Assembly (NCBI GenBank): GCA_946414095.1
Contig: CAMKNB010000001.1
Span: 3,591 to 67,590 of the forward strand
DNA from: an uncultured Mycoplasmatota bacterium
GTDB taxonomy: Bacteria > Bacillota_I > Bacilli_A > RF39 > UBA660
Reading direction: 5' to 3'
Length of the DNA: 64,000 bases
The notes under the pieces were generated by a model. It searched no databases. It worked only from the letters and a program-made list of their open reading frames with translations, and was not told where the DNA came from. Positions 1 to 64,000 of the stretch are shown here, in pieces. Position 1 is the first letter of the stretch. Each line of letters starts with the position of its first letter. The translations under genes were made by a program, and so were the position numbers.

Positions 1-2
1 CA

Positions 3-320
3 TTAGTAAATATTAAAAGCGATATTAAATTTTATGAAAAGGATAACACAGCAGAAATTGCTTCTAAAATTAAAGATTTTTTATTCAAAAAAAATTGGTC
101 ATATAGAAGAATACTTAATGCTTATCCAAGTATTAAATTAATTGTTAAAGAAAATTTTAATAAAATAATAAGCAAAGAAAAATATGAACAGGAGAAATTA
201 AAGATAGAAACAGAAGCAAAAATTGAAAAATTAAGATTAGAAAATGAATATAAGATAAGCAAATTAAGAAAAAGAGCAGAAGAAAAACTTAAAAATATTC
301 AAAAAAAGAACAAAAATTAA
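3..320 (+). CDS. 3' end of a CDS cut by the window edge; Lys/Glu-rich hypothetical protein
   Basis: Frame is open from nt 3 to TAA at 318-320 (...KLRKRAEEKLKNIQKKNKN*). No recognisable domain. Confidence 0.4.
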   Translation, partial: LVNIKSDIKFYEKDNTAEIASKIKDFLFKKNWSYRRILNAYPSIKLIVKENFNKIISKEKYEQEKLKIETEAKIEKLRLENEYKISKLRKRAEEKLKNIQKKNKN

Positions 321-383
321 AAAAAGTGTTCACAAAATAAAAAAAATATGTTAATATTATACCTGTACTGAAAAGCACAGTAT

Positions 384-460
384 CGGGAAGTGGCTCAACT
401 TGGTAGAGCATTCGGTTTGGGACCGAGGGGTTGCAGGTTCAAATCCTGTCTTCCCGACCA
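384..460 (+). tRNA. tRNA-Pro (anticodon UGG)
   Basis: Cloverleaf read by eye: acceptor CGGGAAG/CTTCCCG, D arm GCTC..GAGC, anticodon loop TTTGGGA (UGG, G37), T arm GCAGG-TTCAAAT-CCTGT, encoded CCA. Confidence 0.95.
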
Positions 461-470
461 TTAGTTAATA

Positions 471-494
471 AAGCCTTTATTTAAGGGCTTTTTT
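471..494 (+). terminator. Rho-independent terminator after tRNA-Pro
   Basis: Hairpin AAGCCTTTA / TAAGGGCTT followed by a T-run. Confidence 0.7.
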
Positions 495-718
495 GTTGCT
501 TTATTTGTTTCTGTTCTTGTTTACCTTGATATAACAATTATAGAAAATCACAAAATCCATAAATACTTATGCGAAGGATTATTATTAAATTAAAAATATT
601 TTGTCATAGCTTTCAAATTATAAGTATTTTAGGGACTTTTTTAATTTAAATAAGTAATATATTATTTTGAAAAAAATTTATTATATAGTAAAATAAAGGA
701 GAAAGTTCTATAGCTACA

Positions 719-1092
719 ATGACAAGAGAAGAAGCAGAAATTTATAATAAAAATGAATTAGATAAAATAAAGAATGGTGGCCTGGAACTTATGAATTAAA
801 ATATGCTTACCATGTTGAATCTACAAATAATACAATAATAATAGATTATACAATAAATGTTGGTGATATTGATACTAATGCAAGTATTAATTATAATGGT
901 CCAGGAAGAGGTAGAAGTGACAAAGAAATAGCAGTTTGTAGTCAAAATATATTAGAGTTAGAACAAGAATTAGAATTATTAAAAAATTTGGATACTGCTG
1001 TATCATATGAATGGAATAATATGAACTTGGTAGACGGAGATATTAATTTGTATGCAACAGCAATAAATTCAATAAATCCTACAATATTTTAG
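719..1092 (+). pseudogene. Frameshifted small ORF (about 124 aa if repaired), unknown function
   Basis: The ATG at 719 reads 26 codons to TAA at 797-799. A second frame is open from 766 to TAG at 1090-1092 with no ATG (..WPGTYELKYAYHVESTNN..). One extra C in GGTGGCCTGG (about nt 776-785) would join them as ..KNGGPGTYELKY... Confidence 0.35.
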
Positions 1093-1116
1093 AAGAGTTT
1101 TATTAACTCTTTTTTT
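1093..1116 (+). terminator. Rho-independent terminator
   Basis: Hairpin AGAGTT-N5-AACTCT plus T6. Confidence 0.6.
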
Positions 1117-1155
1117 AATATATTAAAATTTGGTATAATTATCTTGGTGAAGTTT

Positions 1156-1848
1156 ATGAATTCAGAAAAAATTGGAAATTTTATTAAAGAACTTAGAAAG
1201 AAGAATAATTTAACTCAACAAGATCTTGCTAAAAAATATAATGTAACTTATCAAGCGGTAAGTAAATGGGAGAATGGTAAAAATTTACCTGATATTTCGT
1301 TAATAAGACAAATGAGTAAGGATTTTAATATTAGTATTGATGATATGTTGGATGGGGAAATATCAAATAATAAAAAAAGTAAAACATTATTTATAGTTTT
1401 TGTGGTATTGGTACTAATTGTTTTAGTATTAGCATTAATTATTAAAAAAATAGAATCTAATACATTTGAATTTAAAACAATCACAACTACTTGTGATATA
1501 TTTAATGTTTCTGGAAGTATAGCATATGATAAAGAAAAGTCTTCAATATATATTTCTAACATCAATTATTGTGGTGGTGATGATGACAATGTATATGGAA
1601 AAATAGAATGTAATTTATATGAGTCAAATGAAAATATAAATACTAAAATAAGTTCATGTAATGCAAAAGAAAACGTGACATTAGAAAAATATCTTAAAGA
1701 TGTGAAATTAAATATTGATAATTATGCTCAAAAATGTAAAAAATATAATGACAATAGTTTATATTTGGAAATAAATGCAACTGATGATGGTGAACATATA
1801 ACAACTTATAAAATACCATTGAAATTAAATGATAATTGTCCTAATTAA
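1156..1848 (+). CDS. Membrane-anchored XRE-family HTH regulator with Cys-containing extracytoplasmic C-terminal domain
   Basis: N-terminus IGNFIKELRKKNNLTQQDLAKKYNVTYQAVSKWENGKNLPD is a classic HTH_3/Cro-C1 motif. One TM segment (LFIVFVVLVLIVLVLALII). ATG at 1156 is preferred over TTG at 1144 (GGTGA Shine-Dalgarno (SD) motif upstream; TATAAT at about 1133). Confidence 0.75.
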   Translation: MNSEKIGNFIKELRKKNNLTQQDLAKKYNVTYQAVSKWENGKNLPDISLIRQMSKDFNISIDDMLDGEISNNKKSKTLFIVFVVLVLIVLVLALIIKKIESNTFEFKTITTTCDIFNVSGSIAYDKEKSSIYISNINYCGGDDDNVYGKIECNLYESNENINTKISSCNAKENVTLEKYLKDVKLNIDNYAQKCKKYNDNSLYLEINATDDGEHITTYKIPLKLNDNCPN

Positions 1849-1886
1849 TAAATAATATGATATACTTATATAGAAAGTAGGTAAAT

Positions 1887-2534
1887 ATGAAGAATAAGAA
1901 GAATATTATAATTGCAATTGTATTAACAGTTATATCAGTTGTTTATACTATGTTAGTGAAAAATGTTGATGTTAGGGAAATCGGACCAAATAATTCTAGT
2001 GTTGGTTTTGGCGCAGTTAATGAATCTTTTAAAAATTTAATTGGCTCATCAAATGCAATTTATAAAATTAGTGAGTTGCTAGGCTATGTAATATTATTAT
2101 TAGTAATAATTTATGGATGCATTGGCTTATATCAGTTAATAAAAAGAAAAAACATATTAAAGGTAGACAGGGAAATAATTATATTAGGTTGTTTTTATGT
2201 ATTAATGATGGTAGTTTATATATTTTTTGAAAAATGTAGTATTAATTATAGACCAATATTAATAGATGGTGAACTAGAAGCATCATATCCTTCAAGTCAT
2301 ACAATATTATCATTATGCGTTGGGCTTAGTTCATTAATTGTAAGTCAAAAATATTTTAATAAGAAATATATTAAAACTATAAATATTATTACAATTGTAT
2401 TAATGTCACTTGTATTATTAACTAGAATAATATCAGGAGTTCATTGGATAAGTGATATTATTGGTGGAATTATTATTTCACTTACATTACTTTCTTACTT
2501 TAAATTAGCATATTTTTATAAAAGAATTGAATAA
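1887..2534 (+). CDS. PAP2-family membrane phosphatase
   Basis: Multi-TM protein with PAP2 motifs: ..YRP.., YPSSHT, and SGVHWISDIIGG (SRxxxxxHxxxD-like). Confidence 0.8.
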   Translation: MKNKKNIIIAIVLTVISVVYTMLVKNVDVREIGPNNSSVGFGAVNESFKNLIGSSNAIYKISELLGYVILLLVIIYGCIGLYQLIKRKNILKVDREIIILGCFYVLMMVVYIFFEKCSINYRPILIDGELEASYPSSHTILSLCVGLSSLIVSQKYFNKKYIKTINIITIVLMSLVLLTRIISGVHWISDIIGGIIISLTLLSYFKLAYFYKRIE

Positions 2535-2575
2535 TATTTGTTATTTATGATATATTTATTATAGGAGGTACTAAA

Positions 2576-2815
2576 ATGATTAATTTTTTAATTTCTTTAG
2601 TAATAGGAGCAATTTCAGGATGGCTTGCAGGTATTCTTATGGGTACTAAAGGTGGCTTAATTAGAAACATTATTCTTGGCGTTCTTGGAGGACTTGTTGG
2701 TGGATATGTATTAGGACTACTTGGTGTAAGCTTTGCAGGCTACATTGGTACAATAATTCAATCTGTTATTGGAGCTTGTTTATTAGTTTTTGTAGCAAGA
2801 TTTATATTTAAATAA
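2576..2815 (+). CDS. GlsB/YeaQ/YmgE-family (transglycosylase-associated) small membrane protein
   Basis: 79 aa, Gly-rich with 3 TM segments (GAISGWLAGILMG..GLVGGYVLGLLG), typical of this family. GGAGG ribosome-binding site (RBS). Confidence 0.8.
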   Translation: MINFLISLVIGAISGWLAGILMGTKGGLIRNIILGVLGGLVGGYVLGLLGVSFAGYIGTIIQSVIGACLLVFVARFIFK

Positions 2816-2840
2816 ATTCCTTATTAGGAATTTTTTTTTT
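2815..2840 (+). terminator. Rho-independent terminator
   Basis: AATTCC-N6-GGAATT followed by T10. Confidence 0.8.
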
Positions 2841-2885
2841 ACATATTTTTTAATATTTTGTAAATAATAGTATCAGGAGGGAAAT

Positions 2886-3077
2886 ATGACACAAAAAGAA
2901 TTATTGTATTTAGAAGATGCAATTGGTCATGAAAGCAATATTATTATGATTTGTCAAAGTAATCTTGAAATGATTAGTGAGCCAGAAATAGTATCTTTTA
3001 TGCAAAATGAATTAAAAAAACATATTAGTATGAAAGAAAAATTATTAAATTTCTTGGAGGATAAAAAAAATGAATGA
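2886..3077 (+). CDS. Small helical protein, partner of the downstream CotF-like gene
   Basis: 63 aa. AGGAGG RBS. Overlaps the next gene by ATGAATGA. Helical heptad-like sequence. Function not recognised. Confidence 0.45.
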   Translation: MTQKELLYLEDAIGHESNIIMICQSNLEMISEPEIVSFMQNELKKHISMKEKLLNFLEDKKNE

Positions 3078-3321
3078 TTGTTTATTATTGGATAATTATT
3101 TAATGATATTAAAAAGTACAGTTGAAGTATATGTTCATGGTACATTAGAAAGTTCAAATGAAGACACTAGAAAAATATTAAAAAAAGGACTAGATGAAAC
3201 AATGAAACATCAAGCAAGTACATATGATTTAATGTGTTCATATGGATGGTATAGTGTTGAGAATGTTAAAAATAGTGTAATTGAAGATACATTCAATAAT
3301 GTTGTTAATAAAAATTGTTAA
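3070..3321 (+). CDS. Coat F domain (spore coat protein F-like) protein
   Basis: ..LLDNYLMILKSTVEVYVHGTLESSNEDTRKILKKGLDETMKHQASTYDLMCSYGWY matches the CotF pattern (E-x-x-N-x-x-x-R ... GWY). Confidence 0.6.
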   Translation: MNDCLLLDNYLMILKSTVEVYVHGTLESSNEDTRKILKKGLDETMKHQASTYDLMCSYGWYSVENVKNSVIEDTFNNVVNKNC

Positions 3322-3341
3322 TAGACTTTAAGTCTATTTTT
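3321..3341 (+). terminator. Rho-independent terminator
   Basis: ATAGACT-tta-AGTCTAT plus a T-run. Confidence 0.6.
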
Positions 3342-3366
3342 ATTTATAATAGTTTTAGGTGATAGT

Positions 3367-3615
3367 ATGAATAAAAGTGAATTAATAAAGGAATTATCTT
3401 CTAGAATAGGGTATAATATTGAAGATACAAATAAAATAAACAACATATTTGATGATAATTTTATTATTGGCAAAAAAAATAAGGAGAAAATAATATCTAA
3501 ATTAATGGAAGTAATTAGTATTGATGAAAAAGAAGCAAATAGAATATATGAATCTTTTGCAGAATTACTAAAAGATGGAGTGTTAAATAGATTAAAACAT
3601 CCATTTGGAGAATAA
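3367..3615 (+). CDS. Hypothetical protein, 82 aa
   Basis: ORF with a GGTGA RBS. The N-terminus MNKSELIKELS resembles the HU/IHF start, but the rest does not match. Confidence 0.5.
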   Translation: MNKSELIKELSSRIGYNIEDTNKINNIFDDNFIIGKKNKEKIISKLMEVISIDEKEANRIYESFAELLKDGVLNRLKHPFGE

Positions 3616-3630
3616 GATTTAAAAAATAAT

Positions 3631-3663
3631 AGATAGTTATAAAAAAATAACTATCTTTTTTTT
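3631..3663 (+). terminator. Rho-independent terminator
   Basis: Perfect 10-bp stem AGATAGTTAT / ATAACTATCT plus T7. Confidence 0.85.
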
Positions 3664-3704
3664 GTTAGTGTATGCTAAAATTATATTTAGGGAGGATTTG
3701 TGTT

Positions 3705-4571
3705 ATGGCAAAAGCAAAAGAAGTTGAAAAGAAAGAAAAGGTAGATTTAACAAGTATTAAAGAAGAATTAAAAGATTATGTAGATTTACAAATCAAAAAA
3801 GGTTTTAATGAAGAATTAGAAAAATCAAATAAGAGATTAATTAGAGAAAAAAATAAAAAGATATTATTTAAAAACATAGTTATTATTATTTTATTGGCCC
3901 TAGTATGTTTCTTGTTATTCTTATTATATAAATCTAAATATTTTAACAAATACTTTATTAATGAAAACACTACTACTAATAATGTAATAGAGAAGACAGA
4001 AACAAATAATAAAGATGATACAAAAGAAGAAATATCTCTTCAAACTTTAATTAATCAATATTCTTATTTATTAGATAATATTTATATTAGCGAAAATAGT
4101 GAATATATTAGTGACTATTATAATGGAAAATTTACTAATGAAATTAAGAGTTATATTGCACTAAATAACTTAAATAAGGAATATATGACTACTGAAGAAG
4201 ATTACAATATATTTAGTGAAGATAAGTTTAAAGAAATATATGAGAAATTATTTGATAATTTTGAGAATGTCAGTTTTGATTATAATGGTAATAAAATAAG
4301 GTATTTGAGTATGATGAAATCATATATATCAAATAATTTAATTAATAATGAGGGGACAAATATTAAAAAAGAAATAATTGATATAAAAGTAAATGATAAT
4401 ATTGTAATTACTACTATAGAAGGATTAATACTAGATGGAAAACTATATAGAGTTTTAGATAATGCAGAAATAGAAAATTACAATAATGAAGATTTAATAA
4501 AATATGAAAATGTATTGGACAAAGTTATTTATACATTTAAAGATGGTAAATTAATTAATATTGAAAAGTGA
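3705..4571 (+). CDS. Single-pass membrane protein, unknown function
   Basis: GGGAGG RBS 10 nt before ATG at 3705 (preferred over ATG at 3672). Charged N-terminus, one TM (IVIIILLALVCFLLFLLY), N/E/Y-rich ectodomain. Confidence 0.6.
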   Translation: MAKAKEVEKKEKVDLTSIKEELKDYVDLQIKKGFNEELEKSNKRLIREKNKKILFKNIVIIILLALVCFLLFLLYKSKYFNKYFINENTTTNNVIEKTETNNKDDTKEEISLQTLINQYSYLLDNIYISENSEYISDYYNGKFTNEIKSYIALNNLNKEYMTTEEDYNIFSEDKFKEIYEKLFDNFENVSFDYNGNKIRYLSMMKSYISNNLINNEGTNIKKEIIDIKVNDNIVITTIEGLILDGKLYRVLDNAEIENYNNEDLIKYENVLDKVIYTFKDGKLINIEK

Positions 4572-4588
4572 ATAAAGAGGTAAAAATT

Positions 4589-5161
4589 ATGAATAAATTA
4601 AAAACAAAAGAAATCATTTTGTCAGGGGTATTAATAGTTTTAGGAATTAGTTTGATAATATACGCAGATAAGGTAACAAGTGCGTTATCTATAATAATTG
4701 GTGTAGCTTTAATAGTTATGGGATTAATAAATGCTGTAAGTTATTTTAAGGAAACAAAAAGCAGTGCAAGTTTAATACTTGGTACTGTTGAGATGGCAAT
4801 AGGAATATTTTTGATAGTAAAGTCATCATTTTTAAAGGAATTCATTTCTTTTATAATTGGAGTTTACATTTTATTATCAAGTATTGCTAAATTAGTGGAA
4901 GCAATTGATATTCAAAAAGAAACAGGTTACAGTCAGAAAAGATCAATAATACTATCTGCAATTGGAATGGGAATAGCAATACTATGTGGAATTGGTAAAA
5001 TTATAGTTCCTGATATGTTTTTAAAATTGATAGGGTTATTAATATTAATTTATGGAATTATTAACATAGTAAATTTATTTATTCTTAACAAAACAAAAAA
5101 AGATAATAAACTATTAGATATTAGGGAAGTTAAAGTTGTTGAAGAAAAAACAAACAAATAA
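4589..5161 (+). CDS. DUF308/HdeD-like multi-pass membrane protein
   Basis: Repeated ~25-aa hydrophobic pairs (GVLIVLGISLII..IIIGVALIVMGLINAV). AGAGG RBS before ATG at 4589. Confidence 0.6.
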   Translation: MNKLKTKEIILSGVLIVLGISLIIYADKVTSALSIIIGVALIVMGLINAVSYFKETKSSASLILGTVEMAIGIFLIVKSSFLKEFISFIIGVYILLSSIAKLVEAIDIQKETGYSQKRSIILSAIGMGIAILCGIGKIIVPDMFLKLIGLLILIYGIINIVNLFILNKTKKDNKLLDIREVKVVEEKTNK

Positions 5162-5250
5162 TAATGATTTACAAAATATTTGACAAGCAAGTTTTTTATT
5201 TAACTATTATTGAAAATAACATGTTATAATTTTAATAAAGTAGGTGTAAT

Positions 5251-5727
5251 ATGACAAGAGATGCAAAAGCAACAGTAATATCATGGTTATCTGTATTAAT
5301 AGTACTTGGAGTATGTATTTATATAATAATGCATGTTGTAGAAAACCATAAATTAGAAGCTGAAAAGCAAATGGCAAATAGTGTAGGTGATTTGGGAACA
5401 ATAAAAGTAAGTGTTAATGGAACAACATATGATGCAAAAGTTGAATCAAACACTACAGCTAAAGAATTTTTAAATATTTTACCAATTTCTCTTACTATGA
5501 GTGATTCAGATGGAAATAGGAAATATAGTTATATGTATTCAGGATTAACTACAAATTCAAGTAAAACTAAAAATTTTCAAGCTGGTGATATAGCGTTATC
5601 TGGTACTAGTACAATAGTTGTTTTTTATAAATCAACTAATTCTAGTGGAAAATTTATTAAATTAGGACATATAGATGATTTTCCAGATTTAGGAAGCGGA
5701 AGTGCAACTATTTCATTTACAAAGTAG
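5251..5727 (+). CDS. Membrane-anchored cyclophilin-like-fold protein
   Basis: N-terminal TM, then ..VSVNGTTYDAKVESNTTAKEFLNILPISLTMSD...FQAGDIALSGTSTIVVFYK, the pattern of cyclophilin-like superfamily (Cyclophil_like2) proteins. Extended -10 TGTTATAAT upstream. Confidence 0.55.
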   Translation: MTRDAKATVISWLSVLIVLGVCIYIIMHVVENHKLEAEKQMANSVGDLGTIKVSVNGTTYDAKVESNTTAKEFLNILPISLTMSDSDGNRKYSYMYSGLTTNSSKTKNFQAGDIALSGTSTIVVFYKSTNSSGKFIKLGHIDDFPDLGSGSATISFTK

Positions 5728-5746
5728 CCTTAAAAAGGCTTTTTTT
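5726..5746 (+). terminator. Rho-independent terminator
   Basis: AGCCTT-aaa-AAGGCT plus T6. Confidence 0.8.
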
Positions 5747-5760
5747 CTTAGGAGGTAAAA

Positions 5761-6645
5761 ATGAAAAAAGAGTTTTTTAAAATCAAGTCGAATTGTGATG
5801 GATTAGAACTTGATGTGGCATTATTTATTCCTGATAAGATATTTGGATTAGTTCAATTATCTCATGGAATGGTTGAGCATAAAGAATACTATTATGATTT
5901 TATGGAATACTTAGCAAAAAATGGCTATGCTTGTATTATAAATGACCATAGGGGACATGGAAGAAGTATTAAAAATATAAGTGATTTAGGTTATCTATAC
6001 GAAGAATCATCTGATTATTTAGTTGAGGATTTACATCAAATAACTATGTATTTAAAGAATAAATTTCCAAATAAAGAATTAGTATTGTTTGGGCATAGTA
6101 TGGGTTCTTTAATAGTTAGAAAATATTTAAAGAAATATGATTTTGAAATAAATAAATTAATAGTATGTGGTTCGCCTAGTATAAATAAGATGTCCAAAAT
6201 AGGATTAATGTTATCGAAAGCAGTTAAACTATTGAAGGGTGAAAGATATAGAAGTGAATTTTTAAATAAACTCGCTCTTTCAAATGATGAAACTAATTCA
6301 TGGATTTCAGATAACAAAGAATATATAGATAAGTATAATAATGATAAACTATGTGGATATATTTTTACAACAAATGGTTTTATTAATTTAACCAATTTAA
6401 TGATAGATGTATATTCAAAAAGAGATTGGAAATTAAAAAATAAAAAATTACCAATTTTCTTTATAGCTGGAAGAAATGATTCAGTTATAAAAAGTGAAAA
6501 ATTATGGCATAAAAGTATTTCTTTTTTAAAAGATGTCGGATATAAAAATATTACATTTAAATTATATGATGATATGAAACATGCAATATTATTTGAAAAA
6601 AACAATGCAAATGTATTAAAAGATATTATAGATTTTATAAAGTAA
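5761..6645 (+). CDS. Alpha/beta hydrolase (lysophospholipase / monoacylglycerol lipase-like)
   Basis: HG..EH oxyanion region (LSHGMVEHKEYY), nucleophile elbow GHSMGS, C-terminal His (DMKHAIL). Confidence 0.85.
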   Translation: MKKEFFKIKSNCDGLELDVALFIPDKIFGLVQLSHGMVEHKEYYYDFMEYLAKNGYACIINDHRGHGRSIKNISDLGYLYEESSDYLVEDLHQITMYLKNKFPNKELVLFGHSMGSLIVRKYLKKYDFEINKLIVCGSPSINKMSKIGLMLSKAVKLLKGERYRSEFLNKLALSNDETNSWISDNKEYIDKYNNDKLCGYIFTTNGFINLTNLMIDVYSKRDWKLKNKKLPIFFIAGRNDSVIKSEKLWHKSISFLKDVGYKNITFKLYDDMKHAILFEKNNANVLKDIIDFIK

Positions 6646-6709
6646 TAATTTCACTATAGATTATTATAATAATTTATGTTAAAATACATATGATTTAAGG
6701 AGGAATAAT

Positions 6710-9700
6710 ATGCTTGAACTAAAGAAAATAACTAAGATATATGAAACAGGCAGTCTTAAACAAAAAGCATTAGATGGTGTAAGCTTAAACTTTAGAAAAA
6801 GTGAATTTGCATCAATATTAGGTCCTTCTGGTAGTGGAAAAACTACATTATTAAATATTATTGGGGGTCTTGACAAGTATACTAGTGGTGATTTAATAAT
6901 TAATGGAATATCAACTAAAGAATATAAAGATTCAAACTGGGATTCTTATAGAAATCATAGAATTGGTTTTGTATTTCAAAGTTACAATTTAATATCTCAT
7001 CAATCTGTATTACAAAATGTTAGTCTAGCTTTAACACTCTCTGGTATTTCTAAAAAAGAAGGAATTGAAAAAGCTAAAAAGGCATTAAAAGAAGTTGGAT
7101 TAGCTGAACATATATATAAAAAGCCTAATCAATTATCTGGTGGTCAAATGCAAAGAGTTGCAATAGCAAGAGCGCTTGTTAATGATCCAGATATTTTACT
7201 TGCAGATGAGCCAACGGGGGCATTAGATTCAGAAACAAGTATTCAAATAATGAATATATTAAAGAAAATATCAAATAATAAGTTAGTTATAATGGTAACT
7301 CATAATCCTGAATTAGCTAATGAATATTCAAATAGAATTATAAAATTAAAAGATGGAAAAATTACTAGCGATAGTAATCCATTTGATGGAAAAGAAGATA
7401 CTAGTGATGAAACAAATAAAACAGGTAAAACTTTTATGTCTTTTTTAACAGCTTTATCCTTGTCTTTTAATAATTTGATGACTAAAAAAGGAAGAACTAT
7501 ACTTGTATCACTTGCAGAATCAATTGGTATTATTGGTATTGCACTTATACTTGCATTATCAACTGGATTTCAAAACTATATAGATAAAATACAGGAAGAT
7601 ACTCTTTCATCATATCCATTAACTATTTATGAAGAAAATGCAGATATGACACAAATGCTATTATCTATGATGGGTAGTGAAGAGGATGATAGTATGGAAG
7701 ATAATAAAGTCTATGAAAGACAATTTATATCTTCTATGTTTGGTAATGTAAGTAAAAATGATTTAAAGAGTTTTAAGAATTATTTAGAAAATAATTATAA
7801 TTTGGTAGAAAATGATATTACATCTTATAAATATAGTTATAGTGTTAGTCCAGTTATATATTCAAAATATAATAAAAAATTAGTTAAATTAAATCCTAAT
7901 TCAATGTTTTCATCATTTGGAAATAATTCTATTTATTCGCAATATTCAAATATTTACTATGAAATGATGGATGACACAGAATCATTAAATGAACAATTTA
8001 CAATTTTAGCTGGTAATTGGCCAAAGAATTTTAATGAATTAATAATTGTATTATCTGAACCACATACTATTGCTGATATGTTAGTTTATTATTTAGGTCT
8101 TAGAGACACAAATGAAATTAATGAAATGGTTAGTAAAATGATGGCTGGAGAAGAAGTTAAAATAAATAATGAACCATTTGAATTTACTTATGATGAATTA
8201 ATGAATCTTGATTTAAGACTTATTAACAATCCAGATTTGTATAAGTATAATTCCAAATATGATATATATGAAGATATGAGTGAAGATGAGGATTATATTG
8301 AAAAATTATATAGTAAAGCATTAAAACTTAAAATTGTTGGAATTGTTTGCCCTAAAGATGGAATGTCATCATTAGCTCTTCAAAATGGAATAGCTTATAC
8401 ATCAAAATTAACAGATTATATTATTGAAAATTCTAGTAAAACAGAAATAGTAAAAAAACAATTAAGAAATAAAAAAATAGATGTCTTTTCTAATACAAAT
8501 TTTGATGATAAAAAGAAAAACTCTAATCTAGATTTTGAAGATCTAATAAAAGTAGATAAGAAGAAAATAGAAAGTGCATTCAATATAAAAATAGATGAAA
8601 AGACAATTAAAAATACAACAACTAATTATATGAATGATATATCTTCTTCAATAACAGCTGATATATCAACTGCAAAAAAACTATTTGATAGCAATTTAAA
8701 AAATATTACAAAGTCATTAATATCTGATTATGTTAAAAATCCTAAAGAAACATTTTCAAATCCATTAATGCCTAATATGACAATACCTATTATATATGTA
8801 AATGATGTTGATAGTATTGTATCTGATTATATGAAAAAAAGTGAAACAAAGAGTATTTTAAATGATATGGAAAAAAAATATGTAATACCTTCTAGTATTT
8901 ATGAAAACACTTATACAAGTTTAATTTCTGGGTTATTAAAAGGTTATATCGTTTCATATAATCAAATGGATAAGACTTATACAAAAGATGAATCTAATGA
9001 GGGAGCTATAATAACTGATGCTGCAAGTGATAAGATGTTAGAAGAATTTATGGCTCAGACAGTTGTAATAAGCACTTCTAATACTATGGCTGAAAAAATG
9101 ACTGAAGCTTTAATGCAAAAAGAAATATTAACTAAAGTAGGGGAATTATCTGGTACTTTAATGTCTAGTTTAGCTAATGCATTTGATGTTAATCCTAATG
9201 CATTAGCAGAAGCTTTTAAGTTTGATTTATCTGAAGATGAATTAAAACGTATAATGAATGCTATGACAAGTAGTAATAGTGGAGGAAATGCAAAAGCAAA
9301 TTTAATTACTCTTGGATATCAAGATAAAGAAGAACCAACATCTATAGCATTTTATTTTAAGAGTTTTGACTCTAAAGAACATTTTATAGATTTTGTAGAT
9401 GATTACAATGATAAGATGGAAAAAATAGAAGAAAATGATAAAGTATTAAATTATACTGATGCTACTGGAATACTTATGTCATCAGTTAAAAAAGTAGTAA
9501 ATAGTGTTAGTTATGTATTAATAGCATTTGTATCTATATCACTTGTCGTATCTTCTATAATGATTGGTATTATTACATATATTTCAGTACTTGAAAGGAC
9601 TAAAGAGATTGGTATTTTACGTGCAATCGGAGCGTCTAAGAGAAATGTCTCATCAATATTTAATGCTGAAACATTTATTATTGGATTACTTAGTGGTTTA

Positions 9701-9910
9701 ATGGGAATTGGAATTACATTAGTATTTATACCAATTATTAATTATATAATTCATAGTCTTACTGGAAATGTAAATATTAGTGCTACGATATCAATATTAT
9801 CATCTCTAATATTAATTGCTTTAAGTGTCGTACTAACTCTAATTGGTGGATTAATTCCATCAAGAAAAGCAAGTAAACAAGACCCAGTAGTTGCACTTAG
9901 AACAGAATAA
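6710..9910 (+). CDS. Fused MacB/FtsX-type ABC transporter (ATPase + permease), 1066 aa
   Basis: Walker A GPSGSGKTT, signature LSGGQMQR, Walker B LLADEPTGALD. C-terminal FtsX module (ERTKEIGILRAIGASKRNV.. plus 3 TM). About 600 aa lie between TM1 and the FtsX helices. Confidence 0.9.
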   Translation: MLELKKITKIYETGSLKQKALDGVSLNFRKSEFASILGPSGSGKTTLLNIIGGLDKYTSGDLIINGISTKEYKDSNWDSYRNHRIGFVFQSYNLISHQSVLQNVSLALTLSGISKKEGIEKAKKALKEVGLAEHIYKKPNQLSGGQMQRVAIARALVNDPDILLADEPTGALDSETSIQIMNILKKISNNKLVIMVTHNPELANEYSNRIIKLKDGKITSDSNPFDGKEDTSDETNKTGKTFMSFLTALSLSFNNLMTKKGRTILVSLAESIGIIGIALILALSTGFQNYIDKIQEDTLSSYPLTIYEENADMTQMLLSMMGSEEDDSMEDNKVYERQFISSMFGNVSKNDLKSFKNYLENNYNLVENDITSYKYSYSVSPVIYSKYNKKLVKLNPNSMFSSFGNNSIYSQYSNIYYEMMDDTESLNEQFTILAGNWPKNFNELIIVLSEPHTIADMLVYYLGLRDTNEINEMVSKMMAGEEVKINNEPFEFTYDELMNLDLRLINNPDLYKYNSKYDIYEDMSEDEDYIEKLYSKALKLKIVGIVCPKDGMSSLALQNGIAYTSKLTDYIIENSSKTEIVKKQLRNKKIDVFSNTNFDDKKKNSNLDFEDLIKVDKKKIESAFNIKIDEKTIKNTTTNYMNDISSSITADISTAKKLFDSNLKNITKSLISDYVKNPKETFSNPLMPNMTIPIIYVNDVDSIVSDYMKKSETKSILNDMEKKYVIPSSIYENTYTSLISGLLKGYIVSYNQMDKTYTKDESNEGAIITDAASDKMLEEFMAQTVVISTSNTMAEKMTEALMQKEILTKVGELSGTLMSSLANAFDVNPNALAEAFKFDLSEDELKRIMNAMTSSNSGGNAKANLITLGYQDKEEPTSIAFYFKSFDSKEHFIDFVDDYNDKMEKIEENDKVLNYTDATGILMSSVKKVVNSVSYVLIAFVSISLVVSSIMIGIITYISVLERTKEIGILRAIGASKRNVSSIFNAETFIIGLLSGLMGIGITLVFIPIINYIIHSLTGNVNISATISILSSLILIALSVVLTLIGGLIPSRKASKQDPVVALRTE

Positions 9911-9938
9911 AAGAATTTCATTTATGAAATTCTTTTTT
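9911..9938 (+). terminator. Rho-independent terminator
   Basis: 10-bp stem AAGAATTTCA / TGAAATTCTT plus a T-run. Confidence 0.85.
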
Positions 9939-10004
9939 GTTAAGTAAATGTTAATTTAGTTGTAAAGTGAATCATAGTTTATTTTAGTGTGTTATAATTA
10001 ATTT

Positions 10005-10556
10005 ATGGAAAATAGTATAATTGAAAAAATTAGAACAAGTTCAAAAGATATTATCAAAGATAATAATTTTTTGTTTGCGGCATTTGAAAATAGATTAGTT
10101 ATAAGATTAACACATATCTTTGAAAAATATAAACTTCCAATTAATAAAAATATAATAAAAAAGAATATGGAAGAAAACTTAATAAATAATTTAACTGATG
10201 CTAATAAAGAAATAATTGAGAGATATGTTAAATTATTATCAAACTATGAAAAAATAATATTTGAATATGTAAAAAATAATACAAAAACAGAAATAATAAA
10301 GAAATCAACAATGGGATTTATAGAAAAGATTTCATCTAAAAACAAAACATTTATTACCGCTAGTTGTTGTGCAAATTTTTTAGAAAGTATTAATTCTATG
10401 ATATATGTTTATGATAATAAAGATTTGAATAGTGAAGTAACAAATAGAATAACTAATGATGTAAAAGAAATATTAAATGAGTTTAATAGAAATAATTATA
10501 ATTTTGTTATTGAATCAATAAATGAAATAATTAAAAATATAATTAAAAATATGTAA
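10005..10556 (+). CDS. Hypothetical protein, 183 aa
   Basis: Long ORF with no SD. Extended -10 TGTTATAAT ends 6 nt before the ATG (possible leaderless mRNA). Confidence 0.55.
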   Translation: MENSIIEKIRTSSKDIIKDNNFLFAAFENRLVIRLTHIFEKYKLPINKNIIKKNMEENLINNLTDANKEIIERYVKLLSNYEKIIFEYVKNNTKTEIIKKSTMGFIEKISSKNKTFITASCCANFLESINSMIYVYDNKDLNSEVTNRITNDVKEILNEFNRNNYNFVIESINEIIKNIIKNM

Positions 10557-10565
10557 GGAGAAAAA

Positions 10566-11444
10566 ATGAATTTAATAGAATATAAGAAGTTTGAACCAAT
10601 ATATGTAATTGGACATGAACATTCCGATGTAGATTCTATTGTTTCTTCTAAAATAATGTGTGATATATTTAATGATTCGGGTATCAAATCATATTATGCA
10701 ATTTTGGATAGTGATTATGAAATAGATGATTATAATAAAAGCTTGATAGATGAGTGCATGAATTATAATCCAGTAGTAATTAAAAGAAAAGATATTAACA
10801 AATATAATTGGTTTTTAGTAGATCATAATGATGTTTCACAATCATTAAAAACTAGTACTAATGTTATTGGATGCATAGATCATCATATTAATTCTAATCA
10901 AATAAAAAATGTAATGTTAAGTGATGTGTGTGCTAATGCATTATTTATTTATGATATTTTTAAAAGTGAATATGATTTTTCTAATGAACAGAAATATCAA
11001 ATATTTATTGCTTTTTTATGTGATTCAACATATGGAAAATCTTCAAAGTATAGATTAGAAGATGGTAAACTTGCTGATAAACTGGGTTTTGGTCATGATT
11101 ATGAAAAATACTTTAAGAAATTTTTTAAAACAACAGATTTATCAAAAGGAGTAAAAGAAGCATTATATACTTCATACAAAAAATATGTTTTTGATAAAAT
11201 AGAATTTGAGAGTAGTTCTATTAGTTCATATGGAACTAAAGGATTAAATGAATATAAAAGTTTAATATCTAATATTAACTCATTTTTTGGTATATGGAAA
11301 GATTATAAAAGCAATAAAACTTATGTATTTTTTAATTATAAAAATAAATTAAAAGAATTTAATTATAATTTTATTGCATCTAGAGCAACAACTATATTGA
11401 ATGATGTGTTAAAATATATAAAGGAAGGTGATATAGATGAGTGA
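10566..11444 (+). CDS. DHH-family phosphoesterase
   Basis: Motifs GHEHSDVDS (DHH motif I), LVDHND, and IDHHINS (DHH). Confidence 0.75.
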   Translation: MNLIEYKKFEPIYVIGHEHSDVDSIVSSKIMCDIFNDSGIKSYYAILDSDYEIDDYNKSLIDECMNYNPVVIKRKDINKYNWFLVDHNDVSQSLKTSTNVIGCIDHHINSNQIKNVMLSDVCANALFIYDIFKSEYDFSNEQKYQIFIAFLCDSTYGKSSKYRLEDGKLADKLGFGHDYEKYFKKFFKTTDLSKGVKEALYTSYKKYVFDKIEFESSSISSYGTKGLNEYKSLISNINSFFGIWKDYKSNKTYVFFNYKNKLKEFNYNFIASRATTILNDVLKYIKEGDIDE

Positions 11445-11874
11445 AGTATTTAAATTAGTAAAAGAATTTAAGAAGAAATTTCCACTAACAGTAGCATTTA
11501 GAACAAGGAAACATTCTAAAATAATCGATATGCATTTAAATCCCAATGAAAAATTATTATATGTTTTTTGTGGCCAAAAAAATGTTAGTTCACTAATGTT
11601 TATTAATTCATGTGTAGTAGCATTAACAAATAAAAGAATAATGATTGGTCAAAAAAGATTGTTATGGGGATATTTTTTTACAACAGTTACACCTGATTTA
11701 TATAATGACTTAAAAGTAAGAAAGAATTTAATTTGGAGTGATGTAGAAATAGATACAGTTAAAGAAAATGTATACATTTCTAATTTAGATCCAAAAGCAG
11801 CAATAGAAATTGAAACAGTAATAACTGAATTTATGATGAAAGAGAAAAAGAAATATGCAAAACAAAATAATTAA
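11437..11874 (+). CDS. Bacterial PH-domain (YokE-like) protein
   Basis: ..LLYVFCGQKN..VALTNKRIMIGQKRLLWGYF.. resembles bPH/YokE-like proteins. Overlaps the upstream gene by 8 nt (ATGAGTGA). Confidence 0.45.
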   Translation: MSEVFKLVKEFKKKFPLTVAFRTRKHSKIIDMHLNPNEKLLYVFCGQKNVSSLMFINSCVVALTNKRIMIGQKRLLWGYFFTTVTPDLYNDLKVRKNLIWSDVEIDTVKENVYISNLDPKAAIEIETVITEFMMKEKKKYAKQNN

Positions 11875-13051
11875 AATATTATTAGCAGTAGTAGTATTTT
11901 TTGAAGTTGTAAGAGCAGATGATATAAAATTAGTAAGTGAAAGATATATTCTTTATAATATGAATGATAATAGTGTTTTACTTGAAAAAGATAGTCATGA
12001 TGAAGTAAGTATTGCTAGTCTTACAAAAATAATGACAGTAATAGTAGCTATTGAAAATATTAACGACTATAATAAAATAGTTACTATTAAAAAAAGTATG
12101 ATAGATGATATTGCATGGGATGTAGCAACCGCTGGATTTAGGGTTGGCGACAAATTAACTTATAATGATTTATTATATGCAGCAATACTATCTAGTGGTG
12201 CTGATGCAGTAAATGCACTAGCTGAAAGTGTATCTGGAAGCAGAAGTGAATTTATAAAATTAATGAATCAAAAAGTAAGTGAATTAGGTCTTAAAAATAC
12301 ACATTTTCAAAACGTAATAGGATTATATAGTAAATCAAATTATAGTAGTGCATATGATATGGCACAAATATTAATTTATGCATTAAAAAATGAAAAATTT
12401 AAAAGTGTATTTGAAACAAATAATTATAAACTTTCAAATGGAAAGATAATAAAAAGTACAATTGAAAAATATAATAATAAGAATAATTTAAATATTTCTT
12501 TTATAACCGGATCTAAAACAGGATATATTAGTAAGGCTGGCTTTTGTTTAGCATCAACTGCAACATTAAATAATGTTAATTATTTGTTAATTACATTGAA
12601 TGCATTTTCAAATGAAGCAAATGTTCATATAAAAGACCATATCAAAACATATAATTATTTTAATAATAATTATGGTTATAAAAAAATAGTTGATGAGGAA
12701 GATATAATAACTACTTTAAAAACAAAATATGCAAAAGAAAAAAATATAGATATTAAAGCGAATAAAGCTATTAATAAATATGTTAAAAATGATTTTGATA
12801 AATCTAAAGTAGAATATATATATGATGGTAGAGATAGTATATCTTATTTTACATCTATAGGTACAAAACTTGGTAGTGTTAAAGTAAATTATGATGGTAA
12901 AACAATAGATGAATTTGATCTTATATATCATACGAAGTTAACTTTTAGTTTGTTATCATTTATATGGATTAATAAATATTGGATTATATTTTTTGCATTA
13001 TTTATCTTTTTACTGGTATATACAAAGAGAGCAAAGATAAAAAGGAGTTAA
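11855..13051 (+). CDS. D-alanyl-D-alanine carboxypeptidase (peptidase S11), C-terminally membrane-anchored
   Basis: SxxK motif SIASLTKIMT, SGAD (SxN-like) region, KTGY motif (GSKTGYI). Signal peptide and C-terminal TM. Confidence 0.85.
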   Translation: MQNKIIKILLAVVVFFEVVRADDIKLVSERYILYNMNDNSVLLEKDSHDEVSIASLTKIMTVIVAIENINDYNKIVTIKKSMIDDIAWDVATAGFRVGDKLTYNDLLYAAILSSGADAVNALAESVSGSRSEFIKLMNQKVSELGLKNTHFQNVIGLYSKSNYSSAYDMAQILIYALKNEKFKSVFETNNYKLSNGKIIKSTIEKYNNKNNLNISFITGSKTGYISKAGFCLASTATLNNVNYLLITLNAFSNEANVHIKDHIKTYNYFNNNYGYKKIVDEEDIITTLKTKYAKEKNIDIKANKAINKYVKNDFDKSKVEYIYDGRDSISYFTSIGTKLGSVKVNYDGKTIDEFDLIYHTKLTFSLLSFIWINKYWIIFFALFIFLLVYTKRAKIKRS

Positions 13052-13218
13052 TAAAGATGCATCAAAAATAGAAGTAAATAAAAAAACGTATTCTAAACAG
13101 TTATTGTCAAAAAATAAAAACAATTTAACTTATAAGTTGACAATAAGTAATTAAAATTTTAAAATGATATTAGAGGTTTTTATACTTCTAGAAAGAGATA
13201 TAATGGAGGAAAAGAATT

Positions 13219-14772
13219 ATGGATAGCACAATTTTCTCCATTTTGCTTGTAGTAGTTGGATTGTTTGTAGGTGCTACGATAGTTTTGATTTTTAATAAAC
13301 TAAAAGTTAGTGCTGCACAAAAGGAAGCTAATAAATTAATTCAAGATGCTAAAAAAGAAGCTGAAAAAGCTAAAAGAGATGGTATTCTAGAATTAAAAGA
13401 AGAGAGTTTTAAATTAAAAAAACAGACTGATGAAGAGATTAAGGAAAAGAAAAAAGAACTTAATGATCTTAATCAAAGAATTGATAACAGAGAGAAAAGT
13501 TTAGATAAGCGTGATGAATTATTAACTGAAAGAGAAAAAAACTTAGAACAAAAAGATAAAGATTTATTGGCACAACAAAAAGAAATTCAAGAAAAAGATG
13601 CAAAAATGGAGAGTATCATAAAAGAGCAAATAGCTCTTTTAGAAAAAATCTCTGGTTTTTCTAAGGAAAAAGCAAGAGAATTAGTTATGAAAAAGGTAGA
13701 AGACGAAATGAATAGGGAAATAGCTGTCTACCTAAAAGAGAGAGAGGATAGTGCAAAATTAGAAGCTGATAAAAAAGCAAGAGAAATATTAGTTTCTAGT
13801 ATGCATAGATACTCAAATGATGTAGCTGGTGAACAAACTGTTAGTACAGTAGAACTTCCTAATGATGAAATGAAGGGAAGAATTATTGGTAGAGAAGGTA
13901 GAAATATTAGAACAATTGAGGCTGTTACCGGAGTAGATTTAATAATAGATGATACTCCTGAAGTAATAGTATTATCTTCTTTTGATCCATTAAGACGTGA
14001 AATTGCTAAAGTTACACTTGAAACATTGATTAAAGATGGACGTATACATCCTGCAAGAATTGAAGAACTTTATGATAAAGTTTGTGAAGATTATAAAAAG
14101 ATTATACGTGAAAAAGGAGAAGAAGCATTATTTGAACTTGGTTTGTCAAAAGTTGATCCAGAATTAGTTGAAACAATTGGTAAGCTTGCTTTTAGAACAA
14201 GCTATGGACAAAATGCTTTACAACATAGTATTGAAGTTGCTCATTTAAGTGGTCTTATGGCTAGTGAACTTGGGGAAAATGTTAATCTAGCTAAAAGGGC
14301 TGGTTTACTTCATGATATAGGAAAAGCTATTGATTTTGAAGTAGAAGGTTCTCATGTTGAGATAGGAGCAGATATTGCTAAAAAATATGGTGAAGATAAA
14401 GTTGTTATTAATGCTATTGAATCTCACCATGGTGATAAGAAAAGTGAATATGTTATTTCTGAACTTGTTGCTATTGCAGATACATTAAGTGCTGCAAGAC
14501 CTGGTGCAAGAAATGATTCATTAGAAAATTATGTTAAGAGATTAGAAGAACTTGAAAAGATTGGAAATGAAATAGAGGGTGTTGATAAGACATTTGCTAT
14601 GCAAGCAGGTAGAGAATTAAGAGTAGTTGTTAAACCTGAAGAAATAGATGATCTTACAAGTTATAAAGTAGCAAGAGAAATCAAGGATAAAATTGAAGAA
14701 ACAATGCAATATCCAGGTACTATTAAAGTTGTAGTTATTAGAGAAACAAGAGCTGAAGAAGTTGCTAAATAG
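13219..14772 (+). CDS. rny: Ribonuclease Y
   Basis: N-terminal TM, long coiled coil, KH domain (GRIIGREGRNIRTIEAVTGV), HD domain (HSIEVAHL..LLHDIGKA), C-terminus ..IKVVVIRETRAEEVAK. Confidence 0.97.
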   Translation: MDSTIFSILLVVVGLFVGATIVLIFNKLKVSAAQKEANKLIQDAKKEAEKAKRDGILELKEESFKLKKQTDEEIKEKKKELNDLNQRIDNREKSLDKRDELLTEREKNLEQKDKDLLAQQKEIQEKDAKMESIIKEQIALLEKISGFSKEKARELVMKKVEDEMNREIAVYLKEREDSAKLEADKKAREILVSSMHRYSNDVAGEQTVSTVELPNDEMKGRIIGREGRNIRTIEAVTGVDLIIDDTPEVIVLSSFDPLRREIAKVTLETLIKDGRIHPARIEELYDKVCEDYKKIIREKGEEALFELGLSKVDPELVETIGKLAFRTSYGQNALQHSIEVAHLSGLMASELGENVNLAKRAGLLHDIGKAIDFEVEGSHVEIGADIAKKYGEDKVVINAIESHHGDKKSEYVISELVAIADTLSAARPGARNDSLENYVKRLEELEKIGNEIEGVDKTFAMQAGRELRVVVKPEEIDDLTSYKVAREIKDKIEETMQYPGTIKVVVIRETRAEEVAK

Positions 14773-14796
14773 TGACTTCTTTTATTGTTAGCAAAA

Positions 14797-14825
14797 TTGA
14801 CAAAATTGCTTTTTTGTGCTATACT
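14797..14825 (+). promoter_or_regulatory. Sigma-A type promoter driving the riboswitch leader
   Basis: TTGACA (14797-14802), 17-nt spacer, TGc-TATACT extended -10 (14817-14825). Confidence 0.65.
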
Positions 14826-14836
14826 TAATATGTAAT

Positions 14837-14921
14837 TGAAAGGGAGTAGTTCCTATATAATAATAGAACTAATTCGTCAACTCGATAATTATATCCGGAT
14901 TAGATTAGAACGAGACTTTCA
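14837..14921 (+). promoter_or_regulatory. yybP-ykoY family (Mn2+-sensing) riboswitch aptamer
   Basis: P1 TGAAAG/CTTTCA. Conserved L1 GGAGUAG (14843-14849). CTAAT-UCGUCAACUCG-hairpin-CCGG-ATTAG (14869-14903) parallels CAAAG-UCGUCAAUUCG-..-CCGG-CUUUG of the Lactococcus lactis Mn riboswitch. 3' UUAGAACGAGAC-CUUUC parallels UUAGCAAGAC-CUUUC. Confidence 0.7.
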
Positions 14922-14944
14922 CACAATGTGTGAGAGTCTTTTTT
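14913..14944 (+). terminator. Riboswitch expression-platform terminator
   Basis: 12-bp stem AGACTTTCACAC / GTGTGAGAGTCT, loop AAT, T-run. Its 5' arm contains the P1 3' strand (14916-14921), so P1 and the terminator are mutually exclusive. Confidence 0.75.
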
Positions 14945-15022
14945 GATATCTCACAGGAAAGGAGTGATGAATAATATAAAAAATGAAAATTAAAAATACA
15001 AAAAATATAGGGAGGTTATTAA

Positions 15023-15820
15023 ATGAATGAATTTTTTGAATTTTTAAAGAAGAATAGTGAAACTATGTATGAAAAAATAGGGGAAAAGGTGAATAAGGGT
15101 AAAGATTTATTATCTACACTTAGTAAAAGAGATAGTGATAAAGATGTGTATGATGTAATTAATGATAGAGCAAATAAAAGTTTTAAAGAATTTTTGCTTG
15201 TATTACCTAAACTTGCAACACTTGTATTTAGAGCAAATAAATTAAAGAGTGAAGGAAAAGATTTAGGACCTATAGAACATGATTTAATTCTTATAATAAA
15301 GAAGATTGTACCTGTTGCTATAGATGCATCACATCACTCTTATGAAGTCTATAAAGAAATAGATTATAATTATGGAAATGATAGATTGTTAGAATATGTT
15401 AAAGAAAACGGAAAAAATCCATTAGAATTTGCATATAATTATAATAGTAATAAAAATGTTATAATGAAATTTTTAGCAATTCTATCAATTCTAGATGAAG
15501 AAGGGGTAAATCTTGATTATTTTAATGATCCAAGTATCGCTCTTAGAGTTCTTCAAGGTGAAAGCGAAATGGATATAGTGTCAGAAAAGTTTGATAATTT
15601 AAGTCCAGAATCAGTAAAAGAAATTGATAAATTGCTTGATAAAGAAACAAGTTATTTAGATTTAACTCCTGAACAAATTAATCGCTTAGATAGATATCAT
15701 TATAAATATATGAATAATAATGTATATCCAAATATGACTGAGAATAATAATATTAGTAAGCCAGAAGATAGAGTTTTAAAACTTGCTTCAAAACTTGGAA
15801 ATAAGCAAATAAGCAAATAA
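15023..15820 (+). CDS. Hypothetical soluble protein, 265 aa
   Basis: Strong GGGAGG RBS. No TM segments or recognisable motifs. First gene after the riboswitch. Confidence 0.6.
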   Translation: MNEFFEFLKKNSETMYEKIGEKVNKGKDLLSTLSKRDSDKDVYDVINDRANKSFKEFLLVLPKLATLVFRANKLKSEGKDLGPIEHDLILIIKKIVPVAIDASHHSYEVYKEIDYNYGNDRLLEYVKENGKNPLEFAYNYNSNKNVIMKFLAILSILDEEGVNLDYFNDPSIALRVLQGESEMDIVSEKFDNLSPESVKEIDKLLDKETSYLDLTPEQINRLDRYHYKYMNNNVYPNMTENNNISKPEDRVLKLASKLGNKQISK

Positions 15821-15855
15821 TAACTATTGAATTTTTTTGTTAATTAGTATTATAT

Positions 15856-15880
15856 AAGAAGTAGAAATACTTCTTTTTTT
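15856..15880 (+). terminator. Rho-independent terminator
   Basis: AAGAAGTA-gaaa-TACTTCTT plus T-run. Confidence 0.8.
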
Positions 15881-15911
15881 ATGATATTATATACATAGTA
15901 GGTGATAAAAG

Positions 15912-18900
15912 ATGAAGAAAAGTGGATTCACATTAGTAGAAGTAATAGTAAGTATAGTATTGGTAAGCGTAATAATGGTGAGTATGCTAGCATCATTAGT
16001 AAAGCTTAGGGATACTTATACTGTGATACATGAAAATAGTGATGTAATAGTATACACATCATCAATTGCAAGAGTAATAAATAATGATTTGATGAAGAAT
16101 AATGGAATTAGATATGCAAATTGTACTCCAAATGGTCTTGAATGTGAATTTATATTAGGTAATGATCAAAAAAGAAAATTAGAGATAATAAAAGAAGGAG
16201 AAGATGTAGATTTATGTGATTATAGAAATAGAAGAGGAAAAGATGCAACACATGAAAGAATAACAACCACATTAAAATACACTAATACTTCAGAGTTAGG
16301 TAATGAAGGAGAATTAATATATATAAGAACACTAACATTGGATAGATATACAGAATATTCAAATTGTATAGATGGAACACAAACTGATAAATGTGAAGAG
16401 GATTTAAAAAATAATTGTAAGAAAGGTACAGTAACAACAGAAGGATATAATTTTTATGATATGAATGTACCTGATCAAAATTTATATTATGGAGATAATA
16501 ATCTAGTAGATGCAATATCAAAAGTTAATATAAGAATATGGGATGGAAAAAACGAAGAAAGTACAAAATATGATATTGTGTTATATAGTTCTGGAAGATA
16601 TGATGATAGTGAATTAGTAGGAAATACATATAAGATTGCACTTGATACTAATGGAGCAACAGAGTCTGGTACAGTAGAATTAGATGAAGTTTTTGGAGTA
16701 GCTTATTTTGATAGTGAAAAGAGTCATTCAAGTAAGAATATATTAAGAAAGATAGAAAAACCTGTAAAAACAGAAAATGGAAAACCAATGGCATTTTTAG
16801 GATACTATTATTATAAAGGTAGTGCTGATACATTAGGAACTCAAATAATAGATTCTAAAGGAACAATTGTAGCTTCAAGTAGAATATTTAGAAATGATAT
16901 AGAATTAAAAAATCTAGAAGGATTAAGTGAAGAAGATAGGCAAGCCCACGAAAGAGTAGTTGCAATGTGGGAAGAATGTTCTGGAGGATATAGGGTAGAA
17001 GATGGTGAATGTGTAGCAGAGACTTATACAGTAGAGTTAGATAAAAATGGTGGAACAGGAGGAATTAATAGTTATACAGCATCATATATGTCTCTAGTTC
17101 CAAATATATCTTCAAGTGGTTTACCTTCAAAAGCAGGATATAAATTTTCAGGGTATTATGAAGGAACTACAGAATATAATGATGAAACTGGAAAAGGAAA
17201 AGTAATATATAATCATACAAATGGTATAACGATAACTGCGAAATGGAACCCAAATACATATCAAGTATTATTTAATGTAAATGGTGGAAATGCATGGACA
17301 GGTAACACATGTGGAAGTGGATATACATTTACAAGTGGTAGTAATACATGTGCAAAGAGTGTAACATATGGATTAGCTTATGATTCTATGCCAACTCCAA
17401 TAAGAACAGGTTATACATTTGATGGATGGTATACTTCAGCAAGTGGAGGAACAAAGATAGAAACATCAACAACTTTTTCAATAACATCAACGCAAACATT
17501 ATATGCCCATTGGAAAGCTAATACATACCAAGTAACATTTAATGTAAATGGAGGAAATGCATGGACAAGCACAACATGTGGAAGTGGTTATACATTTACA
17601 AGTAGTTCTAATACATGTGTAAAGAATGTAACATATGGTTCAACTTATGGATCTATGCCAACTCCAACAAGAACAGGTTATACATTTGATGGATGGTATA
17701 CTTCAACAAGTGGAGGAACAAAGATATCAACATCAACAACTGTTGCAATAACATCAGCCCAAACATTATATGCCCATTGGACAGTTAAAGCATACCAAGT
17801 AACATTTAATGTAAACGGAGGAAATGCATGGACAAGCACAACATGTGGAAGTGGTTATACATTTACAAGTAGTAGTAAGGCATGTGCGAAGAATGTAACA
17901 TATTCATCAACTTATGGATCTATGCCAACTCCGACAAGAACAGGAAATACATTCGAAGGATGGTATACTTCTGCAAGTGGAGGAACTAAAATAGAAACAT
18001 CAACAAATGTTACAATAACATCAGCCCAAACGTTATATGCCCATTGGAAAGATGAGACCAAGCCAACAGTTAAAATAACAGCATATAACTATGATTCAAG
18101 TAAAACAAATAAAGTTGGTTCAACAACACTAAAATCTCAATCAACATTCACATCAGATGGAACATATACAGTAAGTAGTGATTGGTTAAATAGTGGAGTA
18201 ACATTTAAAATTGAATCATCAGATAATGACTCTGGTATTGAAAAAATCGTGTGGAAGTGGAATGTAACTGGTAGTTTGATAGATACAGGAAGTGAATATA
18301 ATGGCTCAAGTAGTCCAAGTACTTATACTACTGATTTGGCAATAAAATATCCGACATTTACAGGAAATGGATATAGAAAAGGACAATGGGTAGTAACAGA
18401 CAATGAAGGTAATGTATTAACAGTAACAATAGTAGCCAAAGTAGATACAACAAAACCAACAGCAACATATACAACAACAACTACACAAGCTTCATTAAAA
18501 TGTGAGGATAATATTGGACTTTCTGGATACTATTTTGGAACAAAAAGTTCACCAGCAGCTAGTGATTATACTTCAGCAAGTGGAACAAGTAAATCTTGGA
18601 CAAATAATATGACATCTGCAGGGACATATTATGTATTCTGTAAAGATGTTGTAGGAAATGTATCAAGTTCAAGTAAAACATACTATTCAGTAACATACAA
18701 TGCCAATGGAGGAACTGGAGCTCCAGCTGCACAATTAAAAGTTCATGGAGTAAATTTAACATTATCAAATGGTACGTTAAATAGAAAATATAGTACTTTT
18801 ACAGGTTGGAATACATCTTCAAACGGAAGTGGAGTTAGCTATTCAAATGGTGGGTCATATACAGGTAATGCTAATTTGACATTATATGCTCAATATAAAT

Positions 18901-19787
18901 GTGATGGATGCCATATAAATAATAGCACTGGAGATAAATGTGTTATAAATTATGGTGATGGATCTAATAACGATAAAGAAAAAGGTTATGCAGGTAAAAT
19001 TACTGCAATATATAAAGATCAAGCTGGAAATGAATTTTGTCATGAAAACTTATTAAATATTCCTTTTAAAGCTGATCATTTTGGCAATTATTCAATGGAT
19101 GATTGGATTAATAACTCTGATCATGGATATTGTTCAGATGATCCACTTTCTACGCTGGGATTCTACAGATACTTCACTGGTACACATGAATCATGGCAAC
19201 AAATTTGTACAGACGTAAATCAAAATTATACAACGTGTACCGCTACTGTTTGTAATAAACCTCCTTTTGATAGCTCAGTAGTAACCGAATTAGGAGGACA
19301 ACTTGGTTTTCATAGACCTGGTGGTAATGTCGCTAGTGAAACATCTATAGATGTAACTGCACAAAATTCATCATTACTATTCTTCATTAACTTTAGAGAT
19401 GAGGGATGTGGTCATGCTCATACAATTTCAAACATTATGTTTAAAATGGATAATGAACCATACAAAACTTTAAAACAACTAGTAGATAGTAAAGTTATCG
19501 AGCCTTTAGTCCTTATAAATACTAATTCTTTTGATCAGTATAGTGATATTACACGAAGAGTTTACAATGGAGAAGAATTGGGCACTGCTAGTTCATATTT
19601 TAATGTTATTGTTATATTTACATTAAAAAAAGGACACACGTTCAATGGTTTCAAACAAAAACAAGATGAAGCTTCTTTAAATGATCCAAAAGATTTAACT
19701 ATTGTTGGTACTTATTGTGCGGATGGAACATTTGTTAGATATGTTAGTACTGATGACTTTAATTTAACACTTAGAAATGGAAGTTAG
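15912..19787 (+). CDS. Giant prepilin-type N-terminal cleavage/methylation domain protein with Flg_new (Listeria-Bacteroides) repeats, Ig-like modules and Cys-rich C-terminal domain
   Basis: N-terminus MKKSG/FTLVEVIVSIVLVSVIMVSM has Gly-1, Phe+1, Glu+5 and a hydrophobic helix. Five GY(T/K)FxGWYT...LYAxW modules. TKPT-bounded Ig-like modules. The last ~300 aa carry many Cys. Confidence 0.8.
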   Translation: MKKSGFTLVEVIVSIVLVSVIMVSMLASLVKLRDTYTVIHENSDVIVYTSSIARVINNDLMKNNGIRYANCTPNGLECEFILGNDQKRKLEIIKEGEDVDLCDYRNRRGKDATHERITTTLKYTNTSELGNEGELIYIRTLTLDRYTEYSNCIDGTQTDKCEEDLKNNCKKGTVTTEGYNFYDMNVPDQNLYYGDNNLVDAISKVNIRIWDGKNEESTKYDIVLYSSGRYDDSELVGNTYKIALDTNGATESGTVELDEVFGVAYFDSEKSHSSKNILRKIEKPVKTENGKPMAFLGYYYYKGSADTLGTQIIDSKGTIVASSRIFRNDIELKNLEGLSEEDRQAHERVVAMWEECSGGYRVEDGECVAETYTVELDKNGGTGGINSYTASYMSLVPNISSSGLPSKAGYKFSGYYEGTTEYNDETGKGKVIYNHTNGITITAKWNPNTYQVLFNVNGGNAWTGNTCGSGYTFTSGSNTCAKSVTYGLAYDSMPTPIRTGYTFDGWYTSASGGTKIETSTTFSITSTQTLYAHWKANTYQVTFNVNGGNAWTSTTCGSGYTFTSSSNTCVKNVTYGSTYGSMPTPTRTGYTFDGWYTSTSGGTKISTSTTVAITSAQTLYAHWTVKAYQVTFNVNGGNAWTSTTCGSGYTFTSSSKACAKNVTYSSTYGSMPTPTRTGNTFEGWYTSASGGTKIETSTNVTITSAQTLYAHWKDETKPTVKITAYNYDSSKTNKVGSTTLKSQSTFTSDGTYTVSSDWLNSGVTFKIESSDNDSGIEKIVWKWNVTGSLIDTGSEYNGSSSPSTYTTDLAIKYPTFTGNGYRKGQWVVTDNEGNVLTVTIVAKVDTTKPTATYTTTTTQASLKCEDNIGLSGYYFGTKSSPAASDYTSASGTSKSWTNNMTSAGTYYVFCKDVVGNVSSSSKTYYSVTYNANGGTGAPAAQLKVHGVNLTLSNGTLNRKYSTFTGWNTSSNGSGVSYSNGGSYTGNANLTLYAQYKCDGCHINNSTGDKCVINYGDGSNNDKEKGYAGKITAIYKDQAGNEFCHENLLNIPFKADHFGNYSMDDWINNSDHGYCSDDPLSTLGFYRYFTGTHESWQQICTDVNQNYTTCTATVCNKPPFDSSVVTELGGQLGFHRPGGNVASETSIDVTAQNSSLLFFINFRDEGCGHAHTISNIMFKMDNEPYKTLKQLVDSKVIEPLVLINTNSFDQYSDITRRVYNGEELGTASSYFNVIVIFTLKKGHTFNGFKQKQDEASLNDPKDLTIVGTYCADGTFVRYVSTDDFNLTLRNGS
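17253..18053 (+). repeat. Three tandem 267-bp (89-aa) near-identical coding repeats
   Basis: Units start at 17253, 17520 and 17787 (NTYQV(L/T)FNVNGGNAWT..TCGSGYTFTS..MPTP.RTG.TF.GWYTS.SGGTKI..LYAHW). Confidence 0.9.
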
Positions 19788-19835
19788 GTACAATATATAA
19801 AAGTAGTATATATTAATAATTAATAAAATATTATA

Positions 19836-19879
19836 AGTAGACAGAAATGAATTAAATCATAAATATCTGTCTACTTTTT
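19836..19879 (+). terminator. Rho-independent terminator
   Basis: AGTAGACAG ... CTGTCTACT plus T-run, with a long 22-nt loop. Confidence 0.6.
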
Positions 19880-19956
19880 AGTTTGAAATCATTTACTTGT
19901 CATTTAAATTGACAAAATGTTTATTAATTATTATATTATTAATAAGAGGTAATATT

Positions 19957-20478
19957 ATGAGAAGATTGTATATTGATTTTGATGGAGTTGTTATGGATAC
20001 AATACCTGCTTTATATTCAATGCTTGAAAATGAAGGTGTTGATTTAAATGATGAAGATCAAAAAAGGAAAGCATTTGCATCCTATGATTTTGGATTAATA
20101 ATTAAAGATAAAAATATTTTAAATGATTCAGTTAATTGTATTAACAAATTACTTGAAAGCAAGCGATTCGAAATTAGTTTTTTATCTCATGTTAATTCTC
20201 TTGAAGAGGCAGTTGTAAAAATTAGATATTTGCGTCGTCATTTTAAAGATGATATTACAATTATAATTGTTCCTAAATGGGTGTCTAAAACTAAAATGGT
20301 TCATAGTGAAGGGGCAATACTTGTTGATGATTTCTCAGGCAATTTAAGAGAATGGAAAGAAGCTGGAGGAATTGCTGTAAGATTTTCTAAGGATCTTGAA
20401 TCTAAAGGATATAAAGTATTAAATAGACTTGATGCTTTACTTGATATGTTTGATGAAAATGGAGATGAAATATGTTAA
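19957..20478 (+). CDS. HAD-superfamily hydrolase (NT5C-like 5'(3')-deoxyribonucleotidase)
   Basis: Motif I LYIDFDGVVMDT (DxDxV). AGAGG RBS before ATG at 19957, preferred over TTG at 19897. Confidence 0.5.
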   Translation: MRRLYIDFDGVVMDTIPALYSMLENEGVDLNDEDQKRKAFASYDFGLIIKDKNILNDSVNCINKLLESKRFEISFLSHVNSLEEAVVKIRYLRRHFKDDITIIIVPKWVSKTKMVHSEGAILVDDFSGNLREWKEAGGIAVRFSKDLESKGYKVLNRLDALLDMFDENGDEIC

Positions 20479-20996
20479 AAGTATTGTGTATAGTAAATGG
20501 ATATCTAGAAGAAAATTGTTATATTGTACACAATAATAAAAATGCATTGATAATTGATCCTGGTAGTGAAGGAGAAAAAATAACATCTAAAGTTGATGAA
20601 CTTCAGTTAAATGTTGTTGGTGTGTTAATAACTCATCATCATTTTGATCATGTTGGTGCATTAGATTATATAAAATCGAAATATAAAGAATCTATATATG
20701 TAGATTATATAAATAAAAATACTATACCTGGATTTGACTATGAAATAATTGAGAATTATGGTCATACTATGGATAGCGTATCTTATTATTTTAAAAATGA
20801 AAAAATTATGTTTACTGGGGATTTTGTATTTAAAGAGTCTATTGGTAATTATGATTATATTAATGAAAATATAATGTATGAGAGTCTTAAAAGATTTATT
20901 CTTATGGATAAAGATATAATTATATATCCAGGTCATGGTGAAAAAAGTAGTATTGGTTATGAAATAAAACATAATCCGTTTTTGAGAGGTATTTAA
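20472..20996 (+). CDS. MBL-fold metallo-hydrolase
   Basis: ITHHHFDHVGA (HxHxDH), later GHT and PGHG motifs. Confidence 0.8.
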   Translation: MLKVLCIVNGYLEENCYIVHNNKNALIIDPGSEGEKITSKVDELQLNVVGVLITHHHFDHVGALDYIKSKYKESIYVDYINKNTIPGFDYEIIENYGHTMDSVSYYFKNEKIMFTGDFVFKESIGNYDYINENIMYESLKRFILMDKDIIIYPGHGEKSSIGYEIKHNPFLRGI

Positions 20997-23152
20997 TGTT
21001 AGCAAGTGTTGTTATAGAATATTCTGTTAAATCATTAAATAAAGTCTTTGATTATATTATTCCAGATGATTTAATAAATAAAATTAAAGTAGGTCATAAA
21101 GTAATAGTTCCTTTTGCTTCTAAAGAAGTAGAAGGTTTTGTTTTGAAAATACATAGTAATTTTGATAAATCTTTAGAATATAGAAGTATTACTAGAATAG
21201 TAGAAGAAGATTTTTATTTAAATGATGAATTACTTACTCTAGGTAAATATATGAGTAATGTTTTATTATGTAATTTAATCAGTTGTTATCAAGTAATGTT
21301 ACCTAAAGCACTAAAAGCATCTATCAAAACAAATATTAATAAAAAATATGAAAGTAAGGTATATCTAAATAAGAATATTGATATAGAATGGTATATAGCT
21401 AATCACAAAAGAGCTTTTAAAGAAATTGAAATAATTAATATGTTAACTTCTGGAGAAGTATTAAAAAGTACAATTAAATCTTCATCATTGAAATCATTAA
21501 TTGATAAAGGTATTGTTATTGAAGAAAAATATGAAGTTAATAGAGAAGTTAATTATAACAAAGAAAATAGTAAGGAGATTAATCTTACAACAGACCAAAA
21601 GAATGCTGTTTTAGAAATAGAAAATAGTAATGATAAAAAGTATTTAATATATGGCGTTACTGGTAGTGGTAAAACAGAAGTATATATTGAACTTATTAAA
21701 AATAATATTGAAAAAGGGAAGACTGCTATTGTACTTGTTCCAGAAATATCATTAACACCTCAAATAGTTTCCAGATTTAAAAGTGCTTTTGGAGATAACG
21801 TAGCTGTATTTCATAGTTCACTTTCTGAAGGTGAAAAGTATGATGAATATAGAAAAATTATGAAAGGTGAAGTATCGATAGTAGTTGGAGCAAGAAGCGC
21901 TATATTTTCACCACTTAAAAATTTGGGATTAATAATAATAGATGAATGTCAAAGTTCAACATATAAGCAAGAAAGTACTCCAAAGTATGACGCTTTGGAA
22001 ATTGCATATAAAAGAGGAGAAGCTAATAATGCTAAAGTTATTCTTGGGAGTGCAACTCCAAGATTAGAAGAGTATGCAAGAGGTAAAAAAGGAGTAATTC
22101 ATTTAATTAATTTAAAAAATAGAATTAGTGGAAAGTTTCCAAATATTGAAATAGTCGATATGGAAAGTGAAGCTAAAAAGCATAATTATATCATAAGTGA
22201 AAAATTAGATATTGAAATAAATAAATCATTAAGTAAAAATGAGCAAGTAATTTTACTTTTAAATAGAAGAGGTTTTTCTACATTTTTATCTTGTACAAAT
22301 TGTGGTTATGTTTATAAGTGTCCTAATTGTGATATATCTTTAATTTATCATAAGAGTAGTAATTCATATAGTTGCCATTATTGTGGATATAGGTGTGAAA
22401 AAAGTGATATATGTCCTAATTGTCATGAAGAAGGCATTAAAGATTTAGGACTTGGTACAGAAAAATTAGAAAGTATTATTGAAAAGAAATATAACACTAA
22501 GGTGCTTAGAATGGATGCAGATACTACTAGTACTAAAAACTCACATCAAAAACTTATAAATGAATTTAGTAGTGGAAAATATAATGTACTTGTTGGAACA
22601 CAAATGATATCTAAAGGTCTTAATTTTGAAAGAGTTAGTTTGGTTGGAATAATAAATCCTGATGCATCTCTTTCTATACCAGACTTTAGAAGTGGTGAAA
22701 GAACTTATGAATTATTAAGTCAAACTGCTGGTAGAGTTGGAAGGTTTGATTTACCAGGAAAAGTAATAATCCAAACATATAATCCTAGTAATTATGTATA
22801 TAGTGCTGTTGTTAAGAATGATTATGATAGTTTCTTTAACTATGAAATGAATATTAGAAAGAAATTATCATATCCACCATATTATTATATTTGCAATATT
22901 TTAATTACTAGTGATGATTTTAATGTATGTGGTGAAGGTGCTAAAAGAGTAAAAAAGTACTTAGATAATGTGTTGGATGATAGTTATATAATTTTAGGCC
23001 CTAGTATTTCTAGTATAGTAAAACTAAAGAATAAATATAGATTTAATATTATGATAAAATATAAAAAAGCAGATAATTTATACAAAGCATTAAGAGAAAT
23101 AAATAGCATTAATATAAAAGATGTAAATATTGATATTAATATGAATATTTAA
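20996..23152 (+). CDS. priA: Primosomal protein N' (replication restart helicase PriA)
   Basis: Walker A GVTGSGKTEVY, DECQ box, Cys4 zinc fingers (CTNCGY..CPNCD..CHYCGY..CPNC), helicase C motifs (VGTQMISKG). Confidence 0.95.
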   Translation: MLASVVIEYSVKSLNKVFDYIIPDDLINKIKVGHKVIVPFASKEVEGFVLKIHSNFDKSLEYRSITRIVEEDFYLNDELLTLGKYMSNVLLCNLISCYQVMLPKALKASIKTNINKKYESKVYLNKNIDIEWYIANHKRAFKEIEIINMLTSGEVLKSTIKSSSLKSLIDKGIVIEEKYEVNREVNYNKENSKEINLTTDQKNAVLEIENSNDKKYLIYGVTGSGKTEVYIELIKNNIEKGKTAIVLVPEISLTPQIVSRFKSAFGDNVAVFHSSLSEGEKYDEYRKIMKGEVSIVVGARSAIFSPLKNLGLIIIDECQSSTYKQESTPKYDALEIAYKRGEANNAKVILGSATPRLEEYARGKKGVIHLINLKNRISGKFPNIEIVDMESEAKKHNYIISEKLDIEINKSLSKNEQVILLLNRRGFSTFLSCTNCGYVYKCPNCDISLIYHKSSNSYSCHYCGYRCEKSDICPNCHEEGIKDLGLGTEKLESIIEKKYNTKVLRMDADTTSTKNSHQKLINEFSSGKYNVLVGTQMISKGLNFERVSLVGIINPDASLSIPDFRSGERTYELLSQTAGRVGRFDLPGKVIIQTYNPSNYVYSAVVKNDYDSFFNYEMNIRKKLSYPPYYYICNILITSDDFNVCGEGAKRVKKYLDNVLDDSYIILGPSISSIVKLKNKYRFNIMIKYKKADNLYKALREINSINIKDVNIDINMNI

Positions 23153-23174
23153 TATAATTTAGGTGGTGAATGAA

Positions 23175-24104
23175 ATGAAAGATAAAAGAGTAGTATTTAT
23201 GGGTACTCCTGAGTTTAGTTTGAAAGTACTTGAATCTTTAATAGAGAATACAAATGTTGTTTTAGTTGTAAGTCAACCAGATTCTTATGTTGGACGTCAT
23301 CATGAACTTAAATATACACCTGTTAAAAGCCTAGCATTAGAGCATAATATTGAAGTGTTTCAGCCTATTAAGATTAAAGAGGACTATCAAAGAATACTAG
23401 ATGTTAATCCTGATATTATTGTGACATGTGCATATGGTCAAATAATACCTAAAATATTACTTGATACTCCTAAATATAAAGCTATTAATGTTCACGCTTC
23501 ACTTCTTCCTAAATTAAGAGGTGGAAGTCCACTTCATAAATGTTTGATTGATGGATATAGTGAAACCGGAATTACAATTATGTACATGGATGTAGGTATG
23601 GATAGTGGAGACATAATAAAACAAAAAAGTATTAAAATAACAGATGAAGATAATGTTGGTACAATTCATGATAAACTTAGTATTCTTGGAAGCGAACTAT
23701 TAATTGAAACTTTGCCATCTATATTTAATGGTACTAATGAAAGAATTAAGCAAGATGAAAGTGAAGTTACTTTTGCATATAATATAAAAAGAGAAGAAGA
23801 AAGAATTGATTTTAATAAGACTGCTAGAGAAGTATTTAATCAGGTGAGAGGATTATATCCTTTTCCAGTAGGATATACAGTTATTAATGATGAAATAGTT
23901 AAAATATGTGAATGTAAAATTGGAGATAAAAAAAGCGGACTAACATCTAGTATAAGTAATTTATATAATGATGGTATTGGAGTAATGTGTAGTGATAAGG
24001 AAATAATTATTACAAAATTAAAGCCATCTGGTAAGAAAGAAATGAGTGCTAGAGATTATTTAAATGGAAAAAGGAATGAAAGATTATTGGGTGTTAAATT
24101 ATGA
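23175..24104 (+). CDS. fmt: Methionyl-tRNA formyltransferase
   Basis: VVFMGTPEFS, VSQPD, NVHASLLPKLRGGSPLH. AGGTGGTGA RBS before ATG at 23175. Confidence 0.93.
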   Translation: MKDKRVVFMGTPEFSLKVLESLIENTNVVLVVSQPDSYVGRHHELKYTPVKSLALEHNIEVFQPIKIKEDYQRILDVNPDIIVTCAYGQIIPKILLDTPKYKAINVHASLLPKLRGGSPLHKCLIDGYSETGITIMYMDVGMDSGDIIKQKSIKITDEDNVGTIHDKLSILGSELLIETLPSIFNGTNERIKQDESEVTFAYNIKREEERIDFNKTAREVFNQVRGLYPFPVGYTVINDEIVKICECKIGDKKSGLTSSISNLYNDGIGVMCSDKEIIITKLKPSGKKEMSARDYLNGKRNERLLGVKL

Positions 24105-24847
24105 TAAATAAAATTAGCAAAAAATATAATATAAATGGAAATATACTAAAACTAATAATTTTTGGTGGAATATTATTATTAATGCTTATATTTGCATTAG
24201 CTTTAAAAGGTAAGCATGTAAAACAGAAAGAAAAAATAGTTGAAGCAACAGTTGAAGAATTATCTTCTTTAATGAGTAAAATAGGAGATAATTATTCTTT
24301 ACATATTACTGAAAAGATTAATAATGTATCTAAAGAATTGTTTTTTGATACAGATGGTGTATCAAAATTATATGATGGTTCTTTATTAGGTGAAGATGGG
24401 ATTCTTGTATATAACAATAAGAATTATATATTATATGCCAAAGATATAAAAAATATAGGAACTGCAAAATTACATAGTTATAAAGGTGATACAAGATTCA
24501 TCAATGATCCTTTCTATAATATTGATTTAATCAAAAAAATGATTAATTATTGTGAATTATCTCAAAAAAATATAGTTAGAGTTAATTGTGAAGTAAAATT
24601 ATCTGATTATTTAATTGAATATAATAAAATGTATAATAAAAATATAAGTGCTAATTATGATACAAAGATGATTTTTGATATAGTTTATTATAAAAATGAT
24701 TCTATAGGAAAAATATTTGTTGATTATACTGATGCTAATAGGGTAATTAATAATACTGATGATAGTGTTAATTATGAAATAGTATTAGTTAGCACTGATA
24801 ATAATGACTTTAGTGATATTATTTCTTTTTTCAAAAAGTCACTATAA
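24101..24847 (+). CDS. Single-pass membrane protein, unknown function
   Basis: ATGA overlap with fmt. One N-terminal TM. Confidence 0.55.
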   Translation: MINKISKKYNINGNILKLIIFGGILLLMLIFALALKGKHVKQKEKIVEATVEELSSLMSKIGDNYSLHITEKINNVSKELFFDTDGVSKLYDGSLLGEDGILVYNNKNYILYAKDIKNIGTAKLHSYKGDTRFINDPFYNIDLIKKMINYCELSQKNIVRVNCEVKLSDYLIEYNKMYNKNISANYDTKMIFDIVYYKNDSIGKIFVDYTDANRVINNTDDSVNYEIVLVSTDNNDFSDIISFFKKSL

Positions 24848-24979
24848 ATCTAATTATGTCGAATCTAATGAAATGTTCTTTTAAATGGGGTATTATTTAT
24901 TTGGAGGTGTGATACGGAGAACATAAATTATAGATTCAAAGAAATTGATAACATATTAAATTTATGCATTTTAAGATTT

Positions 24980-25007
24980 GAGAGCAAACTATAGGTTTGC
25001 TCTTTTA
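24980..25007 (+). terminator. Rho-independent terminator
   Basis: AGAGCAAAC-N5-GTTTGCTCT plus T-run. Confidence 0.8.
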
Positions 25008-25036
25008 TTGACTAAACATTATAATTGTCGTATAAT
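25008..25036 (+). promoter_or_regulatory. Sigma-A type promoter for gpsB-rnpB
   Basis: TTGACT, 17-nt spacer, TATAAT. Confidence 0.6.
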
Positions 25037-25062
25037 TTTAAATGGAAGAGAGGCTAAAAAAG

Positions 25063-25380
25063 ATGTATGAAGATAAAAGATTTCTAACAGCTAAGGAGAT
25101 ACTTGAAAAAGATTTTAAAATAGATGCTAGAGGTTATAGACCACAAGAAGTAGATCAATTTCTTGATTTAATTATAAAAGATTATGTTGATTTCGAAGCA
25201 ACAACAAAAAGGTTAGTTACTGAAATTAAAGCATTGGAAAATGAAAATAGTAAGTTAAAGTCAGAAATTAGAAATCTTAAAGAGTCTCTTGACATTGCTG
25301 GTTCAAATAAAGGCGTAACTAATGTTGATTTACTTAAGAGAATCAGTGATTTAGAAAAAGTTGTATATGGAGAAGAATAA
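25063..25380 (+). CDS. gpsB: Cell-cycle protein GpsB (DivIVA-domain)
   Basis: LTAKEILEKDFKIDARGYRPQEVDQFLDLIIKDY and C-terminal LLKRISDLEKVVYG closely parallel B. subtilis GpsB. The gpsB-rnpB synteny matches B. subtilis. Confidence 0.88.
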   Translation: MYEDKRFLTAKEILEKDFKIDARGYRPQEVDQFLDLIIKDYVDFEATTKRLVTEIKALENENSKLKSEIRNLKESLDIAGSNKGVTNVDLLKRISDLEKVVYGEE

Positions 25381-25722
25381 TTCTTTAGACAAACGCTGCA
25401 TATATTTTATGTAGAGGAAAGTCCATGCTCACTCATCCTGGAATGGATGAAAGTGTTCGTGCTAAGGGAAAAAATAACCTTAGGTAGCAATTGCTAACGG
25501 CATCGAAATAGTCAAGATCTGACTAAAGTAGATATAAAAGTGCCATAGAGACGAGACTATTAGGAATAATAGTTGTGGAACGAGGTAAACCCCACGAGTG
25601 AGAAACCCAAATTTGGTAGGGGAGCTCTTACGAATGAATAATAAAGGAGTAAGGGAAGGAGAAATCCTTAGATAAATGTTTGTCACCTTTTAGGTACAGA
25701 ACATGGCTTATTAAGAATTATT
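25376..25722 (+). ncRNA. rnpB: RNase P RNA, type B
   Basis: P1 AATAATTCTT/AAGAATTATT. GAGGAAAGTCCATGCTC (CR-I). GGTAAACCCCACGAGTGAGAAACCCAAATTTGGTAGGGGA. ACAGAACATGGCTTA (CR-V). Confidence 0.93.
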
Positions 25723-25742
25723 ATTTTTAATTAGGAGAAATC

Positions 25743-26234
25743 ATGAAAGAAATAGGTAATAGTTTCAAGACTGCGAGAGAAACTATTGGAATATCTAAGT
25801 CTGAGGTTATTAAAGATTTAGATATTACTGAGAGTCAGCTTGATAATTTAGAAGATGGAAATATTAATGCATTTAAAGATGTTTTTTTTCTAAAAGATAT
25901 AGTTAAAAAGTATGCTAAATATTTAAATTTAGATGAAGATGAAATTATGGATAATTTTAATGATTTTATGTTTAGCTATACATCTAGAATTCCAGTCGAA
26001 GAAATATTAGAACAAACAAGAGAAATTAAAATATTAGAGCGTCAAAATGATGAAAATAAAATAGTATCACCATATACTATTAAAAGAAAGAAAAACAATA
26101 ATGTTAAATATGCATTAATATATACTTTTTCTGTAATTATTTTGATTGTTTTAGTAATATTAATAGTTAAATATGTAACAGATAAACAAGTAGAGGAAAA
26201 AGAATTATATAATGTTATTGAAAGGGTGTATTAA
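25743..26234 (+). CDS. RodZ-like membrane-anchored HTH protein
   Basis: N-terminal HTH (FKTARETIGISKSEVIKDLDITESQLDNLEDG), FLKDIVKKYAKYLNLD, one TM. Sits upstream of pgsA as ymfM/rodZ does in Bacillus. Confidence 0.6.
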   Translation: MKEIGNSFKTARETIGISKSEVIKDLDITESQLDNLEDGNINAFKDVFFLKDIVKKYAKYLNLDEDEIMDNFNDFMFSYTSRIPVEEILEQTREIKILERQNDENKIVSPYTIKRKKNNNVKYALIYTFSVIILIVLVILIVKYVTDKQVEEKELYNVIERVY

Positions 26235-26236
26235 AA

Positions 26237-26827
26237 ATGAATGTACCAAATAGAATTACAATATGTAGAATAGTTTTATCTATTGTATTATTAGTGTTAA
26301 TGATATTTCCATTAAATAGAATAGGTTTAAATTTTCCAGAAATAATAGTAAAAGAGGGTTTTATCATTGATAGTAAATATATAATATGTGGAATAATCTT
26401 TTTAATAGCATCAGTTACTGATTTTCTTGATGGGTATTTGGCAAGAAAATATAATTTAGTCACTGATTTAGGAAAGGTTATGGATGCAATTGCTGATAAA
26501 CTTCTTGTTAATGGCGTATTAATAGTGCTTGCTACTGAAGGATATATTAGTGTTATAATTCCAGTTGTAATTGTTTCAAGAGATATAATAGTTAATTCAA
26601 TTAAAATGGTTGCAGGGCAAAAAAGTGGAGCAGTTGGTGCTTCTAATACTGGAAAGATTAAAACAGTATTTATGCTTTGTGGAATTACATTACTAATGTT
26701 TTATAATTTACCATTTTCATTGTTTAATTTCTATCCTGCAAGAGCATTAATAATGATTGCTACTGTATTGTCAGTAATAAGTGGTATTGAATACTACTTA
26801 AAGAATAAAAAATATTTGATTAAATAG
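26237..26827 (+). CDS. pgsA: CDP-diacylglycerol--glycerol-3-phosphate 3-phosphatidyltransferase
   Basis: CDP-alcohol phosphatidyltransferase motif DFLDGYLARKYNLVTDLGKVMDAIADKL. Multi-TM. Confidence 0.92.
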   Translation: MNVPNRITICRIVLSIVLLVLMIFPLNRIGLNFPEIIVKEGFIIDSKYIICGIIFLIASVTDFLDGYLARKYNLVTDLGKVMDAIADKLLVNGVLIVLATEGYISVIIPVVIVSRDIIVNSIKMVAGQKSGAVGASNTGKIKTVFMLCGITLLMFYNLPFSLFNFYPARALIMIATVLSVISGIEYYLKNKKYLIK

Positions 26828-26846
26828 CACTTTTTAGTGCTTTTTT
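26826..26846 (+). terminator. Rho-independent terminator
   Basis: AGCACT-tttt-AGTGCT plus T6. Confidence 0.75.
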
Positions 26847-26963
26847 AATTTTGTAAAAAAATATTTTTTAGTAATTTTTTGCTTAAAAACAGTGTTTTTC
26901 AATTACTATTTTTATTAAAAATAAATTTTGAAAAACTTAACAAATTAATAATTGAATTATTGG

Positions 26964-27016
26964 CAAACAAAAGTTTGTAAAAAGTTGTTGACAAAGAAAA
27001 CAAAATGATTTAAAAT
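26964..27016 (+). promoter_or_regulatory. recA promoter with adjacent palindrome (possible operator)
   Basis: CAAAC-AAAA-GTTTG at 26964-26977. TTGACA at 26988-26993, 17-nt spacer, TAAAAT at 27011-27016. Confidence 0.5.
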
Positions 27017-27039
27017 TAAATTATTGAAGGAGAATACTT

Positions 27040-28074
27040 ATGAAAAAAGACAAAGATAAAACTTTAGATCAAGTCCTTGCTGATATTGAAAAACAATTTG
27101 GTAAGGGCGCAATAATGAAATTAGGAGAAAAAGGTGTTAAAAATATAGATGTTGTATCAAGTGGCTCACTTGCTCTTGATCAAGCACTTGGTGTTGGAGG
27201 ATATCCAAAAGGAAGAATAATAGAAGTTTTTGGACCTGAATCAAGTGGTAAAACTACTATTGCTCTTCATGCTATTGCAGAAGTACAAAAGCTTGGTGGA
27301 AGAGCTGCCTTTATTGATGCAGAACATGCATTGGATCCAGTATATGCTAAAAAATTAGGTGTTAATACAGATGAATTATTATTAAGTCAACCTGATACTG
27401 GAGAACAGGCATTAGAAATCGTTGAAGCATTAGTTAGAAGTGAAGCAATGAGCATAATTGTAGTAGATTCAGTAGCAGCATTAGTTCCTCAAGCAGAAAT
27501 TGAAGGTGAAATGGGTGACTCACATGTTGGTCTTCAAGCAAGACTAATGAGTCAAGCTTTAAGAAAATTAAGTGGTGTAATTAATAAGACTAATACTATT
27601 TGTATTTTTATTAACCAATTAAGAGAAAAAGTTGGAATTATGTTTGGTAATCCTGAAACTACTCCTGGTGGAAGAGCATTAAAATTTTATTCAACTATTA
27701 GACTTGATGTAAGACGTAGTGAACAAATAAAAGTAAATGGCGATGTACTTGGAAATAAAACAATAATTAAAGTTGTTAAAAATAAGGTTGCTCCTCCTTT
27801 TAAAACTGCTGAAGTTGAGATTATGTATGGAGAAGGAATATCTAAAGCTGGAGAAGTAATAGATATTGCTTCTAATATGGGAATAATTGATAAGAGTGGC
27901 GCTTGGTTTAGTTATAAAGGAGAAAAAATTGGACAAGGAAAAGAAAATGTAAAACTTGTATTTAAGAATAATCCTGAATTATATAAAGAAATTGAAGAAA
28001 AAGTTAGACATGATTTATTTAATCCAAATGATAGTGATGTAAAAGAATTAGAAAATAAAACTGATGAAAAATAA
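27040..28074 (+). CDS. recA: Recombinase RecA
   Basis: [47 protein letters not shown], and other RecA signatures. Confidence 0.98.
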
Positions 28075-28088
28075 ATTCATCAGTTTTT
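28061..28088. terminator. Bidirectional terminator between the convergent recA and minus-strand genes
   Basis: CTGATGAA / TTCATCAG stem flanked by A- and T-runs. Overlaps both stop codons. Confidence 0.65.
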
Positions 28089-28605
28089 AATTGAATTCAA
28101 CAATCTCGAAGTATTCATTTTTATTATTATCAAAAGCTAACATTGGAAAAAATATAAGTGGTAGCAATAATAATCCAATAGAATATGACTTATTTTTGTT
28201 GTAAGTAATTGATAGTCTAACATATAAGAGTATTAGCATTCCTACAATAACTAATAGTGGAATAATAGCATATATAAGTAATAATTTATTTATTAAAATA
28301 AATATTAGAACAAATGATATAAGAATTATTAATGATAAATATCCTTTTAGTCCAGAAAGTTTAAAAAGAATCCATAAATTTAATCCTGGAATTAAAGCAT
28401 AATATCCTGGTTTACTATTTCTTTTGAAAATTTTCCACATAGAGATAATTAATATTGTTATTAAAAATACAATTAATAAAATATATATTGTTAATAATAC
28501 TTTAATATTTATATTATTTAAAATACTATTTTTAAATATACTTGAAAACTTATCATTTAGGAAAAATTCAATTTTACTTAAATAATAACTTATTGAGTGT
28601 TTCAT
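28087..28605 (-). CDS. DUF5684-like multi-pass membrane protein
   Basis: ..KPGYYALIPGLNLWILFKLSGLKGY.. resembles the DUF5684 signature. AGGTGA RBS before ATG at 28605. Confidence 0.55.
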   Translation of the reverse strand: MKHSISYYLSKIEFFLNDKFSSIFKNSILNNINIKVLLTIYILLIVFLITILIISMWKIFKRNSKPGYYALIPGLNLWILFKLSGLKGYLSLIILISFVLIFILINKLLLIYAIIPLLVIVGMLILLYVRLSITYNKNKSYSIGLLLLPLIFFPMLAFDNNKNEYFEIVEFN

Positions 28606-28723
28606 ATAATCACCTATTATACAGATTAATTTTATCATTTATATAAGAATATTGTCAAATATTGTAGATTGAATGTATTTTAAAAATAATTATTATTTAG
28701 TATAATTAACTTAAGGTGATAAA

Positions 28724-29677
28724 GTGACTGTAAGAAAATTTAATTATTTTAGATTTGGTGTATTTATTGCTATTGTTATTGCTATTATTGTAGGAATAGT
28801 TCTTTTAATTAGTCACATTAACTATACTAAAACAAATCAATATAAATTATTAAATATTGGATATACTGAAGAAGAAATATCAATATTAAATAATAAACTT
28901 AATGAAAGTGAAATTAATGAATTAATGAAACTTGATTATAATAGTGTATATGTTAATTTAATAAAAGAAAAATATTTTATGTTTAAAAATTTTGATAAAT
29001 ATTTATCTTATAGAAGAGAACATACAGATTATGATTATAGTAAAATAATATCTATTATAAATACTGAAGCAAATGTTGATTGGATAGATGAAGAGAAAGA
29101 TACTGATACTAGCAAAGGTATATTAATGCTTGTAAATAGATTATATGGACTTAATAAGGAATATGAAGTAGGCGATATAGTAGATGTTCCTGTTAAGTAT
29201 GCATATAATGGTAAGAAATTAAGTAATATTTTATTAGATGATTTGAAAAATATGTGCGATGAAGCATCACAAAGTGGATACACTTTAGTAGTATCAGATG
29301 GTTATAGAAGTTACGATGAACAAGAAAAGTTGTATAATAGTTATGTAAGTTCAAATGGAAGAAGTGAAGCTGATAAAGTGGTAGCAAGACCAGGTCATTC
29401 AGAATATGAAACAGGTCTTTCATTAGATTTAGTTCCATATAATAAAAACTATGATACACCTAAAGCTAGTGAAGAATATATATGGCTTAGAGAAAATGCA
29501 CACAGATATGGCTTTATTTTTAGATTTGATCAGGAAAAAGAGAATTTAACGGGTTTTAAAGAATATACATGGAGACTTAGATATGTTGGTGAGGATGCTG
29601 CGACTATTATTTACAATGAAAATATATGCTTTGAAGAGTATTATGCATTTTATGTAGAAGGAGAAAAAAATGAATGA
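28724..29677 (+). CDS. VanY-type D-alanyl-D-alanine carboxypeptidase (peptidase M15B), membrane-anchored
   Basis: SGYRSYDEQ...ARPGHSEYETGLSLDL..WLRENAHRYGFIFRF (HxxxxxxD / H zinc ligands). GTG start after AAGGTGA. Confidence 0.85.
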   Translation: MTVRKFNYFRFGVFIAIVIAIIVGIVLLISHINYTKTNQYKLLNIGYTEEEISILNNKLNESEINELMKLDYNSVYVNLIKEKYFMFKNFDKYLSYRREHTDYDYSKIISIINTEANVDWIDEEKDTDTSKGILMLVNRLYGLNKEYEVGDIVDVPVKYAYNGKKLSNILLDDLKNMCDEASQSGYTLVVSDGYRSYDEQEKLYNSYVSSNGRSEADKVVARPGHSEYETGLSLDLVPYNKNYDTPKASEEYIWLRENAHRYGFIFRFDQEKENLTGFKEYTWRLRYVGEDAATIIYNENICFEEYYAFYVEGEKNE

Positions 29678-30611
29678 TAAAAAAATAGTAGTATTAGGTG
29701 GGGGAACAGGACAATCAGTATTATTAAGTGGTCTTAAAAGATTTCCATTTGATATAACAGCAGTTGTAAGTGTTTGCGATGATGGCAAAAGTACTGGAAA
29801 ACTTAGACGTGAATTCAATGTTCCTGCGATGGGAGACGTTAGAAGAGTTTTAATTGCTATGTCAGAAACAGAAGATGTTATAGGAGAACTAGTTAATTAT
29901 CGTTTTAAAACAGATGGAGATTTTGATGGACATACTGTAGGTAATATTATTTTGACAGCACTTACTGATATTTTTGGAAGTATGTCAGCTGGTATTAAGC
30001 AAGTAACTAAAATTCTTAATTTAAAAGGTTCTGTTTTACCACTTACAGATGACAATGTAACTTTAATGGGAGAAATGGAAGATGGAAGTATTGTTGAAGG
30101 AGAGCACAATATAACTCTTAGCGATAAAAAAATAAAAAAAGTATATTATAAAAAAGCACCTAAATGTAATAAAGAAGTAATTAAAAAAATAAAAGAAGCT
30201 GATGCTGTTATTTTAAGTATGGGTAGTATTTATACAAGTATTATTCCTAATTTACTTTGTAAAGAAGTTATAAAGGCAATAGATGGAAGTAATGCTAAAG
30301 TAATATATGTATGTAATTTATTTACTCAGCCTGGTGAAACAGATGGATTTAAAGTTAGTGATCACATTAAGCTTTTAGATAGTTATCTAGGTAATAGGAA
30401 GGTAGATACAGTTATTACTAATAGTGAAAAAGTTAGTAAGACCTTACTAAAAAAATATGAAACTCAAGAGCAAAAAGATTTGGTTTTAAATGATATAGAG
30501 AATATTAAAATATCAAATATTAGAAAACCACTTGTAACAATTGCTGATGGTACATTGAAACATGATAGTCTTAAACTTGGCCTTGAAATCATGAATATTT
30601 TAGCAAAATAA
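29670..30611 (+). CDS. yvcK: YvcK-family gluconeogenesis factor (CofD-like, UPF0052)
   Basis: VVLGGGTGQSVLLSGLK, TAVVSVCDDGKSTGKLRREF..PAMGDVR, LFTQPGETDGF. Confidence 0.88.
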   Translation: MNDKKIVVLGGGTGQSVLLSGLKRFPFDITAVVSVCDDGKSTGKLRREFNVPAMGDVRRVLIAMSETEDVIGELVNYRFKTDGDFDGHTVGNIILTALTDIFGSMSAGIKQVTKILNLKGSVLPLTDDNVTLMGEMEDGSIVEGEHNITLSDKKIKKVYYKKAPKCNKEVIKKIKEADAVILSMGSIYTSIIPNLLCKEVIKAIDGSNAKVIYVCNLFTQPGETDGFKVSDHIKLLDSYLGNRKVDTVITNSEKVSKTLLKKYETQEQKDLVLNDIENIKISNIRKPLVTIADGTLKHDSLKLGLEIMNILAK

Positions 30612-30622
30612 TTAGTTTTTGC

Positions 30623-30652
30623 TTGACTTTATCGCAATAATTATGGTAGTAT
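30623..30652 (+). promoter_or_regulatory. Candidate promoter for tRNA-Ala
   Basis: TTGACT, 18-nt spacer, TGg-TAGTAT. Confidence 0.4.
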
Positions 30653-30687
30653 TAATATGCTTGATTGTTATCAAGTGCCTACCTAAT

Positions 30688-30764
30688 GGGGAATTGGCTC
30701 AGTTGGCTAGAGCATCTGCCTTGCACGCAGGGGGTCGCGGGTTCGAGTCCCGCATTCTCCACCA
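30688..30764 (+). tRNA. tRNA-Ala (anticodon UGC)
   Basis: Acceptor GGGGAAT/ATTCTCC with G3:U70, anticodon loop CTTGCAC, T arm GCGGG-TTCGAGT-CCCGC, encoded CCA. Confidence 0.95.
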
Positions 30765-30775
30765 TTAGTGAATTA

Positions 30776-30797
30776 ATCCACGTTAGTGGATTTTTTT
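30776..30797 (+). terminator. Rho-independent terminator
   Basis: ATCCAC-gtta-GTGGAT plus T7. Confidence 0.8.
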
Positions 30798-30847
30798 GTT
30801 GTTTGTATTAGTTATTTATTGTATAATAATAATTAGAATAGAGGTGT

Positions 30848-32278
30848 ATGATGAAAAAAGAAAAAAAGCAACATATTCTAGTTTATTTTTTGAAAATGTT
30901 ATTAATATTCATAATTATTGATTTATTGATGATGATTTTTGCAGCATTAATAACTAATTCATCACTGGGATATAAATATGGTGGGGACTTAATAATGGAG
31001 TTGTTTTATGGTTTGTTTGTTTTAATCGTGATGCTACTCTTTAAAAATTCATATGTGTTTACAACAAAAAAAGATAAATTTATGGTTGGAATTAAACTTG
31101 CAATTCCGATGCTAGTAGTATCATGTATTAATTTAATTGGAAGTATAGCATCTTTAGATTCATTTTCATTATTAAAATTTATTAATGTTTTAATTCTTTC
31201 AATATTTGTTGGTGTAGCTGAAGAATTCTTGTGTAGAGGATGGTTACAAAATGAGTTTTTAGAAAGGTATTCTGATAATAAAAATAGTGTTATTGTTTCA
31301 ATTATTTTATCTTCTTTAGTATTTGGATTTATGCATATAATGAATCTTAGTACTCAAACTTTATTTGAAACAATATTACAAATTGTTAATGCAGTAGCAC
31401 TTGGTTTATTACTTGGAAGCATATACTATAAAACGAAAAATATATGGTCAGTAATTGCACTACATGCGTTTTATGATTTTGCTATATTCTTAGGAGAAAT
31501 GAATCTAGTTAAAGATTGTACATATAATACACCAACACTTGGTGTTACTCTTGTTAGCAGTATTGGAATTATAGTTATAAGTGCTATTTGGGTTTTAAGT
31601 GCTATATTGGTTCTTAGAAAAACAGATTTTCCTAAGAAAAAAGCTAGTAAGAAAATTAATAATTCTATTATAATAATGATAATAGTTATAGAATTTGTTA
31701 TATTATTCTTACCATTTGAAAAGTTAGTTCCTGAATACGATGATTATAAAGTTTGTTATGATTATAATAAAATAGATACATTTAGCAATTATACACTTCA
31801 TTATCCTTCATATGATAAGTATTTGATAGAGTATCAAAATAAACAAGATGAAACAGATGAAAAAGGAAATGTTATAGATACAATTAGTGGAGAAAAATTC
31901 TTATTTGAACTAACTGTTAATAATGGTAGAGCAACTATTAGAAATGCTAATACTGGAACTAGTGTAACTTTAGGATTTAAAGAAGTTGTTAGAGCAGAAG
32001 TATTAGAAAATGAAGATAAATACATTATAGTTATTCATACATATGAGAATGAATCGACTGTTTATTATAGTGAATATTTTGTTAAAGGTGAAATGTCAAA
32101 TGAATATTATTATTTAAATGAATCTAATTCATCATTTAAAAAGTTTGAACTTCCAGAAATAGCTTCAATTGGATATGTAACTATAGATGATTCTAATACT
32201 AAATATCCTGTTATGATTTCTGTTAATTCAGATTATTTCATTATTAAAAATAGTGAATTATATTTAATAAGTAAATAA
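30848..32278 (+). CDS. CPBP-family intramembrane glutamic endopeptidase (CAAX/Abi) with extra C-terminal soluble domain
   Basis: EEFLCRGW, FGFMH, and HAFYD motifs within 6-8 TM segments. About 190-aa C-terminal domain of unknown function. Confidence 0.8.
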   Translation: MMKKEKKQHILVYFLKMLLIFIIIDLLMMIFAALITNSSLGYKYGGDLIMELFYGLFVLIVMLLFKNSYVFTTKKDKFMVGIKLAIPMLVVSCINLIGSIASLDSFSLLKFINVLILSIFVGVAEEFLCRGWLQNEFLERYSDNKNSVIVSIILSSLVFGFMHIMNLSTQTLFETILQIVNAVALGLLLGSIYYKTKNIWSVIALHAFYDFAIFLGEMNLVKDCTYNTPTLGVTLVSSIGIIVISAIWVLSAILVLRKTDFPKKKASKKINNSIIIMIIVIEFVILFLPFEKLVPEYDDYKVCYDYNKIDTFSNYTLHYPSYDKYLIEYQNKQDETDEKGNVIDTISGEKFLFELTVNNGRATIRNANTGTSVTLGFKEVVRAEVLENEDKYIIVIHTYENESTVYYSEYFVKGEMSNEYYYLNESNSSFKKFELPEIASIGYVTIDDSNTKYPVMISVNSDYFIIKNSELYLISK

Positions 32279-32326
32279 AGTGGACTTCAAAGTCCATTTT
32301 ATTTTATAATTAATTTGGGTGAAAAT

Positions 32327-32812
32327 ATGGAAATAATTGAATATGAAGAAAAGTATTTAGAAGATGTAAGAGATTTGCTTGTAGAACTTGAAGAATATAT
32401 TGTATCTATAGATGAAGATGAATTAGATCAAGTAGGTGAACATTACAGAGAAAAGATGGCACTTTTTGATTTAAAAAGAGTAAAAGAAAATAATGGTAAA
32501 ACATATTTGGCTATAGAAAATGGAAAAGCTATTGGATTAATAATGGGAATAATAAGAAAATATGAAGAAGAAGACTATTTAGATTATAAATGCCCTCATT
32601 CTGGAAATATAACAGAACTAATTGTAAGTGAAAAAGCAAGAATCAATGGTGTTGGTACTATGCTTATGAAAAAGATGGAAGAATACTTTAAAAATTGCGG
32701 CTGTGAATATATATTTGTTGATGTGTTTGCTTATAATAAGAACGCTATAAAGTTTTATCAAAATAAAGACTATCATTCTAGAATGCATTGTATGTTAAAA
32801 AAGATTAAATAA
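32327..32812 (+). CDS. GNAT-family N-acetyltransferase
   Basis: ..VSEKARINGVGTMLMKKMEEYF (Q/RxxGxG/A acetyl-CoA motif). GGGTGA RBS before ATG at 32327. Confidence 0.75.
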   Translation: MEIIEYEEKYLEDVRDLLVELEEYIVSIDEDELDQVGEHYREKMALFDLKRVKENNGKTYLAIENGKAIGLIMGIIRKYEEEDYLDYKCPHSGNITELIVSEKARINGVGTMLMKKMEEYFKNCGCEYIFVDVFAYNKNAIKFYQNKDYHSRMHCMLKKIK

Positions 32813-32840
32813 AAAGTGTTAACAATTTATTAACACTTTT
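32813..32840. terminator. Bidirectional terminator (GNAT gene / RNase J convergent)
   Basis: AAAGTGTTAA / TTAACACTTT 10-bp stem flanked by A- and T-runs. Confidence 0.75.
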
Positions 32841-34509
32841 ATTTTACTTTTAATATCATTGGAACTATCATTGGCCTTCTACCAGTAAGTTCAATGACAT
32901 ATGCATTTATTTCTAATATTATTCTATTTTTTAAGTCAGTTAAACTAAAGTTATCTTTTTCAAGCTCATTTAAAGTAATTATGTTTGTTTTATCTTGTAT
33001 TTTTTTAATTAAATCTTGGTTGTCATTTACTACTACAAATCCACGTGTTGTAATATTTGGTTCAATTAACATTTTTTTATTTTCTAAGTCTAGATTTAAT
33101 ATAACAATTAACACGCCATCAGTTGACATTATTTTTCTATCTTTAATGATTGAAACTCCAACGTCCCCAATTCTACTTCCATCAACATAGATATCATTTA
33201 TTGGAATAGATCCCTTTCTATAAACTTCATTGTCTTTTATAGCAAGAATATCTCCATTTTTATTTATAAATGTATTTTCTATTTTTACATCGCATAATTC
33301 AGCTAGATGAGTATGTGCACTTAACATTCTATATTCACCATGCATTGGCATAAAGTATTTTGGTTTAATAAGTCTAAATAATAGTTTTAATTCATCTTGT
33401 CTTGCATGACCACTTGTATGAACATTTGATTCACTTGCATTTGTATATACTTTAGCACCTTTTAAATATAATTTATTGATAATTCTATTTATTGACATTG
33501 CATTTCCAGGAATAGGGGAAGATGAGAATATTACGGTATCTTCTGGCATAAGTGTAATATTTCTATCACTTCCATTTGCTATTCTTGAAAGAGCAGCTAA
33601 TGGTTCACCTTGAGAACCTGTACAAAGTAAGCATACCTTACTTGGCTCCATTCTATTTGCTTCTTCACTTGAAATAAATATATCTTTATCTTTAATATAT
33701 CCACACTCTATAGCTATTTCAATATTAGCATTCATACTTCTTCCAAATACTGCTACTTTTCTATTATATTTTTTACATGTTTCAACAATATGAGTAAGTC
33801 TATAAATATTACTAGCAAAAGTTGCAAGTATTATTCTTGAATGAGTGTTTTCGGCAAATATTTCACTTAATGCTTCATCAACAACAGATTCACTGTTTGA
33901 AAATCCTGGTAAAAGGGCATTTGTTGAATCACTTAGAAGCAGTGTTACTCCTTCACCACCAATTCTTGCCATTTTAGTCATATTAGCAACTGGTCCAATT
34001 GGAGTTAAATCAAATTTGAAGTCACCTGTTTCAACAATCGTACCATTTACAGTTTTAATAGCCATTCCAAATGAATCAGGTATTGAGTGAGTAGTTGTAA
34101 AGAACTCAATATTAAAGTGTTTAGTTTTAATTATTAAATCTTCATTAACAGTTACCATTTTTGGAAGTGGTATATTTCTTTCTGATACTTTATTTCTAAT
34201 TAATTTTCCTGCAATGTTTGGTGCATAAATAACTGGTATTTCAATATGCTGTAATAAGAAAGGTATTCCACCAATATGATCTTCATGACCATGAGTTATT
34301 ATTAAACCTTTTATTTTATTTTGCATTGTTTTTAAAATCGAGTAATCGGCAAGTACATAATCTATTCCCATTAAATCTTCTTCTGGAAACATAACACCAC
34401 AATCTATAATAAAAAGTTCATCTTCATGCATTACTACATACATATTTTTACCAACTTCACCAAGACCACCTAATGCACAAACTAAAGTTTCTCCATTTTT
34501 ACTATTCAT
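32839..34509 (-). CDS. rnj: Ribonuclease J
   Basis: MBL motif ITHGHEDHIGG, beta-CASP motifs, HTSGHA, C-terminal domain. AAAGGA RBS before ATG at 34509. Confidence 0.95.
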   Translation of the reverse strand: MNSKNGETLVCALGGLGEVGKNMYVVMHEDELFIIDCGVMFPEEDLMGIDYVLADYSILKTMQNKIKGLIITHGHEDHIGGIPFLLQHIEIPVIYAPNIAGKLIRNKVSERNIPLPKMVTVNEDLIIKTKHFNIEFFTTTHSIPDSFGMAIKTVNGTIVETGDFKFDLTPIGPVANMTKMARIGGEGVTLLLSDSTNALLPGFSNSESVVDEALSEIFAENTHSRIILATFASNIYRLTHIVETCKKYNRKVAVFGRSMNANIEIAIECGYIKDKDIFISSEEANRMEPSKVCLLCTGSQGEPLAALSRIANGSDRNITLMPEDTVIFSSSPIPGNAMSINRIINKLYLKGAKVYTNASESNVHTSGHARQDELKLLFRLIKPKYFMPMHGEYRMLSAHTHLAELCDVKIENTFINKNGDILAIKDNEVYRKGSIPINDIYVDGSRIGDVGVSIIKDRKIMSTDGVLIVILNLDLENKKMLIEPNITTRGFVVVNDNQDLIKKIQDKTNIITLNELEKDNFSLTDLKNRIILEINAYVIELTGRRPMIVPMILKVK

Positions 34510-34608
34510 AAAATCATTTCCTTTCAAAAAGTTAAATCAGTAAATAGCATTATATCAAAAATAAACTTATTTGTCAAAACGATTGATTTATAATATAATT
34601 ATATTTAG

Positions 34609-35199
34609 ATGGGTGGTTTTATGAATACTCTAGATTATTATAATGAAAATGCAAGAAAGTATTTTGATAATACAATTAATATTGATATGAGTAAACAATA
34701 TGAATTATTTTTAAAATATGTTAGGGAAAAAGGAAAAATATTAGATTTTGGATGTGGTAGTGGTAGAGATAGTTTATATTTTAAAAATTTAGGTTATCAA
34801 GTATTACCAATAGATGGATCAAAAGAATTATGTGCTTTAGCTAGTGAATATACAGGTTTAGATGTTAAATGTATGAATTTCCTTGATTTAAGTGATGTAG
34901 AAGAATATGATGGAATATGGGCATGTGCTACATTATTACATATTGATAAAAAAGATTTATTAAAAGTATTAATAAAACTTAGAAATGCAATAAAAAGAGA
35001 TGGAAGTATTTATGTTTGTTTTATGAATGGATATGATGAAGAAGAATATAAGGAAGATGGAAGGTATTTTAATGATTTAACAAAAGAATCATTCAACAGT
35101 TTAACATCGTTATCATCTCTTCAAATTGTAGATTATATAGAAAGTGAAATAATTGAACCAAATAAGTATTGGGTTAATTATATTTTAAAAAGAAAATAA
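34609..35199 (+). CDS. Class I SAM-dependent methyltransferase
   Basis: Motif I ILDFGCGSGRDS. Alternative start at ATG 34621 after GGGTGG. Confidence 0.8.
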   Translation: MGGFMNTLDYYNENARKYFDNTINIDMSKQYELFLKYVREKGKILDFGCGSGRDSLYFKNLGYQVLPIDGSKELCALASEYTGLDVKCMNFLDLSDVEEYDGIWACATLLHIDKKDLLKVLIKLRNAIKRDGSIYVCFMNGYDEEEYKEDGRYFNDLTKESFNSLTSLSSLQIVDYIESEIIEPNKYWVNYILKRK

Positions 35200-35213
35200 A
35201 TAGAGGTGTTATT

Positions 35214-36245
35214 ATGGGATTTTTTAGTAAGATTAAAGAAGTATTTAGAAAAAAAGAGGAAATAAAAGAAGAAATAGAAGATAATAAGAATATTGTCATA
35301 AGTGAAGAAGAAAAAGAAGAAGTTATAGAGACTGATAAATATGTTGAGGGGCTATCTAAATCTAGAGATAATTTTGTTAGTAAACTGTCTATTCTAGGTA
35401 TTAAATACACTAAAATTAGCGATGATTTTTATGATGAACTAGAAGAAATATTAATAACTGCTGATATTGGTGTTAATACTGTTATGGATTTTGTTGATAG
35501 ACTTAAGAAACGTGTCAAAGAAGAAAAAATTGAAGATTTTGAATATTTAAAAGAAGTAATTGTTGATGAATTATTCATGATATATGTAGGCGATGAAATA
35601 TTATCTTCTAAATTAAATATAGTAGATGGAGAGACTAATGTAGTATTATTTGTTGGTGTGAATGGTGTTGGTAAAACAACTAGTATTGCAAAAATTGCAT
35701 ATAATTTAAAAAAATCTGGAAAGAAAGTTATGTTAATAGCAGGAGATACATTTAGAGCAGGGGCGGTTACTCAATTAGATGAATGGGCTAAAAGAATAGG
35801 CGTTGATTTTTTTGGAGATGATAGAAAAGATCCATCTGCTGTAATATATGATGGACTTAACAAGGCTAAAGAAGAAAAATATGATGTAGTACTTGTTGAT
35901 ACAGCAGGTAGACTTCAAAATAAAGCTAATTTAATGAAAGAACTTGAAAAAATGAATAGGGTTATTAACGAAATAATTCCTAATAATCCAGTAGAAACGT
36001 TATTAGTAATTGACGCAACAACTGGACAAAATGGTATTAGTCAAGCTAAAAGTTTTAAGGAAATTACTAACATTACTGGAATAGTACTTACAAAACTTGA
36101 TGGTACAGCTAAAGGTGGTATTGTTCTTGCTATTAAAGAATTAGTTAATATACCTGTTAAATTTGTTGGCCTTGGTGAAAAAGAAACAGATTTAATTCCA
36201 TTTGATATTGAAAAATATATATATGGTTTATTTAAGGAGTTCTAA
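35214..36245 (+). CDS. ftsY: Signal recognition particle receptor FtsY
   Basis: GVNGVGKTTSIAK, DTFRAGA, DTAGRL, TKLDGTAKGG. Confidence 0.96.
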   Translation: MGFFSKIKEVFRKKEEIKEEIEDNKNIVISEEEKEEVIETDKYVEGLSKSRDNFVSKLSILGIKYTKISDDFYDELEEILITADIGVNTVMDFVDRLKKRVKEEKIEDFEYLKEVIVDELFMIYVGDEILSSKLNIVDGETNVVLFVGVNGVGKTTSIAKIAYNLKKSGKKVMLIAGDTFRAGAVTQLDEWAKRIGVDFFGDDRKDPSAVIYDGLNKAKEEKYDVVLVDTAGRLQNKANLMKELEKMNRVINEIIPNNPVETLLVIDATTGQNGISQAKSFKEITNITGIVLTKLDGTAKGGIVLAIKELVNIPVKFVGLGEKETDLIPFDIEKYIYGLFKEF

Positions 36246-36535
36246 TGAAAGAAAGGGAATATATATTAGAGTTATATGAAATATATAAAAAGTTATTAAC
36301 ATCTAGAGAGAAATCTTATTTCGAAGATTATTATTTTGAAGATTTAAGTTTACAAGAAATAGCAGATAATAATGATGTTAGTAAGTCATATGTTGGTAAA
36401 TTAATAAATGTTATTATTAATAAACTAAATAAATATGAAGAAGCTTTAAATATTTATCATAAAAATGGTAGAATTAGAGAACTTATTAAATGCTTAGATA
36501 AAGAATTAATTAGTAAAATAGAAGAATTATTATAG
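36245..36535 (+). CDS. ylxM: YlxM-family putative DNA-binding protein (UPF0122)
   Basis: ..LYEIYKKLLTSREKSYFEDYYFEDLSLQEIADNNDVSKSYV.. sigma-70 region-4-like HTH. Sits directly after ftsY as in Bacillus. Confidence 0.8.
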   Translation: MKEREYILELYEIYKKLLTSREKSYFEDYYFEDLSLQEIADNNDVSKSYVGKLINVIINKLNKYEEALNIYHKNGRIRELIKCLDKELISKIEELL

Positions 36536-36583
36536 AAAAATCACAATACATGTAGTATAATGAACGTGATTAGGGGTGAATAT

Positions 36584-37006
36584 ATGAATAAATTAGGTTG
36601 GGGACTTAGAGCTGAACTTGGATTTTTACTATTATTTTTAATTTGTTTGTTAATATCAACAATTGGATTACATAAACTTGGTTTAGTTGGTAATAATGAA
36701 CCTGGTGTTGAAGAAGACTTAAGTATATATACAATTGGCAATGGTAATTTTGATTATGAAGAATTAGAAAATAATGTTACTAGTGCGGCAAAAAGATATT
36801 ATGAAACGAAGTATCCATATGGAAGTACTGACACAATTGTTGTAAGTGTTGAAACTCTTAAGAATAATGGTTATTTGAGTCCAATATATGATAGTAGACA
36901 TAAAGAATGTAATGGATATGCTAAAATACTTAGAAGTAAAACAATAGTGTCATACATAAAGTGTTCAGTATACAAAACACCAGGATATAGTGAAGATTAT
37001 GAATAA
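36584..37006 (+). CDS. N-terminally anchored small protein, unknown function
   Basis: GGGGTGA RBS before ATG at 36584. One hydrophobic N-terminal helix, then ..VSVETLKNNGYLSPIYDSRHKECNGYAKI..IKCSVY. Confidence 0.55.
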   Translation: MNKLGWGLRAELGFLLLFLICLLISTIGLHKLGLVGNNEPGVEEDLSIYTIGNGNFDYEELENNVTSAAKRYYETKYPYGSTDTIVVSVETLKNNGYLSPIYDSRHKECNGYAKILRSKTIVSYIKCSVYKTPGYSEDYE

Positions 37007-37325
37007 GAAGATAATGGTGTTGTGGGCAGTTGTAGTAGTTCTATTGTTAACTGCTATATTCTTAATTGGATACTCTCGTAAAGATAAAGACTATATGAAA
37101 TTAGAAGCTAGCATTAGAAATGCCACATATTTATATTTAAAAAATAATAATCAAATTCCTGAATTTGATGAATCCGCAATAGTTTTTACAGAAGATTTAT
37201 TGAATCAAGAATATTTAAAAGATAGTAAATCTTTAAATAAATATTGTATTAAAAGCGTTGTGTTTACAAAAGGACTTATTAAAGATAAATATAAAATAAA
37301 TATGGAATGTGAGATAGATAATTGA
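36999..37325 (+). CDS. N-terminally anchored small protein; distant paralogue of the preceding gene
   Basis: Overlaps the previous stop codon. TM, then ..IVFTEDLLNQEYLKDSKSLNKYCIKSVVF..MECEI (same h-h-x-L-x-x-x-YL...C...C layout). Confidence 0.5.
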   Translation: MNKKIMVLWAVVVVLLLTAIFLIGYSRKDKDYMKLEASIRNATYLYLKNNNQIPEFDESAIVFTEDLLNQEYLKDSKSLNKYCIKSVVFTKGLIKDKYKINMECEIDN

Positions 37326-37373
37326 ATTATCTATCTTTTTTGTTATATAATTAATATGAAAGGAGTAACATTT

Positions 37374-38168
37374 ATGGATGTATTAGGTTTTTTTATTTTA
37401 TTTATAGTATTGATTGTAATACTAAGGGGAATTGTTCAAATTAATGAATATGAAAGGGGTATAAAATTTCGCTTTGGTAAATATGCTAGTATATTAAAAC
37501 CAGGATGGAAAGTTATTTTACCTATAATTGAATCTTGCAAAAAGGTAGATATAAGAACTAAAGTAGTAGATGTTCCAGAACAAGATGCTATTACTAAAGA
37601 TAATGTGTCTGTTAGAATTAATGCAGTTATCTATTATAAAATATTTGATGCTGCTAAAGCAGTATTAGAAGTTGAAAATTTCTATTATGCTGTTAGTCAA
37701 CTTGCACAAACTACAATGAGAAATGCTGTTGGTTCTGTTTCATTAGATGAATTATTAAGTGAAAGAGAAAAACTATCTGAATCAATTTGTAAAATAATCG
37801 ATGAAGCAACAGATCCATGGGGCATTAAAGTAGAAAATGTAGAATTAAAAGATATTACTCTTCCAGAAGATATGAAGAGAGTTATTGCTAAAGTTGCAGA
37901 AGCTGAAAGAGAAAAACAAGCAGTTATTACTAAAGCAGAAGGTGAAACTGAGGCAGCTAAAAATCTTGCAGAAGCTGCTAAAACTATGGCTTCTACTCCA
38001 GGAGCATTACATTTAAGAACATTATCAACAATAAATGATGTATCATCCGATCAATCAAATACATTAATATTCTGTATACCAATTGAAATGATTGATTCAT
38101 TTAAAGCAGGCAATGGAAATGTAGAAGCGATAAAAAAAGTAATAGATGCTCATACAAAAGAAAAATAG
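37374..38168 (+). CDS. SPFH/band-7 (stomatin-like) membrane protein
   Basis: N-terminal TM, VQINEYERGIKFRFGKY.., TKDNVSVRINAVIYYKI, Ala/Glu-rich coiled C-terminal region. AAAGGAG RBS. Confidence 0.88.
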   Translation: MDVLGFFILFIVLIVILRGIVQINEYERGIKFRFGKYASILKPGWKVILPIIESCKKVDIRTKVVDVPEQDAITKDNVSVRINAVIYYKIFDAAKAVLEVENFYYAVSQLAQTTMRNAVGSVSLDELLSEREKLSESICKIIDEATDPWGIKVENVELKDITLPEDMKRVIAKVAEAEREKQAVITKAEGETEAAKNLAEAAKTMASTPGALHLRTLSTINDVSSDQSNTLIFCIPIEMIDSFKAGNGNVEAIKKVIDAHTKEK

Positions 38169-38211
38169 TATAAAGTTTTTTCATAAATCATATATTTTAA
38201 TAGGTGATTTA

Positions 38212-39354
38212 ATGAAGAAACTTTTTTTATGTTTGATTTTAATTCTTTTTCTAATGAATATTAAAGCAGAAGAAATAGATTTAGCTAAAAATGCTAAAAG
38301 TGCAATATTAGTAGAAACTACAACAGGGAAAATAATATATGAAAAAAATAAAGATGAAAAAAGAAGCCCTGCTAGTATGACAAAAATGATGACATTATTA
38401 TTAACAATGGAATCATTAGAAAATGGAAATATTAAATTAGAAGATGAAGTAAATATTTCTAAGAATGCTTCTAGTATGGGTGGAACACAAATATTTATTG
38501 AAGAAGGTAGTAAAGTAAAACTTGAAACATTAATTAAGGGAATAGGAATTGCTTCTGCTAATGATGCCGCAGTTGCAGTAGCTGAATATGTTGGTGGTAC
38601 ACTTGATAACTTTGTTAAGATGATGAATGATAAAGCAAAAGAATTAGGCTGTAAAAATACAAGTTTTAAAAATCCTCATGGATTAGATGAGGAAGGTCAT
38701 TATACAACTGCTTATGATTTATCGCTAGTTGCTCGTGAATTATTAAAATATCCTTATGTTTTAAAAATAACAAGTACTTATGAAGACTATATAGAAGTAA
38801 GTGGAGAAAATCATTGGTTAGTAAATACAAACAAATTAATAAGATTCTATAGTGGAATTGATGGACTTAAAACAGGATATACAGATAAAGCTCTTTATTG
38901 CTTGACAGCTACTATGGAAAAGAATAGTATGAGATTGGTTAGTATTGTTATGGGAGAAGATAGCAAAGAAAGTAGAAATACTGATACAATTTCAATGATG
39001 GAATATGGATTTAGTATGTATGGAAGTGAAAGTATAATTAAGAAAGATAAATTTGAAGAATCTATGATAATAGATAATGCTATGAATAGAGAAGTTAAGT
39101 ATTATTTAGATAAAGATGTAAATATAATAGTAAATAAAAATGTAAAAGATGTAAAATATGATATTGAAAAAGAATTGTATGATGTAAAAGCGCCACTAAA
39201 GAAAAATGAAAAAGTAGGAAATTTAAAACTTAAATACGATGGAAAAACATATAATTATGATTTAATAGTAAAAGAAGATATTAAAAAGAATAGTTATTTT
39301 AAAGTGTTTAACAATTTATTAAGTGATATTATTAGTGGAGTTAGACTAAAATGA
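38212..39354 (+). CDS. D-alanyl-D-alanine carboxypeptidase (S11, DacA/PBP5-like with PBP5_C domain)
   Basis: Signal peptide, SPASMTKMMT (SxxK), SANDAAVA (SxN), KTGYT. AGGTGA RBS before ATG at 38212. Confidence 0.9.
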   Translation: MKKLFLCLILILFLMNIKAEEIDLAKNAKSAILVETTTGKIIYEKNKDEKRSPASMTKMMTLLLTMESLENGNIKLEDEVNISKNASSMGGTQIFIEEGSKVKLETLIKGIGIASANDAAVAVAEYVGGTLDNFVKMMNDKAKELGCKNTSFKNPHGLDEEGHYTTAYDLSLVARELLKYPYVLKITSTYEDYIEVSGENHWLVNTNKLIRFYSGIDGLKTGYTDKALYCLTATMEKNSMRLVSIVMGEDSKESRNTDTISMMEYGFSMYGSESIIKKDKFEESMIIDNAMNREVKYYLDKDVNIIVNKNVKDVKYDIEKELYDVKAPLKKNEKVGNLKLKYDGKTYNYDLIVKEDIKKNSYFKVFNNLLSDIISGVRLK

Positions 39355-39371
39355 GATATATTCTCATTTTT
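39350..39371 (+). terminator. Rho-independent terminator
   Basis: AATGAGA-N5-TCTCATT plus T-run. Confidence 0.6.
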
Positions 39372-39399
39372 ATGTTATAATCAACTTAGGAGTGATTTT

Positions 39400-39588
39400 A
39401 TGAATATTGATATTGAAAAATTAAGAGATGACTTAGAAGATTATTTTGGTAGTGCTACACCAATATATCCAATTGCATATGCAGATGTAATTAAAGTACA
39501 GAATGCAAGTCCTTGTGAACTTGTAAACATTGCTATTAATAATGGGTTTGATTTAAATGATTATGAGGATTACAGTCTAAGTAGATAG
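39400..39588 (+). CDS. Hypothetical acidic protein, 62 aa
   Basis: AGGAG RBS. No recognisable motif. Confidence 0.5.
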   Translation: MNIDIEKLRDDLEDYFGSATPIYPIAYADVIKVQNASPCELVNIAINNGFDLNDYEDYSLSR

Positions 39589-39596
39589 GAGTAAAT

Positions 39597-40235
39597 ATGA
39601 AAAATAAGAATATAAAAAAATATGCTGACTATTTAATAAAAGGTATTTATGCAGGTATTATGATTGGAATTGGCGGATGTGCTTTTCTAAGTTTAGAAAA
39701 TAGTGTTGCAGGATCATTCTTTTTCTCAATTGGCTTATTAATGATATGTATGTATGGAATGAATTTGTATACTGGAAAGATTGGTTATATTCTAATTAAT
39801 AAACTTAATTATATTTATGAATTATTGTTAAGTTTACTAGGTAATTTTATTGGAACATTTTTGGTAGCTAAAGTTTTATTGTTAACTAGAATTAGTACAA
39901 TACAATCAAAAGCTATTAAAATGTCTTTTATTAAACTGAATGATAATTTATTAAGTATATTTATATTATCAGTTTTTTGTGGTATTTTAATGTATATTGC
40001 AGTTAATAATTATAAAAAAGTAAGTAATGAAATAGGAAAATATGTTGGCATATTTATGTGTGTTATGGTATTTATTTTATGTGGATTTGAGCACTGTGTA
40101 GCAAATATGTTTTACTTTTCAATAGCTAATGTTTGGTCATTTAAAACATTACTTTATTTGCTAATAATGATACTGGGAAATTCATTTGGATCAATCATAA
40201 TTGCTTATTTTTATAATTTGTATTATAAGAATTAA
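39597..40235 (+). CDS. Formate/nitrite transporter (FNT) family protein, short form
   Basis: Six TM segments with the FNT signature GFEHCVANMFY. Confidence 0.75.
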   Translation: MKNKNIKKYADYLIKGIYAGIMIGIGGCAFLSLENSVAGSFFFSIGLLMICMYGMNLYTGKIGYILINKLNYIYELLLSLLGNFIGTFLVAKVLLLTRISTIQSKAIKMSFIKLNDNLLSIFILSVFCGILMYIAVNNYKKVSNEIGKYVGIFMCVMVFILCGFEHCVANMFYFSIANVWSFKTLLYLLIMILGNSFGSIIIAYFYNLYYKN

Positions 40236-40258
40236 GTAAAATTATATTTTTATATTTT

Positions 40259-40288
40259 AAAGCACTTAATAGTGCTTTCTTTTTTTTA
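40259..40288 (+). terminator. Rho-independent terminator
   Basis: AAAGCACT-taat-AGTGCTTT plus a long T-run. Confidence 0.85.
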
Positions 40289-40345
40289 TAAAAAAAGAAG
40301 TGTTTTACCTTTCTAGTAGCTAATTATATTAATAGAGGAGGTAAA

Positions 40346-41422
40346 ATGAAAAAAATTTTAAAAGCAATATTATTTATATCTATTATATTAGTTAGAATTA
40401 AAGCATATGAGTTAACTTATTCAGAATGGTCAACTACTTATCCAGAAGGGTATGATGAAATGTTTGTTGAAAGTGAAAAAAGATATTTATGGTATAAGGA
40501 TGTAAGAATAAATGAAGAATACTTAAGATTAGATCAAGTTGGAAATAAAAAAGTTGATAAAAATGATTATATTTATTCAAATGAATCTTCTCCAAGCGTA
40601 GTGAGACCTGAAGAAATAGATGAAAGAATTATTCATGAATTTCAAGAGCCAATATATTATGATGATAGAAGTATTAAGAAGTTAAAACTATATGATTATG
40701 ATTTTTATGATAATGTTAAAATAAGTGAAATAGATATTACAGATATGTTTTCTGGTGAAAAAATAATAAGTACTACTGAAGATGATTATTTAATAGATGG
40801 AGACTTAGATACTTACTATGATGTAAATCATGAAGTAGAAATTGTATTTAATGATTATTATAAAGTCGATGAATTAAACATTGTTATTTACTATGAATCA
40901 GTTAGTAACAAAAGTACTTTTATGCTTGGACTATTAAGTGATGATGATCATAAACTGTTTAGAATAAAATATACTTTAGATAGTGATTCTATAAATGTTG
41001 ATGAAAGAAATTTAATGAAAAATTTTGCTAGAATAGCAACTAAATATACTTATATTGATAAGTTATATAAAACTTATGAAATAGATAGATTAGTAACTGA
41101 TGACTATTACAAAGAGTATGATGACTATCAAAAAATAGATTCTTCTGAGACTATTTATTATAGATACATTACAAATGATAGGGTGCTAGTAGATGGATGG
41201 GGAAATTTAGTTACAGATAAATATTATTGTAACAAAGAAGAGTGTTATGTAAAATACGTTGTTAGAGAAGAGAAAGAAGAAAATCCACCAACTGAAAATC
41301 CGAAAACAATAGACAATATAAATATTTATATTTGTTTATTCTTGGCAAGTTTCATGATACTAATCGTAATATACAGGCGAAAAATATTTCTAGTTTTGTC
41401 GAATCTATTTAAAAAGAGATAA
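40346..41422 (+). CDS. Exported protein with C-terminal hydrophobic anchor, unknown function
   Basis: Signal peptide. Y/D/E-rich body. C-terminus ..PPTENPKTIDNINIYICLFLASFMILIVIYRRKIF.. (motif + TM + basic tail). Confidence 0.6.
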   Translation: MKKILKAILFISIILVRIKAYELTYSEWSTTYPEGYDEMFVESEKRYLWYKDVRINEEYLRLDQVGNKKVDKNDYIYSNESSPSVVRPEEIDERIIHEFQEPIYYDDRSIKKLKLYDYDFYDNVKISEIDITDMFSGEKIISTTEDDYLIDGDLDTYYDVNHEVEIVFNDYYKVDELNIVIYYESVSNKSTFMLGLLSDDDHKLFRIKYTLDSDSINVDERNLMKNFARIATKYTYIDKLYKTYEIDRLVTDDYYKEYDDYQKIDSSETIYYRYITNDRVLVDGWGNLVTDKYYCNKEECYVKYVVREEKEENPPTENPKTIDNINIYICLFLASFMILIVIYRRKIFLVLSNLFKKR

Positions 41423-41443
41423 ATATATTGTATTATCTTTTAT

Positions 41444-41785
41444 ATGAAAACAGATATAGAATATAAAAATAATATATTGTATGTAAAAGCACCATGTGTG
41501 CTTGTTGGGAATAAGACTAATAAATTTGAGTCACTTGTTATCCCACTTATATTAAATCTTAATGCTAAATATGTTACAGTTAATTTGAAAGATGTAGATT
41601 TAATTGATAAAAAAGGGGTTAATTCATTAATAAAACTGTCTACAATTGTTAATAGAAATAAAGGAAAACTTGTTCTTTGTGAATTAAATGAATATGTTAA
41701 ACAGTATTTTAAAAATACTGATGTGTTTGATTATTGCTTTAAATCGAAAGACTTCAATTCGAGCATCGAGGTGTTTAAAATATGA
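41444..41785 (+). CDS. STAS-domain protein (SpoIIAA/RsbV-like anti-sigma-factor antagonist) lacking the phosphorylatable Ser
   Basis: ..YVTVNLKDVDLIDKKGVNSLIKL.. aligns with the SpoIIAA segment ..LNLEDLSFMDSSGLGVILG.., so DSSG becomes DKKG. No SD upstream. Confidence 0.7.
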   Translation: MKTDIEYKNNILYVKAPCVLVGNKTNKFESLVIPLILNLNAKYVTVNLKDVDLIDKKGVNSLIKLSTIVNRNKGKLVLCELNEYVKQYFKNTDVFDYCFKSKDFNSSIEVFKI

Positions 41786-42423
41786 ATGATATTCTAACAG
41801 AAAGGATATTATCTTCATCAAATTTAATATATAAAATAGCATCTAAATATAAAGATTATTATTGCGTTGAGGATTTATATCAGGCAGGTTGTTTGGGGGT
41901 TATTAAAGCTAATAATTGTTATGTTGAAAATAATAATACTAAGTTTTCTACATATGCATATAAATTTATATTAGGAGAAATAATTGATTTTATTAGAAAA
42001 GATAAAAATATTATAATAAGTGATGAGGCTTATGAAATATATAAAAAGTATTTAAAAGTTAAAGAATTACTATATTCTAAGTATGAAAGAGAAGTGTCTT
42101 TTAGTGAAATATGTGAATATATTGGTATAAGTGAAGATAAAATGCTTTCTATAATTAAGAGTGTATCAATATTTAAGAGTATTAATGAAGATGAAAATAA
42201 TTATAATAGTTACTATTCTGATGATAGAGAATTAATTGATAATGAGATATTACTTCAAAGCGAACTTCAAGAATTAGATAGTTTTGACAGATCATTAATA
42301 GAATACAGATATTATCAAGGATATTCTCAAAGTGAAACTGCTGAGATGATGGGATTATCTCAAGCTAAGGTATCAAGGTGTGAAAAATTAATATTAAATA
42401 GAATTAAAAATAATATTGCATAA
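41782..42423 (+). CDS. Group-3 sigma-70 family sigma factor (SigF/SigG/SigB-like)
   Basis: Region 2: DLYQAGCLGVIKA, FSTYAYKFILGEIIDFIRKD. Region 4: GYSQSETAEMMGLSQAKVSRCEKLIL. ATGA overlap with the STAS gene. GAGGTG RBS. Confidence 0.85.
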   Translation: MNDILTERILSSSNLIYKIASKYKDYYCVEDLYQAGCLGVIKANNCYVENNNTKFSTYAYKFILGEIIDFIRKDKNIIISDEAYEIYKKYLKVKELLYSKYEREVSFSEICEYIGISEDKMLSIIKSVSIFKSINEDENNYNSYYSDDRELIDNEILLQSELQELDSFDRSLIEYRYYQGYSQSETAEMMGLSQAKVSRCEKLILNRIKNNIA

Positions 42424-42451
42424 AAAAATGCTATTTCTTAGCATTTTTTTT
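42422..42451. terminator. Bidirectional terminator between the convergent sigma gene and the minus-strand gene
   Basis: AAAAATGCTA / TAGCATTTTT 10-bp stem with an A-run on one side and a T-run on the other. Confidence 0.8.
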
Positions 42452-43054
42452 AATAGAAATAATAGCGCCAATTATTCCGGCAATTACTCCAATTGATATA
42501 AATGTATATATGAACCAATTATAATTAATTTTAACCACATTATAATCATCAAGTATATTTAAACTATTTAAAATAGTTTCATATTCATTATTTTTGTCTA
42601 ATTTATTATCACTACTATAAATAATAGTAATAATATATTTATTAGTTGTATACATTCTTCCTTTTTGATACATATCATATCCAATAGCTTTTTTACTTGG
42701 ATAATAAATATCATATTCTAAATAATAGTTTTCATCATTATTTAGCTTTTTAACCTCATTAATAGTCGCTGTAATTTTATATTTTGATATGCCACTATTA
42801 ATTCCTTCTTCAAAATATTTTTTTTGATTTTCTATATCTTCATCTGTATAGTTTTTAACATCATATTTTAGTTTTGTATTATCACTAACACTAATTGCTA
42901 TATAATTATTATCTTTAGTCCATCTGTAAGCATTGTTACTTTCTAATTCCAATTTGTATGACTCATCTATATCAATTTTAAATATATTGTTTTCATAAGC
43001 TTTAACATTTATTATTGTTAAAAGAATTAAAAACATTATTAATATTTTTTTCAT
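42431..43054 (-). CDS. Exported protein with C-terminal TM anchor, unknown function
   Basis: Signal peptide MKKILIMFLILLTIINVKA. C-terminal TM FISIGVIAGIIGAIISI plus KKNAKK. Confidence 0.6.
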   Translation of the reverse strand: MKKILIMFLILLTIINVKAYENNIFKIDIDESYKLELESNNAYRWTKDNNYIAISVSDNTKLKYDVKNYTDEDIENQKKYFEEGINSGISKYKITATINEVKKLNNDENYYLEYDIYYPSKKAIGYDMYQKGRMYTTNKYIITIIYSSDNKLDKNNEYETILNSLNILDDYNVVKINYNWFIYTFISIGVIAGIIGAIISIKKNAKK

Positions 43055-43164
43055 ATTTTATCTCCTTCCAAAATATTATAAACCAAAAGTATTATTTTTT
43101 AAACATTAATTTATTTACAATTTTTTTTATTAATACTATAATTATATTGTTAAAAGAGGTAAAA

Positions 43165-43830
43165 ATGAAAAAAGCAATAATTATAGTTTTAGTAATATTA
43201 GTATTAATTGGTTCCTTTATATATTTTGATTATTTTAATGTTAAAACTAACAATACAAGTCCAAAAATATCAATAAAAGAGAATTTAACAGATGATCAAA
43301 TACTTTATAAAGCTGTTTTTTATAAAGTTTGGTATTGTAAAACAAACAAAACATATACTATAGGTTCTTATAGTGATAGAGATGCAGTGTGCCCAACAAA
43401 TTATGAATATATTGATGGTTATTATACAAATGCAGAAGGTGTTAAAATTTCAAAAAGAGATTTACAATTATTAACAAATGATGGAATTTATACAAGTGAA
43501 ATGATAGAAACAATGAGTGATAATACCCAAGTACAAGATGCTGTTCATGTTGCTTATGATTATGGAATTTATAAATATAAAAAAATAGATAAAAAGAGTG
43601 ATGATGGTCAAGAATTAATTGTATTTCCAAAATTTGAAGAAGTAGATGGCAAATATAAATGGACTTATGATGAAGAAGATTTGTATTGTTTAAAAGATGA
43701 TTCATTTGCTAAGTATGATACAAAGTGTGGTAAGTTTGAAAAAATTAAGATGGATAATAAATGGTGTGAATCATATAAAACATCTACACTTGTATATGAA
43801 GATAATATAGAAAAGTATTGTGAAGAGTAA
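43165..43830 (+). CDS. N-terminally anchored Cys-containing protein, unknown function
   Basis: AGAGG RBS before ATG at 43165 (MKKAIIIVLVILVLIGSFIYF). The track ORF start at 43015 lacks an RBS and overlaps the divergent gene. Confidence 0.6.
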   Translation: MKKAIIIVLVILVLIGSFIYFDYFNVKTNNTSPKISIKENLTDDQILYKAVFYKVWYCKTNKTYTIGSYSDRDAVCPTNYEYIDGYYTNAEGVKISKRDLQLLTNDGIYTSEMIETMSDNTQVQDAVHVAYDYGIYKYKKIDKKSDDGQELIVFPKFEEVDGKYKWTYDEEDLYCLKDDSFAKYDTKCGKFEKIKMDNKWCESYKTSTLVYEDNIEKYCEE

Positions 43831-43848
43831 AAATACTCTTTTTACTTG
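43821..43848 (+). repeat. Direct repeat copy 1 (terminator hairpin of the upstream gene)
   Basis: TGAAGAGTAAAAATACTCTTTTTACTTG is 26/28 identical to 44821-44848. The hairpin AAGAGTA/TACTCTT plus T-run acts as a terminator. Confidence 0.85.
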
Positions 43849-43874
43849 ACATTTTATTCTGTTTTTAATATAAT
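43846..43874 (+). promoter_or_regulatory. Consensus sigma-A promoter for the J-domain gene
   Basis: TTGACA (43846-43851), 17-nt spacer, TATAAT (43869-43874). Confidence 0.7.
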
Positions 43875-43926
43875 GTTAATAACAAGCAAAGGATATTCTT
43901 AAGAAGATTATTAAAAGGGGGACAAT

Positions 43927-44820
43927 ATGAATTTAGATATTGCACTAAAAATTATGGGATTAAATAGAAATTTTACTGAGCCCGAATTAAAAGCTGCATA
44001 CAAAAGATTAATTATGAAATGGCATCCTGATCTTTGCAAGGACACTTATATTGCAACTGAAAAAACACAAGAAATAAATTTAGCAAGAGATTACTTATCT
44101 AGTTATTTGAAAATTAATAGAACTAGTACAGTACGATCTAATACTAGTTATAGTTCAAATCCAAAAAGAGAACAAAAAAGTAGAGTTAAAGTAGTTCAAA
44201 TATTTGGTGATATATTAAATACATATATAAGAAAAAGCGTCAATGTTGAATTAGATGAAGAAGCTGAACTAGTAAAAAAAGAAATAGAAGTTATACTATT
44301 AAAATATGCATTTGATACAGCTAAATATGATGATGATGATATAGATAAAGTTAATGAAATGTATTTATTATGTGTAAAAAAAGTTAATGATTTATTAATT
44401 GACTATATACACAGTTATTGTAATAAAAGAGGATTTAGATATAGAGATACTCAATCTTCAATTATAGTAGAGTATGATTATATTATTCTTATAAAAGATA
44501 CAATTTATTCTATTTTTGATAAATTATCTAAAATAAAGAAAAAGGAAAGTCTAAATGATATTTTAGTAAAATCTTATGTAGAAAAATTAATTGAAGATTA
44601 TTTAGAAAATGAAACTAATGGTATAGTAATAGAATTAGTAAAAGAATATATAAAATTATTTAAAATAGAAGCCTCTTCTTTAGATATTCCAGAAGCCATT
44701 GATGCTTGCTTTTCAAAATATAATTATTTAATACAAAAATATGCTGCTAGCTATAATGAAAATGATAATATAAATAGTATTAATAAAGATGGCAGATATG
44801 TATTAAAAAAATCAAAGTGA
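43927..44820 (+). CDS. J-domain (DnaJ N-terminal domain) protein with unknown C-terminal region
   Basis: ..FTEPELKAAYKRLIMKWHPDLCKD.. contains the HPD motif. The remaining ~220 aa are unrecognised. GGGGGA RBS. Confidence 0.8.
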   Translation: MNLDIALKIMGLNRNFTEPELKAAYKRLIMKWHPDLCKDTYIATEKTQEINLARDYLSSYLKINRTSTVRSNTSYSSNPKREQKSRVKVVQIFGDILNTYIRKSVNVELDEEAELVKKEIEVILLKYAFDTAKYDDDDIDKVNEMYLLCVKKVNDLLIDYIHSYCNKRGFRYRDTQSSIIVEYDYIILIKDTIYSIFDKLSKIKKKESLNDILVKSYVEKLIEDYLENETNGIVIELVKEYIKLFKIEASSLDIPEAIDACFSKYNYLIQKYAASYNENDNINSINKDGRYVLKKSK

Positions 44821-44848
44821 TGAAGAGTAGAAATACTCTTTTTTCTTG
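44821..44848 (+). repeat. Direct repeat copy 2 (terminator hairpin of the J-domain gene)
   Basis: TGAAGAGTAGAAATACTCTTTTTTCTTG lies exactly 1000 bp downstream of copy 1. Confidence 0.85.
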
Positions 44849-44874
44849 TTTAGAAAAATGTATAGTGTTATAAT
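44846..44874 (+). promoter_or_regulatory. Candidate promoter for cdsA-rseP
   Basis: TTGTTT, 17-nt spacer, TATAAT (44869-44874). Same offsets as the promoter 1000 bp upstream. Confidence 0.5.
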
Positions 44875-44890
44875 GGTAATGGTGAAGTAT

Positions 44891-45685
44891 ATGAAAACAA
44901 GAGTTATAAGTGCAATTGTTGCGCTAATTATTATAGTTCCTTTAATAATACTGGGGGGGTATGCATATTATATTGGTGTAGGAATATTAAGTATAATTGG
45001 ATATCATGAAATATTAAGCGTTCGTGAAAAAGAGAAAAAGATAGATTCATCTATTAAATTACTAGTTCTAGTTCCATATTTGTTAATAGTTATGTCATCT
45101 ATATTTCATGGTTCTACATTTAATATAGATTATAGACTATATATATTAGATTTATTTGTATGTTTATTACCATTAATTACATTAAGGAAAAAAGAATATG
45201 ATGCTGAAGATGCTTTGATTTTGTTAGCAATTACAATGTTACTTGGTATTTCATTTAATTTCTTAATAGTAATCAGAAATATGAGCATTTTATATTTAAT
45301 ATATGTTGTATTAATAACTATTATGTCAGATACATTTGCTTTATTCGTTGGAAGTAAAATAGGAAGGCATAAATTATGCCCTAATGTTTCACCAAATAAA
45401 ACAGTTGAAGGAATGATTGGTGGAGTTACATTTGGAACTTTTATTGGTTCGATGTATTTCTTAACTTTTGTAAATACTGATGCTAGTGTATTTTATATAA
45501 TACTTATTTCAATGGCATTATCATTAGTAGCAGAATTTGGTGATTTAGTATTTTCTTCAATTAAAAGAAGATATGGTGTTAAAGATTATGGAAATATTAT
45601 GCCAGGACATGGTGGAGTATTAGATAGGCTTGATAGTATATTATTTGCAATATTAGCATTTGCATATTTTGTATCATTTTTCTAG
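44891..45685 (+). CDS. cdsA: Phosphatidate cytidylyltransferase
   Basis: Multi-TM. SDTFALFVGSKIGRHKL..SPNKTVEG, GDLVFSSIKRRYGVKDYGNIMPGHGGVLDRLDS. Confidence 0.93.
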   Translation: MKTRVISAIVALIIIVPLIILGGYAYYIGVGILSIIGYHEILSVREKEKKIDSSIKLLVLVPYLLIVMSSIFHGSTFNIDYRLYILDLFVCLLPLITLRKKEYDAEDALILLAITMLLGISFNFLIVIRNMSILYLIYVVLITIMSDTFALFVGSKIGRHKLCPNVSPNKTVEGMIGGVTFGTFIGSMYFLTFVNTDASVFYIILISMALSLVAEFGDLVFSSIKRRYGVKDYGNIMPGHGGVLDRLDSILFAILAFAYFVSFF

Positions 45686-45694
45686 GAGGAATAT

Positions 45695-46753
45695 ATGAAT
45701 TTTATAATTACTATATTAATATTATTCTTGATGCTTGGGTTAATTATATCTATTCATGAATTTGGACATTTTATAGCAGCTAAAAAGAGTGGAGTATATG
45801 TAGATGAGTTTTCACTTGGTATGGGACCACTTATTATAAAACATAAACCTAAAAATAGTGAGACAACTTATTCACTTAGACTACTTCCTATTGGTGGTTA
45901 TGTTTCTATGGCTGAAAAAGAAGATAAAAAATCTAAAATCAAGAAAGAAAGAGTGCTTGAAAATAAAAAGTTTTTAAATGTATTATGGGTTTTAATAAAT
46001 GGAATAGTATTCAATTTTATTCTTGCTATTGTATTATTTTTTATTAGTGGATTAATATATGGTAAACCTGTAAGTGAACCTGTTATTAGTAGTGTTATAG
46101 AAGATGGTGTTGCTTATAAAGCAGGTCTTGAAGCAGGAGACAGAATAATAGAGGTTAATGGTGTTAAAATTACAACATGGGATGATTTTATTTTAGAAGC
46201 TTCTGCTAAAAAATTAAAAGATAATTATGAATTTGTTATAGAAAAGCCAAATAAAAATATTGTTAAATACAATTTGACTCCTGAAATTAAAAAAGAAAAT
46301 GGGGAAGAAGTTAGAGTATTTGGAATTGTTTCATCTGGAGTAACATATCATAAGGGATTTAAAAATGCGCTTAGTTATGCATTTGTTGGAACTTATGAAA
46401 ATTCAAAAACAATATTTAGAATACTTGGTTCATTATTTACAGGTGAAGTATCTGTTAAAAATTTAAGTGGACCAGTAGGAATATATTCTATTGTTGATCA
46501 AGTAAAATCAACAGGACTTAGAACTCTGTTATATTTAACAGCATATTTAAGTATTAACGTTGGTATTGTAAATTTAATTCCAATACCAGTGTTTGATGGC
46601 GGTAGAATATTTATATTAATAATTGAGAAGATAATAAGAAGAAAAACAGGAGAAAAGTTGGAACTTGCATTAAATTATATAGGATTTGCTTTAATGATAT
46701 TATTAATGTTATATGTTACATTTAATGATATTAGTAGACTTTGGGTGGGTTAA
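45695..46753 (+). CDS. rseP: RIP metalloprotease RseP/RasP (site-2 protease, M50)
   Basis: HEFGHF zinc motif, PDZ domain (GLEAGDRIIEVNG), and a second-ligand region ..NLIPIPVFDGG. Confidence 0.93.
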   Translation: MNFIITILILFLMLGLIISIHEFGHFIAAKKSGVYVDEFSLGMGPLIIKHKPKNSETTYSLRLLPIGGYVSMAEKEDKKSKIKKERVLENKKFLNVLWVLINGIVFNFILAIVLFFISGLIYGKPVSEPVISSVIEDGVAYKAGLEAGDRIIEVNGVKITTWDDFILEASAKKLKDNYEFVIEKPNKNIVKYNLTPEIKKENGEEVRVFGIVSSGVTYHKGFKNALSYAFVGTYENSKTIFRILGSLFTGEVSVKNLSGPVGIYSIVDQVKSTGLRTLLYLTAYLSINVGIVNLIPIPVFDGGRIFILIIEKIIRRKTGEKLELALNYIGFALMILLMLYVTFNDISRLWVG

Positions 46754-47125
46754 ATGGAAAATAGTTTTCTTGAAAATAAAATAGTATTGAAATATTGTAA
46801 AGATTATTATAGAATTATTAACGAAGAATTTAGTGAACTTGATTATATGAGTGATAAGATAATTCAAATATATCAATCTTTCATATTTTCTATAAATACT
46901 AGAAGTAAAAGTGAAATAAAAAAAGCAACTGATTTAAATAGTGCAGTTGTTAGATATTTTGATGATAGGGAATTTAAAACAATTTTAAATAATTTTTTAA
47001 CGTCTCTAAAAGTATCTAAAAAAGAAACAAATATTATTGGTTATATAGTTAATGCAATATTAAAAGAATATGAAAAATATATGGAAGGATATACAAGAAA
47101 TTTATATATTCCAAGATGGATATAG
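46754..47125 (+). CDS. Hypothetical protein, 123 aa
   Basis: ORF abuts the rseP stop codon. No recognisable motif. Confidence 0.5.
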   Translation: MENSFLENKIVLKYCKDYYRIINEEFSELDYMSDKIIQIYQSFIFSINTRSKSEIKKATDLNSAVVRYFDDREFKTILNNFLTSLKVSKKETNIIGYIVNAILKEYEKYMEGYTRNLYIPRWI

Positions 47126-47141
47126 TTTGGTGTGGTAAATT

Positions 47142-47630
47142 ATGAGTAATAAAAAGATATATTATGATATATATAAGGAGTTTTATGATGTAAATAAATA
47201 TAGAGAATTAAAATCTATGATACATCATGGTAATAATAGATTAGATCATATAAGTAGGGTTGCTAAAATGAGTTTTTATATGTCTAAATATATGAGGTGT
47301 GATTATGTGTCATGCACAAGGGGAGCAATGCTTCATGATTTCTTTACAACTGATGATTTAAGTAGAAATGATGGGAAGTATAAAAACTTTTTAAATGAGC
47401 ATCCATATATAGCTTTAGATAATGCTCTTAACTATTTTGAGTTAAATGATATTGAAAAAGATATAATACTTACACATATGTATCCAGTAGTAAAAGGAAA
47501 ACCAAATTATAAAGAATCGAAAATTGTTTGTTTTTGTGATAAAATAATTAGTATCTATGAATTTTTTAGATATCAGTTAAATGCGTCAGCATTTATTAGT
47601 GCTGTGTTATTTGCAAGAATAATTAATTAA
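47142..47630 (+). CDS. HD-domain phosphohydrolase
   Basis: ..NRLDHISRVAKMS..GAMLHDFF.. (H...HD). Confidence 0.7.
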   Translation: MSNKKIYYDIYKEFYDVNKYRELKSMIHHGNNRLDHISRVAKMSFYMSKYMRCDYVSCTRGAMLHDFFTTDDLSRNDGKYKNFLNEHPYIALDNALNYFELNDIEKDIILTHMYPVVKGKPNYKESKIVCFCDKIISIYEFFRYQLNASAFISAVLFARIIN

Positions 47631-47639
47631 TTCTTATTT

Positions 47640-47716
47640 GTCCTCGTAGCTCAGTAGGATAGAGCGGTCGCCTCCTAAGCGACAGGTCGTTGGTTCGATT
47701 CCAATCGGGGACGCCA
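47640..47716 (+). tRNA. tRNA-Arg (anticodon CCU)
   Basis: Acceptor GTCCTCG/CGGGGAC, D arm GCTC..GAGC, anticodon stem GTCGC/GCGAC with loop CTCCTAA, T arm GTTGG-TTCGATT-CCAAT, encoded CCA. Confidence 0.93.
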
Positions 47717-47749
47717 CTATTTTGTTTTTGTAGTAGGGAGGTTATTATA

Positions 47750-49651
47750 GTGGAGCATGTTGAAACGAATAGAGATAAAAGCCTAAGGGCTTTGCAATTA
47801 TTGCAACTTGAGGGACTTAAAGAAATAGATAGAATTTGTAGAAAACATAATATTAAATATTCATTAGGTGGTGGAACTTGTCTTGGCCAATTAAGACATG
47901 GAGGTTTTATCCCTTGGGATGACGATATTGATGTAGATATGACAATGGAAAATTATAAAAAATTTCTGGATGTTGTAGAAGATGAAATAGATCATAATAA
48001 ATTTTTCTTTAGATGTAGAAAAACAGATAAAAAGAATTATAGAACGAGTTCAAGATTAGAACTTGTAGATACTCATATGCTTCAAAAAAGATGGGAAAAT
48101 AACAATTTGGACGTTGGCGTTTTTGTTGATATCTTTTCATGGAGTTATTTACCAAATAATAAATTTTTAAGAAAAATAGTATCTACTAATTTGTTCTATT
48201 TAAGATGTATTCAAAATTTTAAGCAATTTCATAATTTTGCTAAGAAATCTAGTAGATTTTCAAGACCATTTATATACTTATTTGGAACAATATTACCAAG
48301 TGGAGTAGTAAATTTCTTTGAAAAATTATTATGTAATTGTTGTGGAAAAAGAAAAACTAAGTGGATAATGGATGATGCTATTATTAATGGTAATCATGGA
48401 GGCTATCCATCTGATGGAATAGATGAATATACCGATGTGAAGTTTGAAGGCATTACTGTTATGAATAAAAAGAATGCAGATAATTTTATGAGAACTATAT
48501 ATGGTCCAAAATATATGGAATGGTTACCACCAGTTCAAAGATTATCTCATCATAAATGGACAATTGTTGATTTTGGGCCTCATATTGAGAAATATGATTT
48601 ACCTGAAAATTATAATGAATACTTATCAATAATATATACACCTACTAAACTAAAGCATATGCAAAAGTTATCATTTGATATGGTATCTTATATTTCTAAA
48701 GTATGTAAAAAGAATAATTTAAAATATTTTATGACAAATGAGTCATGTTTATATAACGAATATAATATAAGTGAACATGGTACTTTATGGAATAGTCCAA
48801 TGACAATAGCATTACCTAGAAGTGACTATGATAAGTTATGTAAAGAACTTGAAAAGAATGAAAATAAAATGTATTTTTTACAAAATAAAAAAACAGATAA
48901 AAAGTTTCATTTAAATTATTCAAGATTTATGATTAATTGTACTTATATGAGAGATGCTAGTATTCCTCTTTTCATAGAAGAAAAAATGGCAAATGGTTTT
49001 TATATAAATATAGTAGCTCTTGATTATGCTCCTAATAATTTAGGAAAACAAAAATCACTTAGAAGAAAAGTTAAACGTTTAAATCATCTTTTGGTTGTTA
49101 AATCATATCAAGCAGTGCATAAAGGTAAAAGAAAACATGATATAAGAGTTTTGAGACGTTTGTTTGTTAAAATTAGGCTATTATTATTAAAACCTTTATC
49201 TATTAGTAGAATAAATAGAAAATTAAATAAACAATTAGCTAAAAATAAAAATACTAACTATTATATTGATTCAACAGGAACTTTATTAAAAGGAAAGATA
49301 TTCAATAAATCAATATTTGGTAGTGGAAAAGAATATGAATATAATGGTTATAAATTAATGTTTCCAAGTAAACTAACTGATTTTAATAATATGTATTTTA
49401 ATGATAAAGAAATTAATGAAACAAAACATATAAAATATTTGAAAGAAAATAGTCCTGTATATTATAGAAAAAAATATGTAGATAGTATTTCGAATGAATT
49501 GTTAGAAAAAATTGAACATAGATATAAATCATGTCATTTAACTTATTTTGATTTAGATGACTATCAATTATCTATATTAAGATATGATAATAATAAGAAA
49601 AAGTATTTATCTAATGAAGAATTAGTGAAAAATTTTAATTTTAAAAATTAA
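47750..49651 (+). CDS. Tandem LicD-family phosphotransferase (intact N-terminal LicD domain plus degenerate second copy)
   Basis: LQLLQLEGLKEIDRICRKHNIKYSLGGGTCLGQLRHGGFIPWDDDIDVDM is the LicD signature. The second half (..KLSFDMVSYISKVCKKNNLKYFM..) repeats the fold without DxD. GGGAGG RBS before GTG at 47750. The track start at 47690 lies inside the tRNA. Confidence 0.8.
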   Translation: MEHVETNRDKSLRALQLLQLEGLKEIDRICRKHNIKYSLGGGTCLGQLRHGGFIPWDDDIDVDMTMENYKKFLDVVEDEIDHNKFFFRCRKTDKKNYRTSSRLELVDTHMLQKRWENNNLDVGVFVDIFSWSYLPNNKFLRKIVSTNLFYLRCIQNFKQFHNFAKKSSRFSRPFIYLFGTILPSGVVNFFEKLLCNCCGKRKTKWIMDDAIINGNHGGYPSDGIDEYTDVKFEGITVMNKKNADNFMRTIYGPKYMEWLPPVQRLSHHKWTIVDFGPHIEKYDLPENYNEYLSIIYTPTKLKHMQKLSFDMVSYISKVCKKNNLKYFMTNESCLYNEYNISEHGTLWNSPMTIALPRSDYDKLCKELEKNENKMYFLQNKKTDKKFHLNYSRFMINCTYMRDASIPLFIEEKMANGFYINIVALDYAPNNLGKQKSLRRKVKRLNHLLVVKSYQAVHKGKRKHDIRVLRRLFVKIRLLLLKPLSISRINRKLNKQLAKNKNTNYYIDSTGTLLKGKIFNKSIFGSGKEYEYNGYKLMFPSKLTDFNNMYFNDKEINETKHIKYLKENSPVYYRKKYVDSISNELLEKIEHRYKSCHLTYFDLDDYQLSILRYDNNKKKYLSNEELVKNFNFKN

Positions 49652-49691
49652 AATTGTGATATAATAAATTTTATTCAGAGGGAGATTAAAA

Positions 49692-50417
49692 ATGAAAGAT
49701 GAAAAAAATATTAAAACTGTTGCACTTTTAACTGCAGCTGGTGTTGGGAGTAGAATGCACAATGATATTCCTAAACAATTTATACATGTAGAAAATAAAC
49801 CAATTATTATTTATACTCTAGAAGCTTTTCAAAATCATCCGGCTATTGATGAAATAATAGTCGCATGTTTAAATGGATGGATTCCTATTTTACAAGCTTA
49901 TGCAAAACAATATGGTATTACTAAATTAAAATATATAATTAATGGTGGTTCTACAGGTCAAGAATCCATTACCAATTGCTTAGAAAAATTAAAATTAGAG
50001 GGCTTTGATGAAAATGATATAGTAATGGTTCATGATGGAAATAGGCCACTTGTATCAGATAGTGTAATATCAGAATCACTTGCTTCTTGTATAAGTAAAG
50101 GAAATGCAGTAGCATATGTTCCATGTAATGGTGTTGTAGTGACTACAGAAGATCAGACTCATTGTGATGAACAATTAAATAGGGATAATGTAAAAATAAC
50201 ACAAACACCTCATACATTTAGATTTGGAAAAATATATAGAGCATATCAAGAAATGGCAAAACAAAATGAATATAATGTGGTAGCTCCTTGTTCTGTTATG
50301 ATGAAATTAGGTGAAGAAGTATTTTTATCTCCTGGAAGTGAATTTAATTTTAAAATTACAACTCAAGAGGACTTAGAAATATTTAAGGCTCTTGTTAGAA
50401 CAAGACATTTGAAATAG
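49692..50417 (+). CDS. tarI: IspD/TarI-family cytidylyltransferase (probable D-ribitol-5-phosphate cytidylyltransferase)
   Basis: ALLTAAGVGSRM..IPKQF, VMVHDGNRP, TQTPHTF. Confidence 0.8.
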   Translation: MKDEKNIKTVALLTAAGVGSRMHNDIPKQFIHVENKPIIIYTLEAFQNHPAIDEIIVACLNGWIPILQAYAKQYGITKLKYIINGGSTGQESITNCLEKLKLEGFDENDIVMVHDGNRPLVSDSVISESLASCISKGNAVAYVPCNGVVVTTEDQTHCDEQLNRDNVKITQTPHTFRFGKIYRAYQEMAKQNEYNVVAPCSVMMKLGEEVFLSPGSEFNFKITTQEDLEIFKALVRTRHLK

Positions 50418-50426
50418 GAGATAAAT

Positions 50427-51530
50427 ATGATTATAGATAATGAAGATTATTTAAGAGATATAGAAAGAGAAGCAGAAAAAATTAATTTTGATAGTCTAAA
50501 AAATAAGTCAATACTAATTACTGGAGCTAGTGGGCTTATTTGCTCATTTTTAGTAGATGTATTAATGTATAGAAACACAAAGTATAATGACAATATTAAA
50601 ATATATATGCTTTGTAGAAATGAGAATAAGTTAATTGATAGGTTTTCATATTATGATTTAGAAAAATATGGTCCTAATAATAGAGGTAATCTTATTTACT
50701 TAACTCAGAATGTTTGTGATAAATTTGATTTTGACATAGATTTTGATTTCATTATACATGCTGCTAGTAACACTCATCCAAAACAATATTCAACTGATCC
50801 AGTTGGTACTATTACTACTAATATTATTGGAATGAATAATATTTTAGAATATTGTACTAAACATAGACCACAAAGAGTATTTATGATGTCTTCAGTAGAA
50901 ATATATGGTGAAAATAGGGGAGATACTGAATTATTTGATGAAAAGTATTTAGGTTATATTGATTGCAATACATCTAGAGCAGGATATCCAGAAAGTAAAC
51001 GTTTATGTGAATCATTATGTCAAGCATATATTTTAAAATATGATATGGATATAGTTATAGGAAGATTGAGTAGAGTTTATGGGCCTACTATGGCTAGAGA
51101 TGATAGTAAAGCACTTGCTCAATTTATGAGAAATGCTTTAAATGGAGAAGATATTGTATTAAAAAGTGAAGGTAATCAGTTATTTTCATATATTCATGTT
51201 TCAGATGCAGTTGATGCTATTATGTATATATTAAATAATGGTATGCGTGGAGAAGCTTATAATATATCCGATGAAAAATCTAATATTAAATTAAAAGATT
51301 TAGCTAAAATTCTAGCTGATTATAGCAATAGAGAAGTTGTATTTGAATTACCTGATGAAATTGAAAGAAGGGGTTATTCAACTGCAACTAAAGCCATTAT
51401 GTCATCAAGAAAAATAAATGAATTAGGATGGCATCCTCATTATACAATTGAAGATGGCTTAAACACTTCATTAAATATAATGAAAGATATAAATAGTAAA
51501 AAAACAGTATTAAAGAAGACTAAAGAGTGA
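50427..51530 (+). CDS. NAD(P)-dependent SDR epimerase/dehydratase/reductase
   Basis: Rossmann motif ITGASGLICSFL, catalytic YPESK (YxxxK). Confidence 0.8.
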   Translation: MIIDNEDYLRDIEREAEKINFDSLKNKSILITGASGLICSFLVDVLMYRNTKYNDNIKIYMLCRNENKLIDRFSYYDLEKYGPNNRGNLIYLTQNVCDKFDFDIDFDFIIHAASNTHPKQYSTDPVGTITTNIIGMNNILEYCTKHRPQRVFMMSSVEIYGENRGDTELFDEKYLGYIDCNTSRAGYPESKRLCESLCQAYILKYDMDIVIGRLSRVYGPTMARDDSKALAQFMRNALNGEDIVLKSEGNQLFSYIHVSDAVDAIMYILNNGMRGEAYNISDEKSNIKLKDLAKILADYSNREVVFELPDEIERRGYSTATKAIMSSRKINELGWHPHYTIEDGLNTSLNIMKDINSKKTVLKKTKE

Positions 51531-51546
51531 ATAATCACTCTTTTTT
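51523..51546 (+). terminator. Rho-independent terminator
   Basis: AAGAGTGA-ataa-TCACTCTT plus T-run. Confidence 0.85.
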
Positions 51547-51598
51547 GTTTGTAATAATAAACTATTGGTGTTAAAATAATAAACCATTAGGTGATATT

Positions 51599-51985
51599 AT
51601 GAGTAATTTAGAATATATAGCAGATTGTAGAATAATTTATTATATGGCCATTAGTATGTATTATGGTATTCCATTTAGTGTTAGTGATGAATTTGAACAA
51701 GTAATAGCTGATTTTTGTGCTAGTAATTTTGAAGAAAATTATGAAATGATAAAAAGCTTATTTGTTGTAAAGTATAGTAATAAAAGATTTAGTATAGGTT
51801 TTCCTCCTGAATTAATGGATATTGTTTCAAGAAAAATGGATAGTTATAAAGATCCAAAAGTTATGAATCAGATATATGATAATGTTGGTTTTGAAAAAAC
51901 TCAAAAGTTAACTGATTTTGCAATAAGGACTTGTGAATATATTAATGAGTTATATTTAAATAATGGTAGTACTTTTAAACAGTAA
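51599..51985 (+). CDS. Hypothetical protein, 128 aa
   Basis: AGGTGA RBS. No recognisable motif. Confidence 0.5.
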   Translation: MSNLEYIADCRIIYYMAISMYYGIPFSVSDEFEQVIADFCASNFEENYEMIKSLFVVKYSNKRFSIGFPPELMDIVSRKMDSYKDPKVMNQIYDNVGFEKTQKLTDFAIRTCEYINELYLNNGSTFKQ

Positions 51986-52001
51986 AAGGTATAATTAGTA
52001 T

Positions 52002-52541
52002 ATGAGATGTAAATGGGTAAATGAAAATAATTTGTTATATGTTAAATATCATGATGAAGAATGGGGAATAGAATCACATGATGATAAATATTTATTTGAA
52101 ATGTTATTATTAGAATCATTTCAAGCAGGCTTATCATGGGAATGTGTATTAAATAAAAGAGAAGATTTTAGAATTGCATTTGATAATTTTGATTATTATA
52201 AAATAGCAAAATATGATGATAATAAAATAAATGAATTAATGTCTAATCCTAATATTATTAGAAATAGGTTAAAAATAAAAAGTGCGATTAAGAATGCTAA
52301 AGTATTTATGGATATACAAAAAGAATATGGTTCATTTGATAAATATATTTGGCAGTTTAGTAATAATAAAATAGTTAAAAATAAAGATGATATCTTTAAT
52401 ACGAAATCACCTTTATCTGATAAAATATCATTAGATTTGAAAAAAAGAGGAATGAGTTTTGTTGGAAGTACAATCATTTATTCATATTTACAAGCTATTG
52501 GTATTATTAATGATCATGAATTAAAATGTAGTTTTAGATAA
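52002..52541 (+). CDS. tag: DNA-3-methyladenine glycosylase I
   Basis: RCKWV...YHDEEWG, LLLESFQAGLSW, ..IYSYLQAIGIINDH. Confidence 0.92.
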   Translation: MRCKWVNENNLLYVKYHDEEWGIESHDDKYLFEMLLLESFQAGLSWECVLNKREDFRIAFDNFDYYKIAKYDDNKINELMSNPNIIRNRLKIKSAIKNAKVFMDIQKEYGSFDKYIWQFSNNKIVKNKDDIFNTKSPLSDKISLDLKKRGMSFVGSTIIYSYLQAIGIINDHELKCSFR

Positions 52542-52759
52542 AAAGAAAAGAGACGATTATCGTTCTATTTGATATCTAGTTATGCCTAATAATTTTTTGG
52601 CTCATTTCAAATTTCCAATTGTATAATTTACTACAACACTAAATGAATTTTTAATTTCTTTCTTTTTGTAGTTACAAACCTTGTAATAGTATTTCATATT
52701 TACTTTCTAGTATGTTTTTATTGTTTTATAAAAATATTTTTTATGTTATTATATAATGT

Positions 52760-54916
52760 ATGAAGAAATACATTAGAGGAAGCATTAGGAAAATTATTTT
52801 TGAAAGTAATAGTGGTCCATATAAAGTTGGACTTTTTAAAGTTAAGGAAACTAATGATGAAGAAGCACAGGAATATGTAAATAAAATAATTGGATTTACT
52901 GGTTCTTTTAATGAAATAAATGAAGATGTTGATTATATATTATATGGTAAAATGTATAATCATCCTAAATATGGAATTCAGTATAATTGTGATTCTTATG
53001 AAATAGCTACTCCAAGTGATGAAGAAGGATTAATTCTTTATTTAAGTAGTGGAATGTTTAAGGGAATTGGTCTTAAAACGGCTAAAAAAATAGTTGAAAG
53101 ATTTGGTAGTGATACAGTAGATGTAATTAAAAATGATTATGAAAGTCTTGCTCTAGTAAGTGGAATGAATATGAAAAAAGCCATAATGATGCATGAAAAG
53201 ATGGCTGAAAATGAAATTAATCAAGATATGATTATTAAATTGAATGGACTTGGATTTAGTGTAAAAGAAGCAATTAATTTGATAAATTTATATGGATTTG
53301 AACTATTCAATGTAATTGAAAATGATATTTATGAGTTAGTAGATTATGTATCATTTGATAAACTTGATTTAATATATTTAAATAGTCATGAAGAAAATAC
53401 TAAAGTTAGAATAAAAGCATTAATTAAACATAATATATATACTATGTGTTATGAGACCGGAGATACTTTAGTCTATAAAGAAGAATTATTTATTAGAATG
53501 AAAAAATGTTTTAAGTCTGTTTTTTCATCAGATACTTTTATTGCTCATTTAAATGAGCTAATTGATGAAAATGAAGTTGTTTCACTTGAAGGAATGGTAA
53601 CTTTGTTCGATTTTTTTAATGCTGAAGTTGGTATATTAAAAGATATAAATAGAATAAGTAGTATTAAAGAAATAAAAGAAACTAAAAGAATTAATGAATA
53701 TATTAAATCTTATGAAAAAAGAAATAAGATAGAATTTAATAAAGAACAGAAAAAAGCCATATTAGAATCTATTGAAAATAATTTTTATATTATTACTGGA
53801 GGACCTGGTACAGGAAAAACTACAATTATTAAAGCAATAGTTGAAATACTTGAAAGTATTCATAATTATAGTAAAAATGATATTGCGTTACTTGCTCCGA
53901 CTGGTAGAAGTGCTAAGAGAATGAGTGAGAGCGTTTTAGTACCGGCATATACAATTCATAAGTTTTTAAAATGGAATAAAGAGACTGAGACTTTTAATAT
54001 AGATGAATATAATAAAGCAAGTGAAAAAGTTGTTATAGTTGATGAAGCTAGTATGGTTGATATATTCTTGTTTTCAAGTTTATTAAAAGGACTTAGAATG
54101 AATGTTAAATTATTATTAATTGGAGATGCTAATCAGCTTCCATCAATTGGTCCTGGAGATTTACTTAATGATTTACTTAAAATAGATGGTATAAAAAGCA
54201 CTTGTTTAAATGAAATATATAGAGTTAAAGAAGGAAGCTATATTTCATATCTAGCTTCTGATATTAGAAATAAAAAAGAATTTACTAATTTTGAAAATGA
54301 TTATACTGATTTTAAATTTATTGAAAGTAATGATGAAAATATAATGATTTATTTAAATGAAATATGTAGTAAAGTTAAGGAAAAGAAAATTAATATTGAA
54401 AACTTCCAAGTACTTGCTCCAATGTATAAAGGATTAAATGGTATAGATAATTTAAATAATTTGATGGCAGATATATTTAATGGTGATAAAGAAAAATATC
54501 AAATAGGAGATAAGTACTATAGAGTTAATGACAAAGTTATACAACTTGTAAATGATGTAGATAACAATGTATTTAATGGTGATATTGGATATATAACTGA
54601 CATAAGTTTTGTTAATAAAAAAATGGTGGTTACTATTGATTTTATGGGACATAAAGTATTCTATACTAGTGGTGAGTTTGATAAGTTTACTCTTGCTTAT
54701 GCTATTAGTATACATAAATCTCAAGGAAGTGAATATGACAATGTTGTAATAATACTTGCTAAGAGTTTTAAAAGAATGTTTTATAACAAATTAATATATA
54801 CTGCTGTTACTAGAGCTAAACAATCTTTAATGATTATTGGCAGTATTGATTCATTTAATTCATCAGTTCAAACATTATATGCAGATAATAGAAATACATA
54901 TTTGAAACATATTTGA
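52760..54916 (+). CDS. recD2: ATP-dependent RecD2-like DNA helicase (YrrC family)
   Basis: Walker A ITGGPGTGKTT, VIVDEASMVD, LIGDANQLPSIGPG, SIHKSQGSEYD, YTAVTRAK. Confidence 0.93.
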   Translation: MKKYIRGSIRKIIFESNSGPYKVGLFKVKETNDEEAQEYVNKIIGFTGSFNEINEDVDYILYGKMYNHPKYGIQYNCDSYEIATPSDEEGLILYLSSGMFKGIGLKTAKKIVERFGSDTVDVIKNDYESLALVSGMNMKKAIMMHEKMAENEINQDMIIKLNGLGFSVKEAINLINLYGFELFNVIENDIYELVDYVSFDKLDLIYLNSHEENTKVRIKALIKHNIYTMCYETGDTLVYKEELFIRMKKCFKSVFSSDTFIAHLNELIDENEVVSLEGMVTLFDFFNAEVGILKDINRISSIKEIKETKRINEYIKSYEKRNKIEFNKEQKKAILESIENNFYIITGGPGTGKTTIIKAIVEILESIHNYSKNDIALLAPTGRSAKRMSESVLVPAYTIHKFLKWNKETETFNIDEYNKASEKVVIVDEASMVDIFLFSSLLKGLRMNVKLLLIGDANQLPSIGPGDLLNDLLKIDGIKSTCLNEIYRVKEGSYISYLASDIRNKKEFTNFENDYTDFKFIESNDENIMIYLNEICSKVKEKKINIENFQVLAPMYKGLNGIDNLNNLMADIFNGDKEKYQIGDKYYRVNDKVIQLVNDVDNNVFNGDIGYITDISFVNKKMVVTIDFMGHKVFYTSGEFDKFTLAYAISIHKSQGSEYDNVVIILAKSFKRMFYNKLIYTAVTRAKQSLMIIGSIDSFNSSVQTLYADNRNTYLKHI

Positions 54917-54989
54917 TTAAAAAAATGAGACAGTTCATGTTTCTTTTTTTGTATATTTATGATATTCTATAATAAAAGGAGAGTGTGAA

Positions 54990-57638
54990 ATGAAAAAGGC
55001 AATTATGACTGTATTGATATTTCTTTTTTGCTTTATCTTTTTAGAAACTATTAATGCAGAAGAAAAACCTAGTACTCCAGTTCTTGGAATGGGTTCTGAG
55101 AGTTTTCTAGAGTTTAAGTCAGGGGAATTTATGTATGACTTGGGAGTTGATTCAACTGATTATGAGATTGGTAAAAACGAAGAAGATGATCCAATCTATT
55201 CAGTTGATGGATATGAAGTATATGAAAAAGTAGAAGGAGAATATACTAAAATAGGTGATGATGGAGCTATTGGTGGAGCAGTAACTATCTATGTAGAAGT
55301 TGGTACTAAAAAAACTTTAGTAGCAAGAGTATATGTAGAAGATGAATCACATCAAAGAACTTATAGTGATTATTCAAATGAATTAGTTCTTGATCATAAT
55401 CTTAAAGCACCTAAATTAGTAAATGCTTATAATACTTTTACTGATTTTGATGGTGAAAAATATTTATTTGATTTAGGAATTGATACACAAAGCTATTCAT
55501 ATGGTGAAGAAAGTGAAGAACCATCTTATTTTGTAGATGGATACGAAGTATACGTCAAAGAGGGCAATTCATATACTAAAGTTATGGATACTGAAATGGG
55601 TGGAGCAGCAACAGTAGAATTCACTAAAGGTGGAGACAAAGTTGCTGTAGCTAGAGTATTTGCTTATAACAAAAGTGGTGATAAAGTTTATAGTGAATAT
55701 TCAAACGAATTAGTTTTAAAAGATTCTGCTATTTTAGTTGAAAATGTAATTGAAAACTTTAATAATAGTGATATGATAAAAGCTTTTAAAGAGTTTGGAA
55801 GTAACATTGAAGCTAAATTAAATAAAAAAGATAATAAAATAGAAATCTATGCAACTTACATGGATGAAGAAAATAAAAATGAAGTAACAGAAAAGGTAAT
55901 CGAGTTCAATTATGAAAGTAATAGAATTTACTACAGTAATGATGAAGAATTAACTGAAGAAGCAGCTGAAAATAGCATAGCAGCAGATTTAATGATTGCA
56001 CAAATGATGCAAACAATATTTGATTTATCAGATTGTTCTGATATGACATTAAAAGAAGATGCTCCAATTGATAAGGAAGATTCTTTTGAAAAATATGGAA
56101 TACAATTAATAGGAGAAGACTATAAGTTTGAAGAAGAGACTGAAGATGGTACTTCAACATTTTCAGGAACATTTATAAGAAACTTTGAAATTGTATTAGA
56201 TTCTAGTAAGATTAAAGATTTTATTAATGAATATGGAGAAAAGGTAGAAGATAGTTCAGTTCCTAGTGGACTAGCGCCAAGAGTTATTATTTCTGAAGTA
56301 TCTAATACATCAGTTAGTGTAGGTGCAATAGTAGATAATGCTGAAGATGAAGATTATATGTGTTATATTTATAGATCTAAAGAAAAAGATGGAGAATATA
56401 CTCTAATAGACGATATGACAATTAATTGTACAGACATAATAACTTTCGAAGATAATGGTTTAGAACCAAATACAACATATTACTATAAAGCAAAGATTTT
56501 TGGTGGAGATACTTTTAGTGATGTAGTTAGTATTAAGACTTTAGCTGGAAGTGGAAAGATTGAAACTGCACCTGTAGTAAAAGTTTCAAAAGGAAATAAT
56601 AATTCACTAGTAATTAGTTGGAATAAAATAAATGAAGCAGAAGCATATATAGTTCTTAGAAGTGATAAGAAAACTGGAAAATATAAAGAACTTGATACTG
56701 TAGAAACAAATGAATATATAGATAACAAACTTACATATGGAAAAACATATTATTATAAAGTTTTAGCTTACAATAAAGTTAATAAGAAAACTAGTGCAGC
56801 AGTAAGTGGAAAAGCAAAACCAAATAAAGTAGAAAATGTTAAATTTGTAAGTTCAAAAACAAATTATGTAAAATTATCTTGGGATAAAGTTGGAGTAACA
56901 GGATATGAAGTGTATAGAAGTACAAAAGAAGCAAGTGGATTTAAGAAAGTTGCTACAATAACAAAATCAAAAACTGTTACATACAAAAACAAAGGCCTAA
57001 AAGCAAATACTAAATATTATTATAAAATTCGTGCTTATAAAATAGTAAGTGGAAAGAAAATATATGGAAAATATAGTGAAGTAATAACTACAAAGACAGC
57101 ACCAAAGGCTCCAAAAATTACTTTATCAAATAAAGATTATGATTCATTAAATATTAATGTTAAAAAATCTTCTGGTACAAGTGAATATGTTATCTATAGA
57201 AGCAATAGTAAAAAAGGAACATATGTAGAAGTAGGAAAATTAGAAGCAGCTGGAACATACAAAGATACTGAATTAGTTTCTGGAAAAACATATTATTACA
57301 AAGTAAAAGCATGTAATAGCAATAATAATTGTAGTGATTACTCAAGCATAGTAAGTAAAAAAGTTATTCCTGGAAAACCAAAATTCACAGTTACTCTAGA
57401 AGAAAAAGAATTAAAAATAGAAGTAACATCAATGGAAGGTTCAACAGGATATGAAGTATATCAAAGTAAATCAAAAAATAGTGGATATAAGAAAGTATCA
57501 ACACTAACAGAAGATTTAACATATACAAATACATTAAAAAAAGGAACTTACTATTATAAAGTAAGGACATACGTAACAGTAAATGGAAAGAAAGTATATG
57601 GAAAGTATACTAGTGTAAAAACTGTTAAGGTAAAATAA
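54990..57638 (+). CDS. Secreted multi-domain protein: two N-terminal ~110-aa repeats, a central domain, then five to six fibronectin type III-like modules
   Basis: Signal peptide ..LETINA/EE. Repeated ..GYEVY(R/Q)S..G.(Y/F)KK(V/L)..T.YYYK(V/I)(R/K)AY.. FN3-like units from about nt 56260. No LPXTG or TM at the C-terminus. Confidence 0.75.
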   Translation: MKKAIMTVLIFLFCFIFLETINAEEKPSTPVLGMGSESFLEFKSGEFMYDLGVDSTDYEIGKNEEDDPIYSVDGYEVYEKVEGEYTKIGDDGAIGGAVTIYVEVGTKKTLVARVYVEDESHQRTYSDYSNELVLDHNLKAPKLVNAYNTFTDFDGEKYLFDLGIDTQSYSYGEESEEPSYFVDGYEVYVKEGNSYTKVMDTEMGGAATVEFTKGGDKVAVARVFAYNKSGDKVYSEYSNELVLKDSAILVENVIENFNNSDMIKAFKEFGSNIEAKLNKKDNKIEIYATYMDEENKNEVTEKVIEFNYESNRIYYSNDEELTEEAAENSIAADLMIAQMMQTIFDLSDCSDMTLKEDAPIDKEDSFEKYGIQLIGEDYKFEEETEDGTSTFSGTFIRNFEIVLDSSKIKDFINEYGEKVEDSSVPSGLAPRVIISEVSNTSVSVGAIVDNAEDEDYMCYIYRSKEKDGEYTLIDDMTINCTDIITFEDNGLEPNTTYYYKAKIFGGDTFSDVVSIKTLAGSGKIETAPVVKVSKGNNNSLVISWNKINEAEAYIVLRSDKKTGKYKELDTVETNEYIDNKLTYGKTYYYKVLAYNKVNKKTSAAVSGKAKPNKVENVKFVSSKTNYVKLSWDKVGVTGYEVYRSTKEASGFKKVATITKSKTVTYKNKGLKANTKYYYKIRAYKIVSGKKIYGKYSEVITTKTAPKAPKITLSNKDYDSLNINVKKSSGTSEYVIYRSNSKKGTYVEVGKLEAAGTYKDTELVSGKTYYYKVKACNSNNNCSDYSSIVSKKVIPGKPKFTVTLEEKELKIEVTSMEGSTGYEVYQSKSKNSGYKKVSTLTEDLTYTNTLKKGTYYYKVRTYVTVNGKKVYGKYTSVKTVKVK

Positions 57639-57644
57639 TTATAA

Positions 57645-57666
57645 AGAGGTTTTATACCTCTTTTTT
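57645..57666 (+). terminator. Rho-independent terminator
   Basis: AGAGGT-N5-ACCTCT plus T6. Confidence 0.75.
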
Positions 57667-57780
57667 AGTGAATATTTATTTTTACAAAAGAATATATAAT
57701 ATAAGAACTATGTATAATTAATACTATTTTGTTTAATAATAATATCAAAGGATGGTGATATTATTAAAACATTAAGTAAA

Positions 57781-57885
57781 ATGATTTCATTTGCAGGTGG
57801 AGTAACTCTTGGAGTTCTATATAAAAAATATGAAAAAGATTTAAGCAGGCTTATGAAAATGGCATCAAAAAAGTTGTCTGATTAA
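57781..57885 (+). CDS. Candidate small protein (34 aa from the ATG; up to 41-42 aa if started at ATT 57760/57763)
   Basis: MISFAGGVTLGVLYKKYEKDLSRLMKMASKKLSD*. AAAGGATGGTGA SD-like block at 57747-57758. Strong terminator immediately after. Confidence 0.35.
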   Translation: MISFAGGVTLGVLYKKYEKDLSRLMKMASKKLSD

Positions 57886-57912
57886 AATAGTTCTATTAGA
57901 ACTATTTTTTTT
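57886..57912 (+). terminator. Rho-independent terminator after the small ORF
   Basis: AATAGTTCTA / TAGAACTATT plus T8. Confidence 0.75.
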
Positions 57913-57949
57913 AAATAAAATGTGTTATCATTATTCTAGGAGAAAATAT

Positions 57950-59098
57950 ATGGATGAGGAAAATAAGAAAAAATTAAATACAGGTAAATTGAATCATTTA
58001 GTTTCATTAGGTGATAAAATTGCAGAAATACTATATATATTATTTATTATTTTATTAATATATGTTGTTACTTTAATTTTTAGAGAATGGAAAATATTAT
58101 CTTTTATAGGGAAGATACTTGCAATCATTTCACCATTATTTATTGGTTGGTTTGTTGCATGGCTATTAAATCCAATCGTAAAGAAACTGGTTAATAAAGG
58201 TGTTAGAAGAGGGCTTGCAGTAACCATAGCTTATTTATTAATGTTGGTTATAGTTGGATTAGTTGTTGGATTTACAATTCCATCTTTAGGAGATCAGATA
58301 AGTGATATTGTATCAGCTGTGCCAAAAATAACTAATGATATTAAAGGATGGATTGATGGTATATTTATAAAATTATCTAATTTGAGTTCTCAAAACTTGG
58401 ATAATGTTAAATTATCATTTATGTCTAAAATTGAGAATTTTTCAACAAGTATTGAAACTAACTTGCCTGAAACAGCAGTTAATATAGTTTCATCTTTGGC
58501 AAGTGGAATAGGTAAGATTGCAATAAGTTTGGTATTAGGATTCTATATTTTATATGATTTTGATAAAGTATCTAATGGATTTTTAAGTTTATTTCCAAAG
58601 AAAGCTAGAAGAGATGTAGTATATTTGTTAGAAAAATTAGATGATAGTTTGTATTCATTTATAAGTGGAACTTTATGGTTATCATTATTATTATTTGTAG
58701 TATCAATTATAGGTTTTTCAATAATAGGATTGAATGCTCCAGTATTAATATCATTCATTTGTGTAATTACTAATTTAATTCCATACATTGGTCCATATAT
58801 GGGAGCTGCTGTAGCTGGAGCAATAGGTTTTGCTGAAAGTCCAATTGTAGGAGTTTTAACACTTGTATTTATACTTGTTGTTCAAACAATTGATGGTCAA
58901 GTATTAAATCCTTTAGTAATGAGTAAAAAAATGAATTTAAGTCCAATAACCATTATTATTTCATTGTTAGTATTTGAATATTTATTTGGAATAATTGGTA
59001 TGGTAATTGCTACTCCTGTTGTAGCATTACTTAAAATAATATATGTTTTCTTAGATGAAAAATTTGATTTCTTTGGTTTCATAGAAAACAAAGATTAG
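57950..59098 (+). CDS. AI-2E family transporter (PerM/YhhT, UPF0118)
   Basis: 8-TM permease-like layout with ..NLIPYIGPYMGA.. and ..DGQVLNPLVMSKKMNLSP... AGGAG RBS before ATG at 57950. Confidence 0.8.
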   Translation: MDEENKKKLNTGKLNHLVSLGDKIAEILYILFIILLIYVVTLIFREWKILSFIGKILAIISPLFIGWFVAWLLNPIVKKLVNKGVRRGLAVTIAYLLMLVIVGLVVGFTIPSLGDQISDIVSAVPKITNDIKGWIDGIFIKLSNLSSQNLDNVKLSFMSKIENFSTSIETNLPETAVNIVSSLASGIGKIAISLVLGFYILYDFDKVSNGFLSLFPKKARRDVVYLLEKLDDSLYSFISGTLWLSLLLFVVSIIGFSIIGLNAPVLISFICVITNLIPYIGPYMGAAVAGAIGFAESPIVGVLTLVFILVVQTIDGQVLNPLVMSKKMNLSPITIIISLLVFEYLFGIIGMVIATPVVALLKIIYVFLDEKFDFFGFIENKD

Positions 59099-59113
59099 TA
59101 GGAGGAATAAGAA

Positions 59114-59815
59114 GTGAAAAGGGTTATTATTAAAGAATTTGAAAAGACATATTTAATACTTGATATTATGTTATATACAATATTTGTAGTAGTGGGATTT
59201 ATATTATTAAATTTTTCTGAAATTGAATTATTAAATCCTATTAAATATGCATCTCCTTTGTTTTACATGTTTGGCTTTTTCTCATTGCTTACATATTTTT
59301 TGAATAGAAGAGAAGGAGACTATGAATTATTAATATTTGGTTTTATTAATGTATGTATTGCATCATTTATATTAATATATGTTTCATTTCCAAACAGTGC
59401 ATTTATTATGGCAGATGCAGTCCTTGTATATTCAATAGCAAATGTAATAAATAAAGGATATCATTGCAAACTACTATTAAATAAAAAAGATATAAACTTT
59501 TTTCCTAAAGTATCAGTAACAATACTATTATTGCTTTTAGGTGTATTTATTGTATCTGCATTATATACTAAAATTGAAGTTGGAAGTTTAATATTAGGAT
59601 ATTACTTTATAATATTTGGATTATTAAGTTTATTAGAACCATTAATTAGTATACTTACTAGAAATATTAAATTAGAAAATTATATACTAGAATTCTTATC
59701 ATATGATAATAAAGAAGAAAAGAAAGAAATTAAAACTAAGAAGATGCCTCATAATCAAAGAATAAGTAGTATTAAAAAGAATGCAAAAAATAATAAAAAG
59801 ACTAATAAAAATTAG
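59114..59815 (+). CDS. Multi-pass membrane protein with Lys-rich C-terminal tail, unknown function
   Basis: GTG start after GGAGGA. Six predicted TM segments. Confidence 0.55.
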   Translation: MKRVIIKEFEKTYLILDIMLYTIFVVVGFILLNFSEIELLNPIKYASPLFYMFGFFSLLTYFLNRREGDYELLIFGFINVCIASFILIYVSFPNSAFIMADAVLVYSIANVINKGYHCKLLLNKKDINFFPKVSVTILLLLLGVFIVSALYTKIEVGSLILGYYFIIFGLLSLLEPLISILTRNIKLENYILEFLSYDNKEEKKEIKTKKMPHNQRISSIKKNAKNNKKTNKN

Positions 59816-59847
59816 TCTTTTTTCATATACATTAATGAGGTGAAAAT

Positions 59848-60108
59848 ATGGATATAATTAAGGTATCTAGTAAAAGTATTTCTCAAAAAGTAGCTGGTAG
59901 TATAGCCAATGCATTTAGAGAAGGAAATAATGAAGTTGAAATTCAAACAGTTGGAGCAGGCGCTGTTAATCAAGCAATTAAAGCAATATCAATTGCACGA
60001 GGTTTTGTAGCACCACTTGGAATGAATTTAAGGTGTACTCCAGCATTTTATGATGTTATGATTGAAGGAAAGGAGAAAACAGCAATTAAATTGATAGTTG
60101 AAAAATAA
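59848..60108 (+). CDS. spoVS: Stage V sporulation protein S
   Basis: 86 aa. ..IKVSSKS....VAGSIANAFREGNNEVEIQTVGAGAVNQAIKAISIARGF.. matches SpoVS almost residue for residue. Confidence 0.93.
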   Translation: MDIIKVSSKSISQKVAGSIANAFREGNNEVEIQTVGAGAVNQAIKAISIARGFVAPLGMNLRCTPAFYDVMIEGKEKTAIKLIVEK

Positions 60109-60128
60109 GTCCTTATATGGACTTTTTT
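60107..60128 (+). terminator. Rho-independent terminator
   Basis: AAGTCC-N6-GGACTT plus T-run. Confidence 0.8.
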
Positions 60129-60166
60129 AATTAATATGTTATACTATTTATAGAGGATATGATAAT

Positions 60167-61594
60167 ATGAATGGAATTAAAGTTACATATACATATAATA
60201 ATAGAGAATATAGGGCTACGAACGGAATTACATTAACATATAGTAATGGAAATAAAACTGACTTGGCAAATTTATCTTATTATGAAATGGAAAATTATTT
60301 AGGTTCTATTGTATTAATTATGAATCCACTCATTTTTGCTGAAATAGTAAAAGATGATAGTAGTAGCGAAATTGAATTTGGTGAATATCCTCAAACTGAA
60401 GCAAATGAAGAAATATCTAAAAAATTAGAATCAATTCATAATACTTTAACAGTTTCAAGTCCAGAAAGAATTAAGCCTACGAATGAAAGATATACGGCTT
60501 ATATGGGTATTATAAAAGAAATACCAGTACTTACTAATACAAGTTATACTCATGATTTTGTTAATAGTTCTTTTAAGGCTTGTAAGGTGTTTTTATACAA
60601 TGGTGAAAAATATCTTAGATACAAAAACAATAAAAATGGTGATATAAAATGGTTTAAAGTTGAGCCATTAAAATGGAAAGTAAATAGAGAAAAAAATGAA
60701 CTAATTTCAGTTAATTCTTTTGTATGTGGCGTTCTTGAAAACTATTGGTATGATGCAAGTAGCTGGGCTTATGGTTTAGGCTATATTCGAGATGTTAGAA
60801 AATCTGAAGAAAAAACAAATAAATTTTTAAATGATGTAGTACTAAGAGATATATTACAAACAGTAAGTATTAAAAAAACTATTAAATATCAAAGCTTCGA
60901 AGAATTAAAAACAATAATTAAAGATAATAAATACTTTGAATGTTTTCATGATTTAGGTACACTTGAATTTGAGGGACCTTCTTTAAGTGCTATACAAAAA
61001 GAAAGTATCAATTCCATGCTAGGAGGAAAAATAAAAAAGACATTCAAAGAACAAAAAAAGGAAGAGAATAAATTTAGTAAATTTAGATTAATTAAAACGA
61101 AAGAAAAAGCAGAGAATAATAAAGAAGTAGAAAAGAGATATAAAGATGTATTGAATAAATTAAATGATTTAAAAAATGCAATAGCTACATTAGAAATGGA
61201 AAAGGGAAATGCTTCTAAATTACTTAATGGATTATTATCTTCGATTATTGTTCCTGAAGAATTGTTAATCGTTAGAGTAGGAGACCACAGAGAATTTAAT
61301 CCTGAATTTGTTTCTCTATTAAAATATATTGATTTATCATTAGTAGATTGTACAAATTTAAAACTATCTGGGCTTGATTTAAGTGAAACAAATATACACT
61401 TTGATCCGCAAACAATATACAAAAAAGATTTAAGTTATTCTAAATTAGCAGATCATAATATATGTTGGTCATCACTCAAAGATGTAATACTAATTGGAAC
61501 AGATATAGAAGATGAAAAAGAAAGTTATGATATTGAACTAGCTATAATTGATGATAATACTAAATTACCTAAGAAAAATGATAGAGCACTTTAA
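60167..61594 (+). CDS. Hypothetical cytoplasmic protein: FGxYPQ...W.V-type N-terminal domain, Lys/Glu coiled coil, C-terminal pentapeptide-repeat-like segment
   Basis: IEFGEYPQ...IKWFKVEPLKWKV resembles DUF6273-type domains. The C-terminus ..LVDCTNLKLSGLDLSETNIHF..DLSYSKLADHNICWSSLKDVILIGTDI has a pentapeptide-repeat character. Confidence 0.5.
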   Translation: MNGIKVTYTYNNREYRATNGITLTYSNGNKTDLANLSYYEMENYLGSIVLIMNPLIFAEIVKDDSSSEIEFGEYPQTEANEEISKKLESIHNTLTVSSPERIKPTNERYTAYMGIIKEIPVLTNTSYTHDFVNSSFKACKVFLYNGEKYLRYKNNKNGDIKWFKVEPLKWKVNREKNELISVNSFVCGVLENYWYDASSWAYGLGYIRDVRKSEEKTNKFLNDVVLRDILQTVSIKKTIKYQSFEELKTIIKDNKYFECFHDLGTLEFEGPSLSAIQKESINSMLGGKIKKTFKEQKKEENKFSKFRLIKTKEKAENNKEVEKRYKDVLNKLNDLKNAIATLEMEKGNASKLLNGLLSSIIVPEELLIVRVGDHREFNPEFVSLLKYIDLSLVDCTNLKLSGLDLSETNIHFDPQTIYKKDLSYSKLADHNICWSSLKDVILIGTDIEDEKESYDIELAIIDDNTKLPKKNDRAL

Positions 61595-61607
61595 CAAAGT
61601 GCTTTTT
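61585..61607 (+). terminator. Rho-independent terminator
   Basis: AGCACTTT-aac-AAAGTGCT plus T-run. Confidence 0.8.
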
Positions 61608-61692
61608 ATTATAAATGTAAAACTAAATAAAAATATAGCAAATAATTATTAAATAGTGTATAATATTTAATATGTAAATAGAGGTGAAACAG

Positions 61693-62520
61693 ATGTTAGC
61701 AACGATAATTAATATAGGAGCTAAAATACTTGATGTAGCGATAGTTTGGTTTATGTTTTATCAATTACTTAAATATTCAAGGAATAACTTTAAGTTAACT
61801 TTAATATTTAAAGGAGTAATTGTACTACTATTATTAAAATTATTAAGTGAATGGTTAAATTTATATACAGTAGGTATTATTTTAGAATATGTAATTTCTT
61901 GGGGACCGCTTGCATTAATTATTATATTTCAACCAGAAATTAGAAATGTTTTAGAGAGTATTGGTAGAACACAATTACTTGGTAGACACAAAACCTTAAC
62001 AGTTGATGAAAGAGAAAAAATGGTTTATGAAATAATTAATGCTGTTGAATATTTGAAGAAAAATAAAATTGGAGCATTAATTGTTATAGAAAGAGATTAT
62101 AGTTTAGCACAATTTATTGAGCCAGCTAATAAAATATATGCTGATATTAGTAGTGAACTATTAATATCAATATTCTTTCCAAACAATCCACTTCATGATG
62201 GCGGTGTAATAATTCAAGGTGATAAAATTACTTGTGCAGGAAGTGTATTTCCAACAAGTATGAATCCAACGATTTCCAAAAGATTAGGTACTCGTCATAG
62301 AGCAGCTTTAGGAATTAGTGAGATTAGTGATGCTATTGCATTGATAGTAAGTGAGGAGACAGGAAGAATATCAATAGCTATTCAAAGCGAACTAAATTAT
62401 AACTTGTCATTAGATGATGCTAAATTATTATTATTAGAAGAGTTACAACCTAAAAAAGAAACATTCTATGAAGTAGATTCAGAAAGTGAGAGTGATGAAA
62501 ATGAAGAAATTTCTAAGTAA
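61693..62520 (+). CDS. cdaA: Diadenylate cyclase CdaA (DisA_N/DAC domain)
   Basis: Three N-terminal TM segments. GALIVIERD, PLHDGGVIIQGDKI, LGTRHRAALGISE, SEETGRISI. Confidence 0.95.
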   Translation: MLATIINIGAKILDVAIVWFMFYQLLKYSRNNFKLTLIFKGVIVLLLLKLLSEWLNLYTVGIILEYVISWGPLALIIIFQPEIRNVLESIGRTQLLGRHKTLTVDEREKMVYEIINAVEYLKKNKIGALIVIERDYSLAQFIEPANKIYADISSELLISIFFPNNPLHDGGVIIQGDKITCAGSVFPTSMNPTISKRLGTRHRAALGISEISDAIALIVSEETGRISIAIQSELNYNLSLDDAKLLLLEELQPKKETFYEVDSESESDENEEISK

Positions 62521-63874
62521 GATTCTCAAATTCTTTGGTAGGCTATTTAAAGTAATTTATAAAATATTAGATATAATTATAGTAACTCCAGTATCAAAAG
62601 CATTATATTTTATTGGAGATAGCTTAAATACTAAAAATGGAAGACTAGATAAATTTTTAAATAATCCAACAACGTTAATATATATTTCGTTGATATGTGC
62701 ATTAGGTGTGTTTTTTGCGGTTGATAGAAAGGTAATTAATTTATCTGAGACTGAAGCAGTTGTCTTGTCTAATCAAACAATAAATGCTGAATATAATGAA
62801 GAAGCATATGTTGTTGAAGGAATTCCAGAAACAGCTGATGTTGTACTTATGGGTAGTAAATATAATTTATATTTAGCAGAACAACTAGTTGACCATAAAT
62901 TGACTCTTGATTTAACAGATTTATCAGAGGGTACTCATAAAGTTAATATTAAATATAATAATCCTGTAAATTCACTTGATTATAAATTAGATCCATCAAG
63001 AGTAACAGTTGTCATATATCCAAAAGTAAGTGAGTCAAGAACTCTTACAACGGATGTTCTAAATACTGATAAATTAAATAATACATTAGTAATAAGCAGT
63101 GTAGAATTAGATAGAAGCGAAGTAATAATTAAATCATATAAAGAAAAATTAGCAACAGTGGCTAGCGTTAAAGCTATAGTTGATGTTAATGCATTGAATG
63201 CTACTGCTGCTGGAACATATACACTTGAAAATGTTAAATTAGTAGCTTACGATGAAAAGGGTACTGAAATGAGTGATATAGAAATTGTACCTGATACAGT
63301 AACTGCTACTGTTACAATTACTTCTCCAAGTAAGACAGTTCCAATCAAAGTTATCCCAGATGGTTTTGTAGCAAGTGGTAGTGCAATTAGTACAATAACT
63401 CCTAATGTAAGTAATGTAACATTGTATGGAGATGAAAATGTTCTTGAAAATATTAAAGAAGTAAATGTTAAAATAGATGTTTCAGGTTTAAGCAAGGATA
63501 AAACATATCAAGAAACAATAATTAAACCAAATGGAGTAAGAAGTATGTCTGAAACTAACGTTACAATTAAAGTTACTATGGAAAAAGAAACATCTAAAGA
63601 ATTTAAAAATATTCCAATAACATTTGAAAATCTTGATACTACTAAATATAAAGCTTTTGCCGCAAATCAAGAATCAACAAAAGTTGATGTTCTTGTTAAG
63701 GGAGTTGCTTCTATTCTTAATAAGCTTGATGAATCAAACATTAAGGCGTATGTAGACTTATCAGATTTTGAAGAAGGCACATTCCAAGTTCCAGTAATGG
63801 TAAGTGGAAGTGATAATAGAGTTTCATATACATCAAGAATAACAGTTATAGAAGTTATAATATCTAAGAAGTGA
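62501..63874 (+). CDS. cdaR: CdaA regulator CdaR (YbbR-domain repeats)
   Basis: Overlaps the cdaA 3' end. N-terminal TM, then four YbbR-like beta-rich repeats (..V.V...G....Y.v....P..V.v.G). The start could also be 62486 or 62495. Confidence 0.85.
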   Translation: MKKFLSKILKFFGRLFKVIYKILDIIIVTPVSKALYFIGDSLNTKNGRLDKFLNNPTTLIYISLICALGVFFAVDRKVINLSETEAVVLSNQTINAEYNEEAYVVEGIPETADVVLMGSKYNLYLAEQLVDHKLTLDLTDLSEGTHKVNIKYNNPVNSLDYKLDPSRVTVVIYPKVSESRTLTTDVLNTDKLNNTLVISSVELDRSEVIIKSYKEKLATVASVKAIVDVNALNATAAGTYTLENVKLVAYDEKGTEMSDIEIVPDTVTATVTITSPSKTVPIKVIPDGFVASGSAISTITPNVSNVTLYGDENVLENIKEVNVKIDVSGLSKDKTYQETIIKPNGVRSMSETNVTIKVTMEKETSKEFKNIPITFENLDTTKYKAFAANQESTKVDVLVKGVASILNKLDESNIKAYVDLSDFEEGTFQVPVMVSGSDNRVSYTSRITVIEVIISKK

Positions 63875-63891
63875 AAAATCACTTCTTTTTT
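63866..63891 (+). terminator. Rho-independent terminator
   Basis: AAGAAGTGA-aaaa-TCACTTCTT plus T-run. Confidence 0.85.
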
Positions 63892-63948
63892 ATTTATAAT
63901 TATGTTATACTTAGACTAGTGTATTAGCATATGGAGGTTAATAGTATT

Positions 63949-64000
63949 ATGGATGAAAGTAAAATGTTTGATTTTGATAAAATGACTGATGAAGAATTAA
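63949..64000 (+). CDS. 5' end of a CDS cut by the window edge (MDESKMFDFDKMTDEEL...), unknown function
   Basis: GGAGG 11 nt upstream of the ATG. The N-terminus does not resemble GlmM. Confidence 0.35.
   Translation, partial: MDESKMFDFDKMTDEEL

Follow-up and report, generated by a model that had tools for sequence, protein, structure and literature searches.

Within the window analysed (the whole 64-kb stretch of DNA), a complete open reading frame on the forward strand, 15912..19787, encodes a protein of 1291 aa (141 kDa, pI 5.5). Its ATG lies 6 nt downstream of a Shine-Dalgarno sequence, AGGTGA (15900..15905, +), which is preceded by a weak, TG-extended promoter-like site (TAGAAA-17-TATTAT; 15862-15890, +). 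The promoter-terminator element upstream of the gene matched no Rfam family. A terminator-like hairpin, GTAGACAGA ... TCTGTCTAC, with a 20-nt loop followed by TTTTT, was read from the sequence 3' of the stop codon (19837..19879, +); it is absent from the automated hairpin scan because its loop is longer than 8 nt. The gene delimited by the sequence-only reading is real and as described.

An ORF of 265 aa, with no function assigned, is found upstream (15023..15820, +). It accompanies the pilin-like gene both in this window and in the metagenome contig L090 (98% identical), and is missing from all other relatives. Neighbour comparison revealed no conserved partner gene adjoining the family members, except in one syntenic subgroup. 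The GC content of the pilin-like gene is slightly raised (0.31 versus 0.25) and horizontal acquisition was considered; this is a weak sign of transfer, since the Gly/Thr/Ser-rich composition of the product can account for the difference.

The protein begins with MKKSG/FTLVEVIVSIVLVS. Its first five residues (aa 1-5; 15912..15926, +), ending in Gly-1, form a class III leader peptide, and cleavage by a prepilin peptidase is predicted between G5 and F6. The N-terminus scores 24.7 bits against PF07963 (N_methyl, cut-off 21.2) and 19.9 bits against TIGR02532 (cut-off 16.3), so that the prepilin signal first recognized by eye passes both curated cut-offs. Phe+1 and Glu+5 lie inside a hydrophobic alpha1N of ~21 residues (G/FTLVEVIVSIVLVSVIMVSMLASLV), as expected of a type IV pilin, and the only hydrophobic segment of the whole protein is aa 11-30.

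Taken as a chance resemblance, the N-terminus would be a Sec signal-anchor or signal peptide of the usual kind and the protein a conventional secreted or membrane-anchored Flg_new adhesin. That the HMM scores top their cut-offs by only a few bits, and that pilus machinery is absent nearby, would fit such a reading, but three observations render it very improbable. A six-frame scan of the 64 kb brought up no prepilin-type motif other than the one at 15912. This motif is kept residue for residue (G-1, F+1, T+2, L+3, E+5, S+9 and L+12) in 32 of 32 family sequences, which are otherwise 26-50% identical. Finally, the C-terminal domain of the protein also occurs behind two other, unrelated and conventional pilin heads (in P0022 and P0024), both of which pass the Pfam cut-off.

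Gly-1 is the determinant recognized by the peptidase in pilins, and Glu+5 is required for filament assembly, not for membrane anchoring. Mean column identity across the head module is 24% in the family alignment, despite the invariant motif residues; invariance of Gly-1 and Glu+5 amid such divergence therefore argues for selection on more than a membrane anchor. Over aa 1-~77, weak sub-threshold matches were obtained to the minor-pilin models PRK10557 (22.5 bits, cut-off 120), ComGE (22.6, cut-off 49), ComGF (18.4, cut-off 80), GspI and GspJ (GspJ-type PRK08808, 12.2, cut-off 295). All family-model scores fall under the curated cut-offs, which places the protein outside the GspJ/PilW/ComGF-type minor pilins as these models define them.

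The signal opens a conserved pilin-like module spanning aa 1-370 (15912..17021, +), for which AlphaFold2 gave a model with a pLDDT of 77.6. In the model, a predicted alpha1 helix (aa ~8-62; 15927..16097, +), which includes the hydrophobic alpha1N with Phe+1 and Glu+5, packs against antiparallel beta-strands, and this predicted arrangement would correspond to the lollipop layout of a pilin, in which an alpha1 helix of ~53 residues sits on an antiparallel sheet. The helix is followed by an antiparallel beta-sheet with an invariant Cys71-Cys78 pair and by a short Cys-bounded linker; aa ~239-317 may represent a degenerate Flg_new-like unit. No solved pilin resembled the globular part of the head, either in a Foldseek search of the 370-aa model against the PDB or in a profile search of PDB sequences, a result in which the multi-subdomain model and the lack of alpha1N in most crystal structures may mask similarity.

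Pfam covers only the motif of the head and no family matched aa 27-370, which agrees in part with an earlier description of ∼350 aa of unique sequence. The region is not unique, however, as some 40 metagenomic proteins, between 384 and 1442 aa long, contain the module; one of these homologues, P0017, belongs to an assembly that is among the reference genomes (L020). Some members consist of the head only (384-490 aa), others reach 750-1070 aa and one, L094, has 1442 aa, so the size of the protein is not unprecedented as had been proposed. Family members retain the head while their C-terminal arrays vary: modules have been shuffled within this family. A constant head with varied C-terminal arrays is the carrier-plus-cargo logic of modular pilins.

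Behind the head lie five Flg_new (Listeria-Bacteroides) repeats, listed in InterPro as IPR013378, which we take to be the Listeria/Bacteroides repeat. Repeats 1-4 occupy aa 371-711 (17022..18044, +) and repeat 5 aa 924-993 (18681..18890, +). The count of five given by the sequence-only reading was confirmed by Pfam (five stretches, E 1.6e-54) and by an HMM made from the repeats of the protein itself, which places the units at aa 371-452, 449-533, 538-622, 627-711 and 924-993. Repeats 2-4 bear an extra Cys-Cys loop. At the DNA level, a tandem repeat of 267-bp period (3.0 copies, 89% matches; 17253..18051, +) reflects a recent duplication of units 2-4. Between repeats 4 and 5, a middle region (aa 712-923; 18045..18680, +) contains two segments, each started by D-x-TKPT, which were read from the sequence as putatively Ig-like; it had no match in Pfam or the PDB.

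The Flg_new B-repeat is common to this protein and the Listeria internalins (InlA, InlB, InlH), and partial matches to NCBIfam internalin models were obtained, raising the idea of an internalin-type or sortase-anchored wall protein with an unusual signal. We regard this as scarcely credible. The internalin_A model, whose cut-off is 1600 bits, reached 50 and matched nothing but the B-repeats, and no LRR domain was detected by Pfam. In contrast to the internalins, the protein carries another type of signal and neither an LPXTG nor a GW anchor. The C-terminal hydrophobic segment and basic tail of sortase-anchored surface proteins are missing as well, and the sequence ends in ...DFNLTLRNGS with no other anchor. 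An internalin or sortase-anchored identity was ruled out by these missing defining features, and the absence of LPXTG or any other anchor counts in favour of a minor pilin.

The last part of the protein, aa 994-1291 (18891..19784, +), is a rare Cys-containing domain. It had been described as a domain that could not be placed in any family, and it indeed gave no match in Pfam, PHROG or PDB sequences; PHROGs were also negative for the short homologues. A word-indexed search recovered no relatives, and an exhaustive HMMER scan of 1.84 billion representatives was needed to reach nine. Apart from the two pilin-headed proteins mentioned above, the domain is present in a phage protein, P0029, whose gene lies within a phage structural module and directly follows that of an 846-aa Phage_fiber_2 tail fibre. 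The two domains align over nearly their full length with 27% identity (pairwise E 1e-8; borderline at the level of the whole library, E 4e-4). The C-terminal domain is thus linked to a phage tail-fibre module.

Structure prediction, which the sequence-only reading had proposed for this region, yielded a beta-sandwich, while the accompanying Foldseek search of the PDB returned nothing significant (best E 0.013). Against a viral structure library, the model retrieved fibre C-termini and Mtd or C1q-like domains with TM-scores of 0.2-0.3, suggesting a weak resemblance to phage fibre tips and to lectin or C1q-type binders.

No T2SSE, T2SSF or A24 signature and no recognizable pil or comG gene was found in the 64-kb window when the translations were read and scanned for motifs, in agreement with what had been noted before. 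The possibility, also raised earlier, that homologues co-occur with type IV pilus or Com loci found no support: neither a prepilin peptidase nor an assembly ATPase nor a platform protein was detected within ±10 kb of more than 10 related pilin loci. T2SSE and A24 signatures were equally missing from a motif scan of ∼1.4 Mb of the relatives' loci, a weak test for machinery, since these loci sample each genome sparsely and repetitively (80 of them cover one rny region). Starting the search from a close relative's conventional pilin module produced further orphan pilin loci only, and no pilus operon. Literature searches on pili and on competence genes in Bacilli of the RF39 or RFN20 type gave nothing relevant.

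In relatives, a conserved housekeeping locus encodes one to three small conventional pilins, and there are many dispersed pilin-headed genes that bear very different bulky cargos, each a singleton amid housekeeping genes. Every pilin gene examined in the lineage, small conventional ones included, is unlinked from machinery. Orphan pilin genes are therefore the norm in this lineage, and the label of orphan substrate does not single out the 1291-aa protein.

This genomic arrangement lends itself to a different interpretation, in which the pilin head is a general sorting and anchoring signal: the alpha1 helix, cleaved or not, would hold the protein in the membrane and the repeat stalk would push the binding domain through the wall, with no pilus polymerization. 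The dispersed singletons with their very different bulky cargos would suit such display, as would the lack of machinery near any pilin-headed gene examined and the fact that the N-terminal helix is the only anchor of the protein. There is also a precedent in Archaea, where class III signal peptides occur on sugar-binding surface proteins that form no filaments (PMC3047682). On the other hand, Glu+5, which a mere anchor could do without, never varies among the 32 family sequences, small conventional pilins of the kind that typically build filaments are conserved in the lineage, and a prepilin peptidase would still be required and was not located in the loci scanned. We consider filament-independent display a less probable explanation, albeit one to be taken seriously. 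The broader alternative raised by the sequence-only reading, a new use of the prepilin signal, gained no support and was not contradicted.

The conserved small conventional pilins argue that the lineage makes a filament, and we favour, with some reserve, the view that the product is a minor type IV pilin of the modular kind, serving as a subunit of a type IV or Com-type pilus for which the assembly genes would lie elsewhere in the genome. The class III signal would insert the 1291-aa protein into the membrane, and a prepilin peptidase would remove MKKSG after Gly5. The 55-residue alpha1 helix, with Glu+5, would then dock a pilin domain of ∼230 aa into the filament. The ∼125-kDa extension would most likely be positioned at or near the tip, because it appears too bulky for the filament body. 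From there, an extended stalk made of the Flg_new repeats and the middle region could present the C-terminal beta-sandwich domain to a surface ligand, for example a glycan or a receptor on the host or on another microbe. A filament-tip adhesin is thus the most likely role of the protein. Against the minor-pilin view stand the lack of machinery in the window and the related loci scanned, the failure to match the globular head to a solved pilin, the weak structural matches of the C-terminal domain with its borderline link to P0029, and the many bulky pilin-headed cargos that would compete for filament tips.

A broader scenario, more speculative still and in our opinion rather unlikely, concerns the whole lineage of genome-reduced, uncultured gut and rumen Bacilli. 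These bacteria might use the pilin head as a general platform to display a large, shuffling repertoire of bulky adhesin cargos from genes scattered singly around the chromosome, the cargos either competing for filament tips or acting without a filament; the role could be attachment to other microbes or to host glycans, much as Saccharibacteria depend on pili for their episymbiosis. The repertoire includes the domain in common with the tail-fibre-adjacent phage protein. If the 1291-aa protein were found on filaments, it would rank with the largest pilin subunits of defined architecture, and two unannotated families, the ∼370-aa head module and the ∼300-aa tip domain, would join the modules known from pilins. 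The lineage-wide pattern may outweigh the single gene: the dispersal of many pilin-headed genes and the swapping of their cargos in these low-GC bacteria of gut and rumen suggest a route of adhesion diversification, and the genes could provide a catalogue from which to read surface-binding specificities. Since modular pilins are an already published concept, the advance is incremental as long as neither the filament-independent nor the inter-microbial reading proves true.

Among known systems, the phage protein P0029 and fibre-tip domains are related to the C-terminal domain by its alignment, by the tail-fibre-adjacent gene and by fibre-type structural matches, but the similarity is limited by a whole-library E of just 4e-4, the lack of any PHROG match and the low TM-scores. 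ETEC CofB and T2SS GspK, minor pilins made bulky by additional structural domains, have been proposed to sit in a tip complex (PMC8179133). The 1291-aa protein is likewise bulky and its first ∼77 residues weakly match minor-pilin models; it differs from CofB, GspK, GspJ, PilW and ComGF-type pilins in that the model scores are far under the cut-offs and Foldseek similarity to solved pilins is lacking. Glu+5 is kept here, whereas GspK lacks it.

The closest parallels are the modular pilins, defined as proteins that begin with the IPR012902 motif and carry, in addition, one or more domains without a specific tie to type IV pilus biology; more than 1,200 of them, in 264 architectures, were compiled by Raynaud et al. 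2021 (PMC8179133). In Streptococcus sanguinis, the extra module is a vWA module in PilB and a lectin module in PilC (PMC8179133). With these two pilins the protein shares a class III signal on a pilin carrier, modules grafted at the C-terminus and a predicted role as a tip-exposed adhesin. It departs from them in having at least seven extra units instead of one, a much larger unannotated pilin module (∼230-370 aa) and a gene unlinked from machinery. PilB and PilC are encoded within the pil locus.

The supposition that no more than one module is grafted onto the modular pilins described so far does not hold, since Dataset S1 of PMC8179133 lists IPR012902 with between one and five IPR013378 copies behind it. 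These entries share the domain grammar of the 1291-aa protein, and one consists of exactly N_methyl plus five repeats, although they are uncharacterized database architectures likened to it by domain order alone. The proposal that the protein is modular, combining a head of prepilin type with a long extension not of pilin type, is thus upheld, with a pilus-displayed adhesin still its best reading. Carrying N_methyl and five Flg_new repeats, the protein is a further example of a catalogued class, the modular type IV pilins, rather than something unprecedented.

The gene at 15912-19787 of the plus strand is present as the sequence-only reading had described it and encodes a 1291-aa protein (141 kDa). 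A Shine-Dalgarno sequence (AGGTGA) lies 6 nt upstream of its ATG, and a hairpin (GTAGACAGA/TCTGTCTAC) followed by TTTTT is found 3' of its stop codon. The N-terminus, MKKSG/FTLVEVIVSIVLVSVIMVSMLASLV, scored above the curated cut-offs of both PF07963 (24.7 versus 21.2 bits) and TIGR02532 (19.9 versus 16.3 bits), bearing out the class III (prepilin) signal read from it, and scanning all six frames of the 64-kb window detected no other prepilin-type motif. Using residues 1-370 (the head module) as query, we found 21 proteins (identity ≤47%), all of metagenome or MAG origin. A head-trimmed alignment yielded 19 further loci in a metagenome scan, where locus L090 encodes a protein 98% identical to that of the window and shares the upstream ORF. 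Most members have a module of 335-370 aa; a few carry insertions that reach ∼450 aa. All 32 family sequences compared keep G-1, F+1, T+2, L+3, E+5, S+9 and L+12 unchanged, and Cys71 and Cys78 are likewise invariant, in a module whose mean column identity is 24%, no higher. The uniqueness of the motif in the window and its invariance effectively exclude a Sec signal that resembles a prepilin leader by chance.

For the head module, AlphaFold2 (pLDDT 77.6) predicts a helix spanning residues 8-62 and, behind it, antiparallel strands, as in the layout of a pilin. Foldseek found no solved pilin similar to this model, and when the head module was searched as a profile against PDB sequences, the head motif alone matched. 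The first ∼77 residues matched the PRK10557, ComGE, ComGF, GspI and GspJ minor-pilin models weakly, all far under cut-offs. Since residues 239-317 weakly match the HMM built from the protein's own Flg_new repeats (E 0.006), the pilin domain proper may comprise only ∼230 aa, with a degenerate repeat behind it.

Pfam recognized five stretches of Flg_new (the Listeria/Bacteroides repeat, presumably IPR013378) with an E of 1.6e-54, the number of modules previously noted, and the HMM derived from the protein itself placed them at aa 371-452, 449-533, 538-622, 627-711 and 924-993. The DNA at 17253-18051 is a tandem repeat (267-bp unit, 3.0 copies, 89% DNA identity), and repeats 2-4 are a recent tandem duplication. 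The intervening segment (aa 712-923), supposed to be Ig-like, had no match in Pfam or PDB. Neither an LPXTG motif nor a second hydrophobic segment is present in the window protein, and an internalin or sortase substrate, too, can effectively be discarded.

The last ∼300 aa, which could not be placed in any family by inspection, indeed had no sequence match in Pfam, PHROG or PDB, and a word-indexed search returned nothing. When 1.84 billion representatives were scanned exhaustively with HMMER, nine relatives of this domain emerged. Two of them, P0022 (pairwise E 1e-55) and P0024, are full-length: each begins with a conventional prepilin head scoring above the Pfam cut-off, has one or two Flg_new repeats and ends in the domain. 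Three relatives are fragments; in fragments P0023 and P0025, Cys-rich ephrin-receptor-like repeats precede the domain. Three others are short and lack a pilin head; among these, P0029 aligned over nearly its full length (27% identity, pairwise E 1e-8). The P0029 gene lies directly 3' of an 846-aa Phage_fiber_2 tail-fibre gene, in the order portal, capsid, adaptor, fibre, then endolysin, integrase and holin. It belongs to a temperate phage (L116, 1010-12884; also L117 and L118) whose portal is of the P22/SU10 type and which has an integrase and a holin. AlphaFold2 modelling gave a compact structure (pTM 0.82) with a confident beta-sandwich core, for which Foldseek gave weak matches only. The best PDB match had an E of 0.013, the matches comprising galectins, carbohydrate-binding modules, TNF or C1q-like domains and a tailspike; in a viral library, the matches were to C-termini of tail fibres and collagen-like fibres and to Mtd or C1q-type proteins, three of them below E 1e-3, with TM-scores of 0.2-0.3. 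We infer that this is a distal ligand-binding domain.

The size of the protein had been considered exceptional. However, the family ranges from 384 to 1442 aa, so the window protein is no outlier: the head module alone constitutes some members (384-490 aa), others have 747, 773, 845, 1072 and 1442 aa, and two incomplete members have at least 802 and at least 891 aa. The C-terminal arrays vary by member, being built of Flg_new repeats, Cys-rich ephrin-receptor-like repeats or a glycine-rich tail. In the longest (L094, 918-5252), Flg_new and Cys-rich repeats are followed by a long glycine-rich, Cys-containing tail, another, uncharacterised cargo.

The remaining ORFs of the window resemble a housekeeping chromosome (ABC transporter, D-Ala carboxypeptidase, RNase Y, PriA, Fmt, RecA, RNase J, FtsY, RecD2 and CdaA), with a GC content of ∼25% and a class B RNase P. 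Scanning genomes for the adjacent RNase Y retrieved 80 loci (identity up to 93%) from uncultured gut and rumen MAGs titled Erysipelotrichaceae, Bacilli, Mycoplasmatota or Tenericutes, among them Clostridium sp. CAG:1000, which we take to be a member of the reduced-genome order RF39. Synteny is kept upstream of rny in these relatives. Downstream, the 265-aa ORF and the giant gene are missing from all of them; in CAG:1000 the HAD-like gene that is the 3' neighbour of the giant gene in the window directly follows rny. Because the content of this slot differs among relatives, the second-closest (L011) carrying another pilin-headed gene there, the giant gene sits in a variable junction.

Several other features of the window were observed. 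The gap between rny and the 265-aa ORF (14797-14948) holds a near-consensus, TG-extended promoter (TTGACA-17-TATACT) and, ∼90 nt further, a strong terminator (13-bp stem and T-run); this element could be a small RNA or leader; Rfam gave no family for it even with a threshold of E≤1, and it shows no conservation in the relatives' loci L001-L089. Two small ORFs at 36560-37325 (148 and 111 aa), both membrane-anchored, come after ftsY-ylxM; in this place the related locus L068 has ffh, a gene that is not seen in the window. An 882-aa protein (54990-57638), a second large surface protein of the window, lacks a pilin head; its N-terminal segment is hydrophobic and signal-like, and its many repeats of ∼90 aa resemble FN3 by eye. 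At 41444-42423, an ORF of 113 aa resembling an anti-sigma antagonist precedes a sigma-70-family ORF of 213 aa; together with Spo0A and SpoIVB-type genes in related loci L004 and L096, this pair hints that sporulation-type regulation is retained in this small low-GC genome. The 653-aa ORF at 47690-49651 is listed with a TTG start that overlaps tRNA-Arg(CCT) (47640-47716); its real start is probably further downstream.

As reported earlier, pilus machinery is missing locally: a motif scan detected no T2SSE (assembly ATPase) or Peptidase_A24 (prepilin peptidase) signature in the 64 kb. At least eight family loci lie at different chromosomal positions (the Lon-LysM and PGK-TIM-Spo0A-iPGM regions, Obg-gene-NusB-XseA, the rny junction, a site adjoining AddA and an ABC transporter, and one adjoining MutS). 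T2SSE, T2SSF (platform protein) and Peptidase_A24 were absent within ±10 kb of these loci, and equally of P0022 and P0024; nor does the head-module family have a conserved partner gene. Relatives contain further pilin-headed genes with unrelated cargos, each alone amid housekeeping genes (L011 12562-13449; L051 16727-18034 and 21193-21549; L060 7266-8627; L018 6734-7642; L068 19853-20290). By eye, one cargo resembles a beta-helix or GLUG-type region and another seems to have a coiled coil with a phage-tail-collar-like C-terminus. The conventional ∼125-aa pilin module of a close relative gave 1039 matches, mostly stand-alone pilins of 130-200 aa; a single one of the small pilins, P0091, has index entries in 496 blocks of the collection. 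In many species of the lineage, small conventional pilins (134-175 aa) occupy a conserved locus, murG-divIB-ylbD-ylbE-[one to three pilins]-nfo (L113 10001-11014; L111 10001-10471; contigs of GCA_016648615.1), with no assembly machinery nearby. Pilin genes are thus dispersed in this lineage and orphan status is the norm, so a machinery-free window says little about the whole genome. A motif scan of 1.4 Mb of related DNA, a weak test, found no T2SSE or Peptidase_A24 signatures.

These results confirm the original observation and support its interpretation in part. In pilins, Gly-1 determines cleavage and Glu+5 assembly. The best-supported reading, which we consider rather probable, is a modular minor pilin: the prepilin would be cut after Gly5, and the alpha1 helix and Glu+5 would dock the protein into a type IV filament, processing and assembly being suggested by motif conservation. 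Its bulk makes a position at or near the filament tip probable; the repeats would form a stalk and the C-terminal domain the binding head. Display independent of a filament, anchored by the same alpha1 helix, is a distinctly less probable alternative, to which the many bulky cargos and the precedent of archaeal class III signal-peptide binding proteins (PMC3047682) lend weight, whereas the invariant Glu+5 and the conservation of small pilins speak against it. More speculatively, and rather improbably, the pilin head may be a general display platform in the lineage, possibly filament-independent or for inter-microbial attachment.

Modular pilins were defined by Raynaud et al. in 2021 (>1200 proteins, 264 architectures; PMC8179133). 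Known examples had been thought to carry a single grafted module, yet multi-domain cases are included in that catalogue, the most extreme cited having 860 residues and 12 repeats (PMC8179133). In its Dataset S1, IPR012902 is followed by a single IPR013378 in 1 protein, by two in 9, by three in 2 and by five in 1, with mixed forms in addition (PMC8179133); the class and the N_methyl/Flg_new grammar that the window protein shares are therefore already catalogued. What is new is an unannotated head-module family, a rare C-terminal domain linked to phage protein P0029, a size range up to 1442 aa and a dispersed, cargo-swapping pilin organisation within one uncultured lineage.
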